From NCBI GenBank assembly GCA_963797095.1, contig CAWCNY010000004.1:160001-224000 (forward strand): 64,000 nucleotides of DNA, given 5' to 3'. Source of the stretch: an uncultured Chloroflexia bacterium (GTDB taxonomy: Bacteria; Chloroflexota; Chloroflexia; QHBQ01; JADMIH01). Position numbers and translations under genes: made by a program. Within the stretch, counting starts at the first letter, position 1, and each line of letters opens with the position of its first letter. The notes below the pieces were generated by a model, which was not told the origin of the DNA, made no database searches, and saw only the letters and a list, made by a program, of their open reading frames with translations. This document shows, piece after piece, positions 1-64,000 of this stretch.

Positions 1-164
1 TGATCATGCAGGACTATGAAGACAGGGTTTATGTCGTGGTTACAGTGGACGACGATCCCGGAAAGGAGTTTGGCGAGATGCTCAAGCCCGCTCATCGCTT
101 CTTCTTCTCGCCTTTCGAGGTCGAGCCTCTGGGTCAAGTGGGACGGGAGGGGGAACGCTCATGA
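1..164 (+). CDS. 3' end of a conserved accessory protein of group 1h-type hydrogenase clusters (partial)
   Basis: Frame 3 reads IMQDYEDRVYVVVTVDDDPGKEFGEMLKPAHRFFFSPFEVEPL...*. The stop overlaps the protease start (ATGA). The VxVDDDPG...RFFFSPxEVEPL tail resembles the hypothetical gene that precedes the protease in such clusters. Confidence 0.65.
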   Translation, partial: IMQDYEDRVYVVVTVDDDPGKEFGEMLKPAHRFFFSPFEVEPLGQVGREGERS

Positions 165-679
165 CGTGCGAACAGCCGCCCCGCATCCTCGTCGCCTGCA
201 TTGGCAATATCTTCCTGGGAGACGATGCTTTCGGGGTCGAGGTGGCGCGTGCGCTGGCAGCACGCACATTACCGGACAATGTGAAGTTGACCGACTTTGG
301 GATACGTGGGTTCGACCTCGCATATGCCCTCATGGACGGCTACGACGCATGCATTATGGTTGATGCTGTGCCTCGCGGTGAAGCGCCGGGTACTCTCTTC
401 CTGATTGAACCTGATATGAGCAAGCTGGGACCACCCGGAGAGGCTGCGATTGATACTCATGCCATGCACCCGCTCAAGGTGCTGAACATGGTTAAGAACC
501 TGGGAGGAAATCCTGGGCACATACTTTTGGTAGGGTGCGAGCCTACGCCTCTCGATCAGGAAGACGAAGAGATGGGCGTGATGGGCCTGAGCGCACCGGT
601 ACAAATGGCGGTTGGAAACGCTATTGAAATGATAGAGTCCCTAATTGAGAAGCTTTCGCACCAAGAGGCGATAATCTGA
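161..679 (+). CDS. hydrogenase maturation endopeptidase (HupD/HybD/HycI family)
   Basis: GNIFLGDDAFGVEV, DFGIRGFDL, VDA and THAMHP motifs; sits in a hyp cluster. Confidence 0.93.
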   Translation: MTCEQPPRILVACIGNIFLGDDAFGVEVARALAARTLPDNVKLTDFGIRGFDLAYALMDGYDACIMVDAVPRGEAPGTLFLIEPDMSKLGPPGEAAIDTHAMHPLKVLNMVKNLGGNPGHILLVGCEPTPLDQEDEEMGVMGLSAPVQMAVGNAIEMIESLIEKLSHQEAII

Positions 680-701
680 AGCCGGCAAAGGAGATTGAAA
701 G

Positions 702-812
702 ATGGAATGGGTTCTCTACATAATTCTTGCGGTCGTTCTGATTGCCATCATCGCAGCGCTCGTGCTGGGACTCCCAGATTTGATGCGCTACTTACGGATG
801 CGTAAGATGTGA
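702..812 (+). CDS. 36-aa single-TM peptide (DUF6893-like), copy 1
   Basis: Not in the ORF track. AAGGAG RBS upstream; translates to MEWVLYIILAVVLIAIIAALVLGLPDLMRYLRMRKM*. Confidence 0.8.
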   Translation: MEWVLYIILAVVLIAIIAALVLGLPDLMRYLRMRKM

Positions 813-821
813 TGAACTGTC

Positions 822-1163
822 ATGCATGAGCTGTCCATTATGACTTATCTGCTGGATGCCGTGGAACGCGAAGCACAGCAGCTAGGTGCCAAGCGCGTGA
901 GAGCGATCAACCTCGCGGTTGGAGAGCGCGCAGGGGTGGATGATTCACTCCTCTTTTATTTCGACATGCTGACGCCGGAAACGGTTGTCGAGGGGGCTAC
1001 ACTCAACATACGTCGAACACCTATGAGCTTTCATTGCGACAACTGTGGAGAGAACTACGCCCCAAAAGGTGGCGATTTTGACTGCCCACATTGCGGTACG
1101 GTGGGCCGCCTGGAGGACGATGGGAGCCAATTGCTGATCGAAAGCATAGAGATCGAAACATGA
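822..1163 (+). CDS. hypA: hydrogenase nickel metallochaperone HypA
   Basis: N-terminal MHELS, two CxxC motifs (CDNC, CPHC). Confidence 0.95.
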   Translation: MHELSIMTYLLDAVEREAQQLGAKRVRAINLAVGERAGVDDSLLFYFDMLTPETVVEGATLNIRRTPMSFHCDNCGENYAPKGGDFDCPHCGTVGRLEDDGSQLLIESIEIET

Positions 1164-1843
1164 GCGTACAAACTATCAAGATTATTAAGAACGTGCTTGC
1201 GAGCAACGATGAAGTAGCTGCTCGTAACGCCGCGCGCTTGGAAGAAGCTGAAGTACTGGCAATAAATGTGATAGCCTCCCCTGGCGCAGGCAAAACCAGT
1301 CTTATTACGCGCACTCTCCGGGCATTGCAGGGGCGAGCGTCCATTGGCGTGATAGAAGGCGACATCGCGGGGAGCATCGATGCAGAGAGAGTGATAGAGG
1401 CGGGCGCGACCGAAGCCGTTCAGATAAACACGGGTGGCAATTGTCACCTTGAGGCTCATATGGTAGAGCAGGCACTGGACCGCCTGGATCTGAGTTTGTT
1501 CGACATACTGTTTATTGAGAATGTAGGCAATCTGATCTGCCCAACCAATTGGGCATTAGGCGAGCGGCACAAATTATGCTTATTGAGTACCGCAGAGGGG
1601 CACGACAAGCCGATCAAGTACCCGGAGATATTCATAGCCAGCGATGTAATCGTCCTCAACAAGATTGACTTGATCGAGTATGTGGATTTCGATAGGGACT
1701 CGTTCTATCGGTCGGTGCGTGCGCTCAACACTAGTGCGCCCATTTTCGAGGTTTCTTGCCGTACAAGCGAGGGACTGAATGAATGGGCAGATTGGCTATA
1801 TGACCAGCGAGTGCGAACAGCGAAAGCGAGGAAACTACGATGA
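1160..1843 (+). CDS. hypB: hydrogenase nickel-insertion GTPase HypB
   Basis: SPGAGKTS P-loop, IEGDI, TGGNCHL, ENVGNLICP and NKID. Start moved to ATG 1160, which overlaps the hypA stop (ATGA). Confidence 0.95.
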   Translation: MSVQTIKIIKNVLASNDEVAARNAARLEEAEVLAINVIASPGAGKTSLITRTLRALQGRASIGVIEGDIAGSIDAERVIEAGATEAVQINTGGNCHLEAHMVEQALDRLDLSLFDILFIENVGNLICPTNWALGERHKLCLLSTAEGHDKPIKYPEIFIASDVIVLNKIDLIEYVDFDRDSFYRSVRALNTSAPIFEVSCRTSEGLNEWADWLYDQRVRTAKARKLR

Positions 1844-1950
1844 AAATCTTCTTCAGTGTATTCGGTGTATTGGTGGTGGTGGCGGCAACATCTGTACTGG
1901 TCGCCAGTCTACCAGACATGATTCGCTACGTGCGTATGAAAACGATGTAA
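1840..1950 (+). CDS. 36-aa single-TM peptide (DUF6893-like), copy 2
   Basis: Not in the ORF track. ATGA overlap with the hypB stop; translates to MKIFFSVFGVLVVVAATSVLVASLPDMIRYVRMKTM*. Confidence 0.8.
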   Translation: MKIFFSVFGVLVVVAATSVLVASLPDMIRYVRMKTM

Positions 1951-1973
1951 CAGGCCGCAGGATATAGTCAGGA

Positions 1974-4352
1974 TTGTCTAGTATGGTTGGATTGAGACCC
2001 GCGTTCTCAAATTCCAATATCGCTACTTTCGAACGATGGCGCATAACCGTGCGAGGCGTCGTGCAAGGCGTTGGCTTTCGGCCTTTTGTCTACGGCCAAG
2101 CCTTGCGCTTGGGCCTCGCCGGTTATGTGCTAAACGACAGTGGCGGTGTGACTATAGAATTAGAGGGCGGTCCTGACGCGTTGAATGCCTTCCATCAAAG
2201 TCTTACCGAAGGTGCTCCACCGCTGGCGCGTATTGCCAGCATCGAGGTTGAACAGATCGTACCTCGCGGGGATACCGCTTTCGTGATTGCGCATAGCCAG
2301 GCGGGGGACGAGCGCAATACTCTCATCTCACCTGATACAGCCATCTGTGACGACTGCTTGCGAGAGCTTTTCGATCCCAACGACAGGCGCTACCTCTATC
2401 CGTTTATCAACTGCACCAACTGTGGCCCCCGCTTTACGATTGTGCAAGACGTTCCGTACGACCGGGCCAACACGACCATGCAGGATTTCAAGATGTGCCC
2501 GGCCTGTAAAGCGGAATATGATGACCCGCTTGACAGGCGCTTCCACGCTCAACCCAACGCATGCCCGGTGTGCGGCCCCCAGGTCAAGTGGAGAGTACAG
2601 AGTGCGGATCATGGCCTCGATTGCGAGGAAACATTCTCATCCCGCACAACACAATCAGGTTTGGAGTTGGCGGCGGAACGACTAGGGGGAGGTGCAGTTC
2701 TGGCGATAAAGGGGCTGGGGGGTTATCACCTGGCGTGCGATGCGCTGAATCCACAAGCCGTGGACCTGTTGAGGCGACGTAAACATCGCGAGGCCAAGCC
2801 TTTCGCCCTTATGGTCCCCGATCTGGCAACAGCGCGTCTCTTGTGCGAGGTGAGCGAAGCCGAAGCAGCCTTGCTTCAATCGCACAGACGACCAATCGTG
2901 CTCTTGAAGCAACGTGCCGACAATGAGATAGCGCCTGGAGTCGCCCCAGGATATGATACCCTGGGAATTATGTTCCCATACACGCCTCTGCATCACGTTC
3001 TTATGAGGTTCTTCGAGGCGGATGGGTCGCGACGTCCTGCGGCTTTGGTGATGACCAGCGGAAATTTGTCCGAGGAGCCGATTGCGTACAAGGACGACGA
3101 GGCGCGCGAACGCCTCTCTTCCATAGCTGAGGGACTTGTATCGCACAATAGGAATATCCAGGTGCGGTGCGATGATTCCGTGGTGCGAGTTGCGGCAGGG
3201 AGCGAACAGCTATTCCGACGCTCTCGCGGCTACGCGCCTGAGCCGGTGATGTTGCCTTTCGAGAGTCCGGTGCCGTTGCTAGCTGCCGGGGGCCATCTGA
3301 AGAACACCTTCTGCCTGGTGAAAGGGCGGCAGGCTTTCATAAGCCATCACATCGGCGACGTGCAAAATCTTGAAACGCTCAAGTCCTATTTGGAAGGGAT
3401 CGATCATTTCAAGCAGATCTTCGATGTTTACCCAGAGGCGGTTGCGTATGATTTGCACCCTGAATACCTCGCGACCAAGTATGCGCTCGATCGAGAAATA
3501 CCTCTCAAAATTGGTGTGCAGCACCATCACGCCCACATTGCAAGCGTGCTGGCCGAGCATGGTCTTGAGGGGCAAGTCATAGGGATCGCAGCCGACGGAA
3601 CTGGCTATGGCACCGACGGAGCGGTGTGGGGATGCGAAGTCATGGTCGCGGGTCTCACTGAGTTCGAGCGAGTAGCCCACTTGAATTATGTACCGCTACC
3701 GGGAGGCGAGCAAGCGGTGCGCCAACCGTGGCGTATGGCGGCCACATACCTGGCTAAAGCTTACGGGGATAACTTCGCAGGGTTGGAACTGCCATTCACG
3801 AAAACCTTCGACCGAACACGCTGGCATACTTTAGGTCAGATGATCGACCGAGGGCTGAACTGTCCACCCACGTCCAGCCTGGGGCGCTTGTTTGATGCGG
3901 TAGCGGCTCTGCTGGGCGTGGGTGGCGAGGTGATTTACGAAGGTCAGGCCGCAATCGAGCTTGAGATGCTGGCCCAGCCCGATCACCAGAGTTATCCGGT
4001 TGAGCTAGCTGATGGAACGCCAATCAGGCTTGATGTATCTCCCATGATCAGGGCCATTGTTGAAGATATTCAAAAGGGGATACCCGTTTCCCAAATAGCA
4101 GGCCGATTCCATTTTACGATTGCCGAAATGTTGGCTACCGTCTGCTTGAGAGTGCGAGAGGACAGGGGCCTTGCTAAAGTTGCGGTCAGTGGTGGGGTGT
4201 TCCAGAATCGTCTCCTGCTGGAACAGCTCACCGCTTGTCTGACAGAAATTGGATTTCAGGTATATACGAATCGACAGGTGCCGACCAACGATGGCGGATT
4301 GAGCTATGGACAGGCGGCAGTGGCCGCGGCCCAGCTGACAACACTGCATTAA
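1974..4352 (+). CDS. hypF: carbamoyltransferase HypF
   Basis: Acylphosphatase domain VQGVGFRPFV, two CxxC-X18-CxxC zinc fingers, QHHHAH, DGTGYG and PTNDGG. Start may be ATG 1983. Confidence 0.97.
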   Translation: MSSMVGLRPAFSNSNIATFERWRITVRGVVQGVGFRPFVYGQALRLGLAGYVLNDSGGVTIELEGGPDALNAFHQSLTEGAPPLARIASIEVEQIVPRGDTAFVIAHSQAGDERNTLISPDTAICDDCLRELFDPNDRRYLYPFINCTNCGPRFTIVQDVPYDRANTTMQDFKMCPACKAEYDDPLDRRFHAQPNACPVCGPQVKWRVQSADHGLDCEETFSSRTTQSGLELAAERLGGGAVLAIKGLGGYHLACDALNPQAVDLLRRRKHREAKPFALMVPDLATARLLCEVSEAEAALLQSHRRPIVLLKQRADNEIAPGVAPGYDTLGIMFPYTPLHHVLMRFFEADGSRRPAALVMTSGNLSEEPIAYKDDEARERLSSIAEGLVSHNRNIQVRCDDSVVRVAAGSEQLFRRSRGYAPEPVMLPFESPVPLLAAGGHLKNTFCLVKGRQAFISHHIGDVQNLETLKSYLEGIDHFKQIFDVYPEAVAYDLHPEYLATKYALDREIPLKIGVQHHHAHIASVLAEHGLEGQVIGIAADGTGYGTDGAVWGCEVMVAGLTEFERVAHLNYVPLPGGEQAVRQPWRMAATYLAKAYGDNFAGLELPFTKTFDRTRWHTLGQMIDRGLNCPPTSSLGRLFDAVAALLGVGGEVIYEGQAAIELEMLAQPDHQSYPVELADGTPIRLDVSPMIRAIVEDIQKGIPVSQIAGRFHFTIAEMLATVCLRVREDRGLAKVAVSGGVFQNRLLLEQLTACLTEIGFQVYTNRQVPTNDGGLSYGQAAVAAAQLTTLH

Positions 4353-4384
4353 TGGCATCGTAACCAACTTCAGGAGGTAAGTAA

Positions 4385-4657
4385 ATGTGTTTAGGTATTC
4401 CAGGCCAGATACTAGAGATGGTAGACGATGCCAATAGCATCGCCAAAGTCGAAGTTTCCGGCGTCAAACGCAACGTAAGCGTTGCTCTGGTGCGCCCTGA
4501 AGGAATAGCTCCCGGCGACTGGGTGCTAATCCATGTCGGCTTTGCCATGAGCAAGATCGATGAAATCGAAGCCCAGGAGACTCTCGATATCCTCCGCCAA
4601 ATGGGAGAAATCTACACGGATGAATTAAGGATGTTACATGAGAGTGAGATAAATTGA
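4385..4657 (+). CDS. hypC: hydrogenase chaperone HypC
   Basis: MCLGIPG start, GDWVLIHVGFA; GGAGG RBS. Confidence 0.96.
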   Translation: MCLGIPGQILEMVDDANSIAKVEVSGVKRNVSVALVRPEGIAPGDWVLIHVGFAMSKIDEIEAQETLDILRQMGEIYTDELRMLHESEIN

Positions 4658-4663
4658 GCGCCA

Positions 4664-5329
4664 ATGGACGATAATCGGGCACAGGCTATGAGACAGAACC
4701 TGGGACCGCGTACTCGACAGAGCGACCTTGAACAGGCAAGGCTACTCTCACTGGTGGACGCGCGGTTTGAGCAGAGCATTGCTGTGCCTGAGGCGTTCTT
4801 CACGGAACAAGCGGGGCACATCGCAGAGGCTTGCTGGGCGATGGCGCGCCGCTTCCATTCGGGAGGGCGGCTGCTTGCGTTCGGCAACGGGGCGTGGGCG
4901 ACCGATGCGCAGCATGTCTCCGTGGAGTTCGTACATCCCGTAATAGTCGGCAAGCGCGCGCTGCCCGCCCTGGCCCTTACCAACGATAGCGCATTCCTGA
5001 GCGGCCTGAAAGATAGCCTGGGTATGGGAAGTTCATTTGCTCGGCAGATTGCCCTTATCTCCAGGCCACAGGACGTTGCCTTAGGTTTTTCGTCGGACGG
5101 AAACACCGTGAATATTCTGGATGGGTTGTTAGAAGGCAAGCACAGGGGCCTCCTCACGCTTGGGCTAACCGGCGAGGATGGCGGGGAGATGCAGGGGGCC
5201 GGACTAGATTTCTGTTTCGTCGTCCCGTCCAGCGACCCGATGGTAGTGCAAGAGACCCATGAAACGCTCTACCACGTCCTGTGGGAGCTTGTGCACATCT
5301 TTTTCGAGCATGAAGGATTATTATCATGA
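4664..5329 (+). CDS. SIS-domain (GmhA-like) protein of the hydrogenase cluster
   Basis: FGNGAWATDAQH, RALPALAL and QETHETLYHVLWELVH. Confidence 0.85.
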   Translation: MDDNRAQAMRQNLGPRTRQSDLEQARLLSLVDARFEQSIAVPEAFFTEQAGHIAEACWAMARRFHSGGRLLAFGNGAWATDAQHVSVEFVHPVIVGKRALPALALTNDSAFLSGLKDSLGMGSSFARQIALISRPQDVALGFSSDGNTVNILDGLLEGKHRGLLTLGLTGEDGGEMQGAGLDFCFVVPSSDPMVVQETHETLYHVLWELVHIFFEHEGLLS

Positions 5330-5580
5330 ACAATCAATTGCTGGGTTTCGCTTCTAATGCAAATGAGGCTCTTGAGTACGAGTTTCACTGTATTACGTGT
5401 TCCGACCAGGCCATCCCTGCGAAGGTAATGCAGATCCACGAGGAACTGGGCTTGGCGCTCGTGGAATTGCAGGGCGACACGGCGGAGGTAGATATTAGCC
5501 TTGTTGATGAGGTGAAGCTTGGAGATACGATCCTGGTGCATGGTGGGGTAGCATTGAGCAATCTAAGAACGCAACCGTAA
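5326..5580 (+). CDS. second, atypical HypC/HupF-family protein
   Basis: GDTILVHGGVA HypC-like C-terminus; CITCSD in place of the N-terminal MC. Confidence 0.8.
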   Translation: MNNQLLGFASNANEALEYEFHCITCSDQAIPAKVMQIHEELGLALVELQGDTAEVDISLVDEVKLGDTILVHGGVALSNLRTQP

Positions 5581-6290
5581 TGGCACACAATAACAACAAT
5601 AATAGCAATTCGGAAGGCTCGGAATACGACCGGCTATTCTACCCATACTTGTTCGAGGGTGGCAAAGCCAGCCTGGACGATGTGCTGGCGCAGGTGCGCC
5701 ATTCGACGATCGAGAAGTGCCGTGAGGTAATCACCCTTCGACGCGCCACTCTTGAAAGCTATAGGGAGCAGATAGTAAGCGCGGCCAGAGCCATGGCAAG
5801 AGCTTTCGCGGGCGGCGCTACACTGTTCGCGTTTGGAAATGGCGGCAGCGCAACAGATGCCCAGGACCTGGTGGCCGATTTGAACGATCCCCCCTTCGGG
5901 CATAGACCTTTACCCGCTATCGCGCTGACCAACGACATTGCGGTAGTGACAGCCGTAGCAAACGATGTGGGCTTCAACAACGTGTACGCACGGCAAGTGA
6001 TCGCCTTCGGCAAGCCTGGCGACATAGCGTTTGGTATCTCTACAAGCGGCAATTCGCTGAACGTGTTGTCAGCTTTCGAGCAAGCCCGGAAGCAAAGACT
6101 GTTGACCATAGGGCTAGCAGGCTATGATGGCGGCAAAACTGCGCGCACGTCGGCCGTGGACTTTTGCATTGTCGCCCAAAGCGACCATATTCCGCGTATT
6201 CAAGAGGCACATGCCACGATCTACCACGCCCTACTTGAAGTAGTGTGGGAGACGATGGCCTTGCAGAATGAACAAGGAGCAGCAACATGA
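5580..6290 (+). CDS. SIS-domain phosphoheptose-isomerase-like protein
   Basis: FGNGGSATDAQ, ANDVGF, STSGNS and RIQEAH. Confidence 0.88.
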   Translation: MAHNNNNNSNSEGSEYDRLFYPYLFEGGKASLDDVLAQVRHSTIEKCREVITLRRATLESYREQIVSAARAMARAFAGGATLFAFGNGGSATDAQDLVADLNDPPFGHRPLPAIALTNDIAVVTAVANDVGFNNVYARQVIAFGKPGDIAFGISTSGNSLNVLSAFEQARKQRLLTIGLAGYDGGKTARTSAVDFCIVAQSDHIPRIQEAHATIYHALLEVVWETMALQNEQGAAT

Positions 6291-7435
6291 AGTACGTCGA
6301 TGAGTACCGCGACCCCGAATTGGCACGAAGCATCTCCACTGAAATCGCCAAGCTGACCGAAGGCAGCTCTGTCAAGTTGATGGAGGTGTGCGGCGGTCAT
6401 ACACATACGATATACAAGCACGGCATTGAAGATGTGCTGCCGCGCAATATAGACCTGGTGCATGGCCCCGGCTGCCCGGTATGCGTGCTTCCAATGGGGC
6501 GCATAGACGATGCCCTCGCCATAGCACGCACGGAAGGGGTCATATTTACAACCTTTGGTGATATGATGCGCGTTCCTGGCTCGTATGGCAGTTTGCTGGA
6601 TACAAAGGCTGAAGGTGCCGATGTGCGCTTTGTCTATTCGCCGCTTGATGCCTTGAAGTTGGCCCGCGACAACCCTGATCGACAGGTGGTCTTTTTCGCC
6701 ATAGGCTTCGAGACCACTGCTCCGTCTACTGCGGTCACGCTGCTAAGGGCGCAATCCGAAAACCTCAAGAACTTCTCGGTTTTCTGCAACCATGTGACGA
6801 TCATTCCTGCTATCAAAGCCATACTGGACTCGCCCGACCTGAGATTGGATGGCTTCATTGGCCCTGGCCACGTGAGTATGGTAATTGGCATGCGGCCCTA
6901 CACGTTTATCGCTCGCGACCACCTCAAGCCGGTGGTAATCGCCGGCTTCGAACCTCTAGATATCATCCAATCGGTATATATGATAGTCAAACAGCTCAGC
7001 GAAGGGCGGTCCGAGGTCGAGAATCAATACGGGCGAGTGGTGCGTCCCGAAGGCAACGTCAAAGGGTTGGAAGTAATGGCACGCACGATGGAGCTTCGAC
7101 CATTCTTCGAGTGGCGAGGGTTGGGTTTTATCACCCATAGCGCACTGAAGTTACGCCCGGAGTTCGCTCCATGGGATGCCGAGCTACGGTTTGAGGTGCC
7201 TGGACTCCGAGTGGCCGATCCGAAAGCTTGCCAGTGCGGCGAGGTATTGAAGGGTGTGATCAAGCCCTGGGAGTGCAAAGTATTCGGCACTGCCTGCACA
7301 CCGGAAACTCCCATCGGCACTTGCATGGTCTCACCTGAGGGGGCTTGTGCGGCGTATTTCAACTATGGCCGCTTCTCGATGGCTTCCGAGCGCGACAAGC
7401 TCCAGGTCATAGAGCTTCGGCCTGTGAATCGATGA
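6287..7435 (+). CDS. hypD: hydrogenase formation protein HypD
   Basis: MEVCGGHTH, GPGCPVC, GFETTAP, GHVS and the C-terminal Cys cluster CMVSPEGACAAY. Confidence 0.97.
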   Translation: MKYVDEYRDPELARSISTEIAKLTEGSSVKLMEVCGGHTHTIYKHGIEDVLPRNIDLVHGPGCPVCVLPMGRIDDALAIARTEGVIFTTFGDMMRVPGSYGSLLDTKAEGADVRFVYSPLDALKLARDNPDRQVVFFAIGFETTAPSTAVTLLRAQSENLKNFSVFCNHVTIIPAIKAILDSPDLRLDGFIGPGHVSMVIGMRPYTFIARDHLKPVVIAGFEPLDIIQSVYMIVKQLSEGRSEVENQYGRVVRPEGNVKGLEVMARTMELRPFFEWRGLGFITHSALKLRPEFAPWDAELRFEVPGLRVADPKACQCGEVLKGVIKPWECKVFGTACTPETPIGTCMVSPEGACAAYFNYGRFSMASERDKLQVIELRPVNR

Positions 7436-7526
7436 CAAATGATAGATTTCGAGTGACAAGTGACGACTGACGAGAACAATCGTCTCTTGCCCTTCGTCAT
7501 TCGTCCGTAACAGAGAGGAGAAGTGC

Positions 7527-8645
7527 GTGACCGGCCTTAATGAAAGACAGGGACAGACCCTGGCCGAGGCTCTGGACAAGATCGAGCGTGTTCGGCAGGC
7601 ACGGAGACGCAAGTTTCACCTGCGCGACGAACGCATTACTTTGAGTCACGGTAGTGGGGGCAAAGCCACACACAACTTGATAGAGGGCGTGTTCGCGCCG
7701 GCGTTCTCAAATCCCATGTTGGATCGCATGGATGATGCGGCCATTTTTTCGGTCACTGGCGTGGGACAAACCGCATCAATCGCTTTCACCACTGACACCT
7801 ATGTTGTGAATCCCCTCTTCTTCCCCGGTGGCGACATCGGCAAGCTGGCGGTACACGGCACGATCAACGACATTGCGATGTCTGGAGCGCGACCGCTCTA
7901 TCTATCTGCCGGCTTCATACTGGAAGAGGGCTTGCCAATCAACGACCTGCGTCGTATCGTCCAATCGATGGCCGATGCGGCGACGGAGGCCGGGGTCCGG
8001 ATTGTTACGGGCGATACAAAAGTGGTGCAGAGAGGCAAAGCTGACGGGGTGTTCATCAACACGGCAGGGGTAGGCGTGCTGGAGGCAACATGGCCTATTG
8101 GGCAGGCTTTTGTACAGCCTGGTGACAAGGTGTTGTTGAGCGGGCCGGTTGGAGACCACGGTATTGCGGTTATGATGGCGCGGGAGTCTCTCGACATCGA
8201 GACCGACATTCAGAGCGATACTGCACCTTTGCACAGGCTGGTGGCCGCCGTCATGGAGGCTGCGGGAGAAGGGGTTCACTGCTTGAAAGACCCTACGCGT
8301 GGAGGGGTAGCGACCTCGCTCAACGAGATCGCAATGGCCTCCGAAGTATCAATCGCGCTGGATGAGAACTCCATTCCTGTACGCATGGGAGTACGTGGCG
8401 CATGCGAAATCCTGGGGCTCGATCCTCTAACAATCGCCAACGAGGGCAAGTTGCTAGCAATTGTTGCAGCGGAGTCGGCAGATGCGGCACTGGCAGCCAT
8501 GCGCGACCACCCTCTCGGGCGGGAAGCGGCATTAATCGGCGAGGTGCGGGCCGAACCGGCTGCGATGGTGTTTCTCCACACCGACATAGGGGGCACCCGT
8601 GTGCTGGATATGCTCGTTGGCGACCCGCTGCCGCGGATTTGCTAG
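7527..8645 (+). CDS. hypE: carbamoyl dehydratase HypE
   Basis: HGSGGK, FFPGGDIG, TGDTKVV, DPTRGG and C-terminal PRIC. Confidence 0.97.
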   Translation: MTGLNERQGQTLAEALDKIERVRQARRRKFHLRDERITLSHGSGGKATHNLIEGVFAPAFSNPMLDRMDDAAIFSVTGVGQTASIAFTTDTYVVNPLFFPGGDIGKLAVHGTINDIAMSGARPLYLSAGFILEEGLPINDLRRIVQSMADAATEAGVRIVTGDTKVVQRGKADGVFINTAGVGVLEATWPIGQAFVQPGDKVLLSGPVGDHGIAVMMARESLDIETDIQSDTAPLHRLVAAVMEAAGEGVHCLKDPTRGGVATSLNEIAMASEVSIALDENSIPVRMGVRGACEILGLDPLTIANEGKLLAIVAAESADAALAAMRDHPLGREAALIGEVRAEPAAMVFLHTDIGGTRVLDMLVGDPLPRIC

Positions 8646-8895
8646 GCCGAGCATTCAGACTAAAGAGCCAACAATCGTCGGCCATTAGAGTGGTAGGATT
8701 CTGGCAGCCACGCACTAAATGCCCTATAATAGGCACGTGAGTCGTCACACTAATGGTCCTGTAGGTTCTGGCTCAGCACTTGGTTCTATCTTGTATATCT
8801 AATAGTACCGGCTCCGAATCTAGTCGTCGGAGTCGGTTGTCGTTATATCGAACTTCTGTCCATGCTTACACGTCAAAATCGTTTAGGGAGCACTC

Positions 8896-11049
8896 ATGAC
8901 TGAAATGCTCAGCACGAATCGTGAGCGCATCGTCTGGTTGACGGCCGGCTTGTTGACGCTGATATGGCTGGTCATTTATCTCACAACGGTATCTCCCACA
9001 GTCAACTTCATAGATAGCGGTGAACTGATCACAGCCGTGCGCGAGCCTGGCGTGGCTCACCCGCCCGGATACCCTCTTTACGTTCTTCTGGGATATGTGG
9101 CTTCCCATGTGCTATGGGGAGAAGAAGCCTGGCGCGTGAATGTGCTTTCGGCGTTCTGGGGCGCGCTGGCAGTGGGCGCGTTCGTCCTTCTGACTTTCCG
9201 ATTGTCGGAATACGTGATTGCCGCTCGGACCGCGACCGCAATCCCGCGCACGAAGAGATCGACGCCGATGGCATCGAAAAATAGTGCCCCTCTCAAGCGC
9301 AGTCAGCAAGGGGTGAATCAGGCTGCCGTGAGCGCGCGCAAAGAGAGGCAACCAGCACCCGGACAGGGGAATGATCGGTCGATCACGCGGCCTGAAGAAG
9401 ACAAAGCCAGCCCGCGGCTGGTCCTTCTGATGATTGCAGGTTCAGTGGCGGGAGCATCGCTGATTGCTAGCTCCGCCACGTTTTGGAGTCGGACGGCGCA
9501 GGCCAAGATGTACAGCCTTCACTTCTTCTTCGTCGCCGTGATCCTCATACTTGCCCTCGGATACAGGCGTGCCTATGAGCGCCAGGACGAAAAGACCGCA
9601 GCGCGCTGGTTGATATTCCTGGCCGCTACGCTTGGCCTTTCGTTTACCAATCACCTTATGACTGTGCTGCTTGTCATACCGGTTGCTCTCATGTTGCTTA
9701 TGGGTGAGGATGCGAGCAGGAGACTTACCTTTATCGTTCGGAGGTTAGCTGTACTTCTTCCGGCGTTCTTGCTACCGTTGCTGCTCTATCTCTATCTCCC
9801 GATCAGAGCCTCTGAAGGGCCAATTATGAATTGGGGAACACCAGATACCTGGGGGGACTTCTGGAGGCACATTTCGGGCTGGCAGTTTAGCACTTTTCTG
9901 CTCAGTGATATCGGTGCCAATATAACGCGCAACAGCGCATTGATCCCACGATACGCGGGCGAACAGTGGGGCTTTCTGAGCTTAATCGTCATCGCAGGCG
10001 GATTTGTAGCAGGTGCTCTCCTCTTCAGGGTACGGCCTTCGGTCCTCTGGCCGACGTTCGTATTGCTTGTGCTCACGCTGTTCTTCTCACTTATCTATGG
10101 TATCTCCGAGATCGAGCCATACATGACACCGTTCTATGCAATGTTAGCCGTGTGGATTGGGTTGGCTCCGGTTTCATGGTTCCTATATTCGAGAGAGCAC
10201 GCTCGACAGCATTATCGCCAATCACCTGGGGCGCGCAACGCGCGGGCTGCTACGGAGCGTGGTAAGCAACTGGATGTTCCCTGGTTGGTAACGGCAGTGA
10301 TGGGCGTCGCGGCATTGGGCAGCATCTTTCTCGTCTACCCACAAGAGAACTTCAGCAATAACAGGCTGGCGGAGCAGTTCGTACTCAATGTGTTCAACGA
10401 ATTACCTGAGAACAGCATCGTCATCACAGATTACTGGGATTTCTATGCTCCCACATACTATCTGCAGATCGTAAAGGGGGTGCGGCAGGATGTTGTGGTT
10501 ATTGATAAATCCTTGCTGCGCTATCCCTGGTATACAACGCAGTTGCGGCTCCGTTATCCATGGCTGATTGAGAATTCCAACGACATTGTGGCGAGCTTTT
10601 CTCTTGAACAGCGCAAGTGGGTGAACGGTGAATATTTTGACTCCAATGCGCTCACCAAGTATTATTTTGACTTGCTCACATCCTTTGTTGAGCGCAATGC
10701 ACCGGACCATCCAGCATATATGCTAATCTCCCAGCCATGTCCCGCCAACCAGCAATGCGAGGAATCACAGATCGCGCCAACGTGGACACGCGTGCCGCTT
10801 GGATTGGTCGATAAACTCGTACCACAGGGCACCACCAATGTCTCGATTCCGCCGGAGCCGACCTATGTGACCGATGGTATTACGACAAATCCTGTTGGGC
10901 TCGATGACGCGGCCCGTCTCAACTCGGTACGGTACGTGGATGCCTACCGTCGCCTTGCCGTGCTCTACAGCGCGGCACAAGAAAGCCAGGCAGCCCAAAG
11001 AATGACAGATCGTGCTGCACAAATCGAGGCGGTGCTGCAAAACAGATAG
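8896..11049 (+). CDS. DUF2723 / TMEM260-like (GT117) membrane glycosyltransferase
   Basis: DSGELIT...GVAHPPGYPLY motif, YLPIRA and NWGTPDTW; many TM helices. Confidence 0.85.
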   Translation: MTEMLSTNRERIVWLTAGLLTLIWLVIYLTTVSPTVNFIDSGELITAVREPGVAHPPGYPLYVLLGYVASHVLWGEEAWRVNVLSAFWGALAVGAFVLLTFRLSEYVIAARTATAIPRTKRSTPMASKNSAPLKRSQQGVNQAAVSARKERQPAPGQGNDRSITRPEEDKASPRLVLLMIAGSVAGASLIASSATFWSRTAQAKMYSLHFFFVAVILILALGYRRAYERQDEKTAARWLIFLAATLGLSFTNHLMTVLLVIPVALMLLMGEDASRRLTFIVRRLAVLLPAFLLPLLLYLYLPIRASEGPIMNWGTPDTWGDFWRHISGWQFSTFLLSDIGANITRNSALIPRYAGEQWGFLSLIVIAGGFVAGALLFRVRPSVLWPTFVLLVLTLFFSLIYGISEIEPYMTPFYAMLAVWIGLAPVSWFLYSREHARQHYRQSPGARNARAATERGKQLDVPWLVTAVMGVAALGSIFLVYPQENFSNNRLAEQFVLNVFNELPENSIVITDYWDFYAPTYYLQIVKGVRQDVVVIDKSLLRYPWYTTQLRLRYPWLIENSNDIVASFSLEQRKWVNGEYFDSNALTKYYFDLLTSFVERNAPDHPAYMLISQPCPANQQCEESQIAPTWTRVPLGLVDKLVPQGTTNVSIPPEPTYVTDGITTNPVGLDDAARLNSVRYVDAYRRLAVLYSAAQESQAAQRMTDRAAQIEAVLQNR

Positions 11050-11053
11050 TTGG

Positions 11054-12442
11054 CTAGGATATGCCGAACACGCTGCGACGCTTCACAAAAATATAGGCCA
11101 CTACGCCAGCACACACGAGTGCGCCGATGAAGAGCGCGACAGGCGCGCCAAAGTGATCTGCTATGATGCCTGCTTGCAAATTGCCTGCGGGAGCCATGCC
11201 CACAAAGAGGAATGCAAATACTCCATTCACCCGCCCGCGTAGCTCGTCGGGCACGCTCGTTTGGACCAGGGTATTGACGGTGGCATTTATCGAGATCATC
11301 GCGCATCCAACACCGACAAGCAGCGCAAGCGACAGCCAGTATGTGGTCGAAAGGGCGAATGTGCCCAGGAATATCGGCAGTCCAATCGCACCCAGCATGA
11401 TGATACGCCCACGTCTGGTGGTGGACCTTCCACTCTGGATAGTCAGACTCAGGGCCCCAATCAGCGATCCCACGCCCGCCAGCGCCATCAGGGTGCCGTA
11501 CCCCTCTGTGCCCACCTTGAGAATACTGTCCGCCATGATCGGCATCAGAACGGAGTAGGGAAAGGCGAAGATGCTGACAGTCATGATCAGCAACATTAGG
11601 GTGCCGATCACTGCATTGTGTCGGACGTAGCTTAGGCCTTCCAGAATTCTCTTTGCTGAGTTGTTAGAATCGCGCTTCCTCACAACAGGGTCGATCTTCA
11701 TCATGAACAACCCCGCAATCACAGCTAGATAAGAAATCCCGTTCAAGAGGAACGCCATGCCTGGGCCTTGCCATGCAAGGGCTATGGCTCCGATTGCAGG
11801 CCCGAGCACGCGTGCTCCATTGAAGATGGCAGAATTGAGGGCAACTGCATTCATTAGGTCGCCTTTACCCACCATCTCTACGGTGAACGACTGGCGAGCA
11901 GGCGCATCGAATGCGAAGACGCTGCCAAGCAAGAGCGAGATCGCGAGCACATGCCAAACCTCAACCGTGCCCGCCAGAGTCAAAGCTGCCAATACGAAGG
12001 CGGCCAGCATCGAGATTGTTTGTGTCCAGATAATGAGGGTTCGCTTCGGAACCTTGTCTGCAATCTCGCCCGCCCACAATGAAAGGAGCAGCACAGGTAT
12101 GGAGTTGGCAAAGCCCACCATACCAAGCCAGAAGGCGGAGTGAGTAAGTTCCAGTACTAACCAGGCGCGGGCCACCATTTGCATCCATGTACCCACCAGG
12201 GAAATCAGCTGCCCTGTCCAGTAGAGCCTGAAATTCCTGTGTCCAAGCGCCCGCAGCGACAGAGGCAAGGGGATATTGATCGCCAGTAGAGGAAAAGATG
12301 GCCGACTAGTAACTTCTGATTCGGTGGTTACATCTTGGGGAGAAGGTGTTAGCGTGGCGCTGTCCAATGCTATTGCCTGTTGTAGTGGCGCGCCCCCACC
12401 TCCATATTGAAAGGTCTCAGGTCTGTTTGCTTGTTGTTGCAT
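11054..12442 (-). CDS. MFS transporter (DHA3/MFS_3-like)
   Basis: RNFRLYWTGQLISLVGTWMQ, DAPARQSF, NAVALNS and PDELRGRV; about 12 TM. Confidence 0.92.
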   Translation of the reverse strand: MQQQANRPETFQYGGGGAPLQQAIALDSATLTPSPQDVTTESEVTSRPSFPLLAINIPLPLSLRALGHRNFRLYWTGQLISLVGTWMQMVARAWLVLELTHSAFWLGMVGFANSIPVLLLSLWAGEIADKVPKRTLIIWTQTISMLAAFVLAALTLAGTVEVWHVLAISLLLGSVFAFDAPARQSFTVEMVGKGDLMNAVALNSAIFNGARVLGPAIGAIALAWQGPGMAFLLNGISYLAVIAGLFMMKIDPVVRKRDSNNSAKRILEGLSYVRHNAVIGTLMLLIMTVSIFAFPYSVLMPIMADSILKVGTEGYGTLMALAGVGSLIGALSLTIQSGRSTTRRGRIIMLGAIGLPIFLGTFALSTTYWLSLALLVGVGCAMISINATVNTLVQTSVPDELRGRVNGVFAFLFVGMAPAGNLQAGIIADHFGAPVALFIGALVCAGVVAYIFVKRRSVFGIS

Positions 12443-12479
12443 AAATCCCTTTTGCGATATAAGTTGTGGTAGTTGATAT

Positions 12480-12514
12480 GTTAGAAGTATATCTAACTTA
12501 GAGGCTTAAGTCAA
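12480..12514 (-). promoter_or_regulatory. sigma70 promoter of the MFS gene with an overlapping operator palindrome
   Basis: Minus strand TTGACT-17-TATACT (12514-12486). The inverted repeat GTTAGA-N6-TCTAAC (12480-12497) is centred on the -10. Confidence 0.7.
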
Positions 12515-12556
12515 TTGATCGACGCTCTCACCGAACGCCTTACGACGTGGAAAACC

Positions 12557-12585
12557 TTGACTGTCACACCCACGAATGATATAAT
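12557..12585 (+). promoter_or_regulatory. near-consensus sigma70 promoter
   Basis: TTGACT-17-TATAAT with an extended -10 TG. Confidence 0.8.
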
Positions 12586-12650
12586 GGCGTTGTCGGTGAA
12601 AAATCGCCGGCCTGGCCAATCGGTTCTCAGTCGTGAGCAAGGAGGTTCTT

Positions 12651-12704
12651 ATGACCACAACCAAAACTCACGTGATGGAAGTTCGATTCCAGGTGGATCG
12701 ATAA
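12651..12704 (+). CDS. 17-aa small ORF MTTTKTHVMEVRFQVDR
   Basis: AAGGAGG RBS 5 nt before the ATG; lies inside the candidate transcript. Confidence 0.45.
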   Translation: MTTTKTHVMEVRFQVDR

Positions 12705-12752
12705 GGCCTCCAGGAAAGACTTTCGGGTCGTTCCGGGGGCACAACCGAACTG

Positions 12753-12789
12753 GAAGGCACTCAGCATAACTGAGTGCCTTCTGCCTTTT
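12753..12789. terminator. intrinsic terminator hairpin, possibly bidirectional
   Basis: GAAGGCACTCAG-cataa-CTGAGTGCCTTC 12-bp perfect stem between converging units. Confidence 0.75.
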
Positions 12790-12808
12790 ACCGCAAACTT
12801 GCTCGAAA

Positions 12809-13912
12809 TTAGATTACGAATTTGCCGTTCTCGTAGAGCGTTGCGCCATCCACGACTACGCGTCCTTCCTTCATATCAGTCACCATGTCCCAATGGATCG
12901 CTGAGGTATTGGTTCCTCCAGCGTTCGGATAGGCATTCCCCAGGGCGCAATGTATAGAACCGGCAATCTTTTCGTCAAAGAGAGTGTTTCTTGTTATCCT
13001 GGTAACGCCGGTATTCGTACCGATGGCAAACTCTCCTAGCCGCCTCGCACCTTCGTCCAGGTTTAGCATTGCGTTCAAATAATCCTCGCCCGTATCTGCC
13101 CGATGTTCGGTAACACGCCCGTTCTCAAACTTCAGGTACACTCCCTGCACAGAGCGTCCATTGTAGGACGCCGGGTAGCTAAAGGTGATATGACCCTGGA
13201 CGGTCTCATGGACGGGCGAGGTGAAGACCTCGCCACTCGGGAAATTGCGTTTGCCATCGGAATTGATGAACACCCTTCCTTCTATTGACATCTCCAGGTC
13301 GGTGCCGGGCGCTTCGACTTGCACTTGCCGTTTCCCGGCTAACCAATCGACTATGCGCTGCTGATCTTCCGACACTTCACGCCAGCGCTCAGCAGGCTCG
13401 CGATCATCATCAAGGAGGCAGGCGCGAAACACGAAGTCTTCAAATTCGGAGAGACTCATCTCAGCGTCCTGGGCGTAGGCTTCTGTTGGAAAGAGAGTGA
13501 GGCAATGAGGTCTGCCCTCCATAATGCGCTTCATATAGCCAGCCCCAATCGGGCCTGCCCCTCTCTTTAGAAGTCCTAGACGGGCAGTATCTACATTATT
13601 GAGGCTGCGTGTATTCTCGTCGCTTAAGATGCGAAGTATAGCATCCGATTCTTCCACTATCCGCATCTGGTATGGATTTACCCTGGTTAGTTGAGCGTCA
13701 TTTCCTTCTTTCAAGAGCAGTTCATCGAGCCACGGAGTGCTGATAAAGACATAGGGTTGAGCGCCCCGCAAGATTACTTCGTGGGAAACCGATTTGATCA
13801 GTGGCAGGGCGGCTGTCGTGCCGACAATCGCCACTTCCCATCCTTCTTGTGCCTCCAGGGAGTACTCGACGAGCACCCGAGCCATCCTGGCAACTCTTGG
13901 GTCTTCCAGCAC
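12809..13912 (-). CDS. M29 family aminopeptidase (AmpS/AmpT-like)
   Basis: NFPSGEVFT, LGEFAIGTN, LFDEKIAG, HCALGNAY and SAIHWD. Confidence 0.93.
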   Translation of the reverse strand: MLEDPRVARMARVLVEYSLEAQEGWEVAIVGTTAALPLIKSVSHEVILRGAQPYVFISTPWLDELLLKEGNDAQLTRVNPYQMRIVEESDAILRILSDENTRSLNNVDTARLGLLKRGAGPIGAGYMKRIMEGRPHCLTLFPTEAYAQDAEMSLSEFEDFVFRACLLDDDREPAERWREVSEDQQRIVDWLAGKRQVQVEAPGTDLEMSIEGRVFINSDGKRNFPSGEVFTSPVHETVQGHITFSYPASYNGRSVQGVYLKFENGRVTEHRADTGEDYLNAMLNLDEGARRLGEFAIGTNTGVTRITRNTLFDEKIAGSIHCALGNAYPNAGGTNTSAIHWDMVTDMKEGRVVVDGATLYENGKFVI

Positions 13913-13936
13913 GCAATACCTCCAGGCTTTTAGAAG

Positions 13937-15241
13937 TTACGAAACAACATCAATCACCACCGGCGACGGCTCGACAGGCTCGTCTGCAATAGTAAAAGCA
14001 GATCGAAGTGTTTGCTCGATTGCCTCGGCGGATGATTCGCTTGAAGCATGGACGGTGACGAGGGGCTTGCCAACCTCTATCCGGTCGCCGACCTTGGCGC
14101 GCAAGACGAAGCCAACACTATGATCGATGCTGTCGGACTTCTTCTTACGGCCTCCACCGATCTCGACGGATGCATATCCTATTGTTTCGGCGGTGATCCC
14201 CGCCAGCCAGCCGCTCTCATCCGCAAGGAGGTCTCGTTGTACGGGTGCCTGTGGCAATAGATCTGGACTGTCAATGAAGCCGGTGTCGCCTCCCTGGTAT
14301 GCTATGAAGTCGCGAAGCGTACTCAGCCCCGCGCCTGACCGCAAGACATCCAGCAGATGATCACGGCCCGCTTCGATGGTCGATACTTTGCCTGCCATCT
14401 GCAGCAGGTTGGCACCCAGGATCAACGCCACTTCCAGCAGGTCGTCCGGTCCATTACCCCGCAAAGTGTCAACCGCTTCTCGTACCTCCAATGCATTGCC
14501 TATGGCCCAACCCAAAGGCTGGTCCATATCGGACAAGAGAGCGCGCACCTTTAGACCGACGCTTGACCCTAGATCACGCATCGCCTCGGCCAGGGCACGG
14601 GCGCTGCCGAGATTCTTCATAAACGCCCCACTGCCAACCTTCACATCAAGCACTACACCATTAGCTCCTGCAGCTATCTTCTTCGACATAATGCTGCTGG
14701 CGATCAGCGGCAAGCTGTCAACTGTGGCGGTAACATCGCGCATTTTGTAAAGAATGCCGTCTGCCGGCGCAAGATCGGCAGTTTGGGCGGCAACAACCAG
14801 GCCAACGCGCCGCACCCCCTCAAGAAACTGCTCGGTAGTCAAGGCGCAATTCATCCCCTTGATAGACTCCAGTTTGTCGATCGTCCCGCCGGAGAAGCCG
14901 AGGCCACGGCCAGACATTTTAGCGATTGGCACCCCGGCGGCTGCCACAAGCGGGGCGACCACCAGCGTGGTCTTGTCACCGACACCACCCGTGGAGTGTT
15001 TGTCACCTACGAAACCACCTGTTGATGAGAGATCGAGGCGTTGGCCGGAATTCACCATCGCCATTGTGAGATCAGCGGTCTCTTGCGCGGTCATGCCTTG
15101 AAAAAAGACTGCCATCAGCCAGGCACTAATCTGGTAATCGGGAATGCTTCCATCTGTCACGCCTTTGATCAACCAGTCAATTTGCTCATGGCTCAACTCA
15201 TGACCGTCACGCTTGGTCGTTATTATGTCAACTACATTCAC
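13937..15241 (-). CDS. pdp: pyrimidine-nucleoside phosphorylase
   Basis: DKHSTGGVGDKT, KMSGRGLG, SSIMSKK and DVKVGSGAFMK. Confidence 0.95.
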   Translation of the reverse strand: MNVVDIITTKRDGHELSHEQIDWLIKGVTDGSIPDYQISAWLMAVFFQGMTAQETADLTMAMVNSGQRLDLSSTGGFVGDKHSTGGVGDKTTLVVAPLVAAAGVPIAKMSGRGLGFSGGTIDKLESIKGMNCALTTEQFLEGVRRVGLVVAAQTADLAPADGILYKMRDVTATVDSLPLIASSIMSKKIAAGANGVVLDVKVGSGAFMKNLGSARALAEAMRDLGSSVGLKVRALLSDMDQPLGWAIGNALEVREAVDTLRGNGPDDLLEVALILGANLLQMAGKVSTIEAGRDHLLDVLRSGAGLSTLRDFIAYQGGDTGFIDSPDLLPQAPVQRDLLADESGWLAGITAETIGYASVEIGGGRKKKSDSIDHSVGFVLRAKVGDRIEVGKPLVTVHASSESSAEAIEQTLRSAFTIADEPVEPSPVVIDVVS

Positions 15242-16491
15242 CTGCTCAACTCCTTGCCTGAGCGCTTATGTTCTCGCAAAGGGTTGCAGCCGAGTAGATT
15301 GCAGACTTCGATTGGCTCTCCTCCGTGCAGGTAATACCTGGGCACACGCTCAGAAAGGCCGCACAGGACTTCGTATGAAATCGTGCCCTGCCACTTCGCA
15401 AGGTCATCCGCAGTAATCTCATCCTCACCTTGCTTGCCTATCAACACCACTTCCTCGCCTTCGACAGGTTCGGGCAGTGATGTGACATCAATGCATAACT
15501 GGTCCATGCTAACACGCCCGATGACAGGACAACGGTTGCCACGCACCAATACCTGTCCTCGATCTGAGAGTAACCTGCTATAGCCATCGGCATAGCCGAC
15601 GGGCACAAGGCCCACTAGAGTTGCGCGTTGGGCAGTCCAGGTGCGACCATAACCGATGGGCTCTCCCGAGTGCGCCAGGTGAACCCGCGCTAAACGAGAG
15701 CGAAGGGTGAGGGCCTTTGTTAAATCTATTCTGGTTGCCAGATGCTGGGCAGGGAGATGGCCGCTCAACATTATGCCAACCCGCACCATGTCAAAGCGGG
15801 CCTCAGGTAGGGCCAGAGCAGCAGCAGAATTAGCGGCGTGCACAATTTCGAAGGAGAACCCTTTACCTACGGCTTCGGTGCGCAGTCTATTGAACAAGGC
15901 CAATTGTCTGTGCGCATAACCTGGGTCAGCGGAATCGGCATCGGCAAAGTGAGTCATCAGGCCCTCGACCCGCAGGTGCGGGAGGCTCGCCACCTCAGCC
16001 ATAAGTGGCATGAACTCTTCTGGAAGACAACCATAACGGCCCAGGCCGGTATCAACCTTGATATGTACGGCAACCTTGCCTGTTCCCGCCTGTTTCGCAG
16101 CTTCTTCCAGGGCATTGGCACTACGAGCACCGTGGAGGGTCAAAGTCAGCCGGTTGCCAACGGCTGCCACAGCTTCGTCGGGCGGAACGTAGCCCATGAC
16201 AAGCAACGGACCTGTGTAGCCTGCGCGGCGCAATTGCACACCCTCGTCCACACACGCGACCGCCAACCAGGAAGCCCCGCCTTCGAGCGCTGCCGCAGCT
16301 ACCCATGGTGCGCCCAGGCCATACCCATCAGCCTTCACGACGGCCACCACACGGCACCTAGGGCCCACGACCTTCTTGATAGCGCGCACATTTGAGGCGA
16401 TCGCAGACAGGTCTATCTCCGCTTTGACAGGGCGGCCCCATGCAGGTTCCTCCAGCAAAGTATTCTGACTTTGGATTGCAGGCTCAATCAC
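15238..16491 (-). CDS. alr: alanine racemase
   Basis: VVKADGYGLG (PLP lysine), KVDTGLGRYG, GYADG and GRVSMD. Start set to GTG 16491 because the longer ORF overlaps nnr. Confidence 0.95.
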   Translation of the reverse strand: MIEPAIQSQNTLLEEPAWGRPVKAEIDLSAIASNVRAIKKVVGPRCRVVAVVKADGYGLGAPWVAAAALEGGASWLAVACVDEGVQLRRAGYTGPLLVMGYVPPDEAVAAVGNRLTLTLHGARSANALEEAAKQAGTGKVAVHIKVDTGLGRYGCLPEEFMPLMAEVASLPHLRVEGLMTHFADADSADPGYAHRQLALFNRLRTEAVGKGFSFEIVHAANSAAALALPEARFDMVRVGIMLSGHLPAQHLATRIDLTKALTLRSRLARVHLAHSGEPIGYGRTWTAQRATLVGLVPVGYADGYSRLLSDRGQVLVRGNRCPVIGRVSMDQLCIDVTSLPEPVEGEEVVLIGKQGEDEITADDLAKWQGTISYEVLCGLSERVPRYYLHGGEPIEVCNLLGCNPLREHKRSGKELSR

Positions 16492-16525
16492 AATAGCACG
16501 TCCAGTTTGCTGCCATGTCCACTTT

Positions 16526-18181
16526 CTAGCGTCCTCGAACCTTGCGTTGGGCGTGAGCCAGCAAAAGGGGTAGATCGCCTGATAGTCCGCCCGAAACGCC
16601 AAACTGGTCACGCATGAGCTCACCCGCCGTTCCGTGCAGATAAACACCTGCGCGGGCGGCATCAAGTGGAGAAAGGCCCTGCGCCAGCAAGCCGACAATT
16701 GCTCCCGCCAGAACATCGCCCGTGCCAGCCGTTGCGAGGGCGGGGTTGGAAAACGGACTGATGTACACTTTGCCTTTCGGGTCGGCTATAACAGTAGCCG
16801 CACCCTTCAACACAACTATCTGCTTCCATTCGGAGGCTGCTCGGCGTGCAGTGCCGACGCGATCAGACTGCACATCGTCGATCGTGGAGTTAAGCAATCG
16901 AGCCATTTCGCCTGGGTGAGGTGTGAGAACTGTATTCTGAGGGACCGCTCCTGTCCACTCGTCCCATTCGGCAAGAATGTTGAGGGCATCCCCGTCCAGC
17001 ACGAGCGGCGGTAAATGGGGTGGCTGGGATGGATGGGTCCCAACCGGAGCGGCCTGCGCGGCGAACCCTATGGGGCGTGTTGACGCATGAGCAACGGATT
17101 CCTGGCTGGCAAAAAGACCCTTGATGAAGGCCACAGTCTCCTTGTCCTTGCCAAGTCCACTGCCTACCAGGAGCGACGTGTAGTCTTGCAATGCGTCGAC
17201 CAGTTTTTCGATAGCATGCGGCGTAAGCGCTCCGAGATCTGAAGGGAGCGGCAAGAAAGTGCATTCGGTTAGCTTGGCCGCCATGATGGCGAGCAAGTCA
17301 CCTGGGCAACCAAGAGTGACCAATCCAGCGCCGACTCGCATTGCACCCTGCACTGCCAGGGCAGCAGCCCCTATGTAGTTTATGGAACCGGCCACTACGA
17401 ATGCTTTACCAAAAGTGCCTTTGTTAGCATCGTCGGGACGCGAGGGCAATATTGCTCGGACGCTCTCGTCCGTGAGTAACTCACCGCGAGCGGTCGAGCG
17501 GCTATCTTGTGCGTTCAATCCTATATCCTCCAACCTTAATTGTCCCATGTAAACTTTTCCCGGGTGCAGGAAGTGACCGTATTTATAGTGACCAAAGGTG
17601 ACGGTGAAGTCGGCAATGGCAGCAACACCCATAACTGATCCTGTATCGCTATCGATGCCGGTTGGAATATCGACCGCCATGCATTTTCGTGCGGATGCGG
17701 CAAGGCGTGTTACTATGCCCGCAAGGGCTCCTTCAATATTCCGCTTCAATCCTGTGCCGAGTAAACCATCAACTACAACTGTACACCAATTGAGAGATTC
17801 GTCCAAGATGCTCTCCCAGGATCCCGATCCAAGATCTATGAGGGGAACCCTGGACTCGGCGAGTGGAACACGTAGGTGCTCGTCACCTTCGGCGCGGCGC
17901 TTCCAGAGAAGGCACCGGACGTCCCAGCCATTAAGAGCAAGGTGGCGAGCGATTACCAGGCCATCGCCCCCGTTGTTGCCGGGCCCGCAAAGCACAAGTA
18001 CCTGTTGCCGGGTCCGGGCATCGAGCCAATCGAGAATGGCGCGGGCAGCGCTGGCCCCCGCAGCCTCCATTAGCCCTTGCCACGTTGCGCCACGCGCCAC
18101 TGAGGCCGACTCGATTGACCTCATCTCGTCAGCAGTTACCAACAGCGGCGAATCTGACGCCGACTCCGCTGGAAGTGCCAT
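16526..18181 (-). CDS. nnr: bifunctional NAD(P)H-hydrate epimerase/dehydratase
   Basis: GPGNNGGDG, DIPTG, NKGTFG, TPHPGE and ATAGTGDVLAG. Start set to ATG 18181. Confidence 0.95.
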   Translation of the reverse strand: MALPAESASDSPLLVTADEMRSIESASVARGATWQGLMEAAGASAARAILDWLDARTRQQVLVLCGPGNNGGDGLVIARHLALNGWDVRCLLWKRRAEGDEHLRVPLAESRVPLIDLGSGSWESILDESLNWCTVVVDGLLGTGLKRNIEGALAGIVTRLAASARKCMAVDIPTGIDSDTGSVMGVAAIADFTVTFGHYKYGHFLHPGKVYMGQLRLEDIGLNAQDSRSTARGELLTDESVRAILPSRPDDANKGTFGKAFVVAGSINYIGAAALAVQGAMRVGAGLVTLGCPGDLLAIMAAKLTECTFLPLPSDLGALTPHAIEKLVDALQDYTSLLVGSGLGKDKETVAFIKGLFASQESVAHASTRPIGFAAQAAPVGTHPSQPPHLPPLVLDGDALNILAEWDEWTGAVPQNTVLTPHPGEMARLLNSTIDDVQSDRVGTARRAASEWKQIVVLKGAATVIADPKGKVYISPFSNPALATAGTGDVLAGAIVGLLAQGLSPLDAARAGVYLHGTAGELMRDQFGVSGGLSGDLPLLLAHAQRKVRGR

Positions 18182-18186
18182 AATTA

Positions 18187-18648
18187 CTATTTTCGAAGGT
18201 AGGCCACCACCATAGCGCAAGCCATTGTGCGGCTATGCGACAGGCTTACGGCCAATGATGTGATCCCTAGCTGCACTGCGCGCTCACGGGCTGCACCGTG
18301 CAGGAAAACCAGCGGCTTACCCATACGATCGCGCAGGATTTCAATTTCGCGCCAGTTATGGTTGGGGAGTCCTGTTCCCAGCGCCTTGGCTGCGGCCTCC
18401 TTGCCTGCGAAGCGCGCCGCAAGCGCCGAGTACCTGCCGGCGCATATCGTCTGCTCGCGCTCGGTCCATACCCGGTCTAGAAATCGTTGGCCCCACCTGG
18501 ACACAGACTGGCCGATCCTATCGATCTCAACGATATCTACACCGCACTGCACCCAGCCGTCAAGCGCATCTGACAATAGAATCCCATCCGCCATCCAGAC
18601 CGGTAGACCTGCGGCCTCGCTTGGCGATGGCGGGCGCTCATCCTGCAT
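18187..18648 (-). CDS. acpS: holo-ACP synthase
   Basis: GVDIVEIDRI, ARFAGKEAAAKALGTG and SLSHS. Confidence 0.95.
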   Translation of the reverse strand: MQDERPPSPSEAAGLPVWMADGILLSDALDGWVQCGVDIVEIDRIGQSVSRWGQRFLDRVWTEREQTICAGRYSALAARFAGKEAAAKALGTGLPNHNWREIEILRDRMGKPLVFLHGAARERAVQLGITSLAVSLSHSRTMACAMVVAYLRK

Positions 18649-18658
18649 GATCTATCCT

Positions 18659-19966
18659 TTAGCGGCCCACACCCGCGTAGTTAAAACCATATTTGCGCAC
18701 TTCTTCGGGGTCGTAGATATTTCGACCATCTACCAACACATCGCCCCGCATTAGCTCCTTCAAACGCTCCATATCCAGTTGCTTGAACTCATTCCAGGCG
18801 GTTACGAGAACCAGCGCATCCGTATTGGCTGCTGCCTCGTAGGCGTCCTCGCAATAGATAACATTATCAAGATAGGTTTGTGAGGCCTCGGTTGCGACGG
18901 GGTCGAACGCCTGGACTTCTGCGCCCAACTGCTGTAGGCCGCGAATGATGTCTATCGCAGGGCTTTCGCGCATATCATCTGTGTCCGGCTTGAAAGATAG
19001 GCCAAGTACTCCCACCCGTTTGCCGTGCAGGTCGCCACCCAGCATCCGGGCAACCTTTCTGGTAAAGAAATGGCGCGCGTTTTTGTTGACCTCAAGCACC
19101 GAGTTGAGTATATATGGACGTGTCTGCACCTTCTCCGCCATATGGGCTAACGCCTTGACGTCCTTAGGGAAGCAGCTCCCGCCGAAACCAACCCCTGCCT
19201 GTAAGAACTGTGCGTTGATTCGCTTGTCATATCCCATTCCCCGGACTACTTCCTTCACATCTGCGCCAAGCCTCTCGCAGATAAGGGCAATCTCATTGAT
19301 GAATGAAATATACGTAGCCAAAATGGCATTGGAGGCGTACTTGACCATTTCGGCGGTGCGGAGATCGGTTACCATAACGGGCGCGTTCAGAGGCTCGTAT
19401 AGCTCTGCGACTTCTTCTCCGGCCCAACGTTCTTCGGAGCCGAGCACGACCCGGTCGGGGTGGAGAAAGTCGAGGAGGGCCTGGCCTTCGCGCAAAAACT
19501 CCGGGTTGGAGACAACCGCAGACTTGAAGTCAGGAGGGCATTCCTGTTTGATAAGTTTACCAACCAGGTCGCCGGTGCCAATCGGTACTGTACTTTTGTT
19601 GACGATGATCAAGGGCTGTTCGCTCCTGCCCGGAGCCCACTTGCCGATAGCAGCTGCCGCCTGTTCAACGTAGCGCATGTCGGCGGAGCCATCCTCCGAC
19701 TCGGGAGTTCCAACTGCTATGAAGACTACCTTGGCGCCGGTAAGCGCTTCATTGTAATCAGTCGTGAAATGAAGCCTTCCCGCCTTCAGGTTTCTGAGAA
19801 TTACTTCTTCCAGCCCAGGCTCATAAATTGGGGAGATGCCTTGCTTCAGCTTGTCGACTTTCTCCTGGATCACGTCGACGCACACCACATCGTTGCCGAG
19901 ATCGGCAAAACAGGTGCCAGTCACAAGGCCAACATAGCCTGTACCAATAACTGCAATCTTACTCAA
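18659..19966 (-). CDS. ugd: UDP-glucose/GDP-mannose 6-dehydrogenase
   Basis: GTGYVGL, KSTVPIGT, NPEFLREG and GFGGSCFPKD. Confidence 0.93.
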   Translation of the reverse strand: MSKIAVIGTGYVGLVTGTCFADLGNDVVCVDVIQEKVDKLKQGISPIYEPGLEEVILRNLKAGRLHFTTDYNEALTGAKVVFIAVGTPESEDGSADMRYVEQAAAAIGKWAPGRSEQPLIIVNKSTVPIGTGDLVGKLIKQECPPDFKSAVVSNPEFLREGQALLDFLHPDRVVLGSEERWAGEEVAELYEPLNAPVMVTDLRTAEMVKYASNAILATYISFINEIALICERLGADVKEVVRGMGYDKRINAQFLQAGVGFGGSCFPKDVKALAHMAEKVQTRPYILNSVLEVNKNARHFFTRKVARMLGGDLHGKRVGVLGLSFKPDTDDMRESPAIDIIRGLQQLGAEVQAFDPVATEASQTYLDNVIYCEDAYEAAANTDALVLVTAWNEFKQLDMERLKELMRGDVLVDGRNIYDPEEVRKYGFNYAGVGR

Positions 19967-20014
19967 GAATGGTCCCTCCTCTAAGACTCTCGATATGGAT
20001 GTGTTTGTTTTTAA

Positions 20015-21376
20015 CTATCGCGCCAGCAGTGATATATCTGTTATGCCGCTCTCGAATCCAGCGCCGGTGCCATAGATCTCGATACTGTTGATAACCGCTA
20101 CATCGGGATTCCGGGCCTGAGACTTCAACAGGAAGAGATCGCTGTTGAGTTGAGCGAGCTCTTGCGCGCCTTGCGCCACGGCAAGGCTTTGTCGCAGGTC
20201 ACTAATCTCCCCGGTGGTTTCCCATTTGCCAATGGGGACGCGCACCCTGGTCGTATCTGAGAGATCTTCGGGGTTGGTGCCGATATAGAAGGATCGCTTC
20301 CACTCGTGGAGTTGTCCTTCGGAATCGTGGTACAGAACTCTCACTGTAAGAGGAAAGGAATCTCCAACCGGCCCTTGCGTCGGGCCTTGCTGGCTCACAA
20401 CCTTTAGTGTAGCACTCAATTCTATTGTATTGTAAAACTCAACCGACTTGTTAATGTCCTGCTTGAACCCAACACGCGGCAGCTGATCTCTGCTTCCTGA
20501 ATAGAGGATGCGCGCCACGCGCAGGTTTAACTCGTCCGTAATTGTAACGCTTCCGGCTGGGATCGGTGGCGATCCTTCGTCACTGATGGGTAGCCATCCT
20601 GCAACACCCAGGCCACCTTCAGCGACGGTTTCGCCCGAACTGGTCGGCCCATCAACAAAGTTACCGTTTTCAACGAGGTCTGTTTCGGCGGTAATAGGTC
20701 CTTGTGGTCCATCGATCTGGCTCACCCAGGCCATTTGTTGCGGACCAAGTTCGATCCTCTGGCCCTGGGAGCGGAAGGTCGCATGACCCTTGTCAACGAC
20801 TACTTGAGTGAGCCTGCTGTCGCCTTCGTCGATCGTGAAATGCACTTTGGAGCTCGGGTCGACAGCGGTCTCTGCTTGATCTGTGGCGACTATATATTGA
20901 GAGGAGGATTCTTCAATTGGGCTTCGTGCAACGAGTATCGAGCCACGATCCAGCTTGATCTTGATATCCTGGGCGTGACCGAAGAACTCGTTCGTGTGCA
21001 GCGTATCGAGCGTCAACTGAGTGCTGAACGAGAAGCTGAGAGTGCTTTCATCAAAGAGCCGTATGAATCCCCGGCCATTTTCGTCAGAGATCACTGTGTC
21101 CCCCTCCTGGAGGGTGGTCGGACCTGAGATTTGTTCAGGGTTTATCGTGCCGTGGCGAAGCACTGCCAGCTTGAGGCCAGTATAGGGTTCCAGGCTGGCG
21201 GTTTTAGCGACGGTAACTGAGCCAAGAAAGGCTGCTACACCGTAGGAAGTGAGGACACAAAGTGCCACAAAAGCAAACAAGCAGATGGCAAGAACCAACC
21301 AGACTTGTCTGCTTCGTTCCACAATGGCGCTTCCCAAATGAGCCGCATCCTGCCCGGCGCGGACCTCGCTTGCCAC
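20015..21376 (-). CDS. membrane-anchored FecR-like-domain protein
   Basis: N-terminal TM, then a LQEGDTVI...FDES...LDRG FecR-like beta region and an LVENGNF carbohydrate-binding-like C-terminal domain. Confidence 0.6.
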   Translation of the reverse strand: MASEVRAGQDAAHLGSAIVERSRQVWLVLAICLFAFVALCVLTSYGVAAFLGSVTVAKTASLEPYTGLKLAVLRHGTINPEQISGPTTLQEGDTVISDENGRGFIRLFDESTLSFSFSTQLTLDTLHTNEFFGHAQDIKIKLDRGSILVARSPIEESSSQYIVATDQAETAVDPSSKVHFTIDEGDSRLTQVVVDKGHATFRSQGQRIELGPQQMAWVSQIDGPQGPITAETDLVENGNFVDGPTSSGETVAEGGLGVAGWLPISDEGSPPIPAGSVTITDELNLRVARILYSGSRDQLPRVGFKQDINKSVEFYNTIELSATLKVVSQQGPTQGPVGDSFPLTVRVLYHDSEGQLHEWKRSFYIGTNPEDLSDTTRVRVPIGKWETTGEISDLRQSLAVAQGAQELAQLNSDLFLLKSQARNPDVAVINSIEIYGTGAGFESGITDISLLAR

Positions 21377-21684
21377 TAGTGTCTTACCTCGAAATGAGTG
21401 CCCAATCCCCGAGATTCACCTTCGGTCCACTCAGTGTCTATCGACGTGACGTGAGCCCCTGCGGGTCCGGTCCAAATCTCCTCAAGCAAGCTTTCCAGCT
21501 TTGGGCGAGATCCCGCGGCGACCACTTGCACTGTGCCGTCAGGCATGTTTTGAACGAATCCACGCACTTCTAGGTCCCAAGCATGACTGCGGATGAAAAC
21601 GCGGAATCCAACACCCTGAACGTATCCACGAATAACCGCCCGCAGAGTCTGAGTGCGGTCGGGGTACTGATTCTGTTCACTCAT
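21376..21684 (-). CDS. acyP: acylphosphatase
   Basis: GYVQGVGFR, GFVQNMPDGTV and GPAGAHV. Confidence 0.95.
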   Translation of the reverse strand: MSEQNQYPDRTQTLRAVIRGYVQGVGFRVFIRSHAWDLEVRGFVQNMPDGTVQVVAAGSRPKLESLLEEIWTGPAGAHVTSIDTEWTEGESRGLGTHFEVRH

Positions 21685-21729
21685 AAAGCGTAGTCAGCCT
21701 CGCTTCGATTGTCCTTCACTCTGTCCCTT

Positions 21730-21758
21730 ATTGTACCTACGCAACATGGTTGCGTCAA
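21730..21758 (-). promoter_or_regulatory. sigma70 promoter of the acyP...pdp operon with an internal palindrome
   Basis: Minus strand TTGACG-17-TACAAT; palindrome ACGCAAC-atg-GTTGCGT at 21739-21755. Confidence 0.65.
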
Positions 21759-21958
21759 ACAGCGAATTGCGCGGGTGCGAGATGGCAAACATAACACGTA
21801 CCCATGTCGCTATGCAAGGTCACTGTCTTCCCAAGCTAAGCCCAGCTCCGCTCCGATTCGCCGACATATACTATATGGCAATGGCGAGACAAAACGGGAC
21901 AGGTTTTGAGGTGTACTTAAGTATGGCTCTTGAGTTATGCGTGCGCCTCGGCGAGTAT

Positions 21959-22032
21959 TTGCCTGCTTCGTGAGGCAGGGTTATAATAGGCCACGACTCT
22001 GTTCGTCACCGTGCGGACAATTTAGATTGTCC
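21959..22032 (+). promoter_or_regulatory. sigma70 promoter and downstream operator-like palindrome of the acyl-CoA ligase operon
   Basis: TTGCCT-17-TATAAT (21959-21987); GGACAAT-ttag-ATTGTCC at 22015-22032. Confidence 0.6.
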
Positions 22033-22102
22033 AGGTGCGTTGCAAAACGCGAACATTAGCTCATGGATCTCCCGATCAATACGCTCGAAGTCTAGGTAGA
22101 TT

Positions 22103-24109
22103 ATGCCTGAAGAACTCAAATATCCCTCATTTCTCGATGTACCTGATATTCCCTGTGGCCGGGACGACCCTCGCAGCCGTGACATCGCATGGAGGCCAAC
22201 TCCTGCCTATCTTGGACGGTCGCGCCTGCGTGCGTTTATGCATTCACAGGGTATCGAGCGGTTTGAGCATATGGTCAACCGGGCTGCCCGCTCGCCCGAA
22301 TGGTTCTGGGCGGCTGCTGTTAAGGACCTTGGAATTGAATTCTATGAACCGTATGAGAAGGTGATGGACACCTCAAGAGGCTGGGAGTGGACCACGTGGT
22401 TTACGAACGCCAAGTATAACTACGTTCACGACGCGCTTGACAAGAGGGCCACGGGGGACGAGCGCGACCGTACTGCGGTGATCTTTGAGGGCGAGGAAGG
22501 TGTGGTGCGCACCTACACTTACGCGCAGCTACATGCCGAAGTGTGCCGTTTCGCGAACGGTCTGCAATCGTTGGGGGTGATGGAAGGCGACAGGGTTGGC
22601 CTGTTTATGCCGTTTACGCCGGAAGTGGCAATCGCCATGCTCGCGTGCGGCAAGATTGGCGCGATCTTCATCCCGATCTTTTCGGGGTACGCCGCGCCTT
22701 CGGTCGCCTCGCGCCTTTCGGATTGCTCGGCCAAAATACTGGTAACCGCGGATGGCTTCACACGCAGGGGCAAGCCGGTGGCAATGAAGGAAGTGGCGGA
22801 CGCCGCTGCCGATGCGGCCCCTAGCGTGGAGAAGGTTATAGTGCACCGGAGGGTGGGACGTGATGTGCCGTGGAACGGTGAGCGCGACGTGTGGTGGCAT
22901 GATTTGATTGAGGGGCAGAGCGCGGAATGCGAGAGCGTGAGGACCGACGCAGAGCAGTTGTACATGATCATATACACGTCCGGTACGACGGGGAAGCCGA
23001 AGGGCGCGCAGCATGTGCATTGTGGGTTCCCGATCAAGGGCGCGCAGGACATGGCACACTGCTTCGACGTTCAGCCCGGCGACATAATGTTCTGGTACAC
23101 AGATATTGGCTGGATGATGGGGCCGTGGGCGATCAGTGGCGCTCTGATGTTGGGGGCAACGCTATTCATGTACGATGGGACGCCCGATTTTCCGGGGCCC
23201 GACCGCGTTTGGGATATGATCGAGCGGCATGGGATCACGCACCTCGGCATCTCGCCAACCGCGATCCGAGCGTTGATGGGCCACGGAACTGAGTGGGTTG
23301 ACAAGCATAACCTTTCGTCTCTTTATGTGCTCGGCTCGACGGGAGAGCCATGGAATCCCGACCCCTGGTGGTGGTATTTCAAGAAGGTGGGCGGCGGGAA
23401 GTGCCCGATTATCAACTACTCCGGCGGAACCGAGATTTCGGGCGGTATCCTCTGCTGCAATCCGCTGCTCCCTATTAAGCCCTCGTCGTTCAATGCGCCT
23501 GTGCCTGGGATGGCGGCAGATGTAGTCGATGATGAGGGGAAGCCGGTCCGTGGGGCGGTCGGCGAACTGGCAATCAGAGGACCCTGGCCTGGCATGACGC
23601 GGGGGTTCTGGGGCGACCCACAGAGGTATGTTGATACATATTTCTCACGCGTGCCGGGAGTGTGGATACACGGAGATTGGGCGCAGGTCGACGAGGATGG
23701 GTACTGGTATATCCTGGGGCGCTCGGACGATACGATCAAGGTGGCGGGCAAGCGGCTCGGTCCCGCGGAAGTGGAGTCGGCGGCTGTGAGCCACCCATCA
23801 GTTAGCGAGGCGGCGGCAATAGGCGTCCCGGACGAACTGAAGGGAGAGTCGGTGGTGGTGTTCGCGGTCTTACGCAAGAACGTTGAGGCTTCGGACACCT
23901 TGCGCGTCGGGATCGTGGACGCCATCGTGGGGCAGCTAGGCAAAAGTCTCGCGCCGAATAAGGTGCTATTTGTTAGCGACCTGCCCAAGACGCGCAACGC
24001 CAAGATCATGCGGAGGGTAATTCGCGCGCGCTACTTGGGAGAGCCTCTGGGCGACATCACGTCGCTGGAGAACCCGGCGGCAGTCGAAGAGATAGGGAAG
24101 GCACAGTAA
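22103..24109 (+). CDS. acetate/short-chain acyl-CoA ligase (AMP-forming)
   Basis: YTSGTTGKPKG, DIGWMMG, GRSDD and PKTRNAKIMRR. Confidence 0.9.
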   Translation: MPEELKYPSFLDVPDIPCGRDDPRSRDIAWRPTPAYLGRSRLRAFMHSQGIERFEHMVNRAARSPEWFWAAAVKDLGIEFYEPYEKVMDTSRGWEWTTWFTNAKYNYVHDALDKRATGDERDRTAVIFEGEEGVVRTYTYAQLHAEVCRFANGLQSLGVMEGDRVGLFMPFTPEVAIAMLACGKIGAIFIPIFSGYAAPSVASRLSDCSAKILVTADGFTRRGKPVAMKEVADAAADAAPSVEKVIVHRRVGRDVPWNGERDVWWHDLIEGQSAECESVRTDAEQLYMIIYTSGTTGKPKGAQHVHCGFPIKGAQDMAHCFDVQPGDIMFWYTDIGWMMGPWAISGALMLGATLFMYDGTPDFPGPDRVWDMIERHGITHLGISPTAIRALMGHGTEWVDKHNLSSLYVLGSTGEPWNPDPWWWYFKKVGGGKCPIINYSGGTEISGGILCCNPLLPIKPSSFNAPVPGMAADVVDDEGKPVRGAVGELAIRGPWPGMTRGFWGDPQRYVDTYFSRVPGVWIHGDWAQVDEDGYWYILGRSDDTIKVAGKRLGPAEVESAAVSHPSVSEAAAIGVPDELKGESVVVFAVLRKNVEASDTLRVGIVDAIVGQLGKSLAPNKVLFVSDLPKTRNAKIMRRVIRARYLGEPLGDITSLENPAAVEEIGKAQ

Positions 24110-25029
24110 TGCGTTTGGTCACATTTGCCCGAAAGAATGCTATCGAGGCAGGGACTCCCGTCATCCTGCAAGTGGGGATCGTGCGTGGTGATGATATTGT
24201 CAGCATCAGGACAGCAGCACCGATTGGAATGATAGGCGTTATTGAGGCTCTTATCAGCGAGGAGGGTAGAGAATGGCGTGCACTTGCTGAGAGCACGGTA
24301 CTGACCGACGCTACGGAAGTGACCCCTATTGCGGACGCATTACTATATGCGCCTATAGCGCGCCCTATGAAGAATGTGATGTGCCTGGGGCGCAATTATG
24401 CCGAGCATGCCGCCGAATCGAGGCGGGCCTTCGGGGAGGCTGCGCCCATAGACAAGCCGGACTATCCGGCTGTTTTCACCAAGGCAACTACGTCGGTGAC
24501 GGGGCCCTATGCCGACATTCCATATGATCCAAGTGTGAGCACACAGATAGACTGGGAAGGTGAGCTTGCCATAGTGATCGGGAGGGGAGGCAAGAACATC
24601 CGGCGGGAAGACGCCATGCAGCACATCTTCGGATATACGATAGTGAATGATATTTCGGCCCGCGACATTCAAAAGCGGCACGGAGGGCAGTATTTCAAGG
24701 GTAAGAGCCTGGATGGGGCTTGCCCAACGGGTCCCTGGATAGTTACAGCTGATGAGATCGCAGACCCGAACGAGCTCGAAATCACAGTACGCGTAAATGG
24801 CGTAGTTAAGCAGCACGACAACACGCGCTCAATGTTGTTCGACATACAGGAGATCATAGAGCATTTGTCGGTGGGCATGACGCTCGAACCTGGAGACATT
24901 ATCGCCACAGGCACACCTGGAGGAGTGGGGCACGCTCGCACCCCGCCTGAATACCTTCAGCCGGGGGATGTGGTAGAGGTAGAAATAGAGAAGATAGGCA
25001 CAATAAAGAACTGCATAATAGAGGCATAG
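24109..25029 (+). CDS. fumarylacetoacetate hydrolase family protein
   Basis: GRNYAEH, DWEGEL, NDISARD, GKSLDG and TGTPGGVG. Confidence 0.93.
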   Translation: MRLVTFARKNAIEAGTPVILQVGIVRGDDIVSIRTAAPIGMIGVIEALISEEGREWRALAESTVLTDATEVTPIADALLYAPIARPMKNVMCLGRNYAEHAAESRRAFGEAAPIDKPDYPAVFTKATTSVTGPYADIPYDPSVSTQIDWEGELAIVIGRGGKNIRREDAMQHIFGYTIVNDISARDIQKRHGGQYFKGKSLDGACPTGPWIVTADEIADPNELEITVRVNGVVKQHDNTRSMLFDIQEIIEHLSVGMTLEPGDIIATGTPGGVGHARTPPEYLQPGDVVEVEIEKIGTIKNCIIEA

Positions 25030-25031
25030 AG

Positions 25032-25556
25032 ATGCCAATAGAAAGAGATGTTTTTCGCAGGGTGATGGGTTCGTTTGCCAGCGGAGTTACCATAGTAACG
25101 GTTGTAGGCCAGGACGGGACGCCAACGGGCTTTACGGCGAGCGCGGTTACGTCATTGTCGCTGGAACCACGGATGCTGCTGGTATGCGTGAGCGAGCACT
25201 CATCAACGCTAGTGGCCGTAAATGAGGCGGGGAACTTTGTGGTGAACATTCTGGGCGCGCACCAGCAAGCGGCCGCACAACAATTCGCCACAAGAAGAGA
25301 AGATCGCTTTGGGGGCTTCCGGTGGCACCCCGGCCCGCTTAGTGGTGCGCCTGTGCTGGATGGATCGCTGGCTTACGCCGAATGTGTCCTTCGGGATACG
25401 TGTAAAGGCGGAGATCATGTGATTCTCATGGGCGAGGTGCTTGCCGGGGATGTACACGAGGCCGAGCCGCTTCTCTATTTCAGGGGCCGCTACGGGACAT
25501 ACGAAGCGGTGGTGGCCCCGGTGGTGCACCCTGCGGATATCTGGGAAATCTGGTAG
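25032..25556 (+). CDS. flavin reductase family protein
   Basis: FASGVTIVT, SLSLEP, GGDH and PLLYFRG. Confidence 0.92.
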   Translation: MPIERDVFRRVMGSFASGVTIVTVVGQDGTPTGFTASAVTSLSLEPRMLLVCVSEHSSTLVAVNEAGNFVVNILGAHQQAAAQQFATRREDRFGGFRWHPGPLSGAPVLDGSLAYAECVLRDTCKGGDHVILMGEVLAGDVHEAEPLLYFRGRYGTYEAVVAPVVHPADIWEIW

Positions 25557-25735
25557 GTGAGCACCTGGCGGGTTTTACAGACATTTAACATTGCTCTAAC
25601 CAAAGCAGGCCCAAACTGACTTACAATGAAATTGACGGCGAACAAATAGACGCCGGAATAACCGGGCGCTAAGCCTGTGGTAAATTGGTCCGGCATATAA
25701 GTGCCGTTTGAAATGAACGGAGGCATCACAAAAGA

Positions 25736-26728
25736 ATGAAAACAAGAATCATCGCAGGAATAAGCATAGTTGTGGCTACTATCGTTGCCTTGGGCGTCTT
25801 TGGGGCTGTTGTGGTTAGCGCTCAGGTGCCCACTCCCGCACCAGGCACGGCGACGCCGCCCGCAGCGGGCCAGCCTGTTAGGTTAGCGGGCAAGGTTAGC
25901 TCCGTAGCAACGGGCAGCCTTGTGCTGAATACGCGGGGTGGAGATATTACCGTCAATGTAGGAGCCAACACCTTCATTGTGATCAAGCAAAACGGTACGC
26001 CGGCGCAGGGTACGTTAGCCGATCTCACAACCGACAAGGCAACAGTGGTAGTAGGCGTGGCGACAAGCGATCCCATAGTGGTCGACGCTCGAATGATCAC
26101 ACAGGGGGCGCTGACCAATGGCGCTGTCGCCAGATTCCTGGCTAACCATCCGAAGGTACGAGCAGCTATAGAGCACATAGCAGCAGGCACTATCACTGCT
26201 ATCAACGGGAACACAATTACCTTGCAAGGGGTGAAAGTGCCCAGCGTAACAGTACAGACGAGCGACAATACTGTGGTGCTGAACAATGGGTTCACCGCTG
26301 TTAGCTCATTGAAGGTGGGCGACAAGGTGACGGTACTGGGCGCTTCGGCGGGACCGGCAGCCAACACTCCTCCCGGGCGGGGCGCTAGAGCACAGGTGCC
26401 TCAGAGCCGCACTATCAACGCCTGGGGTCTGCATGTCGACAATGGCACCACTCAGGTGTCAGCGGCGCGGGTTGACACGGTGAACGGTGACACGCTTAGC
26501 GTCAAGACTTTGAAGAACCGAGATGGCGCGACGATCCAACTCGACGGAAATACCGAATACAGGTCACTTACTGTCTCGGTGGCAAATCGCAACGCCAGCC
26601 TGGCACAAGCTTCGCAGTCCGACATACGGGCCGGTAGCAACCTCATTGTCGAAGGCGTGGCAAGCAGCGACGGCAAGACGATCACGGCTAAAGCGGTGAT
26701 TATCCTGCCTGGCGGCAAGGCTCGATAG
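25736..26728 (+). CDS. exported protein with three OB-fold-like (DUF5666-like) repeats
   Basis: Signal peptide and PT linker; three repeats of the type GxVxxV...T.(I/Y)...L..G..V.V.G. Confidence 0.7.
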   Translation: MKTRIIAGISIVVATIVALGVFGAVVVSAQVPTPAPGTATPPAAGQPVRLAGKVSSVATGSLVLNTRGGDITVNVGANTFIVIKQNGTPAQGTLADLTTDKATVVVGVATSDPIVVDARMITQGALTNGAVARFLANHPKVRAAIEHIAAGTITAINGNTITLQGVKVPSVTVQTSDNTVVLNNGFTAVSSLKVGDKVTVLGASAGPAANTPPGRGARAQVPQSRTINAWGLHVDNGTTQVSAARVDTVNGDTLSVKTLKNRDGATIQLDGNTEYRSLTVSVANRNASLAQASQSDIRAGSNLIVEGVASSDGKTITAKAVIILPGGKAR

Positions 26729-26774
26729 ACTAGACTGAACGAGGTACACCCGAATATGGGGCGCTCAAGCATCA

Positions 26775-26813
26775 AAAATGGAGATTGGCGGACAGATCGC
26801 CAATCTCCATTTT
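26775..26813. terminator. bidirectional intrinsic terminator
   Basis: AAAATGGAGATTGGCG-N7-CGCCAATCTCCATTTT between convergent genes. Confidence 0.85.
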
Positions 26814-26852
26814 CAGTACCGGATTATGTGCTTGCAAGCAGCTTGGGCATGA

Positions 26853-27653
26853 TTATGGGTTGGCAAACTGACCCACGGCAATCACGTCGGTTGGGGTATC
26901 GACGCCCGGTGCGTCCTCGATGCTGACGGCAAATCCAGCATAAGTGCTGACATTTTGCGGGGTGGGCGTTTGGTAACGCGTTTGGCCTGCATTGGCAGCA
27001 GCGAACGTTCCGGAGGGGATCGGGTTACCTGCTGTTGGCACGATCCAGAACTCGAAGACCTTGCCCGTGGGTATGTTTGGGAGGCCGTCAGCCAGCAGCA
27101 CTGCGTCGTTGCGATCAGGATTGTACAAAACGAAGATGTTAGCTTGAGTTGTGCCCTGGGGCGCAAGTTGCACTACTTTGTAGCCTTCTGGGATGCCGGC
27201 GGGGCCGCGACCAAAGAAGGCCCAGAGACCCACAACAAGGATGAGCGCAGCCGCCACCGCGCCTACAGAGGCGATCAAGATGTTGCGCCTCCGCTCACGA
27301 TAATCATCCAAAGACACAGGTGGCGTTGCGGTTGTCGCAGGGGAAGATATGGGAGTCGGCGCGCTTGCGGGTTGTAGTGCAGGTTGAATTGTGGTCGCGG
27401 GCGCGGTCTCCTGCGGAGTGGCACCAATGCGGGCCATCAAGCGGCTCTTATGACCCTGCGGAGGCTCGGCCGAGGGCGCAGAAGCGCCAAGCCAACCCAC
27501 CACCTGCTCATAGTGATGCGCGAGCAGGACATGCTGGCGGCACTCGGCCAGGTTTGCCTCAAACTCTGCCGCCTCGCCGGATTCCATCACGCCCAGCGAG
27601 TAATCGATTAGTTGTTCTTCCCAGCCATCCTCGCGGATGTTCGACGTGTCCAT
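26853..27653 (-). CDS. RskA-type anti-sigma factor
   Basis: N-terminal anti-sigma domain (DYSLG...FEANLAEC), one TM, and C-terminal FEFW...FAVSIEDAPG...PT. Confidence 0.88.
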   Translation of the reverse strand: MDTSNIREDGWEEQLIDYSLGVMESGEAAEFEANLAECRQHVLLAHHYEQVVGWLGASAPSAEPPQGHKSRLMARIGATPQETAPATTIQPALQPASAPTPISSPATTATPPVSLDDYRERRRNILIASVGAVAAALILVVGLWAFFGRGPAGIPEGYKVVQLAPQGTTQANIFVLYNPDRNDAVLLADGLPNIPTGKVFEFWIVPTAGNPIPSGTFAAANAGQTRYQTPTPQNVSTYAGFAVSIEDAPGVDTPTDVIAVGQFANP

Positions 27654-27682
27654 GATATGTGTAAGTAAAGTCCTTTAGTAAA

Positions 27683-28267
27683 TCAGTCAGTAAGCAGGCC
27701 ATACGGTTCCAGGAGGAGCCGCAAGCTCTGCATGCCAAGTCTGATGCGTGTTTTTACTGTACCTAACGGTTGGCCGAGCCTGGCAGCGATCTGGCTGTGC
27801 GACAGACCTGCGAAGTAGGCCAATTCGAGAACCTGCCGCTGATTTTGCGGTATCTGTGCGAGAGCAGCGCGCACAGCACCTTGCTGCTCCCGGGTCCATA
27901 CCTGGTCCAGGGGTAGCGGCTCAGGGGCCTGGGCCGTAGTGAGTACGTTGCCCGTGGCAGGGTCTTCCAGGGCGACTTCGGTACGCGAGCGGCGACGCAG
28001 CTCATCAATGCAGCGATGATGAACCAGGCTCAGCAACCAGCTGGCAAACTTCCCCTTTTGCGCAGAGTAGCTGGACGGTTGGGTCCAGATCTTGAGGAAT
28101 ATCTCCTGCACTACTTCTTCACAAAGAGCAGGTTCGCCCAGAATCCTCAACGCAAGACCAAAGCACTGCCTGACGTAGCGTTCGTAGAGTTCTTCGAGGG
28201 CAGCCGCATTGGCGGCTGCGATCATCACGAGTAGATGCTCGTCGGAGATCTCTTTAAGGTCTTCCAT
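27683..28267 (-). CDS. ECF sigma-70 factor (SigK-like)
   Basis: EEVVQEIFLKIW, HRCIDELRRR and LAYFAGLSHSQIA...PLGTVKTRIR. Start set to ATG 28267. Confidence 0.93.
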   Translation of the reverse strand: MEDLKEISDEHLLVMIAAANAAALEELYERYVRQCFGLALRILGEPALCEEVVQEIFLKIWTQPSSYSAQKGKFASWLLSLVHHRCIDELRRRSRTEVALEDPATGNVLTTAQAPEPLPLDQVWTREQQGAVRAALAQIPQNQRQVLELAYFAGLSHSQIAARLGQPLGTVKTRIRLGMQSLRLLLEPYGLLTD

Positions 28268-28634
28268 GCAATCAGTGGCCTTGTGTAAAGTATACGAGAT
28301 TATAGCCGAAGCGGATTTCGCGTGCAAACAAGTTTGAAGAGTGATTTTGCCGATAAAAGGAGGGCGATTCGAGGATGCCGGGTAAGAAGTAATGGAGTAT
28401 AATTAGACAGTTCTCCCCGAAGCGGCGGCTGGTTGCTAGAAAGGAGTGCCTGTTGGCTGTTCTTCTTCCTGTTGGGAGGACGGTATTAGCCAATCCTGCC
28501 TCGAAGAATTAGGACATATGTAACCCGTTTGTGCGGTTGACCACACCCCATCGTTCTTGCTAAGATGGACTATGCAGGTCCTAGCCTTTTTAGTAGCGCC
28601 AGATTGCCGTATCTAGAACCAGATCGAAACTAGA

Positions 28635-30857
28635 TTGTTGACACAACCTACAAACAGGGCGCAATCACATGCCCTCGGAGCCGCCAAGGTCACCGAACTG
28701 GTCGAAAGACTACGTTGGGTAATTGGCATCCGATGGACTGTGGTTGTTGCGCTCATTTTGGTAGCGATTGCCAGTCCATGGCTATCTAACCTGAGCACGA
28801 CCTTCGCAGGTTCCAATCCGCTAATTCACCTGAGCCTGGCTCTCTTCGTAACAGCATATAACACCGCGTATTTGCTCGGCTCGCGCATGCCGGAGTTCGG
28901 TCGAACCCGTGTGACATACTGGCTCATACTTGCGCAGGTGCCCCTGGACATTCTGGTGTTCACAGCTATAGTGCGATGGTCGGGTGGCGTGACCGGGCCG
29001 GTGTTCGTTCTCTACTTCCTGTATATTTTCGTGGGTTTGGCGATCCTGCCTCCCAAGGGGACGTACTTTGTTGCCGGTTTCTCGGCGCTATGCTACGGCG
29101 TACTTGCCTTTCTCGAAGCAATGTGGATTAAGCCCATAGTGACGGGCGACAGCACCGTGGCTCGGGTTATCCCCGACAAGGTGTACCTGGGCTATTTTCT
29201 CACTGTTGCGGCCACCCTCTTGATTACCGCATATATCGCTAACTATTTCTCAGGTCTTCTTACCAGAGACGAACGAACCATACGCGGGCAATTGAGCGAG
29301 CTTAACGCGCTCTATTCAGTGACTAGAAGCGTGGCGGGCACGCTGGATGGCGACGACGTGGCGCGAACTATAGTTATGAGAGCTATGGACCTGGACGATG
29401 CCAGCGCTTGTTCTCTGATATTGTTCAACGATCAAGGCGAAGGGGTAGTGGTAGCCTCGCGGGGCTTCACGCCTGAGCAATCGCGAGAAGCACTCGGCAA
29501 TGTCCTGCAACGCGATCACCCGATTGTGGCACGAGTCCTTTCTGATCGTAGGGGCATATATGCGCCCAGCGTGGAGCAGGACTCGGAGTTGAAATTTATC
29601 CTTCAGCGACCCAGCACTAAATCTTTCTATTCCGTACCCCTGTACAATGAAAGCAGGTTGATCGGGACTCTCAACCTTAGCTTCGACAGGCTCTTTACAA
29701 TGCCCGTGCACAGGTGGAATCTGCTCAGCGCGATGACGCAACAAGCGGCTTTCGCAATAGAGCGTGCGCGCCTGCTGACCGATGCACAACGCGCCGCCAG
29801 AGAGATGACAGGTCTCTATCATATCGGGTTGGCGACTACATCTTCGCTCGATATTGATGAAGTGCTGCATTTGATCTATGAGCAGGTGAACCGGGTGGTG
29901 CACCCAGATACCTTCTATATAGCGCTTTTTGACGAAGATGCTTACGAGCTAAAGTACGATATCTTCATCGAGCAGAACCAGGCGTTGCCGCCCTTCAAGC
30001 AGAGGCTGGACAACTCAGGCATCTCAGGGTGGGTAGTGCGCAACCGCAAGCCGATTTTCATCCGGCACTGGGACATGGAGATCGAGCAGTTGCCTTTTGA
30101 GGCGAACATCGTGGGGGTCGCGACCCAGTCACTCATCACCGCGCCATTATTCGCCAAGAACAAGATCGTGGGTGTGATGTCGGTGCAGGCAGTATCGCCC
30201 AGCGCCTTCGACCAGAACCACCTGCGTCTGCTGACATCAATCGCCGGTCAGGCAGCCCTCGCGCTGGAAAACGCCCGCCTGCATGCTACGGTGAACGAGC
30301 AAGCACAGCGCGATGCACTTACTGGTGTGTTCCATCACGGGAGTTTTATATCTAAGCTCCAGGCGGCGCTCAAGCAGGCTCACGCCGAACGTCAGACGGT
30401 CAGCCTCGTTATGCTCGACATCGACAAGTTCAAGCAATACAACGACACGTACGGTCACCTAGTGGGCGATGATGTACTGCGCAGCGCCGTGGTCGCTATC
30501 CAGAACCATTTGAAGAGCACTGATGTGGTAGGACGCTGGGGCGGCGAGGAGTTCGGTATTGTGCTTCCAGGCGTAACCAGGATCCAGGCGCGCCAGATCG
30601 CCGAAAGAATCCGCCTGACACTGGCTCGCAATCCCGTGCGCGACCTGCATGGCCGGGCCATTCCCGCGCCCACCGTCAGCCAGGGTATTGCCATGTACCC
30701 CGAAGACGCCAACAACATAGAAGACCTGATAGATAAGGCCGATTCGGCGCTCTTCCACGCGAAAGACCAGGGACGCAACCAGATTGCGGAGTGGATAGAG
30801 ATTCACGAGCAGCACGGAGTGCTCCCTGCGGAGCAGCAGGCGGTGCCCGCCCATTGA
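28635..30857 (+). CDS. membrane sensor diguanylate cyclase (TM-GAF-GAF-GGDEF)
   Basis: About 6 TM, two GAF domains, DIDKFKQYNDTYGH and RWGGEEF. Confidence 0.92.
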   Translation: MLTQPTNRAQSHALGAAKVTELVERLRWVIGIRWTVVVALILVAIASPWLSNLSTTFAGSNPLIHLSLALFVTAYNTAYLLGSRMPEFGRTRVTYWLILAQVPLDILVFTAIVRWSGGVTGPVFVLYFLYIFVGLAILPPKGTYFVAGFSALCYGVLAFLEAMWIKPIVTGDSTVARVIPDKVYLGYFLTVAATLLITAYIANYFSGLLTRDERTIRGQLSELNALYSVTRSVAGTLDGDDVARTIVMRAMDLDDASACSLILFNDQGEGVVVASRGFTPEQSREALGNVLQRDHPIVARVLSDRRGIYAPSVEQDSELKFILQRPSTKSFYSVPLYNESRLIGTLNLSFDRLFTMPVHRWNLLSAMTQQAAFAIERARLLTDAQRAAREMTGLYHIGLATTSSLDIDEVLHLIYEQVNRVVHPDTFYIALFDEDAYELKYDIFIEQNQALPPFKQRLDNSGISGWVVRNRKPIFIRHWDMEIEQLPFEANIVGVATQSLITAPLFAKNKIVGVMSVQAVSPSAFDQNHLRLLTSIAGQAALALENARLHATVNEQAQRDALTGVFHHGSFISKLQAALKQAHAERQTVSLVMLDIDKFKQYNDTYGHLVGDDVLRSAVVAIQNHLKSTDVVGRWGGEEFGIVLPGVTRIQARQIAERIRLTLARNPVRDLHGRAIPAPTVSQGIAMYPEDANNIEDLIDKADSALFHAKDQGRNQIAEWIEIHEQHGVLPAEQQAVPAH

Positions 30858-30983
30858 TGCGATACGACGCACCAGTGGAGCATAGCGATCGGTTGCGCAA
30901 CCTCAATCGGATTACTTATAATGGCTGGGCGGTGAGTGCCCAGCCATTACGATTTTCCGCCATTATCTCACCTAAAGGATACC

Positions 30984-31838
30984 ATGACTTACCACAATAA
31001 CGGCCATACAAGCGAAAGCACCCGCCAAGCAGATGAAGTTGCGTTACCGGACGATGCAGTAAAGTGGGGCAAAGCGGACCTGCATATGCACACCTCTCTG
31101 GGTGATGGGCTTGCCAGCGTTGAGCAGATTTTTGAGTACGTCGAAAACCACACCGACCTGGACATTATTGCGATCACCGATCACGATGACATAAGAGGGG
31201 CCATGCAGGCGATGGAGCTTGCGGAAAAGCGCAAGTGGCGCTTCAAGGTGATACCCGGCACCGAGATCACAACCAGGCAGGGCCACCTTTTGGCGCTGTT
31301 CGTCACCCGCGAGTTCCCGATGCTCAAGTCGCTGGAAGCGAGCGTGGCGGCTGTGTACGAAGCGGGCGGGATGGCAATCGCGCCACACCCCCTGTCATGG
31401 CTTACGACTTCGATACGCGAGAAGTCGCTGCTGCTCCAACACACTACAAAACTCCCCTTTCACGGCATCGAGACCTTCAACCCATCATATGCGGGGCGCG
31501 TTGCACACGGCAGGGTTAAGGAATTAAATGCCACCGTACTTTATCTGCCGGAGTTCGGAGGGTCGGACGCCCATGCCAATTCGATGATCGGCAAGGGCTT
31601 TACGCAATTCCCCGGAAGCACAGTCGAGGACTTGCTTGAGGCGATCAAGGAAAAGACGACTGTCGCCGGCGGCACATTCATGAATTTGCAGGATCACGCC
31701 GTGATCGCGGCACCGAACCTGTGGAAGAGTATGATCGTACACCCGACCTACAAAGTCAGGCGCGCGGTTGCCCGCCGCCTGGGTCTGGGTCATCAGGGGA
31801 AGAGCCTGCCGGGTTCCGGCCCAAGCGTCAACCGTTGA
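30984..31838 (+). CDS. PHP-domain phosphoesterase
   Basis: DLHMHT, ITDHD, GTEIT, GHLL, PHP and GGSDAH. Start set to ATG 30984. Confidence 0.9.
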   Translation: MTYHNNGHTSESTRQADEVALPDDAVKWGKADLHMHTSLGDGLASVEQIFEYVENHTDLDIIAITDHDDIRGAMQAMELAEKRKWRFKVIPGTEITTRQGHLLALFVTREFPMLKSLEASVAAVYEAGGMAIAPHPLSWLTTSIREKSLLLQHTTKLPFHGIETFNPSYAGRVAHGRVKELNATVLYLPEFGGSDAHANSMIGKGFTQFPGSTVEDLLEAIKEKTTVAGGTFMNLQDHAVIAAPNLWKSMIVHPTYKVRRAVARRLGLGHQGKSLPGSGPSVNR

Positions 31839-31869
31839 GCCTGCAACCAACATTGTCTATTGACACTCT

Positions 31870-33082
31870 ATGAATATTGGCCTGGTCTCCCCATATGATT
31901 ACGCCACGCAAGGCGGCGTAACCGAGCATATCAAACACCTGTCCGAGCAGTTGCGCCTGATGGGGCACCAGGTGAAAATACTGGCTCCGCTTTCGCTCGA
32001 GAATGAGGAGTTTCCAGAGGACGTATACGCCCTCGGCGCGGTGACGCCCATCCCCGCCAATGGCTCGGTGGCGCGCATCTCCTTGTCGCCCGACCTGGGA
32101 CGGAGTATCCGAGCCATCTTGCGGGCTGAACGTTTCGATGTTATTCATCTGCACGAGCCACTGATGCCCGCCGTGCCGTGGCTGGTGCTTCGATATTCCG
32201 CGTCGCCGAATATCGGCACGTTCCATGCCTTCGGCGAGTCGTCGCCGATCTACGCTATGGGCAGGCCCATCCTTCGCCGCTTCTTCAACAGGCTCCAGGG
32301 CCGAATCGCCGTGTCGCAGGCTGCCCTGGAGTACATTTCGCAATATTTCGATGGGGATTACGAGATAATTCCCAACGGGGTTGACATCACACGATTCGCA
32401 ACGCCTCGCGAGCCGATTGCGTGGATGCGCGACGGCAGGCCCACTATTTTGTTTGTTGGCCGCTTCGAAGAGTCGCGCAAGGGACTCCGATGGTTACTCA
32501 AGGCTTTGCCCGTAGTCGAAACGTATTTCCCGGATTTGAGGTTGGTCGTGGCCGGGGGCGGCGACCCTGAGAGCATGGCCGAATGGCTGCCCCTGCGCGA
32601 TTATACACGTCCGGGAAGGACCATCTATCGTTCCTCAGGATCGGCGTTGGAGGTGGAGTTCACAGGCTTCGTGCCTGCTGAGGACCTACCTCGATACTAC
32701 CAGTCGTGCGATGTCTATTGCGCGCCTTCGACACGGGGCGAGAGCTTCGGGATCGTGTTGTTGGAGGCGATGGCTGCGGGCACACCTGTGCTTGCAAGCC
32801 GCATCCCAGGCTACGCTTCAGTGCTAACGCATGGGCGCGAGGGGTTCCTCGCGAATCCCGAAGAATCCTGCCTCGCTTGCCGCAGGTCTAATCCGCCTGC
32901 TGAGCGACGCCGGCTTGCGAGAGCAAATGGGGCAAGCAGGTAAGCGCACGGCCCGGCAGTATGATTGGCCGATTGTCGCAGCGCGGGTGCTGGCCTACTA
33001 TGAGCGGGTGATGCACCTCAACCCGCCCGTCACATCATCGCGATTGTGGTCGGCCCGCCCAAGAGTTACCAACGGCCTCTGA
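31870..33082 (+). pseudogene. PimA-like GT4 glycosyltransferase, frameshifted (mutation or sequencing error)
   Basis: GGVTEHI, NGSVARI, HLHEP and GESFGIVLLEAMAAG. The C-terminus (ASLAAGLIRLL...YDWPIVA) continues in another frame after the CCC at 32857-32859. Confidence 0.85.
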
Positions 33083-33152
33083 TTGTGATATAATTGTGGG
33101 CTGTGAAAGGTACAGCCCAACTTTCAACCCTATATAGAGGGATGCTTTTGCC

Positions 33153-33800
33153 ATGCTGACCAGACCCGTACAGGACAGAGCGCGCGCCACCGCGCGCTGG
33201 GTGGTTCGCCTCTTTGTAAAGACAGGCATTACGCCAAATATGCTGACGATCTTCGGGTTTGTGCTGAACGCGGGGGTGGCGTACCTGCTTGCGATAGGCC
33301 AGCCAATCTGGGGTGGGGCTTTGATGCTCTTCGCCGGGCTGTTCGACATGCTGGACGGCGCGCTGGCGAAGGTGACTAACCGGGTCACCAGGTTTGGGGG
33401 CTTTTTGGACTCGGTGGTGGACCGCTACTCGGAGGCCGTGGTACTGTTCGGTTTGCTTCTCTATTATTACAACCAGCCGGACAGGGCCGGGCTATTGGAG
33501 ATCATTCTGATCTATGTAACCCTGGTGGGGTCTATGATGATCAGCTACGCTCGCGCACGCGCGGGCGCACTCAATATTACTAACGAGGTGGGGATACTGG
33601 CGCGCCCGGAACGGATCATCTTGCTGGCTGTTGGACTGTTGTTCGGACCGTTCTTGCTCGATGTAATTCTATGGGTGCTGGCGATTGGAACTCAGTTCAC
33701 CGCGCTCCAACGCATCTGGTATGTATGGCAAGTAACTGCCAGCGAGCGGAATGGGCAGGCTGCTGGCGACGAAGACACCGGCGGCAAGCAGAATCCTTAG
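33153..33800 (+). CDS. CDP-alcohol phosphatidyltransferase (phosphatidylinositol-phosphate synthase-like)
   Basis: TPNMLT, DMLDGALAK...GGFLDSVVDRYSE, SYARAR and RPER. Confidence 0.9.
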   Translation: MLTRPVQDRARATARWVVRLFVKTGITPNMLTIFGFVLNAGVAYLLAIGQPIWGGALMLFAGLFDMLDGALAKVTNRVTRFGGFLDSVVDRYSEAVVLFGLLLYYYNQPDRAGLLEIILIYVTLVGSMMISYARARAGALNITNEVGILARPERIILLAVGLLFGPFLLDVILWVLAIGTQFTALQRIWYVWQVTASERNGQAAGDEDTGGKQNP

Positions 33801-34531
33801 GAGCGTGCCGCAAAGAGGCGGCGAAGACGCGCCCAAAAGCCGCGATTTGGCGTTTCAGGCTCAGGGGATATGTTGTTCTCACCTTCAATTTCCTGGGCCA
33901 TTTGAGCAGCGGTTGGTGCGTTTTGCTCGGAATGGTGGGACTCTGTTGAGGCAATCAGGCGTGGAGGAAGGGGCGGGCCACCGGAGCTATCCCAGTCAAG
34001 CTTGAATTCGGCCAGCAGCGAGCGCAACCTCTTGATTTCGATTTGCAGTTCTTCTTTGTCACGGCGCATCCGAGCCGCCCATTCCTGCCATAGCTCTTCC
34101 TGGGCACGCAAACCGGAGTTATTGAACTCCAGGACCTGGTTGAGCTTGTAGAGCTTGAACGACTTGAACTTGAGGACCGAATACATTGAGTGGTAACTGG
34201 CTAGCTCATTCACCATAGTATCGACGCGATTGGTGAGAGAGGGGTCATCTCTGCCGGCGAGGGCACGAATGGCGTCAAGGTGCCATTCGCCCATCTGAAA
34301 TCCAAGCCCGGCGAGAAATACAGTAGTTAGCCCCTCCTCGGTATCCCATTCGTTTGTACGCATCAAAGCTTGTAGCTCACGATAATTTTCTTCAAGGATC
34401 TCAATTTCCAGTCTAACCGTGCGAGCCTCTTCAAACATCGGGATCGGCTCAAGACTGGATCGCCATCCGGTGGCAGGGCGTTGGGAATTGCTGTTTTCGA
34501 CCGGTTTAGGCAGGTCGGTATTTTCGGGCAT
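33797..34531 (-). CDS. hypothetical coiled-coil protein
   Basis: 244-aa ORF with GGAG RBS, heptad-rich middle and C-terminal RGFWARLRRLF. Confidence 0.7.
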   Translation of the reverse strand: MPENTDLPKPVENSNSQRPATGWRSSLEPIPMFEEARTVRLEIEILEENYRELQALMRTNEWDTEEGLTTVFLAGLGFQMGEWHLDAIRALAGRDDPSLTNRVDTMVNELASYHSMYSVLKFKSFKLYKLNQVLEFNNSGLRAQEELWQEWAARMRRDKEELQIEIKRLRSLLAEFKLDWDSSGGPPLPPRLIASTESHHSEQNAPTAAQMAQEIEGENNISPEPETPNRGFWARLRRLFAARS

Positions 34532-34680
34532 GGTGTGGCGCTCCTATTCTTGCGATCAGCGCGAAGGCCTACAAGTTATATACTGGGGATCCCCATCATA
34601 CAGTTCCACTTATTTCAATGAATCCGGTAAACATTGCCTAACTTACAGTCTTGGGGAGGACGTGGCCGGGGTCTGCGAGC

Positions 34681-35997
34681 CTAACAAGGTTCGTGGGCGG
34701 CGAGATCGGCCTGCGTATGAGCTTGCACTAATTCAGGATTGAGGCTCCTTCTGCGAGAGCCAGGCTCTTCTTCGACTTTCAACTGGCCGCAGGCGGCAGC
34801 TATGTCCACGCCGCGCTCGATCCTGACCGTCGTGTGGATACCTCCTTCTTCGAGAATCTTCTGGAAGGCGAATACCTGTTCTCGAGGAGTGGCCCTCATG
34901 CCCGTGCCGGGCACAGGGTTCAGCGGGATCAAGTTCACGTGACAAAGTAGGCCACGAAGCCGGTCGCGCAACTCGCCAGCAAGCGAGAGGCTGTCGTTCA
35001 CCCCGTTGATAAGCACATATTCAAAGGTGGTGCGCCTGTGGGTCACATTCACGTAGTCGCGGCAAGCATCCAGTAGGTCAGCGACCGAATAACGGAGGTT
35101 GATCGGCATGAACGAGCTGCGTAGCTCGTCGTTGGGTGCGTGGAGCGACACCGCCAGGTTGACGGCTAGCTCTTCCTGAGCGAAGCGGCGAATGCCCGGC
35201 ACTATCCCTACTGTGGAAACCGTCATGCGACGCGCACCAAGGCCAAGCCCCGCAGGCGAGTTGAGTGTTCTGATCGCGCCCCAAAGATTGTTGTAATTCA
35301 CAAGCGGCTCGCCCATACCCATGAATACGACGTTTGTAACGGCGGTTATCGGGGCGGTGCGATGAGCGCTGAGGTCATCTTGAGTGAACCATGTATCGCG
35401 ATCAGCAGCTATGTGTTCAGGGAGGTTGTTAGCAGGCGCAGATGGCTTCTGCCCAAGGTAGCGGCTAGCCTGCCGGGGAGCGGGAATATGCGGGTGATCT
35501 CGCAGCCATCGGTTGAACCAGATCACTTGCTCGACAATCTCGCCGGACGAGAGGTTGCGAGTGAAACCCATCTGGCCGGTCGCACAGAAGGTGCACCCCA
35601 TTGCACATCCGACCTGTGACGAGATGCACACAGTGGCCCGGTCGTAGTAGAGCATAAGCACGGCTTCGATCGTGTTACCGTCACGCAGACGGAGGAGCAC
35701 TTTGCGGGTCCACCCGTCGGTCGAGATCTTCTGGGCCACTAACTCAGCCGACCCGATCTTGAGCCTCTCAGCCAGCTTTTCGCGAAGCGCCAGGGGCAGG
35801 TTGGTCATTTGGGAGAAGTCGGTGGCAAGCTCTTTGTAGAGCCAGTGTGAAATCTGGCTGGCGCGATAAGGCGGCTCGCCCATCTCTTGAACTATGGCAC
35901 GCAGACGCTCGGCGCTGAGATCATAAACCTTCAGGCGATTGTCAGGCGTGGTGAGATCGAGGTTTGCGTGCTGAGTGGGAACCGGAGATAGGGACAT
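34681..35997 (-). CDS. rlmN: radical SAM RNA methyltransferase RlmN
   Basis: CISSQVGCAMGCTFCATG, MGMGEP, SLHAP, FEYVL and AACGQL. Confidence 0.95.
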   Translation of the reverse strand: MSLSPVPTQHANLDLTTPDNRLKVYDLSAERLRAIVQEMGEPPYRASQISHWLYKELATDFSQMTNLPLALREKLAERLKIGSAELVAQKISTDGWTRKVLLRLRDGNTIEAVLMLYYDRATVCISSQVGCAMGCTFCATGQMGFTRNLSSGEIVEQVIWFNRWLRDHPHIPAPRQASRYLGQKPSAPANNLPEHIAADRDTWFTQDDLSAHRTAPITAVTNVVFMGMGEPLVNYNNLWGAIRTLNSPAGLGLGARRMTVSTVGIVPGIRRFAQEELAVNLAVSLHAPNDELRSSFMPINLRYSVADLLDACRDYVNVTHRRTTFEYVLINGVNDSLSLAGELRDRLRGLLCHVNLIPLNPVPGTGMRATPREQVFAFQKILEEGGIHTTVRIERGVDIAAACGQLKVEEEPGSRRRSLNPELVQAHTQADLAAHEPC

Positions 35998-36201
35998 AGT
36001 TGATTATACTCCCAACGCACTCGATCTTGACAAGGTTCGCGTCCAAGAATAACTGTACCAAAGTACACCCCAAAACCTGTCCCACTTTGTCCCACCAATG
36101 TCATTTAGTTAGCGAGGGCAAGAGTAATCACATTCCTGGTGACCACTCAACATGACGATCGCCGGCTGTACTAAAGTACGCAACTCGCGCCCGCAACCTG
36201 A

Positions 36202-39200
36202 TCAGGCCGTGGCGCGCTCTTCGACTCTAAGCGATAGGAGCTGGGACGTGCCGTCGCCTGCCATCGAGACGCCGTAAAGAGTATCTGCGGCCTCGATCGT
36301 GCCCCGATTGTGAGTGATGATCACGAACTGAGTATTGGAGCCAAGCTCCTGCAGAGCGGCTCTGAAGCGCGATACGTTGCTCTCGTCAAGGGCCGCATCA
36401 ACCTCGTCCAGAACGCAGAAGGGGACGGGACGCACCTTGAGCAGGGCAAACAGGAGGGCAGCCGACGTGAGGGCGCGCTCGCCCCCCGACAGAGCGGCCA
36501 ATGGCTGCAAACGCTTTCCAGGGGGCTGCGCCATGATGTCGACACCTGAGGAGGTGATGTCATCTGGATTAGTCAGGTCGAGGCGGGCGGTGCCCCCACC
36601 AAAGAGAGTGTTGAAGAATGTGCTAAAGGCGTCGTTCACCTGAGCGAAGGTGGCGGCAAACTGGTCGCGCATCGTGCGGTCCAACTCGCCAATGACGTGA
36701 CGCAGGCTGTCGGCAGCAGCCATCAGGTCGATCAACTGGGTCTGCAAGAAACTGTGGCGCTCAGCTAGGGCTGCGTGCTCCTCCATTGCCAGGGGGTTTA
36801 CTGGACCGAGACGAGAGAGGCGCGACCGAACAGCGTAGACCCTTCGCTCGCGCTCATTAGCTTCTTCTGGAGCCGGGATACTGGCTTCGCTTTCGAGTTC
36901 AACTGGGGACTTTATGTCCAACTCCGTATCATGAGGTTGTAGCGATTGAGCAGATTGATTGCCGTCACCGATTCGTATAGGGGATTCGGTTGCAACATTT
37001 GACGATGTGGGATTAGTGTCAAGCTCAGGTTCACTTGGAGCGCCTAATTCTTCGGCTATCTCGATCCTCAAGCTGGAAAGGACACCGAGGCATCGTTGAG
37101 TTTCTACCGCCGTGCGGCTGTGCACTGTTTCACTTTCCAGGAGGGCTGTTTGCAAGCTTGAAAGCTCGTTCTCTAAAGCGTTGGCCTGCGCCTCGGCATT
37201 GCGCACTTCCTGTTCCGAGGGGCCTATGCGTAGCTCAATATCGCTGACAAGTGATGCGAGCTTTGTTGCCTCTGCTTCATGCGCGATAAGCGCGTCGCGC
37301 AGACGCTTCTCATCAACCTCGCCGGCTTCCGCCAGTGAACGCAACTCTGAGCGCTGCTTTTCGACCCTGACAAGCTCTCGATCGGTTTCTTCCTGCCGTG
37401 CTCGCAGGTTACGAAGGGTTTCGGCGAGGACGGCCAGTCGAGTGCGGCGCTCGGCTGTGGCCTGCGATGCCCGGCCGCGTTGTGACCGCAGTTCGGACAG
37501 TTGAGCCGAAGATTCGGCTAATAGCTCGCGCTGAGGCCCGATCTCTCCGCCCAGGGAGGCCAATGAATCCTTCATATCGGATGCAGAGTGCCGTAGCCGT
37601 TCGATCTCGCGTCGCGTTTCGGCAAGTAGCCCCGTGCGCCAGGAAAGCTCCTGCTGGAGCCTGCTAACGACACTGCCCTGTTCCATATACAGCAACTGAG
37701 CCGCAGATTGGCGTTTGCGGGCGTCTTCCAGGGCAGACGATGAGGATGCCAGACGAGTTTCGTGAGAACGTAGCGAGGTCAGGGCGTGCTCCTGAGCCTG
37801 CTCGGCCCTAGTGAGGGCGATGCGCGCCTCTTCGTAGGCATGTTGAAGCTCGCGTCTGCGCCTCTCCCTGGCGAGGATGGTCTTGCCTCTGGCGCTACGG
37901 TCATCACCCCGCGTGTTGGAGCCTCCGGTTACTGAGCCGCCGGGGCGCACCACGTCACCGCCGAGAGTCGCGAGAGTCCAGGGGGCACTAACAGGCATTC
38001 CCGCAAGTGCGCGGCGGGCTGAAGGGAGGTCTTCGACTATAAGGATGCGGCCGAGTAAAGATTCAGCCAGCGTCGCGAGGCGTGGTTCGTACCGGACGAG
38101 CTCACGTGCCAGACCGATAATTCCGGCGCCTGTTGGAGGTGTAGATGTGCGTGAAGAACGCAACGTGTCAAGGGGTAGGAATGTGGCGCGACCCGCACCC
38201 GACGATTTGAGAAAGGCAATGGCTGCCTCCGCGTCGGACCAGCTTTCTACTACAACATCTTGCAAGCGGCCACCGAGCGCGGCTTCAATCGCGGGTTCGT
38301 ATTCGGAGGGTACGTGCAGCAGCTCGGCTACTGTGCCGACAAACCCATTCAGGCGGCCCTGGCCTGCGGCTGTGACTACGGCCCGGACTCCGCCGAAGAG
38401 TCCGGCGCTTTGCTCTCCCAGCAGGGCGACGATTTGCCCGGAGAGGAGTTCGATGTGCCGAAGGGCATCTCGCCGCGCGGTCTCGACGCGGCTGAGTTCG
38501 TGTCGAGCGGACGACACGGTCTCGGTTAAGGAAGCGTGGTCACGTTCAGCCTGCGCAACGGCGAGTTGTTCCGCTCCCAGCGCCGTATGTTTGGCATCGA
38601 GCATGGCCTCGGCTTCGGCCAATCTTGTGTGCAAAGTTGCAATGGCGTTTTCAGCCTCTGTAGCTCCCCGGTCCTGTTCGGATGCAGTGCGTTCGGCATT
38701 AGCGATGCTGTTTTGCAGACTTGTTTCACGCAGTAGGAGGTTTTCGAGGTGTGCTGCTTTGTGGTCATGGCCCGATTCGGCTCGTGCTATCTGTGAGTCC
38801 AGATCGGCCAGTTCAGCGTCAACATCGCGGCCCTCAGCTTGAATTTCATGCACCTCCTGAGCATGGCGATCTATCTCCTGGAGAAGGTCAGCTTGTCGCT
38901 GGGAGAGTGCTTGTGAGGCGTCCAACAGGCCCTCGCCGTCCTTCACGAGCGCAGTGCGGGTCTGGCCCGCTGAAACTAGGCGCTCGGTTGTAACCGCCTG
39001 GGCCTGCACCTGGGCCGCATGGCGCGACTGGGCCTGCGCACGTTCTTCATGCAATTGCGAAACGCGACCCACAAGCTCCCACACGCGGGCGCGAATTTCG
39101 GCAAGACGGGTACTTAAGGCGGAAACTGCTTGCTTGCGCTGAGAGACCTCCACAAGCGCAGCCTCCTCGGCGACGCGGGCTGCTTGAAGCGCGCTCGCTG

Positions 39201-39900
39201 CCTGTGCCCAGCGGCCGCCGTACCACAGTCGCAAAAGCGCCTTCAGTTCGTCTGAGAGTTTGAGATAGTCCTGGGCTTGGCGGGCCTGGCGCTCAAGGCG
39301 GCGTACCTGAGGCTCCAGTTCGGCAACCAGGTCGTTGACCCGCGCTATATTCTCCTCTGTCTTCTGAAGCCGCTTGAGGGCGTCCTCGCGCTGGACAAAG
39401 TAGCCGCGAATGGCGGCAGCCTCCTCGAACAACTCGCGCCTCTCTTCGGGGCGCAGTGAGAGGGCGGCGTCAACGAGACCCTGACCAACAACAGTGTACG
39501 CCTGTCCTAATGTGGAGGCGACATCGAGAATGTCACGCAGGCGCACCCGGCTCTTGTTGACAAAATACTCGTTCTCGCCTGAGCGGTAGGCACGACGCGT
39601 GAGAGTTACTTCGGCGAAATCGAGTGGGAGGAGATGGTCGGTGTTTTCAATGGTGATGGAGACCTCAGCCATACCAACTGGGGCGCGATTGGACGATCCC
39701 GCAAAGATAAGGTCTTCGGTGCGCTTGGCGCGCAGATTCGAGAGTGATTGTTCACCCAACACCCAACGCACGGCATCGGCAACATTACTCTTGCCGGAGC
39801 CGTTGGGTCCGACAATGGCGGTCAGACCTTCACCAAATTGGAGGTCTGTCCTGGGCGCGAAGGTCTTGAAACCGTGCAGACTGAGATGTTTGAGACGCAT
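36202..39900 (-). CDS. smc: chromosome segregation protein SMC
   Basis: GPNGSGKSN, hinge GRATFLPL, LSGGE and LDEVDAALD. Confidence 0.97.
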   Translation of the reverse strand: MRLKHLSLHGFKTFAPRTDLQFGEGLTAIVGPNGSGKSNVADAVRWVLGEQSLSNLRAKRTEDLIFAGSSNRAPVGMAEVSITIENTDHLLPLDFAEVTLTRRAYRSGENEYFVNKSRVRLRDILDVASTLGQAYTVVGQGLVDAALSLRPEERRELFEEAAAIRGYFVQREDALKRLQKTEENIARVNDLVAELEPQVRRLERQARQAQDYLKLSDELKALLRLWYGGRWAQAASALQAARVAEEAALVEVSQRKQAVSALSTRLAEIRARVWELVGRVSQLHEERAQAQSRHAAQVQAQAVTTERLVSAGQTRTALVKDGEGLLDASQALSQRQADLLQEIDRHAQEVHEIQAEGRDVDAELADLDSQIARAESGHDHKAAHLENLLLRETSLQNSIANAERTASEQDRGATEAENAIATLHTRLAEAEAMLDAKHTALGAEQLAVAQAERDHASLTETVSSARHELSRVETARRDALRHIELLSGQIVALLGEQSAGLFGGVRAVVTAAGQGRLNGFVGTVAELLHVPSEYEPAIEAALGGRLQDVVVESWSDAEAAIAFLKSSGAGRATFLPLDTLRSSRTSTPPTGAGIIGLARELVRYEPRLATLAESLLGRILIVEDLPSARRALAGMPVSAPWTLATLGGDVVRPGGSVTGGSNTRGDDRSARGKTILARERRRRELQHAYEEARIALTRAEQAQEHALTSLRSHETRLASSSSALEDARKRQSAAQLLYMEQGSVVSRLQQELSWRTGLLAETRREIERLRHSASDMKDSLASLGGEIGPQRELLAESSAQLSELRSQRGRASQATAERRTRLAVLAETLRNLRARQEETDRELVRVEKQRSELRSLAEAGEVDEKRLRDALIAHEAEATKLASLVSDIELRIGPSEQEVRNAEAQANALENELSSLQTALLESETVHSRTAVETQRCLGVLSSLRIEIAEELGAPSEPELDTNPTSSNVATESPIRIGDGNQSAQSLQPHDTELDIKSPVELESEASIPAPEEANERERRVYAVRSRLSRLGPVNPLAMEEHAALAERHSFLQTQLIDLMAAADSLRHVIGELDRTMRDQFAATFAQVNDAFSTFFNTLFGGGTARLDLTNPDDITSSGVDIMAQPPGKRLQPLAALSGGERALTSAALLFALLKVRPVPFCVLDEVDAALDESNVSRFRAALQELGSNTQFVIITHNRGTIEAADTLYGVSMAGDGTSQLLSLRVEERATA

Positions 39901-40048
39901 GATTGCGAAGCGCAGTTACGATAGATGGTTTGGTATGGAATTTGGGGTGCTTGCCAAAAGCAGTTTCGTAGGCAGCGACACTAATTGTACCATAGAGTTA
40001 CCCGGCTATGGTAATATCGCAAAGTGCTGTGATTGAGTTGCGAAGGAG

Positions 40049-41266
40049 ATGACCCTTATGCCAATAGTGCGAACGACCCGTGAGCTTCCAGCCAGCGCCG
40101 ACCTCGTCATAATTGGAGGAGGTATAGTGGGCGCGGCTACAGCATTTTTCGCCTCCAAAGCAGGATTGCGGCCCGTCGTACTTGAGCGAAGACCTGCTCT
40201 TGGGACGCTCACGACACCTGCCTCAACCGGGGCATTTCGCCTGCAATTTGACAACCAGGAAGAGTTGGCGCTGGTCAAGGAGACCGTTGGGATATTCGAG
40301 AATTTCGAGGAGATGACGAGCCTTACAGGATATGATCTGGATATTCACAGGCAAGGCTACCTTTTCTGCACTAGAATCCCGGCAACCATTGAGCGTCAAA
40401 AGGCATTGCTTGGGAGGCAGCAAGAATGGGGTCTGACGGATGTCGAATGGCTGTCAGGTGGCGAAGCTCGCGCGCGCTTCCCATATCTTTCGGAAGAGGT
40501 GGTGGGGGCGCGGTGGCGTGCCGGCGATGGATGGCTTGACGTGCGGAAGCTCGCTACCGGCTACGCTCTGGCTGCCCAATCGGCGGCGGACGCGGAGTTC
40601 GTGGTTGGCACGGAGGTAACGGGGTTCGACATCAAGGGCGGGCGAATCCGAGGAGTACACACGGCTAGCGGCTCGATCAGCACACCTGTTGCAGTGATTG
40701 CCGTAGGGCCTTTTTCCGGTGTAGTAGGCGCGATGGCGGGCATAGAGATTTGGTTGAGCCTCGTGCGAAGGCAGAAATTGGTAATGCCGGAGGTCCCGCA
40801 GGTTCCGCAGGGTGCCCCCATGACAATAGATGAGGAGACGGGATCGCACTGGCGGCCAGCGTTGCGCGGCGCGTTTTGTTTGAGGACGACTCCCGGTGTG
40901 CCTCCGGGGCCGCCGCTTGACGACGTGCCCATAAGTGCCGATTTCGCGTTCGGACTGCTCGACCCGTCAAGCCCTTATGCGCTGGCACATATCAGCCCGT
41001 TCTGGCGGGAGGTCTGGCATGGAGGCACCACGCACTGGTTCCAGCAAGCAGGACAATATGCCTATTCCGTGGACCATCGTCCTTACCTGGGTGGCACTGC
41101 GGTGCAAGGATTGTTCGTGAATTGCGGGTACAGCGGTCATGGAATCATGACCAGCGGAGGCGGAAGCCGGATCGTCATTGACTGTATTACAGGAAAGCTT
41201 AGCGCGCAGAACAACCCATTTCGGATTGACCGCCCGGTTGTCGAGCGCGAGCATGACGTGCTGTGA
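40049..41266 (+). CDS. FAD-dependent oxidoreductase (DAO/sarcosine oxidase beta-like)
   Basis: IIGGGIVG and GYSGHGIM. Confidence 0.88.
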   Translation: MTLMPIVRTTRELPASADLVIIGGGIVGAATAFFASKAGLRPVVLERRPALGTLTTPASTGAFRLQFDNQEELALVKETVGIFENFEEMTSLTGYDLDIHRQGYLFCTRIPATIERQKALLGRQQEWGLTDVEWLSGGEARARFPYLSEEVVGARWRAGDGWLDVRKLATGYALAAQSAADAEFVVGTEVTGFDIKGGRIRGVHTASGSISTPVAVIAVGPFSGVVGAMAGIEIWLSLVRRQKLVMPEVPQVPQGAPMTIDEETGSHWRPALRGAFCLRTTPGVPPGPPLDDVPISADFAFGLLDPSSPYALAHISPFWREVWHGGTTHWFQQAGQYAYSVDHRPYLGGTAVQGLFVNCGYSGHGIMTSGGGSRIVIDCITGKLSAQNNPFRIDRPVVEREHDVL

Positions 41267-41269
41267 CGA

Positions 41270-42034
41270 TCAGGCGCGGAGGCCGGCGAAGAATTGATCT
41301 GCTCCATGTTTCAGGAGCGCGTTCGGCGAGGTCAAAATGAGGCCAACACCACGGTCTACAAGGGCACGAGCGTCCTGGCCGCTGAAGGCGACTGTGCCGG
41401 TGATCAGACCTATGTCGCGGACGCGACCGAAGACTTCAGCCATTACCGTCTGAACCTCCGGGTGGCCGGGGCCATCATAGAAGCCCATAGACATTGAGAG
41501 GTCGCGCGGCCCAACGAAATAGCCGTCGACGCCGGAAACTCTGAGCAGGGCGGTGAGATTCTCCACTGCTTCAATCAATTCGATTTGAGGCAATATCAGG
41601 ATCTGGTCGTTGGCGAATTGAACATATTCGTCGGGGCGCATTGTTCCAAGCATGTAGTCGTTGGCGCGCACAGGGGCAATCCCCCGCTTGCCCTGAGGTG
41701 GATAGCGCACAGCCTCGACAAGGCGTTCGACATCGAGCGCATCGCGAACGCCTGGCAGCATAATGCCCATGATGCCCGCATCGAGGAATTGTAATACCAG
41801 CTTGGGATCGGCACTACGCACCCTTACCAGTGGTGTGATTCCGGCTGCCTCGCAGGTGCGAACGAATCCCTCGGCCTGGGAAGGGCCTAGCGGTCCGTGC
41901 TCACAATCAAGCATGTAGCACTCGAAACCGATCAGGGCCATCAATTCAATAATCATGGGATCGGCCACGGGAGTCAGGAGGCCAAACACAGATTGTCCCT
42001 GTGTCAGCTTTGCTTTTACCCTGTTTGTTTGCAC
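41270..42034 (-). CDS. HpcH/HpaI aldolase family protein
   Basis: DCEHG, RYPPQGKRG, QIE and FVGPRDLS. GTG start at 42034 follows GAGGAGG. Confidence 0.9.
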   Translation of the reverse strand: MQTNRVKAKLTQGQSVFGLLTPVADPMIIELMALIGFECYMLDCEHGPLGPSQAEGFVRTCEAAGITPLVRVRSADPKLVLQFLDAGIMGIMLPGVRDALDVERLVEAVRYPPQGKRGIAPVRANDYMLGTMRPDEYVQFANDQILILPQIELIEAVENLTALLRVSGVDGYFVGPRDLSMSMGFYDGPGHPEVQTVMAEVFGRVRDIGLITGTVAFSGQDARALVDRGVGLILTSPNALLKHGADQFFAGLRA

Positions 42035-42238
42035 GGTAGTCCCTCCTCTTATCAAGTAGCGACATGATAACACGCGTGAGCAAGCGTGCGCCAGCCTGCC
42101 ATTCGCAGCTCTGGTTTTGGCTTGAAAGTGGGGTGGTCGTGTGCTACACTGGAGGCGGTGCCCTGATAATGAAGTCGGGTTTCAGAAATAGTATATAGGC
42201 TCTCTCGACGAAGAGAGACGAAAGGAGATAGGCTCTCA

Positions 42239-43756
42239 ATGGAAACTAAAGAAGCGCCTACTTATGCGCATGATCTGGTTCGTAATTACATAGGCGGCAA
42301 ATGGGTTGAAGGCTCATCGGGAAAGACTTTCGAGAGCAGGAACCCGGCCACCGGGGAGTTGTTGGGCGTACTGACCATTTCTGATGCTTCAGACGTAAAC
42401 AAGGCGGTGGAAGCGGCGGCCAGAGCATTCAAGAGCTGGCGGCTAATGCCCGCGCCCAGGCGAGGTGAAATCCTATTCAAAGCGGGCCAACTGTTGATCG
42501 ACCGGAAAGAGGATCTGGCACGTCTGATGACCCAGGAGATGGGCAAGGTACTGGCCGAGGCACGCGGTGATGTGCAAGAAGCGATAGATATGACCTTCTA
42601 TATGGCGGGAGAAGGGCGCAGGATGATGGGCGAAACCGTCCCATCGGAATTGCCGAATAAATTCGCCATGTCGGTGCGCGATCCTATTGGGGTGGTGGGC
42701 GCAATTACGCCCTGGAACTTCCCCATTGCTATTCCGTCCTGGAAATTGATGCCTGCATTGATCGCAGGTAATACGGTTGTGTTTAAGCCCGCATCAGACA
42801 CGCCTCTACTCGCCCTGGAACTGGTGAAGATCCTGGAAGAGGCAGGTTTGCCGGAGGGCGTGGTAAACGTGGTGCTTGGGCCAGGCGGAACCGTTGGTGA
42901 GGCGATAATCGAGAATCCGACCGTGAAGTTGATCTCGTTCACAGGTTCCACAGCGGCTGGGCAACAGGTTGCCATGCAGGGCGCGAAGACGCTAAAACAG
43001 ATATCGCTGGAAATGGGAGGAAAGAATGCGATAATTGTGCTTGATGACGCCAACCTGGACCTTGCGGTGGAAGGGATATTGTGGAGCGCATTCGGCACCA
43101 CGGGGCAGCGCTGCACAGCGGCATCGCGTGTAATAGTGCAACGTGGCATCCAGCAAGCGCTTCAGGACAGATTGGTGAGCAGGATTTAGAAGTTCCGGCT
43201 CGGCAACGGACTTGAGGCCACTACCGACATCGGGCCCGTGGTGAACCGCTCGCAGCTAAAGCGTATTGACGAGATGGTGCAGGAAGGGATTCGAGGTGGA
43301 AGCGAGCTTGTAATCGGTGGGGAGATAGCCGACGACGGAGCACTGTCGAAGGGCGCGTTCTACAAACCTACGCTGTTCACGAACATGAAGAGCGGCGACT
43401 ATCTTGCCCAGGAGGAGATATTCGGGCCGGTAACAACATTGATCCCCGTGGACACGCCAGACGAAGCCATCCAGGTGAATAACGAGACCAAGTATGGCCT
43501 TTCGTCATCGATCTTCACTGATAATGTGAACAACGCTTTCAAGGCCATGCGCGACATCACCACCGGCATCGTGTACGTAAACGCCGGGACAATTGGCGCT
43601 GAGATTCAACTGCCGTTCGGCGGCACACGGGGCACCGGCAACGGCCACCGCGAGGCTGGTCAGGCCGGACTTGACGTCTTCACTGAATGGAAGACGTTGT
43701 ATATTGATTTCAGTGGTAGATTGCAGCGGGCGCAGATGGATACAGAAGAGATCTAG
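42239..43756 (+). pseudogene. aldehyde dehydrogenase interrupted by one in-frame TAG (43187-43189)
   Basis: ITPWNFP, FTGS, LEMGGKN and GQRCT precede the stop; EEIFGPV and PFGG follow in the same frame. Confidence 0.85.
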
Positions 43757-43783
43757 TCCTCAGAGGCAAACTGGCAGGGCAAT

Positions 43784-43813
43784 GGGACGAAAGCGGTTTC
43801 GCTTTCGTCCTTT
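43784..43813 (+). terminator. intrinsic terminator
   Basis: GGACGAAAGCG-gttt-CGCTTTCGTCC followed by TTT. Confidence 0.7.
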
Positions 43814-43966
43814 GCTTATTGCGCTGGCGCAATTCTCATGATGGGATATTGTGCTATACTAGGGGGTAGCGGTGTTTTCGTACGCGCCCAGGAAAGAAAC
43901 GGTGAGGACACAGTCAAGAGTTAATCGCCGCCTATTGTAGTACAGAGGAGTACAGAGGAGGGAGCA

Positions 43967-44290
43967 GTGACACGGAACGCCGGTGAGCAAGATACAGCAA
44001 CGCCCGGATCTCCTGAAGAGCAGGAAGATTATGTCCGTGAGGAGTTAGATCAGGAGTATATCACCCACCAGGGCGACTATCGCGGGCCAAAACCCTCGCA
44101 GACATCGGCCGAGCAGCGATCCAGGCATCTTGGAGCAACAGACGACGAGGTCGTGCCGATAATCCCGCCGATGTCTGGCCCCGCAGACCTGGTTGGAGAG
44201 CACGATATTGATGCTCAGGGCAACGAGACAGGTGACACCGAGGTGGGTGAAGAGATGATCGACCCACGGGACGAGTTGACACCGGGGTAA
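43967..44290 (+). CDS. small acidic hypothetical protein
   Basis: GGAGGGAG RBS and GTG start; D/E-rich, 107 aa. Confidence 0.65.
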   Translation: MTRNAGEQDTATPGSPEEQEDYVREELDQEYITHQGDYRGPKPSQTSAEQRSRHLGATDDEVVPIIPPMSGPADLVGEHDIDAQGNETGDTEVGEEMIDPRDELTPG

Positions 44291-44367
44291 TTTGGAGCGT
44301 ATTTCAGAGTAGAGAAGAGGCCGGGCAGCAGATCAAGTCAACGTAAGACAAAGAGGAGTACGAAACT

Positions 44368-46203
44368 ATGAGCACGATGGACGTGCTGGAACGACCGTCG
44401 GACCAGGGAATGCCTGACCGGCCAGAGGTCGTGAACGATTTTTCGATTGTGGTAGCGACGGTAAACGGATCGGGAAGCCAGACTGCGAACGGCTTGCTGG
44501 CACGGGCGGCCTTCAAGATGGGGGTGCCGGTGAGTGCCAAGAACCTATTCCCCTCGAACATCTCCGGCCTGCCGACGTGGTATACCATCCGGCTCAGTAA
44601 GGATGGGTATGTAGCGCGACGGGAGGAGGCCGAGATCCTCGTAGCTTTCAATCCGGCTACAGCAGAGGAGGACCTCGCCAATCTGCCACCGGGGGGTGTG
44701 TGCGTCTATCCCGACGATTACAAGTGGCAGACAACCAGAGATGACGTGATCATGTATGGCATGCCCGCCAAAGAGATCATGAAGCAAACCGAGATAGATC
44801 CGAAGCTGAGAGATCATGTTCGCAATATGGTTTATGTTGGTGCGCTGGCTTATTTGCTTGGAATCGATGTTGAAGAGTTGCGGGAAGGTTTGCTGCATCA
44901 CTTCAAAGGGAAGCAGAAGCCGGTAGACATGAACATGAATGTTGTGCGCATGACCCTGGATTGGGCCAAGGAAAACATTGTCAAATCGGACCCGTACAGG
45001 ATCGAGCATATGGACAAGACTTCGGGCCTGGTCATGATCGACGGCAACACGGCAGGGGCGCTAGGCGCGATTTTCGGCGGAGTAACTTTTGCATCGTGGT
45101 ATCCAATCACCCCTTCAACAAGCCTGATCGATGCGTTGAACGAGTATTTGCCCAGCCTGCGCCCGTCAAAGGAGGGCAAAGTTGATTATGCTGTGGTGCA
45201 GGCAGAGGATGAGCTGGCGGCCATAGGGATGGTCATGGGAGCGGGATGGGCCGGCGCACGCGCAATGACAGCTACTTCAGGGCCGGGTATCTCGTTGATG
45301 ACGGAGTTCGCGGGAATGGGTTATTTTGCGGAGATTCCCGGCGTGATCTGGGATATTCAGCGTGTTGGGCCATCGACAGGCTTGCCAACCCGCACCTCGC
45401 AAGCGGACATCTTATCGGTCTATTTCCTGGGGCACGGTGATACACGGCAGGTGGTGTTGCTTCCGGGCAACATGAAGGAGTGCTTCGAGTTTGGATGGCG
45501 AGCGTTTGACCTGGCGGAGCGCTTGCAGACGCCTGTGTTCGTGCTGAGTGACCTGGACCTGGGGATGAACAACTGGATGACGGAGCCGTTCGAGTATCCA
45601 GACGAGCCGATGGACAGGGGGAAGATCCTGACCAAGCAAGACCTAGACCAACTGGGTGAGTTCGCACGATACAAGGACATCGATGGTGATGGGATTACTT
45701 ACCGGACGCTACCGGGGAACGAGAATCCAATGTCGGCGTATTTTACGCGAGGCACGGGGCACAACGAGCAGGCGGTGTACAGCGAGCGTCCGGACGACTG
45801 GGAGAATAATCTGAAGCGGCTGGAGATGAAGCATGAGACGGCGCGCACGCTGGTGCCAAAGCCTGTGGTGGATGTTAGAGAGGGTGCGGAGATTGGGATT
45901 ATCGCTTATGGCTCGACGGCTGACGCTATTGAGGAGGCTCGCGACGAGTTGAGAGCGCAGGGGATCGAGACGAGCTCTATTCGTGTTCGTGCGCTGCCGC
46001 TGGAGGAGGAACTGAGGGAGTTTATTATGAAGCATGCACGGCTCTACGTGGTTGAGTTGAGCCAGGAGGCGCAGTTGAGGTCGCTTATTCGGCTGCACGT
46101 GCCTGAAAGGGCAGGAGAATTGCGGTCGGTGGCGCACCTGGATGGGCTGCCTATGACGGCGAGCTTTGTGCGCAATGGTTTGCTGGAAGAGGAGAAGCGA
46201 TAA
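44368..46203 (+). CDS. 2-oxoacid:ferredoxin oxidoreductase alpha subunit (gamma-alpha fusion)
   Basis: NGSGSQTAN, YPITPS, QAEDE, TSGPG and QRVGPSTGLPTR. Confidence 0.94.
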   Translation: MSTMDVLERPSDQGMPDRPEVVNDFSIVVATVNGSGSQTANGLLARAAFKMGVPVSAKNLFPSNISGLPTWYTIRLSKDGYVARREEAEILVAFNPATAEEDLANLPPGGVCVYPDDYKWQTTRDDVIMYGMPAKEIMKQTEIDPKLRDHVRNMVYVGALAYLLGIDVEELREGLLHHFKGKQKPVDMNMNVVRMTLDWAKENIVKSDPYRIEHMDKTSGLVMIDGNTAGALGAIFGGVTFASWYPITPSTSLIDALNEYLPSLRPSKEGKVDYAVVQAEDELAAIGMVMGAGWAGARAMTATSGPGISLMTEFAGMGYFAEIPGVIWDIQRVGPSTGLPTRTSQADILSVYFLGHGDTRQVVLLPGNMKECFEFGWRAFDLAERLQTPVFVLSDLDLGMNNWMTEPFEYPDEPMDRGKILTKQDLDQLGEFARYKDIDGDGITYRTLPGNENPMSAYFTRGTGHNEQAVYSERPDDWENNLKRLEMKHETARTLVPKPVVDVREGAEIGIIAYGSTADAIEEARDELRAQGIETSSIRVRALPLEEELREFIMKHARLYVVELSQEAQLRSLIRLHVPERAGELRSVAHLDGLPMTASFVRNGLLEEEKR

Positions 46204-47249
46204 TGGTTGCAACTGGAACGGAACCGCGACGGGATAGGCTTAACCTGGTGGGGCTTGAGAAGGGGGACTACAGGGGGCGGCCCTCGACGCTGTGCTCGGG
46301 GTGCGGGCACGATTCGATCTCTAGCCAGATTATTAGTGTGGCATGGGAGTTGTCGCTGCCGCCCTATAAGGTGATTAAGATGAGCGGGATCGGGTGTTCA
46401 TCGAAGTCGCCGGCGTATTTTTTGAATAGATCGCATGGGTTTAATGCGCTGCACGGGCGTATGCCTTCGGTGGTGACGGGGGCGAGTATTGTGAACAGGG
46501 GGCTGCGGGCTATTGCGGTTTCGGGGGATGGGGATACGGGATCGATCGGGATCGGGCAGTTTAAGCATTTGTTACGGCGGAACGTGCCGATGGTGTACAT
46601 TATTGAGAATAATGGGGTGTACGGGCTGACGAAGGGGCAGTTTTCGGCGACGGCTGATGTGGGGCAGAAGCTGAAGTATGCGGGGACGAATGAACTGCCG
46701 CCGATTGATCTGTGTGTTGAGGCGATGGCGGCGGGTTGTGGGTTTGTGGCGCGGTCGTTTTCGGGGGATGCGAAGCAGGTGCGGGAGCTGCTGAAGGCGG
46801 CGATGAGTTTTGAGGGGACGGCTGTGATTGATATTATTAGCCCGTGCGTTACGTTTAACAACCACGAGGAGTCAACGAAGAGTTATCCATATGGGAAGGC
46901 GAACGAGGAGCCGTTGCACGATATCAGTTTTGTGCCGAAGTACGAGGAGATTGAGGTGGATTATGGGGAGGGGGAGGAGATAAGTGTTAGGATGCACGAT
47001 GGGCCTGTGATCAGGCTGAGGAAGCTTGAGCGTGAGTACGACCCGAGGGAGAGGTTTGGGGCGATGAGGATGCTGATGGAGGCGGAGGCGAAGGGGGAGT
47101 TTATTACAGGGTTGATTTATTTCAACGAGGGGAGAGGGACGATGCAGGATGTGTTGGAGCTGGACGAGAGGCCGTTGGTGGAGATGCCGGAAAGCAGGGT
47201 ACGACCGCCGAAGGAAGCGCTTGACAGGGTGATGGCCGGTTTGGCGTAA
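46203..47249 (+). CDS. 2-oxoacid:ferredoxin oxidoreductase beta subunit
   Basis: LCSGCGH, SGIGCSSK, LHGR, GDGD TPP motif, NNGVYGLTKGQ and SPCVTFN. Confidence 0.94.
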   Translation: MVATGTEPRRDRLNLVGLEKGDYRGRPSTLCSGCGHDSISSQIISVAWELSLPPYKVIKMSGIGCSSKSPAYFLNRSHGFNALHGRMPSVVTGASIVNRGLRAIAVSGDGDTGSIGIGQFKHLLRRNVPMVYIIENNGVYGLTKGQFSATADVGQKLKYAGTNELPPIDLCVEAMAAGCGFVARSFSGDAKQVRELLKAAMSFEGTAVIDIISPCVTFNNHEESTKSYPYGKANEEPLHDISFVPKYEEIEVDYGEGEEISVRMHDGPVIRLRKLEREYDPRERFGAMRMLMEAEAKGEFITGLIYFNEGRGTMQDVLELDERPLVEMPESRVRPPKEALDRVMAGLA

Positions 47250-47265
47250 GAGACAAGGATGTTGG

Positions 47266-47305
47266 GCGAAAGACGAAGGGCTAGGTTCCTTCGTCTTTTG
47301 CTTTT
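47266..47305 (+). terminator. intrinsic terminator after the oxidoreductase genes
   Basis: GCGAAAGACGAAGG...CCTTCGTCTTTTGC followed by TTTT. Confidence 0.7.
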
Positions 47306-47321
47306 CATGTATATTGAGATA

Positions 47322-47762
47322 ATGGAAAAGGCTAAGTACCGAGCATACCTGTGTTGCGGGCCGAACTGCGGACCGAAAGGAGCATCGGCGCTAATTGACT
47401 TCCTGGAGGCGGAGCTTGCCCTGCGTGGATTGGAAGAGGTAGTAAGCGTGGCGGCGACAGGGTGCCAGGCACATTGCGAGAGCGGACCAACTATGGTGGT
47501 GTACCCTGGGCCGGTGTATTACCAGGAGATCGACCGGGTACGGCTGGTTCGCATTATTGAAGAGCACCTTGTGTTGGGCGGGCCGGTCAAGGAGTATTTC
47601 TGGAGTGGGGTGCGTAAGAGGATTTTGCCCGACGGAAGGGTTATTATCCCCAAGCGTGTAATCATGCCCGAGGATGGTGATGCGTTGCCCAGCGCTGAGC
47701 AGGTCATACGGAAGCGCAAGGCAAAGAAGCCGCCACCGGAAGTTGACGATTTCAAGTGGTAG
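47322..47762 (+). CDS. thioredoxin-like [2Fe-2S] ferredoxin
   Basis: CCGPNC...GCQAHCESGPTMVVYP. Start placed after the terminator. Confidence 0.88.
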   Translation: MEKAKYRAYLCCGPNCGPKGASALIDFLEAELALRGLEEVVSVAATGCQAHCESGPTMVVYPGPVYYQEIDRVRLVRIIEEHLVLGGPVKEYFWSGVRKRILPDGRVIIPKRVIMPEDGDALPSAEQVIRKRKAKKPPPEVDDFKW

Positions 47763-48792
47763 CAGGCTCGACTAGCTCGACCTTACGCCTTGGATGGTGC
47801 GCAACGGATAGAGGGCGAGCAATTCTGGTGAAAAGGAGCATTGCGAGCAGTGCTAGCAGGTGCTGGTAGGTCAATTGAAGGTAGTAACCGGCGAAGGGCA
47901 AGAGTAGCATACCCAGCCCGACGTTGGCATCGCCGAAGGGGAAGTGGCCGTTTGCAGATCTTGCAAAACAGGTCAGGAGAGTGTAAAGGTAGAGGGCGAG
48001 GGAGATTGCATAGAGGGGCCAGGGAAGGTAGAGGGTAAAGCCGACAGACCAGATTGAGAAGACTCCGGTAAAGCCCTGATTTGCGATAATGTCGGCGATA
48101 TTGCCCGCCGAGAATAAGAGGGCGACAGTCAGGGGGGCGATCCAGCGCCTGGTGCTGCGCCAGCCTGTGCCAGGCAGGGCAATTGCTAAAAAGAGCGCAA
48201 TCGGGACCAGGACGGCGGCAAGCTCACCGAATTGGAGGGCGTCGACGGGATTGTCGAGGAGGGTACCGGTGCCTGGTACACCACGGATCGAGAGTAAGAT
48301 CGCCCAGTACCAACCTGTGTAGGCCAGCGCAAGAAGTAGAACCGAGGCACGAGCCGCCCAGGAGACGGGCCTGACTATGAAGCGAATCGCCAGCCACCAG
48401 ATAGCGATGGCCGAGAATAGGTTAAAGGTTACGTTCAGCCAGTCTTGATCGCCGGAGAGGACAAGAAGGGTAAGGAGAGTGTAGGCGAGGGCAAAGATGG
48501 CAAAGACAGAGAGGTAGATAGCCAGCGCCAGATCCGAGACGCGCCGCCAGTGATAAGCTCGCTCGCCAAATTGAAGGGCTGAGATGACGAGGAGGGCTAC
48601 GGCGAGCAGGAAGGCGGTCGAGAGGAGGAAGAAGCCTATACGCCCAAGAGTTTCGATTATGGTGCGGGCGATGCCTTCAATAGGGGGAGCCGCCGCAAGA
48701 CGCGAAACTACTCTACCAAGCAGCCATTCCAGCCCGCCGACCAGCATAACTCCGATTGCCAGGAAGCGAGCAAGCCACGCACGCTCATCCAT
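47752..48792 (-). CDS. polytopic membrane protein, function unknown
   Basis: 346 aa, about 10 hydrophobic segments; overlaps the upstream gene stop. Confidence 0.7.
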   Translation of the reverse strand: MDERAWLARFLAIGVMLVGGLEWLLGRVVSRLAAAPPIEGIARTIIETLGRIGFFLLSTAFLLAVALLVISALQFGERAYHWRRVSDLALAIYLSVFAIFALAYTLLTLLVLSGDQDWLNVTFNLFSAIAIWWLAIRFIVRPVSWAARASVLLLALAYTGWYWAILLSIRGVPGTGTLLDNPVDALQFGELAAVLVPIALFLAIALPGTGWRSTRRWIAPLTVALLFSAGNIADIIANQGFTGVFSIWSVGFTLYLPWPLYAISLALYLYTLLTCFARSANGHFPFGDANVGLGMLLLPFAGYYLQLTYQHLLALLAMLLFTRIARPLSVAHHPRRKVELVEPATT

Positions 48793-49162
48793 TGAGCGCA
48801 GTGTCCACCGCCCGCTCTGAGAGGCCCCAGATGAAGATCATTCCCAGGCCGTAAAGCATTGACTCGCGCACCGTGTTGCTGCCCCTGGTGATGGCAAAGA
48901 TCCCAGGGATGGTGAGGACGATTGAGATGCCGTAGAGGAGGTGCAACCAGCCGCGAGCAGGCTGAAGGCCGGCCAGGACGAGCACCATGCCCACTATCCC
49001 TTGCAAAATGAAGAGGCCCACACCGATAGCCAGAGCGCCATTGTAGTTACCATCCGGAGGTTGACGCCGCAGAAAATTGAACAGCCCCCAGGCACCTACC
49101 AAAAGGGCATAGATAGCGATCATGTTCGAGAATGTCCGGTGAATATCAATGAGCCACTGCAT
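48785..49162 (-). CDS. 4-TM membrane protein
   Basis: 125 aa with a QG...G...HLLYG pattern. Confidence 0.75.
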   Translation of the reverse strand: MQWLIDIHRTFSNMIAIYALLVGAWGLFNFLRRQPPDGNYNGALAIGVGLFILQGIVGMVLVLAGLQPARGWLHLLYGISIVLTIPGIFAITRGSNTVRESMLYGLGMIFIWGLSERAVDTALNG

Positions 49163-49270
49163 CTACCACAATCTACCACAGGGCCCTGGGGCTGTCAATG
49201 AGATTGTGATTAAATTTGCACAGTCTTCCACTTGCAGTATAATGTGATATGGGGAGTTGAGGAGTGTGCG

Positions 49271-51193
49271 ATGAAAATTGACCGCGCTGCTTTGACGACA
49301 GACCTTCCCGGGGCACAACTTCACCGTTTGGTGCCGAAACGCCTGGCACGTTTGCTCATGCGCGACGGCGCGCCCTCGATTGATGGCCTCGATGTGGCGA
49401 TCAGGGGCTTCGGGGTGGCGATTGTGGTCCTGTGGTCCCTGCTTGGATATGCACGGGCCTCAGAAGCAGCTGCCTGGGAGATGGCCGATCCGTTGTGGGT
49501 AGCACTTGGCCTGATTGTCTACAACCTGGCGGTAATTCTCGCTATCGGGGTGCCGTGGCGCACATCGCCGGGTTTCGGGCTTTTCGCGCTCGACTGGGTA
49601 GTGGCATCGCTGGCGATCCTATTCGCCGGAGGGTTTGTAAGCCCATATATTCTTCTCTACTATGCGTTGATCATTGGTGCATCGCTGAGGGTGGGGCTTT
49701 CTCGTTCTTTGTTGCTTGCCACTGGGTGCTCCCTGGTGTTCCTGGTGATGAGTTTGCTCCACCCGGAGCCTGTGGAAGAGATCCGGATCCCGATCCTGAT
49801 CGTGCAGGTGGCATCGCTGCTGATGGCTATGTTCATGGCGACAGGAATGCGCAGGGCTGTCGAAGTAGAAGTGCATAAAGTTGAATTGGAAGAGCGCGCC
49901 GCGCGGCAACTCCGGCTGTTGAATAACCTGACCAACCGGGTGCTGGCCGGGCCGCCTGATCTGCGAGACATCCTGCGAACAGTGGCAGCGGCTTCGCGTG
50001 AAGCATTGAAGGCAGACAGCGGGCTGGCTGTGCTTCTTAATGCGGCTTCGTTGGCCGATGATACGATGGGCGATGAGCGTGATGAGAACCTTGATATTGT
50101 GGCCGACCAGGACCCCGATCCGCCCGTGCTTTCGGGGCAAGAATGGAGCATTATCAAGAGAGTCACAAAGACGCGAGCGCCTGTAGTGTTGAATGTAGAG
50201 GATGGCCAGGCGACTCCATACGCCGGGCTGGAACGAGGAGGGGCACGCGCCCAGGCAGTAGCATGCGTTCCGTTTGTATTGGACGAACGTGTAATCGGAG
50301 CTTTGTTCGTGGCGCGATTTGAGCCACAGGCATTTACGCAGGCTGATGTTGGATTGCTGCTGGCGATCAGCCAACAAATAGCGGTGGCGACGCGCATGGC
50401 TCGCCTGTATGAAATGGAACGCGAGAAAGCCGCCAGATCTGAAGAGCGAGAACGTCTTGAGCGTGATTTGCTATCTATGGTTTCGCATGAGTTGCGAACT
50501 CCGTTGACCTCAATAAAGACAAGTGTGGGGGCGTTGGCTAGCGTACAACCCCATACAGGAACAGGGCGAGAAAAGGCCGAAGCTGAAACGCGGCTGCTGA
50601 GCAATATCGGGCGGAGCACTGATCGCCTCATCAACCTCGTGAATGAGTTATTGGACATGGCGCGACTGCGAGCGGGCAGGGTCAGCCTTAACCTTCAGGA
50701 ATTGAACATGGGAGATCTGCTGCTTGAGGCCGTATCGAGTCTGCGACCGTTGTTCGAGGAGCGGGGCCAAACTACTCAGATCGATCTGCCGGTGCAAGGC
50801 TCGACGCGCTGGGAGTCGCTGATGGTGCAGGCCGATCGCCGCCGAATCGAGCAGGTTCTCGTCAATTTGCTGTCTAACGCGAATAAATACGGACCGGGAT
50901 CGAGTACGGTGGTGATTGGAGCCACGCAGCGCGGAGGGCAGGTCAGAGTGTTCGTGCGAGATGCAGGCCCGGGTATCGCACCACAAGAGCAAGAGAGGGT
51001 GTTTGACAAGTTCTACAGGGCTGGGGAGGGCATGCATGAGGGCGCAGGATTAGGGCTTGCGATAGCGCGCTCGATTGTAGAATTGCATGGAGGGGAGATA
51101 GGAGTAAACAGCAGACCGGGCACTGGGAGCACGTTCTATTTCACGCTTCCGCATGCTAGCATGGAGAGCATTGATGAAGATACTTGTAATTGA
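49271..51193 (+). CDS. membrane sensor histidine kinase with GAF domain
   Basis: TM region, GAF, SHELRTPLT, NLLSNANKY, DAGPGI and GAGLGL. Confidence 0.93.
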   Translation: MKIDRAALTTDLPGAQLHRLVPKRLARLLMRDGAPSIDGLDVAIRGFGVAIVVLWSLLGYARASEAAAWEMADPLWVALGLIVYNLAVILAIGVPWRTSPGFGLFALDWVVASLAILFAGGFVSPYILLYYALIIGASLRVGLSRSLLLATGCSLVFLVMSLLHPEPVEEIRIPILIVQVASLLMAMFMATGMRRAVEVEVHKVELEERAARQLRLLNNLTNRVLAGPPDLRDILRTVAAASREALKADSGLAVLLNAASLADDTMGDERDENLDIVADQDPDPPVLSGQEWSIIKRVTKTRAPVVLNVEDGQATPYAGLERGGARAQAVACVPFVLDERVIGALFVARFEPQAFTQADVGLLLAISQQIAVATRMARLYEMEREKAARSEERERLERDLLSMVSHELRTPLTSIKTSVGALASVQPHTGTGREKAEAETRLLSNIGRSTDRLINLVNELLDMARLRAGRVSLNLQELNMGDLLLEAVSSLRPLFEERGQTTQIDLPVQGSTRWESLMVQADRRRIEQVLVNLLSNANKYGPGSSTVVIGATQRGGQVRVFVRDAGPGIAPQEQERVFDKFYRAGEGMHEGAGLGLAIARSIVELHGGEIGVNSRPGTGSTFYFTLPHASMESIDEDTCN

Positions 51194-51881
51194 CGATGAC
51201 CATGACGTGGTCGAGGCGATCAGCCTGGCGTTCGGCCTGCAGTGGGAAGAGGTAAAAGTAGTGCCTGCCTACTCAGGCGTGGAGGCGCAAATGGCCTTCA
51301 ACAGAGAGAATCCAGACGCGATACTTCTGGATATCGCGCTTCCGGATACTGACGGATTCGAGATACTGAGGTGGATACGCGAGCGCTCGGACGTGCCTGT
51401 GCTGATGATTTCGGCCAGGGGCGAAGAGCTGGACAAGGTGCGTGGCCTGGAGTTGGGAGCGGATGACTATGTGACCAAACCATTCGGGTACCTGGAGCTA
51501 TCGGCGCGGATAAAGGCAGTCATGAGGCGTGCGCAGGCGCTGCCGCCAATGTCTGGCGGGGGTAAGTTTGAGTCGGGCGACCTGGTAATCAATTATTCGA
51601 CACACCAGGTTTTCTTGAAGGGGAACCATGTCAAGTTGACGCCGATTGAGTACAAACTGTTGTACCAATTAACGCGTAACGCAGGGCATGTGCTGATGCA
51701 TGACCACCTGCTGACGAAGATATGGGGGCCGGAATACCTGGGTGAATTGGATTATCTGCGCATTTATGTGCGTCGCCTTCGTGAGAAACTAGAGGCAAAC
51801 CCACAGCAGCCGATACAGATATTAACCGAGCGCGGGTTGGGCTACCGCTTTAATCCCCATCCCGGTGACAATGCAGCCTGA
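51174..51881 (+). CDS. OmpR-family response regulator
   Basis: ILVIDDD, LLDIALP, GADDYVTKPF and a winged-helix domain ending in ERGLGY. Confidence 0.95.
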   Translation: MKILVIDDDHDVVEAISLAFGLQWEEVKVVPAYSGVEAQMAFNRENPDAILLDIALPDTDGFEILRWIRERSDVPVLMISARGEELDKVRGLELGADDYVTKPFGYLELSARIKAVMRRAQALPPMSGGGKFESGDLVINYSTHQVFLKGNHVKLTPIEYKLLYQLTRNAGHVLMHDHLLTKIWGPEYLGELDYLRIYVRRLREKLEANPQQPIQILTERGLGYRFNPHPGDNAA

Positions 51882-52998
51882 ACCGGTATGGAGGCCCAAT
51901 TGGCGCATCAGGGTAGCTTTGGATACCACGTTTGCGGGTGTGAACCCTACAGGTGTGGGATTCTATTCGAGGCGGCTGGCTACAGAGCTTGAGGCTCACT
52001 CTGCGGAGCTGGGGATTGAGGTACGGTGCTACGGACCTGCCTGCGGAGCGGACGAGGCAAGAGAACGACTTCTGGCGATCAGCCAGGAGTGGCCGGTCAA
52101 TACACACGCGGCTTTACCTCTGCGTTTATTGGGCTACAAACCAAACATCACCCATGCCACTTCGCATATTGGCCCGCTGTGGGGGCCTGGGAAGTTGCTG
52201 GTAACGGTCCACGATCTCATATTCAGGCGATACGCTGAGGATTACAACCCGTTCTGGCTTTTGACCACGCGTGCTACTTTGCCTGGAGTTCTGCGTCGTG
52301 CCCGATTGGTTATTGCCGACTCTCACGCCACCAAGGATGATCTCCAGAGATTTTACGGTGTGCGCCCTGGGAAGGTTGTTGTGGTCTATCCCGGTGTTGA
52401 CAAGATGTCTTGCTTGGAAGTGGGCGCAATAGGCGCGGAGATCAGTGGACCATATATACTCTGCCTGGGTCCCTGGGTACGGCGCAAGAACCTGGAAGTT
52501 GTCGTGAGAGCGTTCGAGCGATTGGCAAGGCGCATACTGGACGTGCAATTGGTGATTACCGGGAGTCAGGCGACCGGCATGAAAGGCTATACGGAGGAGG
52601 AACTGCTCAGACCGCTGCCGGAGGAGTTGCGGTCGCGGGTTCACCTCATGGGATATGTGCCGCGACGTCTATTGAGCTGCTTGCTGACAAGAGCTAGTGT
52701 GTTGGCATACCCTTCACGTTGGGAGGGGTTCGGGTTACCGCCCCTGGAGGCGATGGCAGCGGGGATTCCTGTAGTTGCCAGCAAGACCCCGGCGGTCGAA
52801 GAAGTGACCGCTGGAGCGGCGCGATTCTGTGGGGCAGACGATGTGGGGGAGTGGGCTGCCGCTCTGGAGCAGGTTCTGTCCGACGGGGATTACTCGGCAG
52901 GGCTGGTCGAAAGAGGCTTGCGCCGAAGCGCTGCGTTCACATGGGAGGGGTGTGCACGGAGCATGGCAATGATCTATCACCGGGTGGCAGGTGCGTAA
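51871..52998 (+). CDS. GT4 glycosyltransferase
   Basis: TVHDL, RKNL and EGFGLPPLEAMAAG. Confidence 0.9.
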   Translation: MQPEPVWRPNWRIRVALDTTFAGVNPTGVGFYSRRLATELEAHSAELGIEVRCYGPACGADEARERLLAISQEWPVNTHAALPLRLLGYKPNITHATSHIGPLWGPGKLLVTVHDLIFRRYAEDYNPFWLLTTRATLPGVLRRARLVIADSHATKDDLQRFYGVRPGKVVVVYPGVDKMSCLEVGAIGAEISGPYILCLGPWVRRKNLEVVVRAFERLARRILDVQLVITGSQATGMKGYTEEELLRPLPEELRSRVHLMGYVPRRLLSCLLTRASVLAYPSRWEGFGLPPLEAMAAGIPVVASKTPAVEEVTAGAARFCGADDVGEWAAALEQVLSDGDYSAGLVERGLRRSAAFTWEGCARSMAMIYHRVAGA

Positions 52999-53034
52999 AG
53001 TTCAGGCTTCTATATGAAAAATTAACGGAAAATA

Positions 53035-53087
53035 GGTGAACGTTTGGTGAAAAACACCTAGCCATAGGCAACGTTGTGGGCTATAAT
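53035..53087 (+). promoter_or_regulatory. candidate promoter of the respiratory operon with upstream direct repeat
   Basis: TATAAT at 53082-53087 with a weak -35 (TAGCCA). GGTGAA is repeated at 11-bp spacing (53035, 53046). Confidence 0.45.
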
Positions 53088-53175
53088 ACCTTGACTGCGA
53101 CGCCTGGCGCACGTGTGTGCCTGCGCAGGCACATTGGCGCAGCCCCAAGGGTCTAGACGTATCGAGGAGGATGGA

Positions 53176-53307
53176 ATGAACCTTACCGAGAACCAGGAAC
53201 CCTTCATAATCTTCCCCGCACTGATCATCGCGATTCTGCTCCTGGTGCTGATCGACCGTATCGGCACGATCCGACCTCCAAAGGACGAAGACGAGGAGGA
53301 GATCTAG
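53176..53307 (+). CDS. 43-aa single-TM protein heading the Rieske/cytochrome b operon
   Basis: GAGGAGG RBS; MNLTENQEPFIIFPALIIAILLLVLIDRIG...; its stop abuts the cytochrome b ATG. Confidence 0.7.
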   Translation: MNLTENQEPFIIFPALIIAILLLVLIDRIGTIRPPKDEDEEEI

Positions 53308-54195
53308 ATGGCTACACGCTCGCTGCGCGACAGAGGGCGAATACCAAGCCCGGCTGATCTCTATGGGAGGTTACCCGGCTGGATTCGCACACCTTTAGGC
53401 AAACTGGGTGCAGTACTCAAGCGCACCTGGGAAGATGTGTCCGGTTCGATTATCCGGAACGGATGGCCTAACTCGGTGCGTGGCCGTTCCCTGGCGGTCA
53501 TGAACAGCGTATTCTTGCATTTGCACCCGATACGCACCCGCGCCGATGCAATCAAGATGACGTATACGTTCGGCCTGGGAGGGATATCGTTCTTCCTCTT
53601 CCTGTTGCTTACTCTCACCGGCGTGCTGCTGATGTTCTACTATATCCCGTCGGTAGACCAGGCGTGGCAGACCATGAACCAGATCAAGGACGATCAACCG
53701 TTCGGCTGGTTCCTGAGGAACATGCACAGGTGGGGCGCACATGCCATGGTGATTACGGTGTTCTTCCACATGTGCAGGGTGTTTTATACAGGTGCATTCC
53801 GCGCTCCGCGACAATTCAACTGGGTTGTAGGCGTGATATTGCTGGTGCTTACTTTTCTGTTGAGCTACACAGGCTACCTTCTGCCTTGGGACCAGCTTTC
53901 GTTGTGGGCGGTGCAGGTGGGTGTGAACATGGTTGGCTCAACGCCGCCACCGGCTGTTGGTGACTTTGTGAAGTTCATGCTGATTGGAGATTACTCGGTT
54001 GGGCAAAATGCGCTGATCCGGTTCTATACGTTACATGTGATAGCGCTACCGCTGCTGCTATCGATATTCCTGGCCGTTCACTTCTGGCGAATTCGGAAAG
54101 ACGGCTTCTCCCGAGGGCTCACATTTACGTCCAGGATCATGGAGCACGCTGATACACGCACAGCGGGCGAGCGTGCGGCAGGTAGAGGGAAATAG
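53308..54195 (+). CDS. cytochrome b6-like N-terminal subunit of a Rieske/cytochrome b complex
   Basis: Four heme histidines in RNMHRW...FHMCR and TLHVI...AVHF; SYTGYLLPWDQ. Confidence 0.93.
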   Translation: MATRSLRDRGRIPSPADLYGRLPGWIRTPLGKLGAVLKRTWEDVSGSIIRNGWPNSVRGRSLAVMNSVFLHLHPIRTRADAIKMTYTFGLGGISFFLFLLLTLTGVLLMFYYIPSVDQAWQTMNQIKDDQPFGWFLRNMHRWGAHAMVITVFFHMCRVFYTGAFRAPRQFNWVVGVILLVLTFLLSYTGYLLPWDQLSLWAVQVGVNMVGSTPPPAVGDFVKFMLIGDYSVGQNALIRFYTLHVIALPLLLSIFLAVHFWRIRKDGFSRGLTFTSRIMEHADTRTAGERAAGRGK

Positions 54196-54206
54196 GAGGC
54201 GCACAC

Positions 54207-55100
54207 ATGGCATCCATTGGCGACCGACTCCCTCAAACGAGGGAACCTAACGTAACAAGCACTCCCGGCGCAAGGGTGTTGACCCCGCCGGCAAGGACAC
54301 GCCCCACAACGCCGGCTGAACAGGAAGCGGGAACTGTACAGGTTTGGCCGCACCTGGTCGTAATCGAATTTCTGGGAGCATTGATCATTACGCTCAATAT
54401 GATCTTGCTGTCGACGCTGTTTAACGGGCCGTTCCTTGATATGGCGAACCCGGACAAGACGCCGAACCCATCGAAAGCCCCGTGGTACTTCCTCAATCTC
54501 CAGGAACTGCTTCTGCACATGAACCCTGCGCTAGCGGGCGTTATTGTACCTACAATAGCCCTGATCCTGATCGCGGCGATCCCCTATGTGGACCGTGGCG
54601 CGAAGGGTTTGGGAGTCTGGTGGTATAGCGAGAGAGGCCCTAAGATCGCGCTGTTCACGGTTGTCTACACTACAGTTGTCACCGGATCACTTATTGCGCT
54701 TGACAAGTTCTTCCCTCTGAAGGCGAACTTCAGCATCTGGCTTCGAACCGCAGATACTCAGGTAGCCGGAGCGAGTGCCGATGATGGACCGCTCTCACCG
54801 ATTACCTACTTCATAGCGAATACCCTTTTCAACGGAGACCATGCGGTGGCACTGGGTGTGCTGCAAGAGGCCATTGTAGGCTGGATCATTCCGACGATCT
54901 GCTTCGCATTCTTTCCAACTCTGCTTGTGATCCTTCTCAAGCGAGTGTTCAAAGGGGCCGACCTCACCGAGATCATAATTGGGCTCTTTACGGGGTTTGT
55001 TACGCTTTATCTGGTGCTCACGTTCGTCGGAACGGCAATGCGCGGCACCAGTATGGACCTTTACCCTCCTTGGGCTTTGCCTCCCAACCAGGAAGGATGA
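54207..55100 (+). CDS. subunit IV-like (cytochrome b C-terminal) protein
   Basis: VWPHL..EF and ANPDKTPNPSKAPWYF (Qo motif), IPYVD, plus extra TM helices. Confidence 0.88.
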   Translation: MASIGDRLPQTREPNVTSTPGARVLTPPARTRPTTPAEQEAGTVQVWPHLVVIEFLGALIITLNMILLSTLFNGPFLDMANPDKTPNPSKAPWYFLNLQELLLHMNPALAGVIVPTIALILIAAIPYVDRGAKGLGVWWYSERGPKIALFTVVYTTVVTGSLIALDKFFPLKANFSIWLRTADTQVAGASADDGPLSPITYFIANTLFNGDHAVALGVLQEAIVGWIIPTICFAFFPTLLVILLKRVFKGADLTEIIIGLFTGFVTLYLVLTFVGTAMRGTSMDLYPPWALPPNQEG

Positions 55101-55187
55101 CCTGGGACAAAATCAATAGACGGAAAGAGGAATGCGGAGTAAGAGAACGGTCATCCATGACGGGTCGTCGGAAAAGAGGAGATAAGT

Positions 55188-55772
55188 ATGCAAAGAATGG
55201 CAGATACAAGACGAGAAACATTGACGCCCAGAACGGGAGTTGATGCGCCAAACCGGCCTGAAGATACGGCGGGTGGGCGCACAGCCCCCAAAACGCGACG
55301 TGACGTGCTGAAGTGGGGCCTATTCGGCTCGCTTCTGCTGATGGTCGGAGGCTTCGGCTATTCCTTCCTTCAGTTCTTTACTCCCAAGAAGGTGGGCACC
55401 TTCGGTGGCAAAGTAACAGTACCGATTACATTGGCCGATCTTCCGGTCAATAGCGATCCATTCAGGGTCCGCGAGGGGAAGTTCTATCTCGTGCATATCC
55501 CTGAAGGATTGCTCGCTCTCTACTGGAAGTGCAAACACCTGGGATGCACGGTGCCCTGGAAGCCGGACGAGGAATTTCAGGGACAGATCGGCATTTTCCA
55601 CTGCCCGTGCCACGGCTCGATCTACCTCAGGAACGGGCAAAATGTGGCTGGACCGGCCCCCGCGCCGCTTGACCTGATGGCGATTGACCTTTCAGGCGGA
55701 AAGATCGTGGTAGATACAGGTAAGATCACCACTAGAACCAGGTTTGAGCCTTCACAGGCCGTCAAAGTCTAG
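55188..55772 (+). CDS. Rieske [2Fe-2S] protein
   Basis: Tat-like TRRDVLK plus TM; CKHLGC and CPCHGS boxes; GPAPAPL. Confidence 0.95.
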   Translation: MQRMADTRRETLTPRTGVDAPNRPEDTAGGRTAPKTRRDVLKWGLFGSLLLMVGGFGYSFLQFFTPKKVGTFGGKVTVPITLADLPVNSDPFRVREGKFYLVHIPEGLLALYWKCKHLGCTVPWKPDEEFQGQIGIFHCPCHGSIYLRNGQNVAGPAPAPLDLMAIDLSGGKIVVDTGKITTRTRFEPSQAVKV

Positions 55773-55881
55773 AACTGAACACAAAAGCCGGGCAAAGGGT
55801 TGAAGTCCGGCAGCATATACCTGGCGGTCGTTTTTCGGTCGCCCGTCGCGGATTGTGTGAGAAGCAGGAGAGGGAGAGGCT

Positions 55882-56754
55882 ATGCGTGACAAAGTAGTGC
55901 TGGGTGTAACCCTTGCCATCGTGCTGCTCTTGACGTTGGTGATCTACGGAATCGTAGATACCCAGCGCACTCCGAGCCTCCAGGCCTCCGACCTGGAGCG
56001 TATGGTCGATAAGGGGCAGACGATTTACGCGCAATACTGCATTCAATGCCACGGGCCGAGAGGCGAGGGGTGCATTGGTCCTGCGCTGAATCGAGAAGTC
56101 TGGCATCCGGAACTTGCAAATGGAGATAAGAACACCAATTTTGATGACGCCAGCCACGATTTCATCAAGAAGGTCGTAGAGCGTGGCCGCCCTTCGAACC
56201 AGCCTGGTATGCAAATGCCCTCATGGTCGATAAATGAAGGCGGCGCACTGAACGATGAGGATATAGAAGATGTCATCGCGTTCATACAATACGGCAACTT
56301 CGACACCACGTTGGAAGATGCCGCATCCGCAACGGGATTGAACGAGGCATTCCCCACATTTCCGGGATTCCAGGACACAGCACAGATCGCTCGCGTGAAG
56401 GAAGTAATGCTGGCAAAGGGATGCCTAAACTGCCACACTCTGGGCAAGGGTGGCGGTAAGATAGGCGCTGACCTGACCGACGTGGGCAGCAGGCGCACAG
56501 CCGATTGGATCCGTAAGTGGATCGACAATCCGCCCGCCGTGCCGGCTTCGCAGCGTGGGCCTAATCTGTGGCTTGTGGGTGTGACGGCGACAGTGCCGGT
56601 GCCTGGATTGACGCCCCAGGCCAACACCTCTCCTACGGCGACGCCGCAGCAGTTCCCGATGAATACTACTTATATGCCCAAGATCGCTATGACCCAGGAC
56701 GAGTTGAACTTGCTCGTGGACTATCTCTCGCACGCGCGTACGACCACCAAGTAG
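55882..56754 (+). CDS. membrane-anchored diheme cytochrome c
   Basis: N-terminal TM; CIQCH...MPSW and CLNCH...MPK. Confidence 0.92.
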   Translation: MRDKVVLGVTLAIVLLLTLVIYGIVDTQRTPSLQASDLERMVDKGQTIYAQYCIQCHGPRGEGCIGPALNREVWHPELANGDKNTNFDDASHDFIKKVVERGRPSNQPGMQMPSWSINEGGALNDEDIEDVIAFIQYGNFDTTLEDAASATGLNEAFPTFPGFQDTAQIARVKEVMLAKGCLNCHTLGKGGGKIGADLTDVGSRRTADWIRKWIDNPPAVPASQRGPNLWLVGVTATVPVPGLTPQANTSPTATPQQFPMNTTYMPKIAMTQDELNLLVDYLSHARTTTK

Positions 56755-56781
56755 CAACCAGGGATCAGGAGGAAGAGCTAT

Positions 56782-57669
56782 ATGGCCGCTCTGGGTGCGG
56801 TAGTCAAGAAGACCGAGGAAGGGCTGCGTTTGACAGCTAAAGGGCGTGCGCTGGCTATTTTCAGCGTGGTGCTGATACTTGGATTCGCGCTGGCGACGCT
56901 CAATGTACCGCTAGCATCGTCGGCGGCCAATGCTGTGGAAGTGCAGCATATAACTCAGGCCGTGCCTACCGACCCCCAATCGCCGCTGTGGGACCAGGCT
57001 ACGGAAGCGCAGATACCGCTGAGCGCACAGCAGATGCAACAGCCCGGTGGTGGAACCACCCGGGCCGTGTATGTGCGGGCACTTGAAGATGGCATGACTT
57101 TCGCGATCAGGGTTTCATGGGACGATGACACTAAGAACGAGACTGTCGGAAGCCTACCGAGTGATGCGGCGGCTATTCAATTGCCAATCGACCCACAGCA
57201 TCTCCCCTATCAGTGCATGGGGCAGAGCACCAGCCGGGTAAATATCTGGCAGTGGAAGGCAGCACTGGAGAAGGAAGCCGGTGAGACGCTGCCGACCACG
57301 GGAATGGAAGGGGGAGCGAGAGACCTGACGAGCAACGGGATCTGCAAGGCTGTCGAAACGAATGGCATAGGACCATCAGCCAGGTCGTATCACGACGGCA
57401 AGCAATGGCATGTTGTGTACTGGCGGCAACTTTACAAGGGAGACCTGGTCACAGCGCCAATAATAAGGGAGGCCAACACTTCTATTGCCTTCGCGGTGTG
57501 GAACGGAGCCAACGGCGAGACGCGCGGGATGAAAGCAGTCTCAACCTGGAACACATTAACGTTCCAAACGCCACCTGTGAACAGCGCCGCCGGACTGGTA
57601 ACAGTGGCAGCCGTTGTGCTCGTTTCAGCTGGAATCGTAGGCTGGGCCATGCGACGCTATGGCAGGTAG
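56782..57669 (+). CDS. ethylbenzene-dehydrogenase gamma-like (EB_dh/DOMON) heme b protein
   Basis: WDD, DAAAIQLP, MG...VNIWQWKA and AFAVWNGANGETRGMKAVSTW; TM helices at both ends. Confidence 0.82.
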   Translation: MAALGAVVKKTEEGLRLTAKGRALAIFSVVLILGFALATLNVPLASSAANAVEVQHITQAVPTDPQSPLWDQATEAQIPLSAQQMQQPGGGTTRAVYVRALEDGMTFAIRVSWDDDTKNETVGSLPSDAAAIQLPIDPQHLPYQCMGQSTSRVNIWQWKAALEKEAGETLPTTGMEGGARDLTSNGICKAVETNGIGPSARSYHDGKQWHVVYWRQLYKGDLVTAPIIREANTSIAFAVWNGANGETRGMKAVSTWNTLTFQTPPVNSAAGLVTVAAVVLVSAGIVGWAMRRYGR

Positions 57670-57762
57670 ACAGCAAGCAAGGAGCAATTAACAAGATACA
57701 GACGACCGTAGGCTCAAGACCGGCATCCGTCACCACTCACATTTGACTCATCGGAGGGAGGA

Positions 57763-59247
57763 ATGAGCGTAGTAGCGAGAGAGTTCGAGACCACACGACC
57801 GGGGTTCCTGACTGCCGAAGGCAGCGCATCGCGCAACTTTCTATATTCGGCGATATTTTGGCTTACTTTAGCTGACTTTGTAGGGCTGATCGCGGCGATG
57901 GAGATGATCAGCCCGGATTTCCTGGCAGGCATTCCATATCTGACATTTGGGCGTCTCAGGCCGATGCACACCAACGGTGTGCTGTTCATGTGGCTCTCGA
58001 TGGCCCAGATCGGGGCGTTCCTTTACATTGTTCCGAAGTTATGCGGTGTCAAGCTGTTTAGTGAAGTATTGGGCAATGTGGTCATGATCCTGTGGAACAT
58101 GGTCGGGATCGCCGGATACATTACCCTTTCGCTTGGCCTAACCCAGGCAAGAGAGTATGCTGAGCTAATCTGGCCGATTGATGTCATGGTCCTGGTCGGG
58201 CTACTGCTTACAGGCTACAATATTTACAAGACGATATTCAGCCGCAAGGAAAAGAAACTATACGTTTCTTTGTGGTACATCATGGGCACGCTTGTATGGA
58301 TGCCGATGCTTTACTTCGTGGGAAACGTCATGTGGCAGCCACTATTGCCCAACAGCGATCCCGGCATCCCCAGTCTGCAATCGAATATTGCGGGCTTCCC
58401 GTCAGGGAGCTTGAACGGTATCGACGATGTGACCTGGCAGTGGTTCTATGGGCATAACGTGCTTGGCTACTGGTTCACTACATCGGGGGTGGCTATAGTC
58501 TATTACCTTGTGCCGGTCTTGACGCGCTCCCCGCTTTACAGTCACCTGCTATCATTGATTGGGTTCTGGTCCATTGCCTTCTTCTACGGGTTGGTAGGCC
58601 AACACCATATCCTGCAAACGCCAACGCCAGGCTGGCTTAAGACGCTGGCTGTAGTTGGCTCGATCGGCCTTTTTATTCCAGTCTTTACGTTCCTGACGAA
58701 TATCTGGCTCACGATGAGGGGCAACTGGGGGAAGATATACGAAAGTCTGCCACTCAAATTTGTGATGGTGGGCAGTATCTTCTATTTCGTGACGTGTGTG
58801 CAAGGCCCTATGCAGGCGATTCAGGGATTCAACCGCCTGATCCACTTCACCAACTGGATCGTTGGACATGCTCATCTGGCGCTGCTCGGCACGTTCTCGT
58901 TCTGGGCCATGGCGGCTATCTACTATATCATTCCGGTTACCCTCAAGCGCAGGATATATAGTCCGGGGCTTGGTGAGGCCCAGTTCTGGATGATAACAAT
59001 CGGCTTCCTCTTGATGATGATCTCACTGCAAATAGGTGGCCTTGTACAGGGTGCAATGTGGCTCAACGGCGACACGGTGTACAAGGTGCTGCCCGAACTT
59101 AAGCCTTATCTGGTTATCAGAGCCGTGTCGGGCGCAATGATAGTGATTGCAGGGATTATGCAGGCCTGGCAGATATACAAGACTGTGACAGTGGGTGAGC
59201 CGATCACCGTGAAAAGCCCGGCAACCGCAGCAGAATCGATTAGCTAA
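57763..59247 (+). CDS. ccoN: cbb3-type (C-family) cytochrome c oxidase subunit I
   Basis: GRLRPMHTN, REYAE, WFYGHN, FYGLVGQHH (helix VII Tyr plus CuB histidines) and WIVGHAH. Confidence 0.94.
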   Translation: MSVVAREFETTRPGFLTAEGSASRNFLYSAIFWLTLADFVGLIAAMEMISPDFLAGIPYLTFGRLRPMHTNGVLFMWLSMAQIGAFLYIVPKLCGVKLFSEVLGNVVMILWNMVGIAGYITLSLGLTQAREYAELIWPIDVMVLVGLLLTGYNIYKTIFSRKEKKLYVSLWYIMGTLVWMPMLYFVGNVMWQPLLPNSDPGIPSLQSNIAGFPSGSLNGIDDVTWQWFYGHNVLGYWFTTSGVAIVYYLVPVLTRSPLYSHLLSLIGFWSIAFFYGLVGQHHILQTPTPGWLKTLAVVGSIGLFIPVFTFLTNIWLTMRGNWGKIYESLPLKFVMVGSIFYFVTCVQGPMQAIQGFNRLIHFTNWIVGHAHLALLGTFSFWAMAAIYYIIPVTLKRRIYSPGLGEAQFWMITIGFLLMMISLQIGGLVQGAMWLNGDTVYKVLPELKPYLVIRAVSGAMIVIAGIMQAWQIYKTVTVGEPITVKSPATAAESIS

Positions 59248-59302
59248 GCAGATTGAGGTTTCAGCAACCGGATAGCAAGTACGCATCACGAAGGGAAACG
59301 CC

Positions 59303-60355
59303 ATGCACCAACAGGGTGGAGCTGTATTCAGGATGGACCCACGCACCGTGTTTATCGGAGCGCTGATAGTCTTCGCATCAATTATCTTCGTCGTCACCAC
59401 GCTTCCATACCTGACTTTCAACCCGCCACGCTCGGCGGACGCCCGTCCACTGACGGAGCAAGAGGAGCGAGGACGGCGGTTGTACGCGTCTAATGGATGC
59501 TTCTACTGCCACAGCCAGTACCTGCGTCCGCAGGACTGGACGGGGGTTGGTTCCTACCGCACCACAGGGCGAACCGCGCAGGCTGGTGACTACTTCTTCC
59601 AGGAAACCCCTATGCTTGGGACTGAGCGCACAGGCCCTGATCTTTCACAGGAAGGTGGGGTGCATACGGACGAGTGGCATCTAGCGCACTTCTATAACCC
59701 GCGCTGGACTTCGGTGAAATCGATCATGCCTGAGTTCAGTTTCTACTATGATCAAAACCTGGCAGGTGGAATCACTCCCAGCCAGGACGTATACGATCTT
59801 GTCGCATATGTCCAGAGCCTGGGAGGACAATCGGGCGTGGATCGCGCCAATCTCCAGCGCGAGCGGAAACAGACTTTGCTCGATGAGCGGGCTAAAGGCA
59901 ACGATGCGATCATTCACGACTACTTCCCCGCAACATGGCGCACTGTCCGTAACCCCATTGAGCCTACTATTCGTTCGTTGGTGCATGGGAAGCAGGTGTT
60001 CACCACCAACTGCACTGGATGTCATGGGCTTAATGGGGATGGCAAGGGTCCGGCGACGTATTTCATCAATAACCCCGCGCCGAGGAACTTCACCGATGCG
60101 AGCGCACAACTGTTCTTCAGCGATGGCGAACTATATGACGCGATCTTGAGGGGAGTTGACGGCACTGCAATGCCCGCATGGGGCGATATGCTTACCGTGA
60201 ACGACATCTGGGATGTGACCAACTTCATAAGAACAATCCCGAATGGTGGGCTACAGACCAATGACCTTGATGCCTCAATGATGATCAGCCCACCCGATAT
60301 CGTACCAATAGAGGCAACACCGGCTGCAACGCCAAGCGTGAATCCAACTCCATAG
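59303..60355 (+). CDS. ccoO: cbb3 subunit II fused to a second cytochrome c domain
   Basis: GCFYCHSQYLRP, RTGPDL and SIMP, followed by CTGCH...GTAMPAW. Confidence 0.9.
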   Translation: MHQQGGAVFRMDPRTVFIGALIVFASIIFVVTTLPYLTFNPPRSADARPLTEQEERGRRLYASNGCFYCHSQYLRPQDWTGVGSYRTTGRTAQAGDYFFQETPMLGTERTGPDLSQEGGVHTDEWHLAHFYNPRWTSVKSIMPEFSFYYDQNLAGGITPSQDVYDLVAYVQSLGGQSGVDRANLQRERKQTLLDERAKGNDAIIHDYFPATWRTVRNPIEPTIRSLVHGKQVFTTNCTGCHGLNGDGKGPATYFINNPAPRNFTDASAQLFFSDGELYDAILRGVDGTAMPAWGDMLTVNDIWDVTNFIRTIPNGGLQTNDLDASMMISPPDIVPIEATPAATPSVNPTP

Positions 60356-60381
60356 GCGAAACGCAGAAAGAAGTAGGTAAT

Positions 60382-60816
60382 ATGAACAGGATCAAACAGC
60401 AATTAGAGCAAATGAGCGGTGCACGGATTGTGCTGATAGTGGGGGTACTTGCTCTCGCACTGGTGCCTGCGCCGGCTTTCGCCCATGATAACCTGGGCGG
60501 CGACGAGCTGGCGGTCGCCAACTGGATGTTCGTGGCTGCGGTGGTGACAATCGCCCTTGGTGCTTTGTGGGCTTTGTGGGCGATCAGATCGGGGCAGTTC
60601 AACAACATAGAGCAATCCAAGTACACGATGCTGGAAAATTCTGAGGATTACGATGCAATTATGGCCGAATATGACGCAAGGGAAATAGCGGCAAAAGAAG
60701 CAAGCAGCCCGAGTAAGACGAACGCGAAAGTGGCACCCGGCGCACCCGTGCAGCCTGACGCAGCCCCCACGCGAAATACGACTGGCACCACTAGCGGTAA
60801 AACCGCCAACGCGTGA
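60382..60816 (+). CDS. CcoS/FixS-like oxidase maturation protein with extensions
   Basis: LWAIRSGQFNNIE motif after a TM helix. Confidence 0.75.
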   Translation: MNRIKQQLEQMSGARIVLIVGVLALALVPAPAFAHDNLGGDELAVANWMFVAAVVTIALGALWALWAIRSGQFNNIEQSKYTMLENSEDYDAIMAEYDAREIAAKEASSPSKTNAKVAPGAPVQPDAAPTRNTTGTTSGKTANA

Positions 60817-60837
60817 CGAGAAAGAGGAGAATAGAGA

Positions 60838-61134
60838 ATGTCATTCCCAAATCCCGGCGACCTCATAAAACCCTGGTCATGGAACATCGTTCTAGAAGGG
60901 GTCGTGTGGTTCATTGTCCTTCTATTAACTGTCGGTGTGATAACCTGGACCCGCGCAGGTCGCGATAGGCGGAACCTGCCTGATCAATTGGGACGTAATG
61001 TAGAAGATTTCGCCGGAATTACCCAGGAAAGTAATGGGCGGCTTCCGGGTTTTCTGCTGCTGTTCTATCTGGTGGTGGGGCTGTTCATGCTCGGCTACCC
61101 GATTGTTACTCTCATCTTCAATTACAACTACTGA
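60838..61134 (+). CDS. small 2-TM protein resembling the CcoP N-terminal membrane segment
   Basis: EDFAGITQESNGRLPGFLLLFY between two TM helices; GAGGAG RBS. Confidence 0.65.
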   Translation: MSFPNPGDLIKPWSWNIVLEGVVWFIVLLLTVGVITWTRAGRDRRNLPDQLGRNVEDFAGITQESNGRLPGFLLLFYLVVGLFMLGYPIVTLIFNYNY

Positions 61135-61189
61135 CAATAGGTATCATACGTGGGATAACGCATCTTATGCGATAGATCGCGACGGAGCA

Positions 61190-61513
61190 ATGACGATGGA
61201 ACAGGAAACTCGGCAGCTACAAAATGAAATTCAGGTTGCACACAGGTTTCGGGCAGTAACCGAGCACGAACCACTTTATGGACTTGCACCGGAGCCAGGG
61301 GCGGGCGGACCTGAGAGCACAGGCGACCCGGATCAGCCACTGCGCGAAGTGCCGGTGGAGGAGCCGGAAGCGCCCGGGGAGGAGAGCACGAACCTGACAT
61401 GGGGGATTGTGTTCGGCGGGGTGCTGCTCCTTTTTCTGCTGGTAGCGGTGCTCTATTTTGGGATCGGGAATACTTATTCAACCCAACCCTTCACTTCATA
61501 CCCTCTGAAGTAA
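61190..61513 (+). CDS. small protein with C-terminal TM
   Basis: GGAG RBS before ATG 61190; P/E-rich linker followed by a hydrophobic helix. Confidence 0.65.
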   Translation: MTMEQETRQLQNEIQVAHRFRAVTEHEPLYGLAPEPGAGGPESTGDPDQPLREVPVEEPEAPGEESTNLTWGIVFGGVLLLFLLVAVLYFGIGNTYSTQPFTSYPLK

Positions 61514-61537
61514 ACCGAAAAGCACTCAGGAGCTAAC

Positions 61538-61852
61538 ATGTCAGTAGTTAGAACAATGTCGTTTACCGTCCCGTCAGAGCGCAAGCACGAGCTCAATCCC
61601 GGCCATAATCTCTATCTTGCGGCGGTGCATGGGACACAGTCTGCCGCCCAGAGCGTAGACGGGTACCAGAAGGGCGGGGTGTGGATGCAACGCCAGGCAG
61701 ATGGCTCGGTGAGGGTGTCGATGTTCTCGCAATTCGACGAGTTGGACAATATGGAAAGGTATGCGAATGTACCAATGATCCGTGATTTTGAGAAAGATGT
61801 GACGACATACCTCAGCCCTGTCGATGTTAACGTTTATGAGGTGCTCGGGTAG
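61538..61852 (+). CDS. small soluble protein, possibly dimeric alpha+beta barrel (ABM-like)
   Basis: AGGAG RBS; 104 aa with a beta-alpha-beta-beta-alpha-beta pattern ending in VYEV. Confidence 0.6.
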   Translation: MSVVRTMSFTVPSERKHELNPGHNLYLAAVHGTQSAAQSVDGYQKGGVWMQRQADGSVRVSMFSQFDELDNMERYANVPMIRDFEKDVTTYLSPVDVNVYEVLG

Positions 61853-61914
61853 TTTATATGTACACAGAAGCCGGTTTGTAGCTGTCTGTGTCCTAAGAAA
61901 GCAAGGTCATACTA

Positions 61915-62109
61915 GTGTTTGGATTCGCCCAATGGGATAGCCCCTTTTCTCTTGTAATCGAAGCAGGTATTTCTGCCCTACTGATCGCAGGATTGCTTGT
62001 CGTGGTGCGGCGCGTGAATGCGCAGGCAGAAGCCGAACGACGCGACAAAAACGATGCAATACAGCATGATGCACTAGAAAGCAGCACAAACAAGCAGAAT
62101 GATCAATAG
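61915..62109 (+). CDS. small single-TM protein
   Basis: One hydrophobic helix then a charged tail; overlaps the next start. Confidence 0.5.
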   Translation: MFGFAQWDSPFSLVIEAGISALLIAGLLVVVRRVNAQAEAERRDKNDAIQHDALESSTNKQNDQ

Positions 62110-62647
62110 TATAACGGGCAACCCACGCATAAGGCTGGGTGTATATATCCTGCTTGGTTTTCTCACGTTGGTGATGGTCGCATTGTCAGTGGTCCAACTT
62201 TGGGTCCTGTATAGCACAGAGAATGTGCCAGCCTACGGGAGCATCCAGGCCGACAGCAGGGGTTGGCCGCCCGATAGCGAGCGAGGTGCATTCCTCATAC
62301 TGAACGATCAGCACAGTTCAGAGTACGCGGGAAACCTCGTAGAATTGCTGGCAGTGACCGATCCCGGCGTGATTGATGAGGAGAGCGGCGCGCACTTGCT
62401 GCCGTCGGAACTCAAGTCCATCTTGATCCAATCGGTGGCATTGAATGAACCATCGGACTACCGGGTCGAGAGGCTAGGCGACCCGGAACCTGACGAGATG
62501 GAGTTCGATCCGCAGCCCGGCGGCACGGTAATGTTGATCGCTCCAAAGACGGGGGTTTGGAAGCCGGGAGCTTATATTGTTGACATTCCGGTTGAAGGGA
62601 TGGATGCAGGCAGAACTTATTTTCAGTTCTATGTAGACGAACAGTAA
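62099..62647 (+). CDS. membrane-anchored extracellular beta-rich protein
   Basis: N-terminal TM; acidic domain ending WKPGAYIVDIP...YFQFYV. Confidence 0.65.
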   Translation: MINSITGNPRIRLGVYILLGFLTLVMVALSVVQLWVLYSTENVPAYGSIQADSRGWPPDSERGAFLILNDQHSSEYAGNLVELLAVTDPGVIDEESGAHLLPSELKSILIQSVALNEPSDYRVERLGDPEPDEMEFDPQPGGTVMLIAPKTGVWKPGAYIVDIPVEGMDAGRTYFQFYVDEQ

Positions 62648-62657
62648 GGGGTCTTTC

Positions 62658-64000
62658 ATGGCGACAATTACGGTTGGAAGCGCCGTCGGTGAAGGCAAGG
62701 CGGTCACAGCGACGGGGCAGCCGCCCGGCCAGGTTAATGAGGAGACAATTGACAACCACGGCCTGCCCAGATTTTTCTTCGCAGCGGCCGCAGCCCTCAT
62801 TCTCAGCGCGACACAAGGAGTGGTGCAAAGGTTACCGGGTATCTCCGATTGGCTGAATGACGCTGATTACGGCGGCCACATGGTGACGAACCTGGCGCAT
62901 ACTCACATCACGATTGTGGGAGCGGGCACTATCAGTTTGACGGGGTTGATCTATTACGTGTTGCCGCGTGTCACAAAGAGGCCACTGTTCAGTCCTGCCC
63001 TGACTAACATATCGTTCTGGGCCACCGTCATTGGAGTGTTCGGGTTCTATATTGCCATGCTTTCGATTGGTATATACGAGGGAATGATGGTCCACGCGGG
63101 TTGGGCGTACGACGCGGCGCGAGATTGGATGGGCGCATGGCACAAAGCACCGATGGCACTGACGGCAGCTGTTATGGGCATAGGGTACTGGACATTTGTA
63201 ACGAATGTATACGTGACCGTTGGGCAGGCATCTGGAGAGCGCAAGATATGGCCTGACAAAGGGCCCAGCAATGGAGAGATGTTGCTGGCCAGGTTCTTCG
63301 TAGTGGGGGCGACGGGGCTGCTGTTCGGCACGGTGCAGGGAGTTTACCAGGTGATGCCCTGGTCGCTTGATTGGCTTCAGAAGACAGGCGACGCGGGCCA
63401 CATGATCGATCCGATGGCACACGCGCACATCAACCTGGTGGGTGGCGTGAGCGTAGCGTTGATGGGGTTGCTCTATTTCTTCATTCCGAAGATAATCGGC
63501 AAACCCATTTACAGCATGAAGCTGGGGGTTTTCAGTTTCTGGTGCATATTGATTGGGGTATTCAGCTTCTATTTCACCGCCATAGGGCTTGGCTGGAGCG
63601 AAGGGCAGATGGTGCTGGATCAAGGAATAACGCCTGTTGAAGCGCAAGCGGCAATGGGCATCTGGCACCCGCTACTGCTTAGTGTCGCCGCAAGCATAAT
63701 GGGGATTGGGTTCTGGTCGTTTATCACGAACATCCTGCTGACGCTAAGGCAGAAAGCCGCGCCCGATGCACCTCCTGATCATAAGCTTTCCGGATTCCTG
63801 GCGTTCAGCGCATTCGCGATTCTCGCGGGAACGATCCAGGGCGTGCTCCAGACCCTGCCGGCCATTGATGAGTGGCTGGAAGAGGCCAACCCGGCGGGGT
63901 ACTTCGTCACACCGCTGTCTCACGCACAACTGAACATGGTGGCTTTCGCCATAATCAGCCTTAGCACACTTATGATCTTCTTACTGCCACGGATACTTGG
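62658..64000 (+). CDS. heme-copper-oxidase-homologous membrane protein built of three repeated 4-TM units (partial, runs off window)
   Basis: Absent from the ORF track because there is no stop in the window. Open for 447 codons. Repeats are QGVVQ..AHTH, QGVYQ..AHAH and QGVLQ..SHAQ. Confidence 0.88.
   Translation, partial: MATITVGSAVGEGKAVTATGQPPGQVNEETIDNHGLPRFFFAAAAALILSATQGVVQRLPGISDWLNDADYGGHMVTNLAHTHITIVGAGTISLTGLIYYVLPRVTKRPLFSPALTNISFWATVIGVFGFYIAMLSIGIYEGMMVHAGWAYDAARDWMGAWHKAPMALTAAVMGIGYWTFVTNVYVTVGQASGERKIWPDKGPSNGEMLLARFFVVGATGLLFGTVQGVYQVMPWSLDWLQKTGDAGHMIDPMAHAHINLVGGVSVALMGLLYFFIPKIIGKPIYSMKLGVFSFWCILIGVFSFYFTAIGLGWSEGQMVLDQGITPVEAQAAMGIWHPLLLSVAASIMGIGFWSFITNILLTLRQKAAPDAPPDHKLSGFLAFSAFAILAGTIQGVLQTLPAIDEWLEEANPAGYFVTPLSHAQLNMVAFAIISLSTLMIFLLPRIL

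Follow-up and report, generated by a model that had tools for sequence, protein, structure and literature searches.

Very small peptides, and the short RNAs that encode them, are known from several bacterial settings. Small-protein mRNAs and dual-function sRNAs are represented by SgrS/SgrT, RNAIII with delta-haemolysin and SR1/SR1P, and type I toxin mRNAs by hok, tisB and aapA1. Regulatory leader and arrest peptides include TnaC, SecM and the thr leader, and PatS of Anabaena, a filamentous bacterium, is a morphogen peptide of 13-17 residues. Peptides as short as 17 residues escape gene callers, and to our knowledge next to nothing has been learned of the small proteins and small RNAs of the Chloroflexia, a major, mostly uncultured soil group whose members include filamentous organisms.

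The element considered here was noticed in a 64,000-nt stretch of DNA from an uncultured Chloroflexia bacterium, hereafter the window, as a stand-alone, structured and unannotated transcript carrying an ORF of 17 codons. A new sRNA class, a dual-function RNA and a gated peptide mRNA reminiscent of those of type I toxins were put forward for it. The best reading of the analysis described below is that it represents a new micropeptide family, and neither a new RNA class nor a type I toxin.

Locus and transcription signals

The element lies in a gap of ~370 nt without a long ORF between an MFS_3 gene (11054-12442, minus strand), which is divergent relative to it, and a Peptidase_M29 gene (12809-13912, minus strand), which is convergent; no long gene is enclosed, as the original prediction had said. 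The near-consensus promoter claimed there, TTGACT-17-TATAAT on the plus strand (12557-12585), is of sigma-70 type with 11 of 12 matches in a promoter scan, and TG precedes its -10 (extended -10). TTGAC and a TG-n-TA..T -10 are kept in 20/20 aligned loci of the genus, and transcription would start near 12592. At the other end the claimed 12-bp terminator was found to be a perfect inverted repeat (12753-12764 / 12770-12781) with a 5-nt loop, followed by CTGCCTTTT, the whole with its interrupted T-run spanning 12753-12789 on the plus strand. Because of that interruption a simple terminator scan made no plus-strand call at the element; in most relatives the T-run is cleaner than in the window.

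Just 5' of the -35 hexamer is the motif GTGGAAAA (12547-12554, plus strand). When the 45 nt upstream of the -35 were scanned in 20 genus loci, GTGGAAA was present exactly, in either orientation, in nine, and by eye most of the others have close variants, GTGTAAA being one. In the window and in L002-L058, GTGGAAA or its reverse complement, TTTCCAC, sits 3-15 nt 5' of the -35; an UP-like element or a site for a regulator are possible roles for it. The divergent MFS_3 promoter, TTGACT-17-TATACT (12486-12514, minus strand), is ~45 nt from that of the peptide gene. Relatives with a MerR gene (L005, L006, L019, L020 and L058) have, at the corresponding place upstream, repeated ACGT..ACGTCAAG-like words; these may serve the MerR-MFS_3 unit as its operator. 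Elsewhere in the window, positions 8896-11049 encode a 717-residue protein with a TMEM260-like protein O-mannosyltransferase domain, a domain that strikes us as unusual for a bacterium.

The peptide and the signs of its translation

The conserved coding core of the element is the 17-codon ORF MTTTKTHVMEVRFQVDR with its TAA stop (12651-12704, plus strand), with the Shine-Dalgarno sequence AAGGAGG at 12639-12645 and the AUG at 12651-12653. Charged residues and His make up six of the 17, and hydrophobic residues are never more than two in a row. The core kept across families is V-[LM]-x-[VM]-R-[FY]-Q-V-D. In the peptide alignment M1, V8, R12, Q14 and D16 are invariant and positions 9, 11, 13 and 15 are conservatively hydrophobic. 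Residues alternate, with Leu/Met, Val/Met, Phe/Tyr and Val on one face and Val8, Arg12, Gln14 and Asp16 on the other, a pattern suggestive of an amphipathic beta-strand. Conservation is highest over the ten residues preceding the stop; the N-terminal Thr run of the window (MTTT) is not conserved, the relatives having TN, TS, FK or YR. The genome from which the window comes has a single copy of the peptide gene, and the strand motif is absent from any longer protein of that genome.

Every copy, in 78 locus entries, has AAGGAG(G) 5-9 nt before the start and an intact frame; disrupted ORFs numbered zero there and zero among the 20 loci from an ORF-blind BLAST search. A codon table built on 26 distinct 42-nt ORF cores has all six codons for Arg12 (CGA, CGG, CGT, CGC, AGA and AGG), five for Arg17, four for Val8 and five for Leu9, and the stop codons are TAA in 12, TAG in 11 and TGA in 3. 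Changes in ORF length are of whole codons: +1 in L019 and +4 in family f8, whose peptide has 21 residues compared with 17 in the window. By the Nei-Gojobori method, on 25 cores, pS is 0.685 and pN 0.125 in frame, giving a pN/pS of 0.18 (0.12 within the genus alone) against a range of 0.35-4.1 in other frames: 0.94 and 3.6 in the two other sense frames and 0.79, 0.35 and 4.1 in the antisense frames, which contain 9, 42 and 3 stop codons respectively. Codon conservation was one of the checks suggested with the original prediction, and its surmise that the small ORF matters is borne out at the level of the peptide. In families f3 and f8 most nucleotides and the UTRs differ (for example GTGAGGTTCCAAGTTGAC versus GTTCGATTCCAGGTGGAT in the window) with V-L-E-[VM]-R-[FY]-Q-V-D kept.

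The marks of a micropeptide gene are present, namely purifying selection in one frame together with a ribosome binding site and an intact frame in all homologues, and the element is very probably protein-coding; on comparative grounds the signs of translation appear unusually clear. The peptide alone does not account for the degree of conservation seen in the genus at the ACCG box, at the 5' UCGG and at third codon positions such as CAGGTGGAT, so that there may also be some RNA-level function or switch. Two other sets of reading frames were considered and rejected, an 84-codon ORF (12515-12769) and those ORFs that overlap the element on the minus strand: neither has a Pfam match, and both are made unlikely by their stop codons and by the pN/pS found out of frame.

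Novelty and distribution

An Rfam match had been named beforehand as a possible refutation. There were 0 at gathering scores over the 64-kb window, with the Chloroflexi motifs among the families covered, and a permissive search of 12400-12900 gave a best E-value of 4.9, its matches being terminator-hairpin look-alikes. ARAGORN reported no tRNA or tmRNA at the element, and the opinion that it is not tmRNA, RNase P, SRP or 6S RNA stands with these results. Pfam gave no match for the 20-21-residue peptide variants, the sole NCBIfam match was far below its cut-off (14.3 bits vs 50), and the best hit of a PDB profile search had E = 0.98. The family libraries searched thus contain nothing related to the peptide, nor is it described in those parts of the literature that the search could reach.

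In the relatives, another of the suggested checks, BLAST finds the element in 25 of 41 related genomes: 21/24 other genomes of the same genus, 3/9 of family f3 and 0/5 of family f2. Searching a species-representative genome collection with an exact degenerate pattern yielded 18 loci, all in MAGs of Chloroflexia or Chloroflexota bacteria. A class-wide search with a peptide-level pattern, allowing up to 3 mismatches, matched 29 of 401 genomes (f1 21/25, f3 3/9, f8 3/8 and f12 1/90), and its reversed-pattern control matched none. The f12 match (G225), with 3 mismatches and no stop codon, lies in a long stretch without promoter, Shine-Dalgarno sequence or hairpins and was judged to be due to chance. 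A relaxed pattern run on 401 genomes from across the phylum matched two, this genome and one of f8, and viral contigs gave 0 matches to the degenerate peptide pattern. In the genomes searched, the family is confined to three families of the class Chloroflexia. Two unpublished genomes, G021 and G022, are counted in the tallies and left out of alignments A1 and A3; because their peptide sequences are also present in public MAGs, no conclusion depends on these two by themselves.

Common to the aligned genus loci are the promoter, the invariant 5' UCGG, the Shine-Dalgarno sequence, the ORF, a hairpin after the stop, an ACCGRAC box and the terminator. Across families it is the peptide that is conserved and not the RNA sequence, and on that account a new sRNA class does not describe the element best. 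The f3 loci have two tandem peptide copies, slightly different, on one transcript. In one locus at a contig end (L071, genome G037) the bicistronic peptide transcript has just downstream of it a direct repeat of ~85-100 nt (~8440-8550 and 8600-8709); this repeat, from ~8442 and ~8611, could be a repeat element or a contig-end assembly artefact.

Expression

Short RNA contigs that cover only 12597-12756 are present in three metatranscriptomes of three studies, from rhizosphere, freshwater sediment and soil; in the three RNA libraries none was found on 12400-12596 or 12757-13000. They are assembled contigs of relatives (85-99% alike), from which presence in RNA libraries can be read but neither the ends nor the strand nor the level of the transcript. 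The promoter is crossed by a DNA contig, at 12538-12688. The analysis covered four sequencing runs, all others having less than a tenth of the sampled words. One RNA library with a peptide-gene contig, from soil, is very small, only ~11 million letters, and presence there suggests an abundant RNA. Expression of the element is indicated by these contigs, and its high abundance is suggested.

Structure of the RNA

From the predicted start, 204 nt fold with -83.4 kcal/mol compared with -62.2 +/- 4.6 for shuffled sequences (z = -4.66, 0/200 as good). The opposite strand folds well too (z = -4.24), so folding energy alone does not give the strand. Helices were assessed on 20 genus sequences by cells paired, pairs changed on both sides and mean predicted probability. 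Covariation, also among the suggested checks, is strong in the hairpin after the stop and in the terminator. The former, P4 (12706-12740, plus strand), has a UUCG cap, is 98.6% paired, has 8/14 pairs changed on both sides and a probability of 0.99; in the terminator helix (12753-12789, plus strand) 97.3% of cells are paired and 11/13 pairs are changed on both sides in relatives. P4 begins 1 nt past the stop codon, and by eye a GC-rich hairpin directly follows the stop in f3 and f8 as well.

P1, a 5' hairpin (GUCGGUGA / UCGCCGGC, 12592-12611, plus strand), is 93.3% paired with 1/6 pairs changed on both sides. Its probability is low, 0.26, because a helix between the 5' end and the 3' box competes with it, the UCGG in its 5' arm, invariant in the 20 genus sequences, being the alternative partner of that box. 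P2 (CGUGAG 12632-12637 / CUCACG 12667-12672, plus strand) is 98.3% paired, with 0/6 pairs changed on both sides, 3/6 on one side, and a probability of 0.85. Its loop contains both the Shine-Dalgarno sequence and the AUG, predicted in the 20 relatives to be unpaired with probabilities of 0.53 and 0.63, compared with 0.33 for the whole RNA. By eye, unlike sequences in f8 could form a similar enclosing helix; a single fold of the f8 RNA is strong (z = -5.9), and the UTR sequences of f3 and f8 are unrelated to those of the genus. A long-range CCUG/CAGG helix was rejected, being just 75% paired and lost in three sequences.

How does this compare with what had been drawn from the window's sequence by itself? 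The first and fourth of the four hairpins proposed, P1 and P4, exist and are kept in relatives. The second (12630-12655, GUCGU/AUGAC) loses its 5' arm in L002-L004 and competes with the conserved P2, and the sequestering of ribosome binding site and start that it implied is contradicted by their being predicted more open than the RNA as a whole. The third, 'T-loop-like' (12676-12691), is codons 9-14, is absent from the consensus fold and drew no tRNA or tmRNA call from ARAGORN. CACAACC(A/G)AA does occur at 12656 and 12740; the mutually exclusive folds in which either copy would pair with CGGTT are not conserved, because the first CACAACC falls in the variable N-terminal codons and the CGGTT, at 12621-12625, in a variable stretch. 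The best-supported model is of a compact RNA with its 5' end predicted to be base-paired, its ribosome site in a loop, a clamp hairpin after the stop and then the terminator.

A probable mini-mRNA for a trans-acting peptide

On balance the element is probably a stable, structured mini-mRNA for a trans-acting micropeptide of amphipathic beta-strand type. A strong promoter would yield a monocistronic RNA of ~200 nt of which the 17-residue peptide would be the only conserved product, the RNA being built so as to be stable and efficiently translated. Pairing would tie up its 5' end, either within P1 or to the ACCGRAC box that lies just ahead of the terminator; a perfect Shine-Dalgarno sequence and the AUG would be offered in an open loop closed by P2; and a stable hairpin right after the stop codon would be followed by that of the terminator, closing the 3' end. 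These hairpins would have a stabilising role. The peptide, for its part, may dock in trans as a short amphipathic beta-strand onto a protein partner, the mode of action to which its alternating residues most likely point.

Is the RNA also more than a messenger? It is possible, if unlikely, that it has a dual function, with the peptide being made and the RNA acting as riboregulator or conformational switch, translation and conformation being coupled through the ACCGRAC box. The box, AACCGAAC (12743-12750, plus strand), has two possible partners, the 5' end (12593-12597), which would give a closed form, and the ORF's Val-Arg-Phe codons (12680-12688), and both its ACCG and the 5' UCGG are invariant in the 20 genus sequences. 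The helix of box and 5' end is 88.3% paired with 2/6 pairs changed on both sides, and L006 shows a compensated U-to-C with A-to-G change; its core of five pairs is paired in 97 of 100 cells, and its predicted probability, 0.55 in the mean, exceeds 0.5 in 13 of the 20. The alternative, candidate helix P3, involves 9 nt of the ORF that are 89% complementary to 12743-12751 and is 83.8% paired, with 2/8 pairs changed on both sides, so that both pairings can be drawn and the predicted ensemble is divided between them. In a single fold of the f8 RNA the Arg-Phe codons are again paired, their complement being located downstream, beyond the post-stop hairpin. However, P3 has a mean probability of only 0.11 and is lost in L055 and L058, neither the box nor the 5' motif is conserved in f3 or f8, and helices on invariant letters carry no covariation signal.

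A bolder proposal, and quite an unlikely one, would join such a translation-coupled RNA switch to signalling. By alternating between the closed form and one with the Val-Arg-Phe codons masked by the box, the RNA would set the output of a 17-residue beta-strand peptide. The peptide might in turn be a lineage-specific signal of filamentous soil Chloroflexia, passed between cells or used in development, an analogue of PatS but not related to it.

Genomic neighbourhood

Genus loci usually have a divergent (MerR-)MFS_3 unit on one side and a convergent M29 aminopeptidase on the other, and in 19 of them, with 43 neighbour ORFs scanned, M29 was found in 13, MFS_3 in 10 and MerR in 7. In G024 the neighbours of the peptide gene are rplT and a GH94 gene. 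In f8 the peptide gene is flanked by a dtd or zinc-finger gene and an NlpC/P60 gene, and its f3 neighbours are Peptidase_M3 (G034), Hsp20 or unknown genes. Neighbourhoods thus vary from family to family, which is what a self-contained gene would lead one to expect. In both of two f8 loci (L068 7826-8372, L069 7786-8450) the peptide terminator and the NlpC/P60 gene downstream of it on the same strand are ~550-670 nt apart, with apparently non-coding DNA between them.

These neighbours lend some colour to the peptide being secreted or modified, a signal or RiPP-like precursor exported by a MerR-controlled MFS_3 protein, trimmed by a peptidase and passed from cell to cell in a filamentous bacterium. 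The window itself has MFS_3 and M29, a peptidase adjoins in the other families too (M3 in G034, NlpC/P60 in f8), and the slightly different tandem copies of f3 resemble precursor arrays. Yet the f3 and f8 loci have neither MFS_3 nor MerR, 'peptidase neighbour' is a class picked after the data were seen, and the peptide lacks both a signal sequence and a Cys, Ser or Thr-rich core. Its conserved part is C-terminal and its variable part N-terminal; most leader-core precursors have the reverse arrangement. A Pfam scan found no RiPP-type enzyme (radical SAM, YcaO, ATP-grasp or lanthipeptide) among 31 neighbour ORFs in f3 and f8 (within ~6 kb) and the 43 of the genus (within ~1.5 kb). Over these distances the idea of a RiPP precursor finds no backing, although a more distant enzyme cluster may exist, and a secreted or modified peptide in general has to be regarded as distinctly improbable.

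Could the peptide instead act in cis, its last ten residues stalling the ribosome at or near the stop and so opening P4 and remodelling the RNA? The concentration of conservation in just those residues, and a stable hairpin that by eye starts 0-1 nt after the stop in all three families, are what make this worth considering. Against it, the last residue varies (R, S or E), one copy is extended by four residues, ITGP, and a strong promoter and tandem copies are more what one expects of a gene for a product than of a sensor. There is, moreover, no downstream gene on the transcript to regulate, since the terminator follows, and stalling of this kind is very unlikely. The related notion of a transcription-attenuation leader peptide was rejected, no same-strand gene coming after the terminator; the next gene is the convergent M29, as in most loci of the genus. 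That the element is a non-coding structured sRNA with a fortuitous ORF, for which its strong folding and high nucleotide conservation within the genus might be cited, is scarcely credible in view of its codon usage, stop-codon turnover, in-frame length changes and low pN/pS, and of a peptide kept in f3 and f8 despite diverged RNA.

Comparison with known systems

With the element taken as a mini-mRNA for a peptide that would act in trans, it is a candidate for finding a new peptide-protein interaction, and a clean example of an mRNA shaped over its whole length by conserved structure. By analogy with SgrS/SgrT, RNAIII and SR1/SR1P, it is a short stand-alone structured transcript with its own promoter and terminator and a very small peptide. 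It differs from them in having no sequence or family relation, in that its peptide, at 17 residues, is shorter, and in that the peptide, not the RNA, is what is conserved across families of the element.

With hok, tisB and aapA1 it shares a small ORF in a compact fold and, as predicted here, long-distance pairing of the 5' end with a 3' box. The likeness to type I toxin mRNAs that had been seen in it goes little further: its amphipathic peptide bears charges and lacks a hydrophobic helix, its Shine-Dalgarno sequence and AUG are predicted to be open, its own genome has one copy of the element, and the promoter scan gave no site antisense to it, the two minus-strand sites lying outside.

TnaC, SecM and the thr leader resemble it in having a short ORF with conserved C-terminal residues and RNA structure directly afterward. 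Unlike them it has no downstream cistron here, the terminator intervening, and the Thr run MTTT is not conserved. As for PatS, the peptide is without the RGSGR motif, sequence similarity or a known HetR-like partner, and the parallel is one of analogy: a tiny stand-alone gene for a peptide of ~17 residues of which the C-terminal part is conserved.
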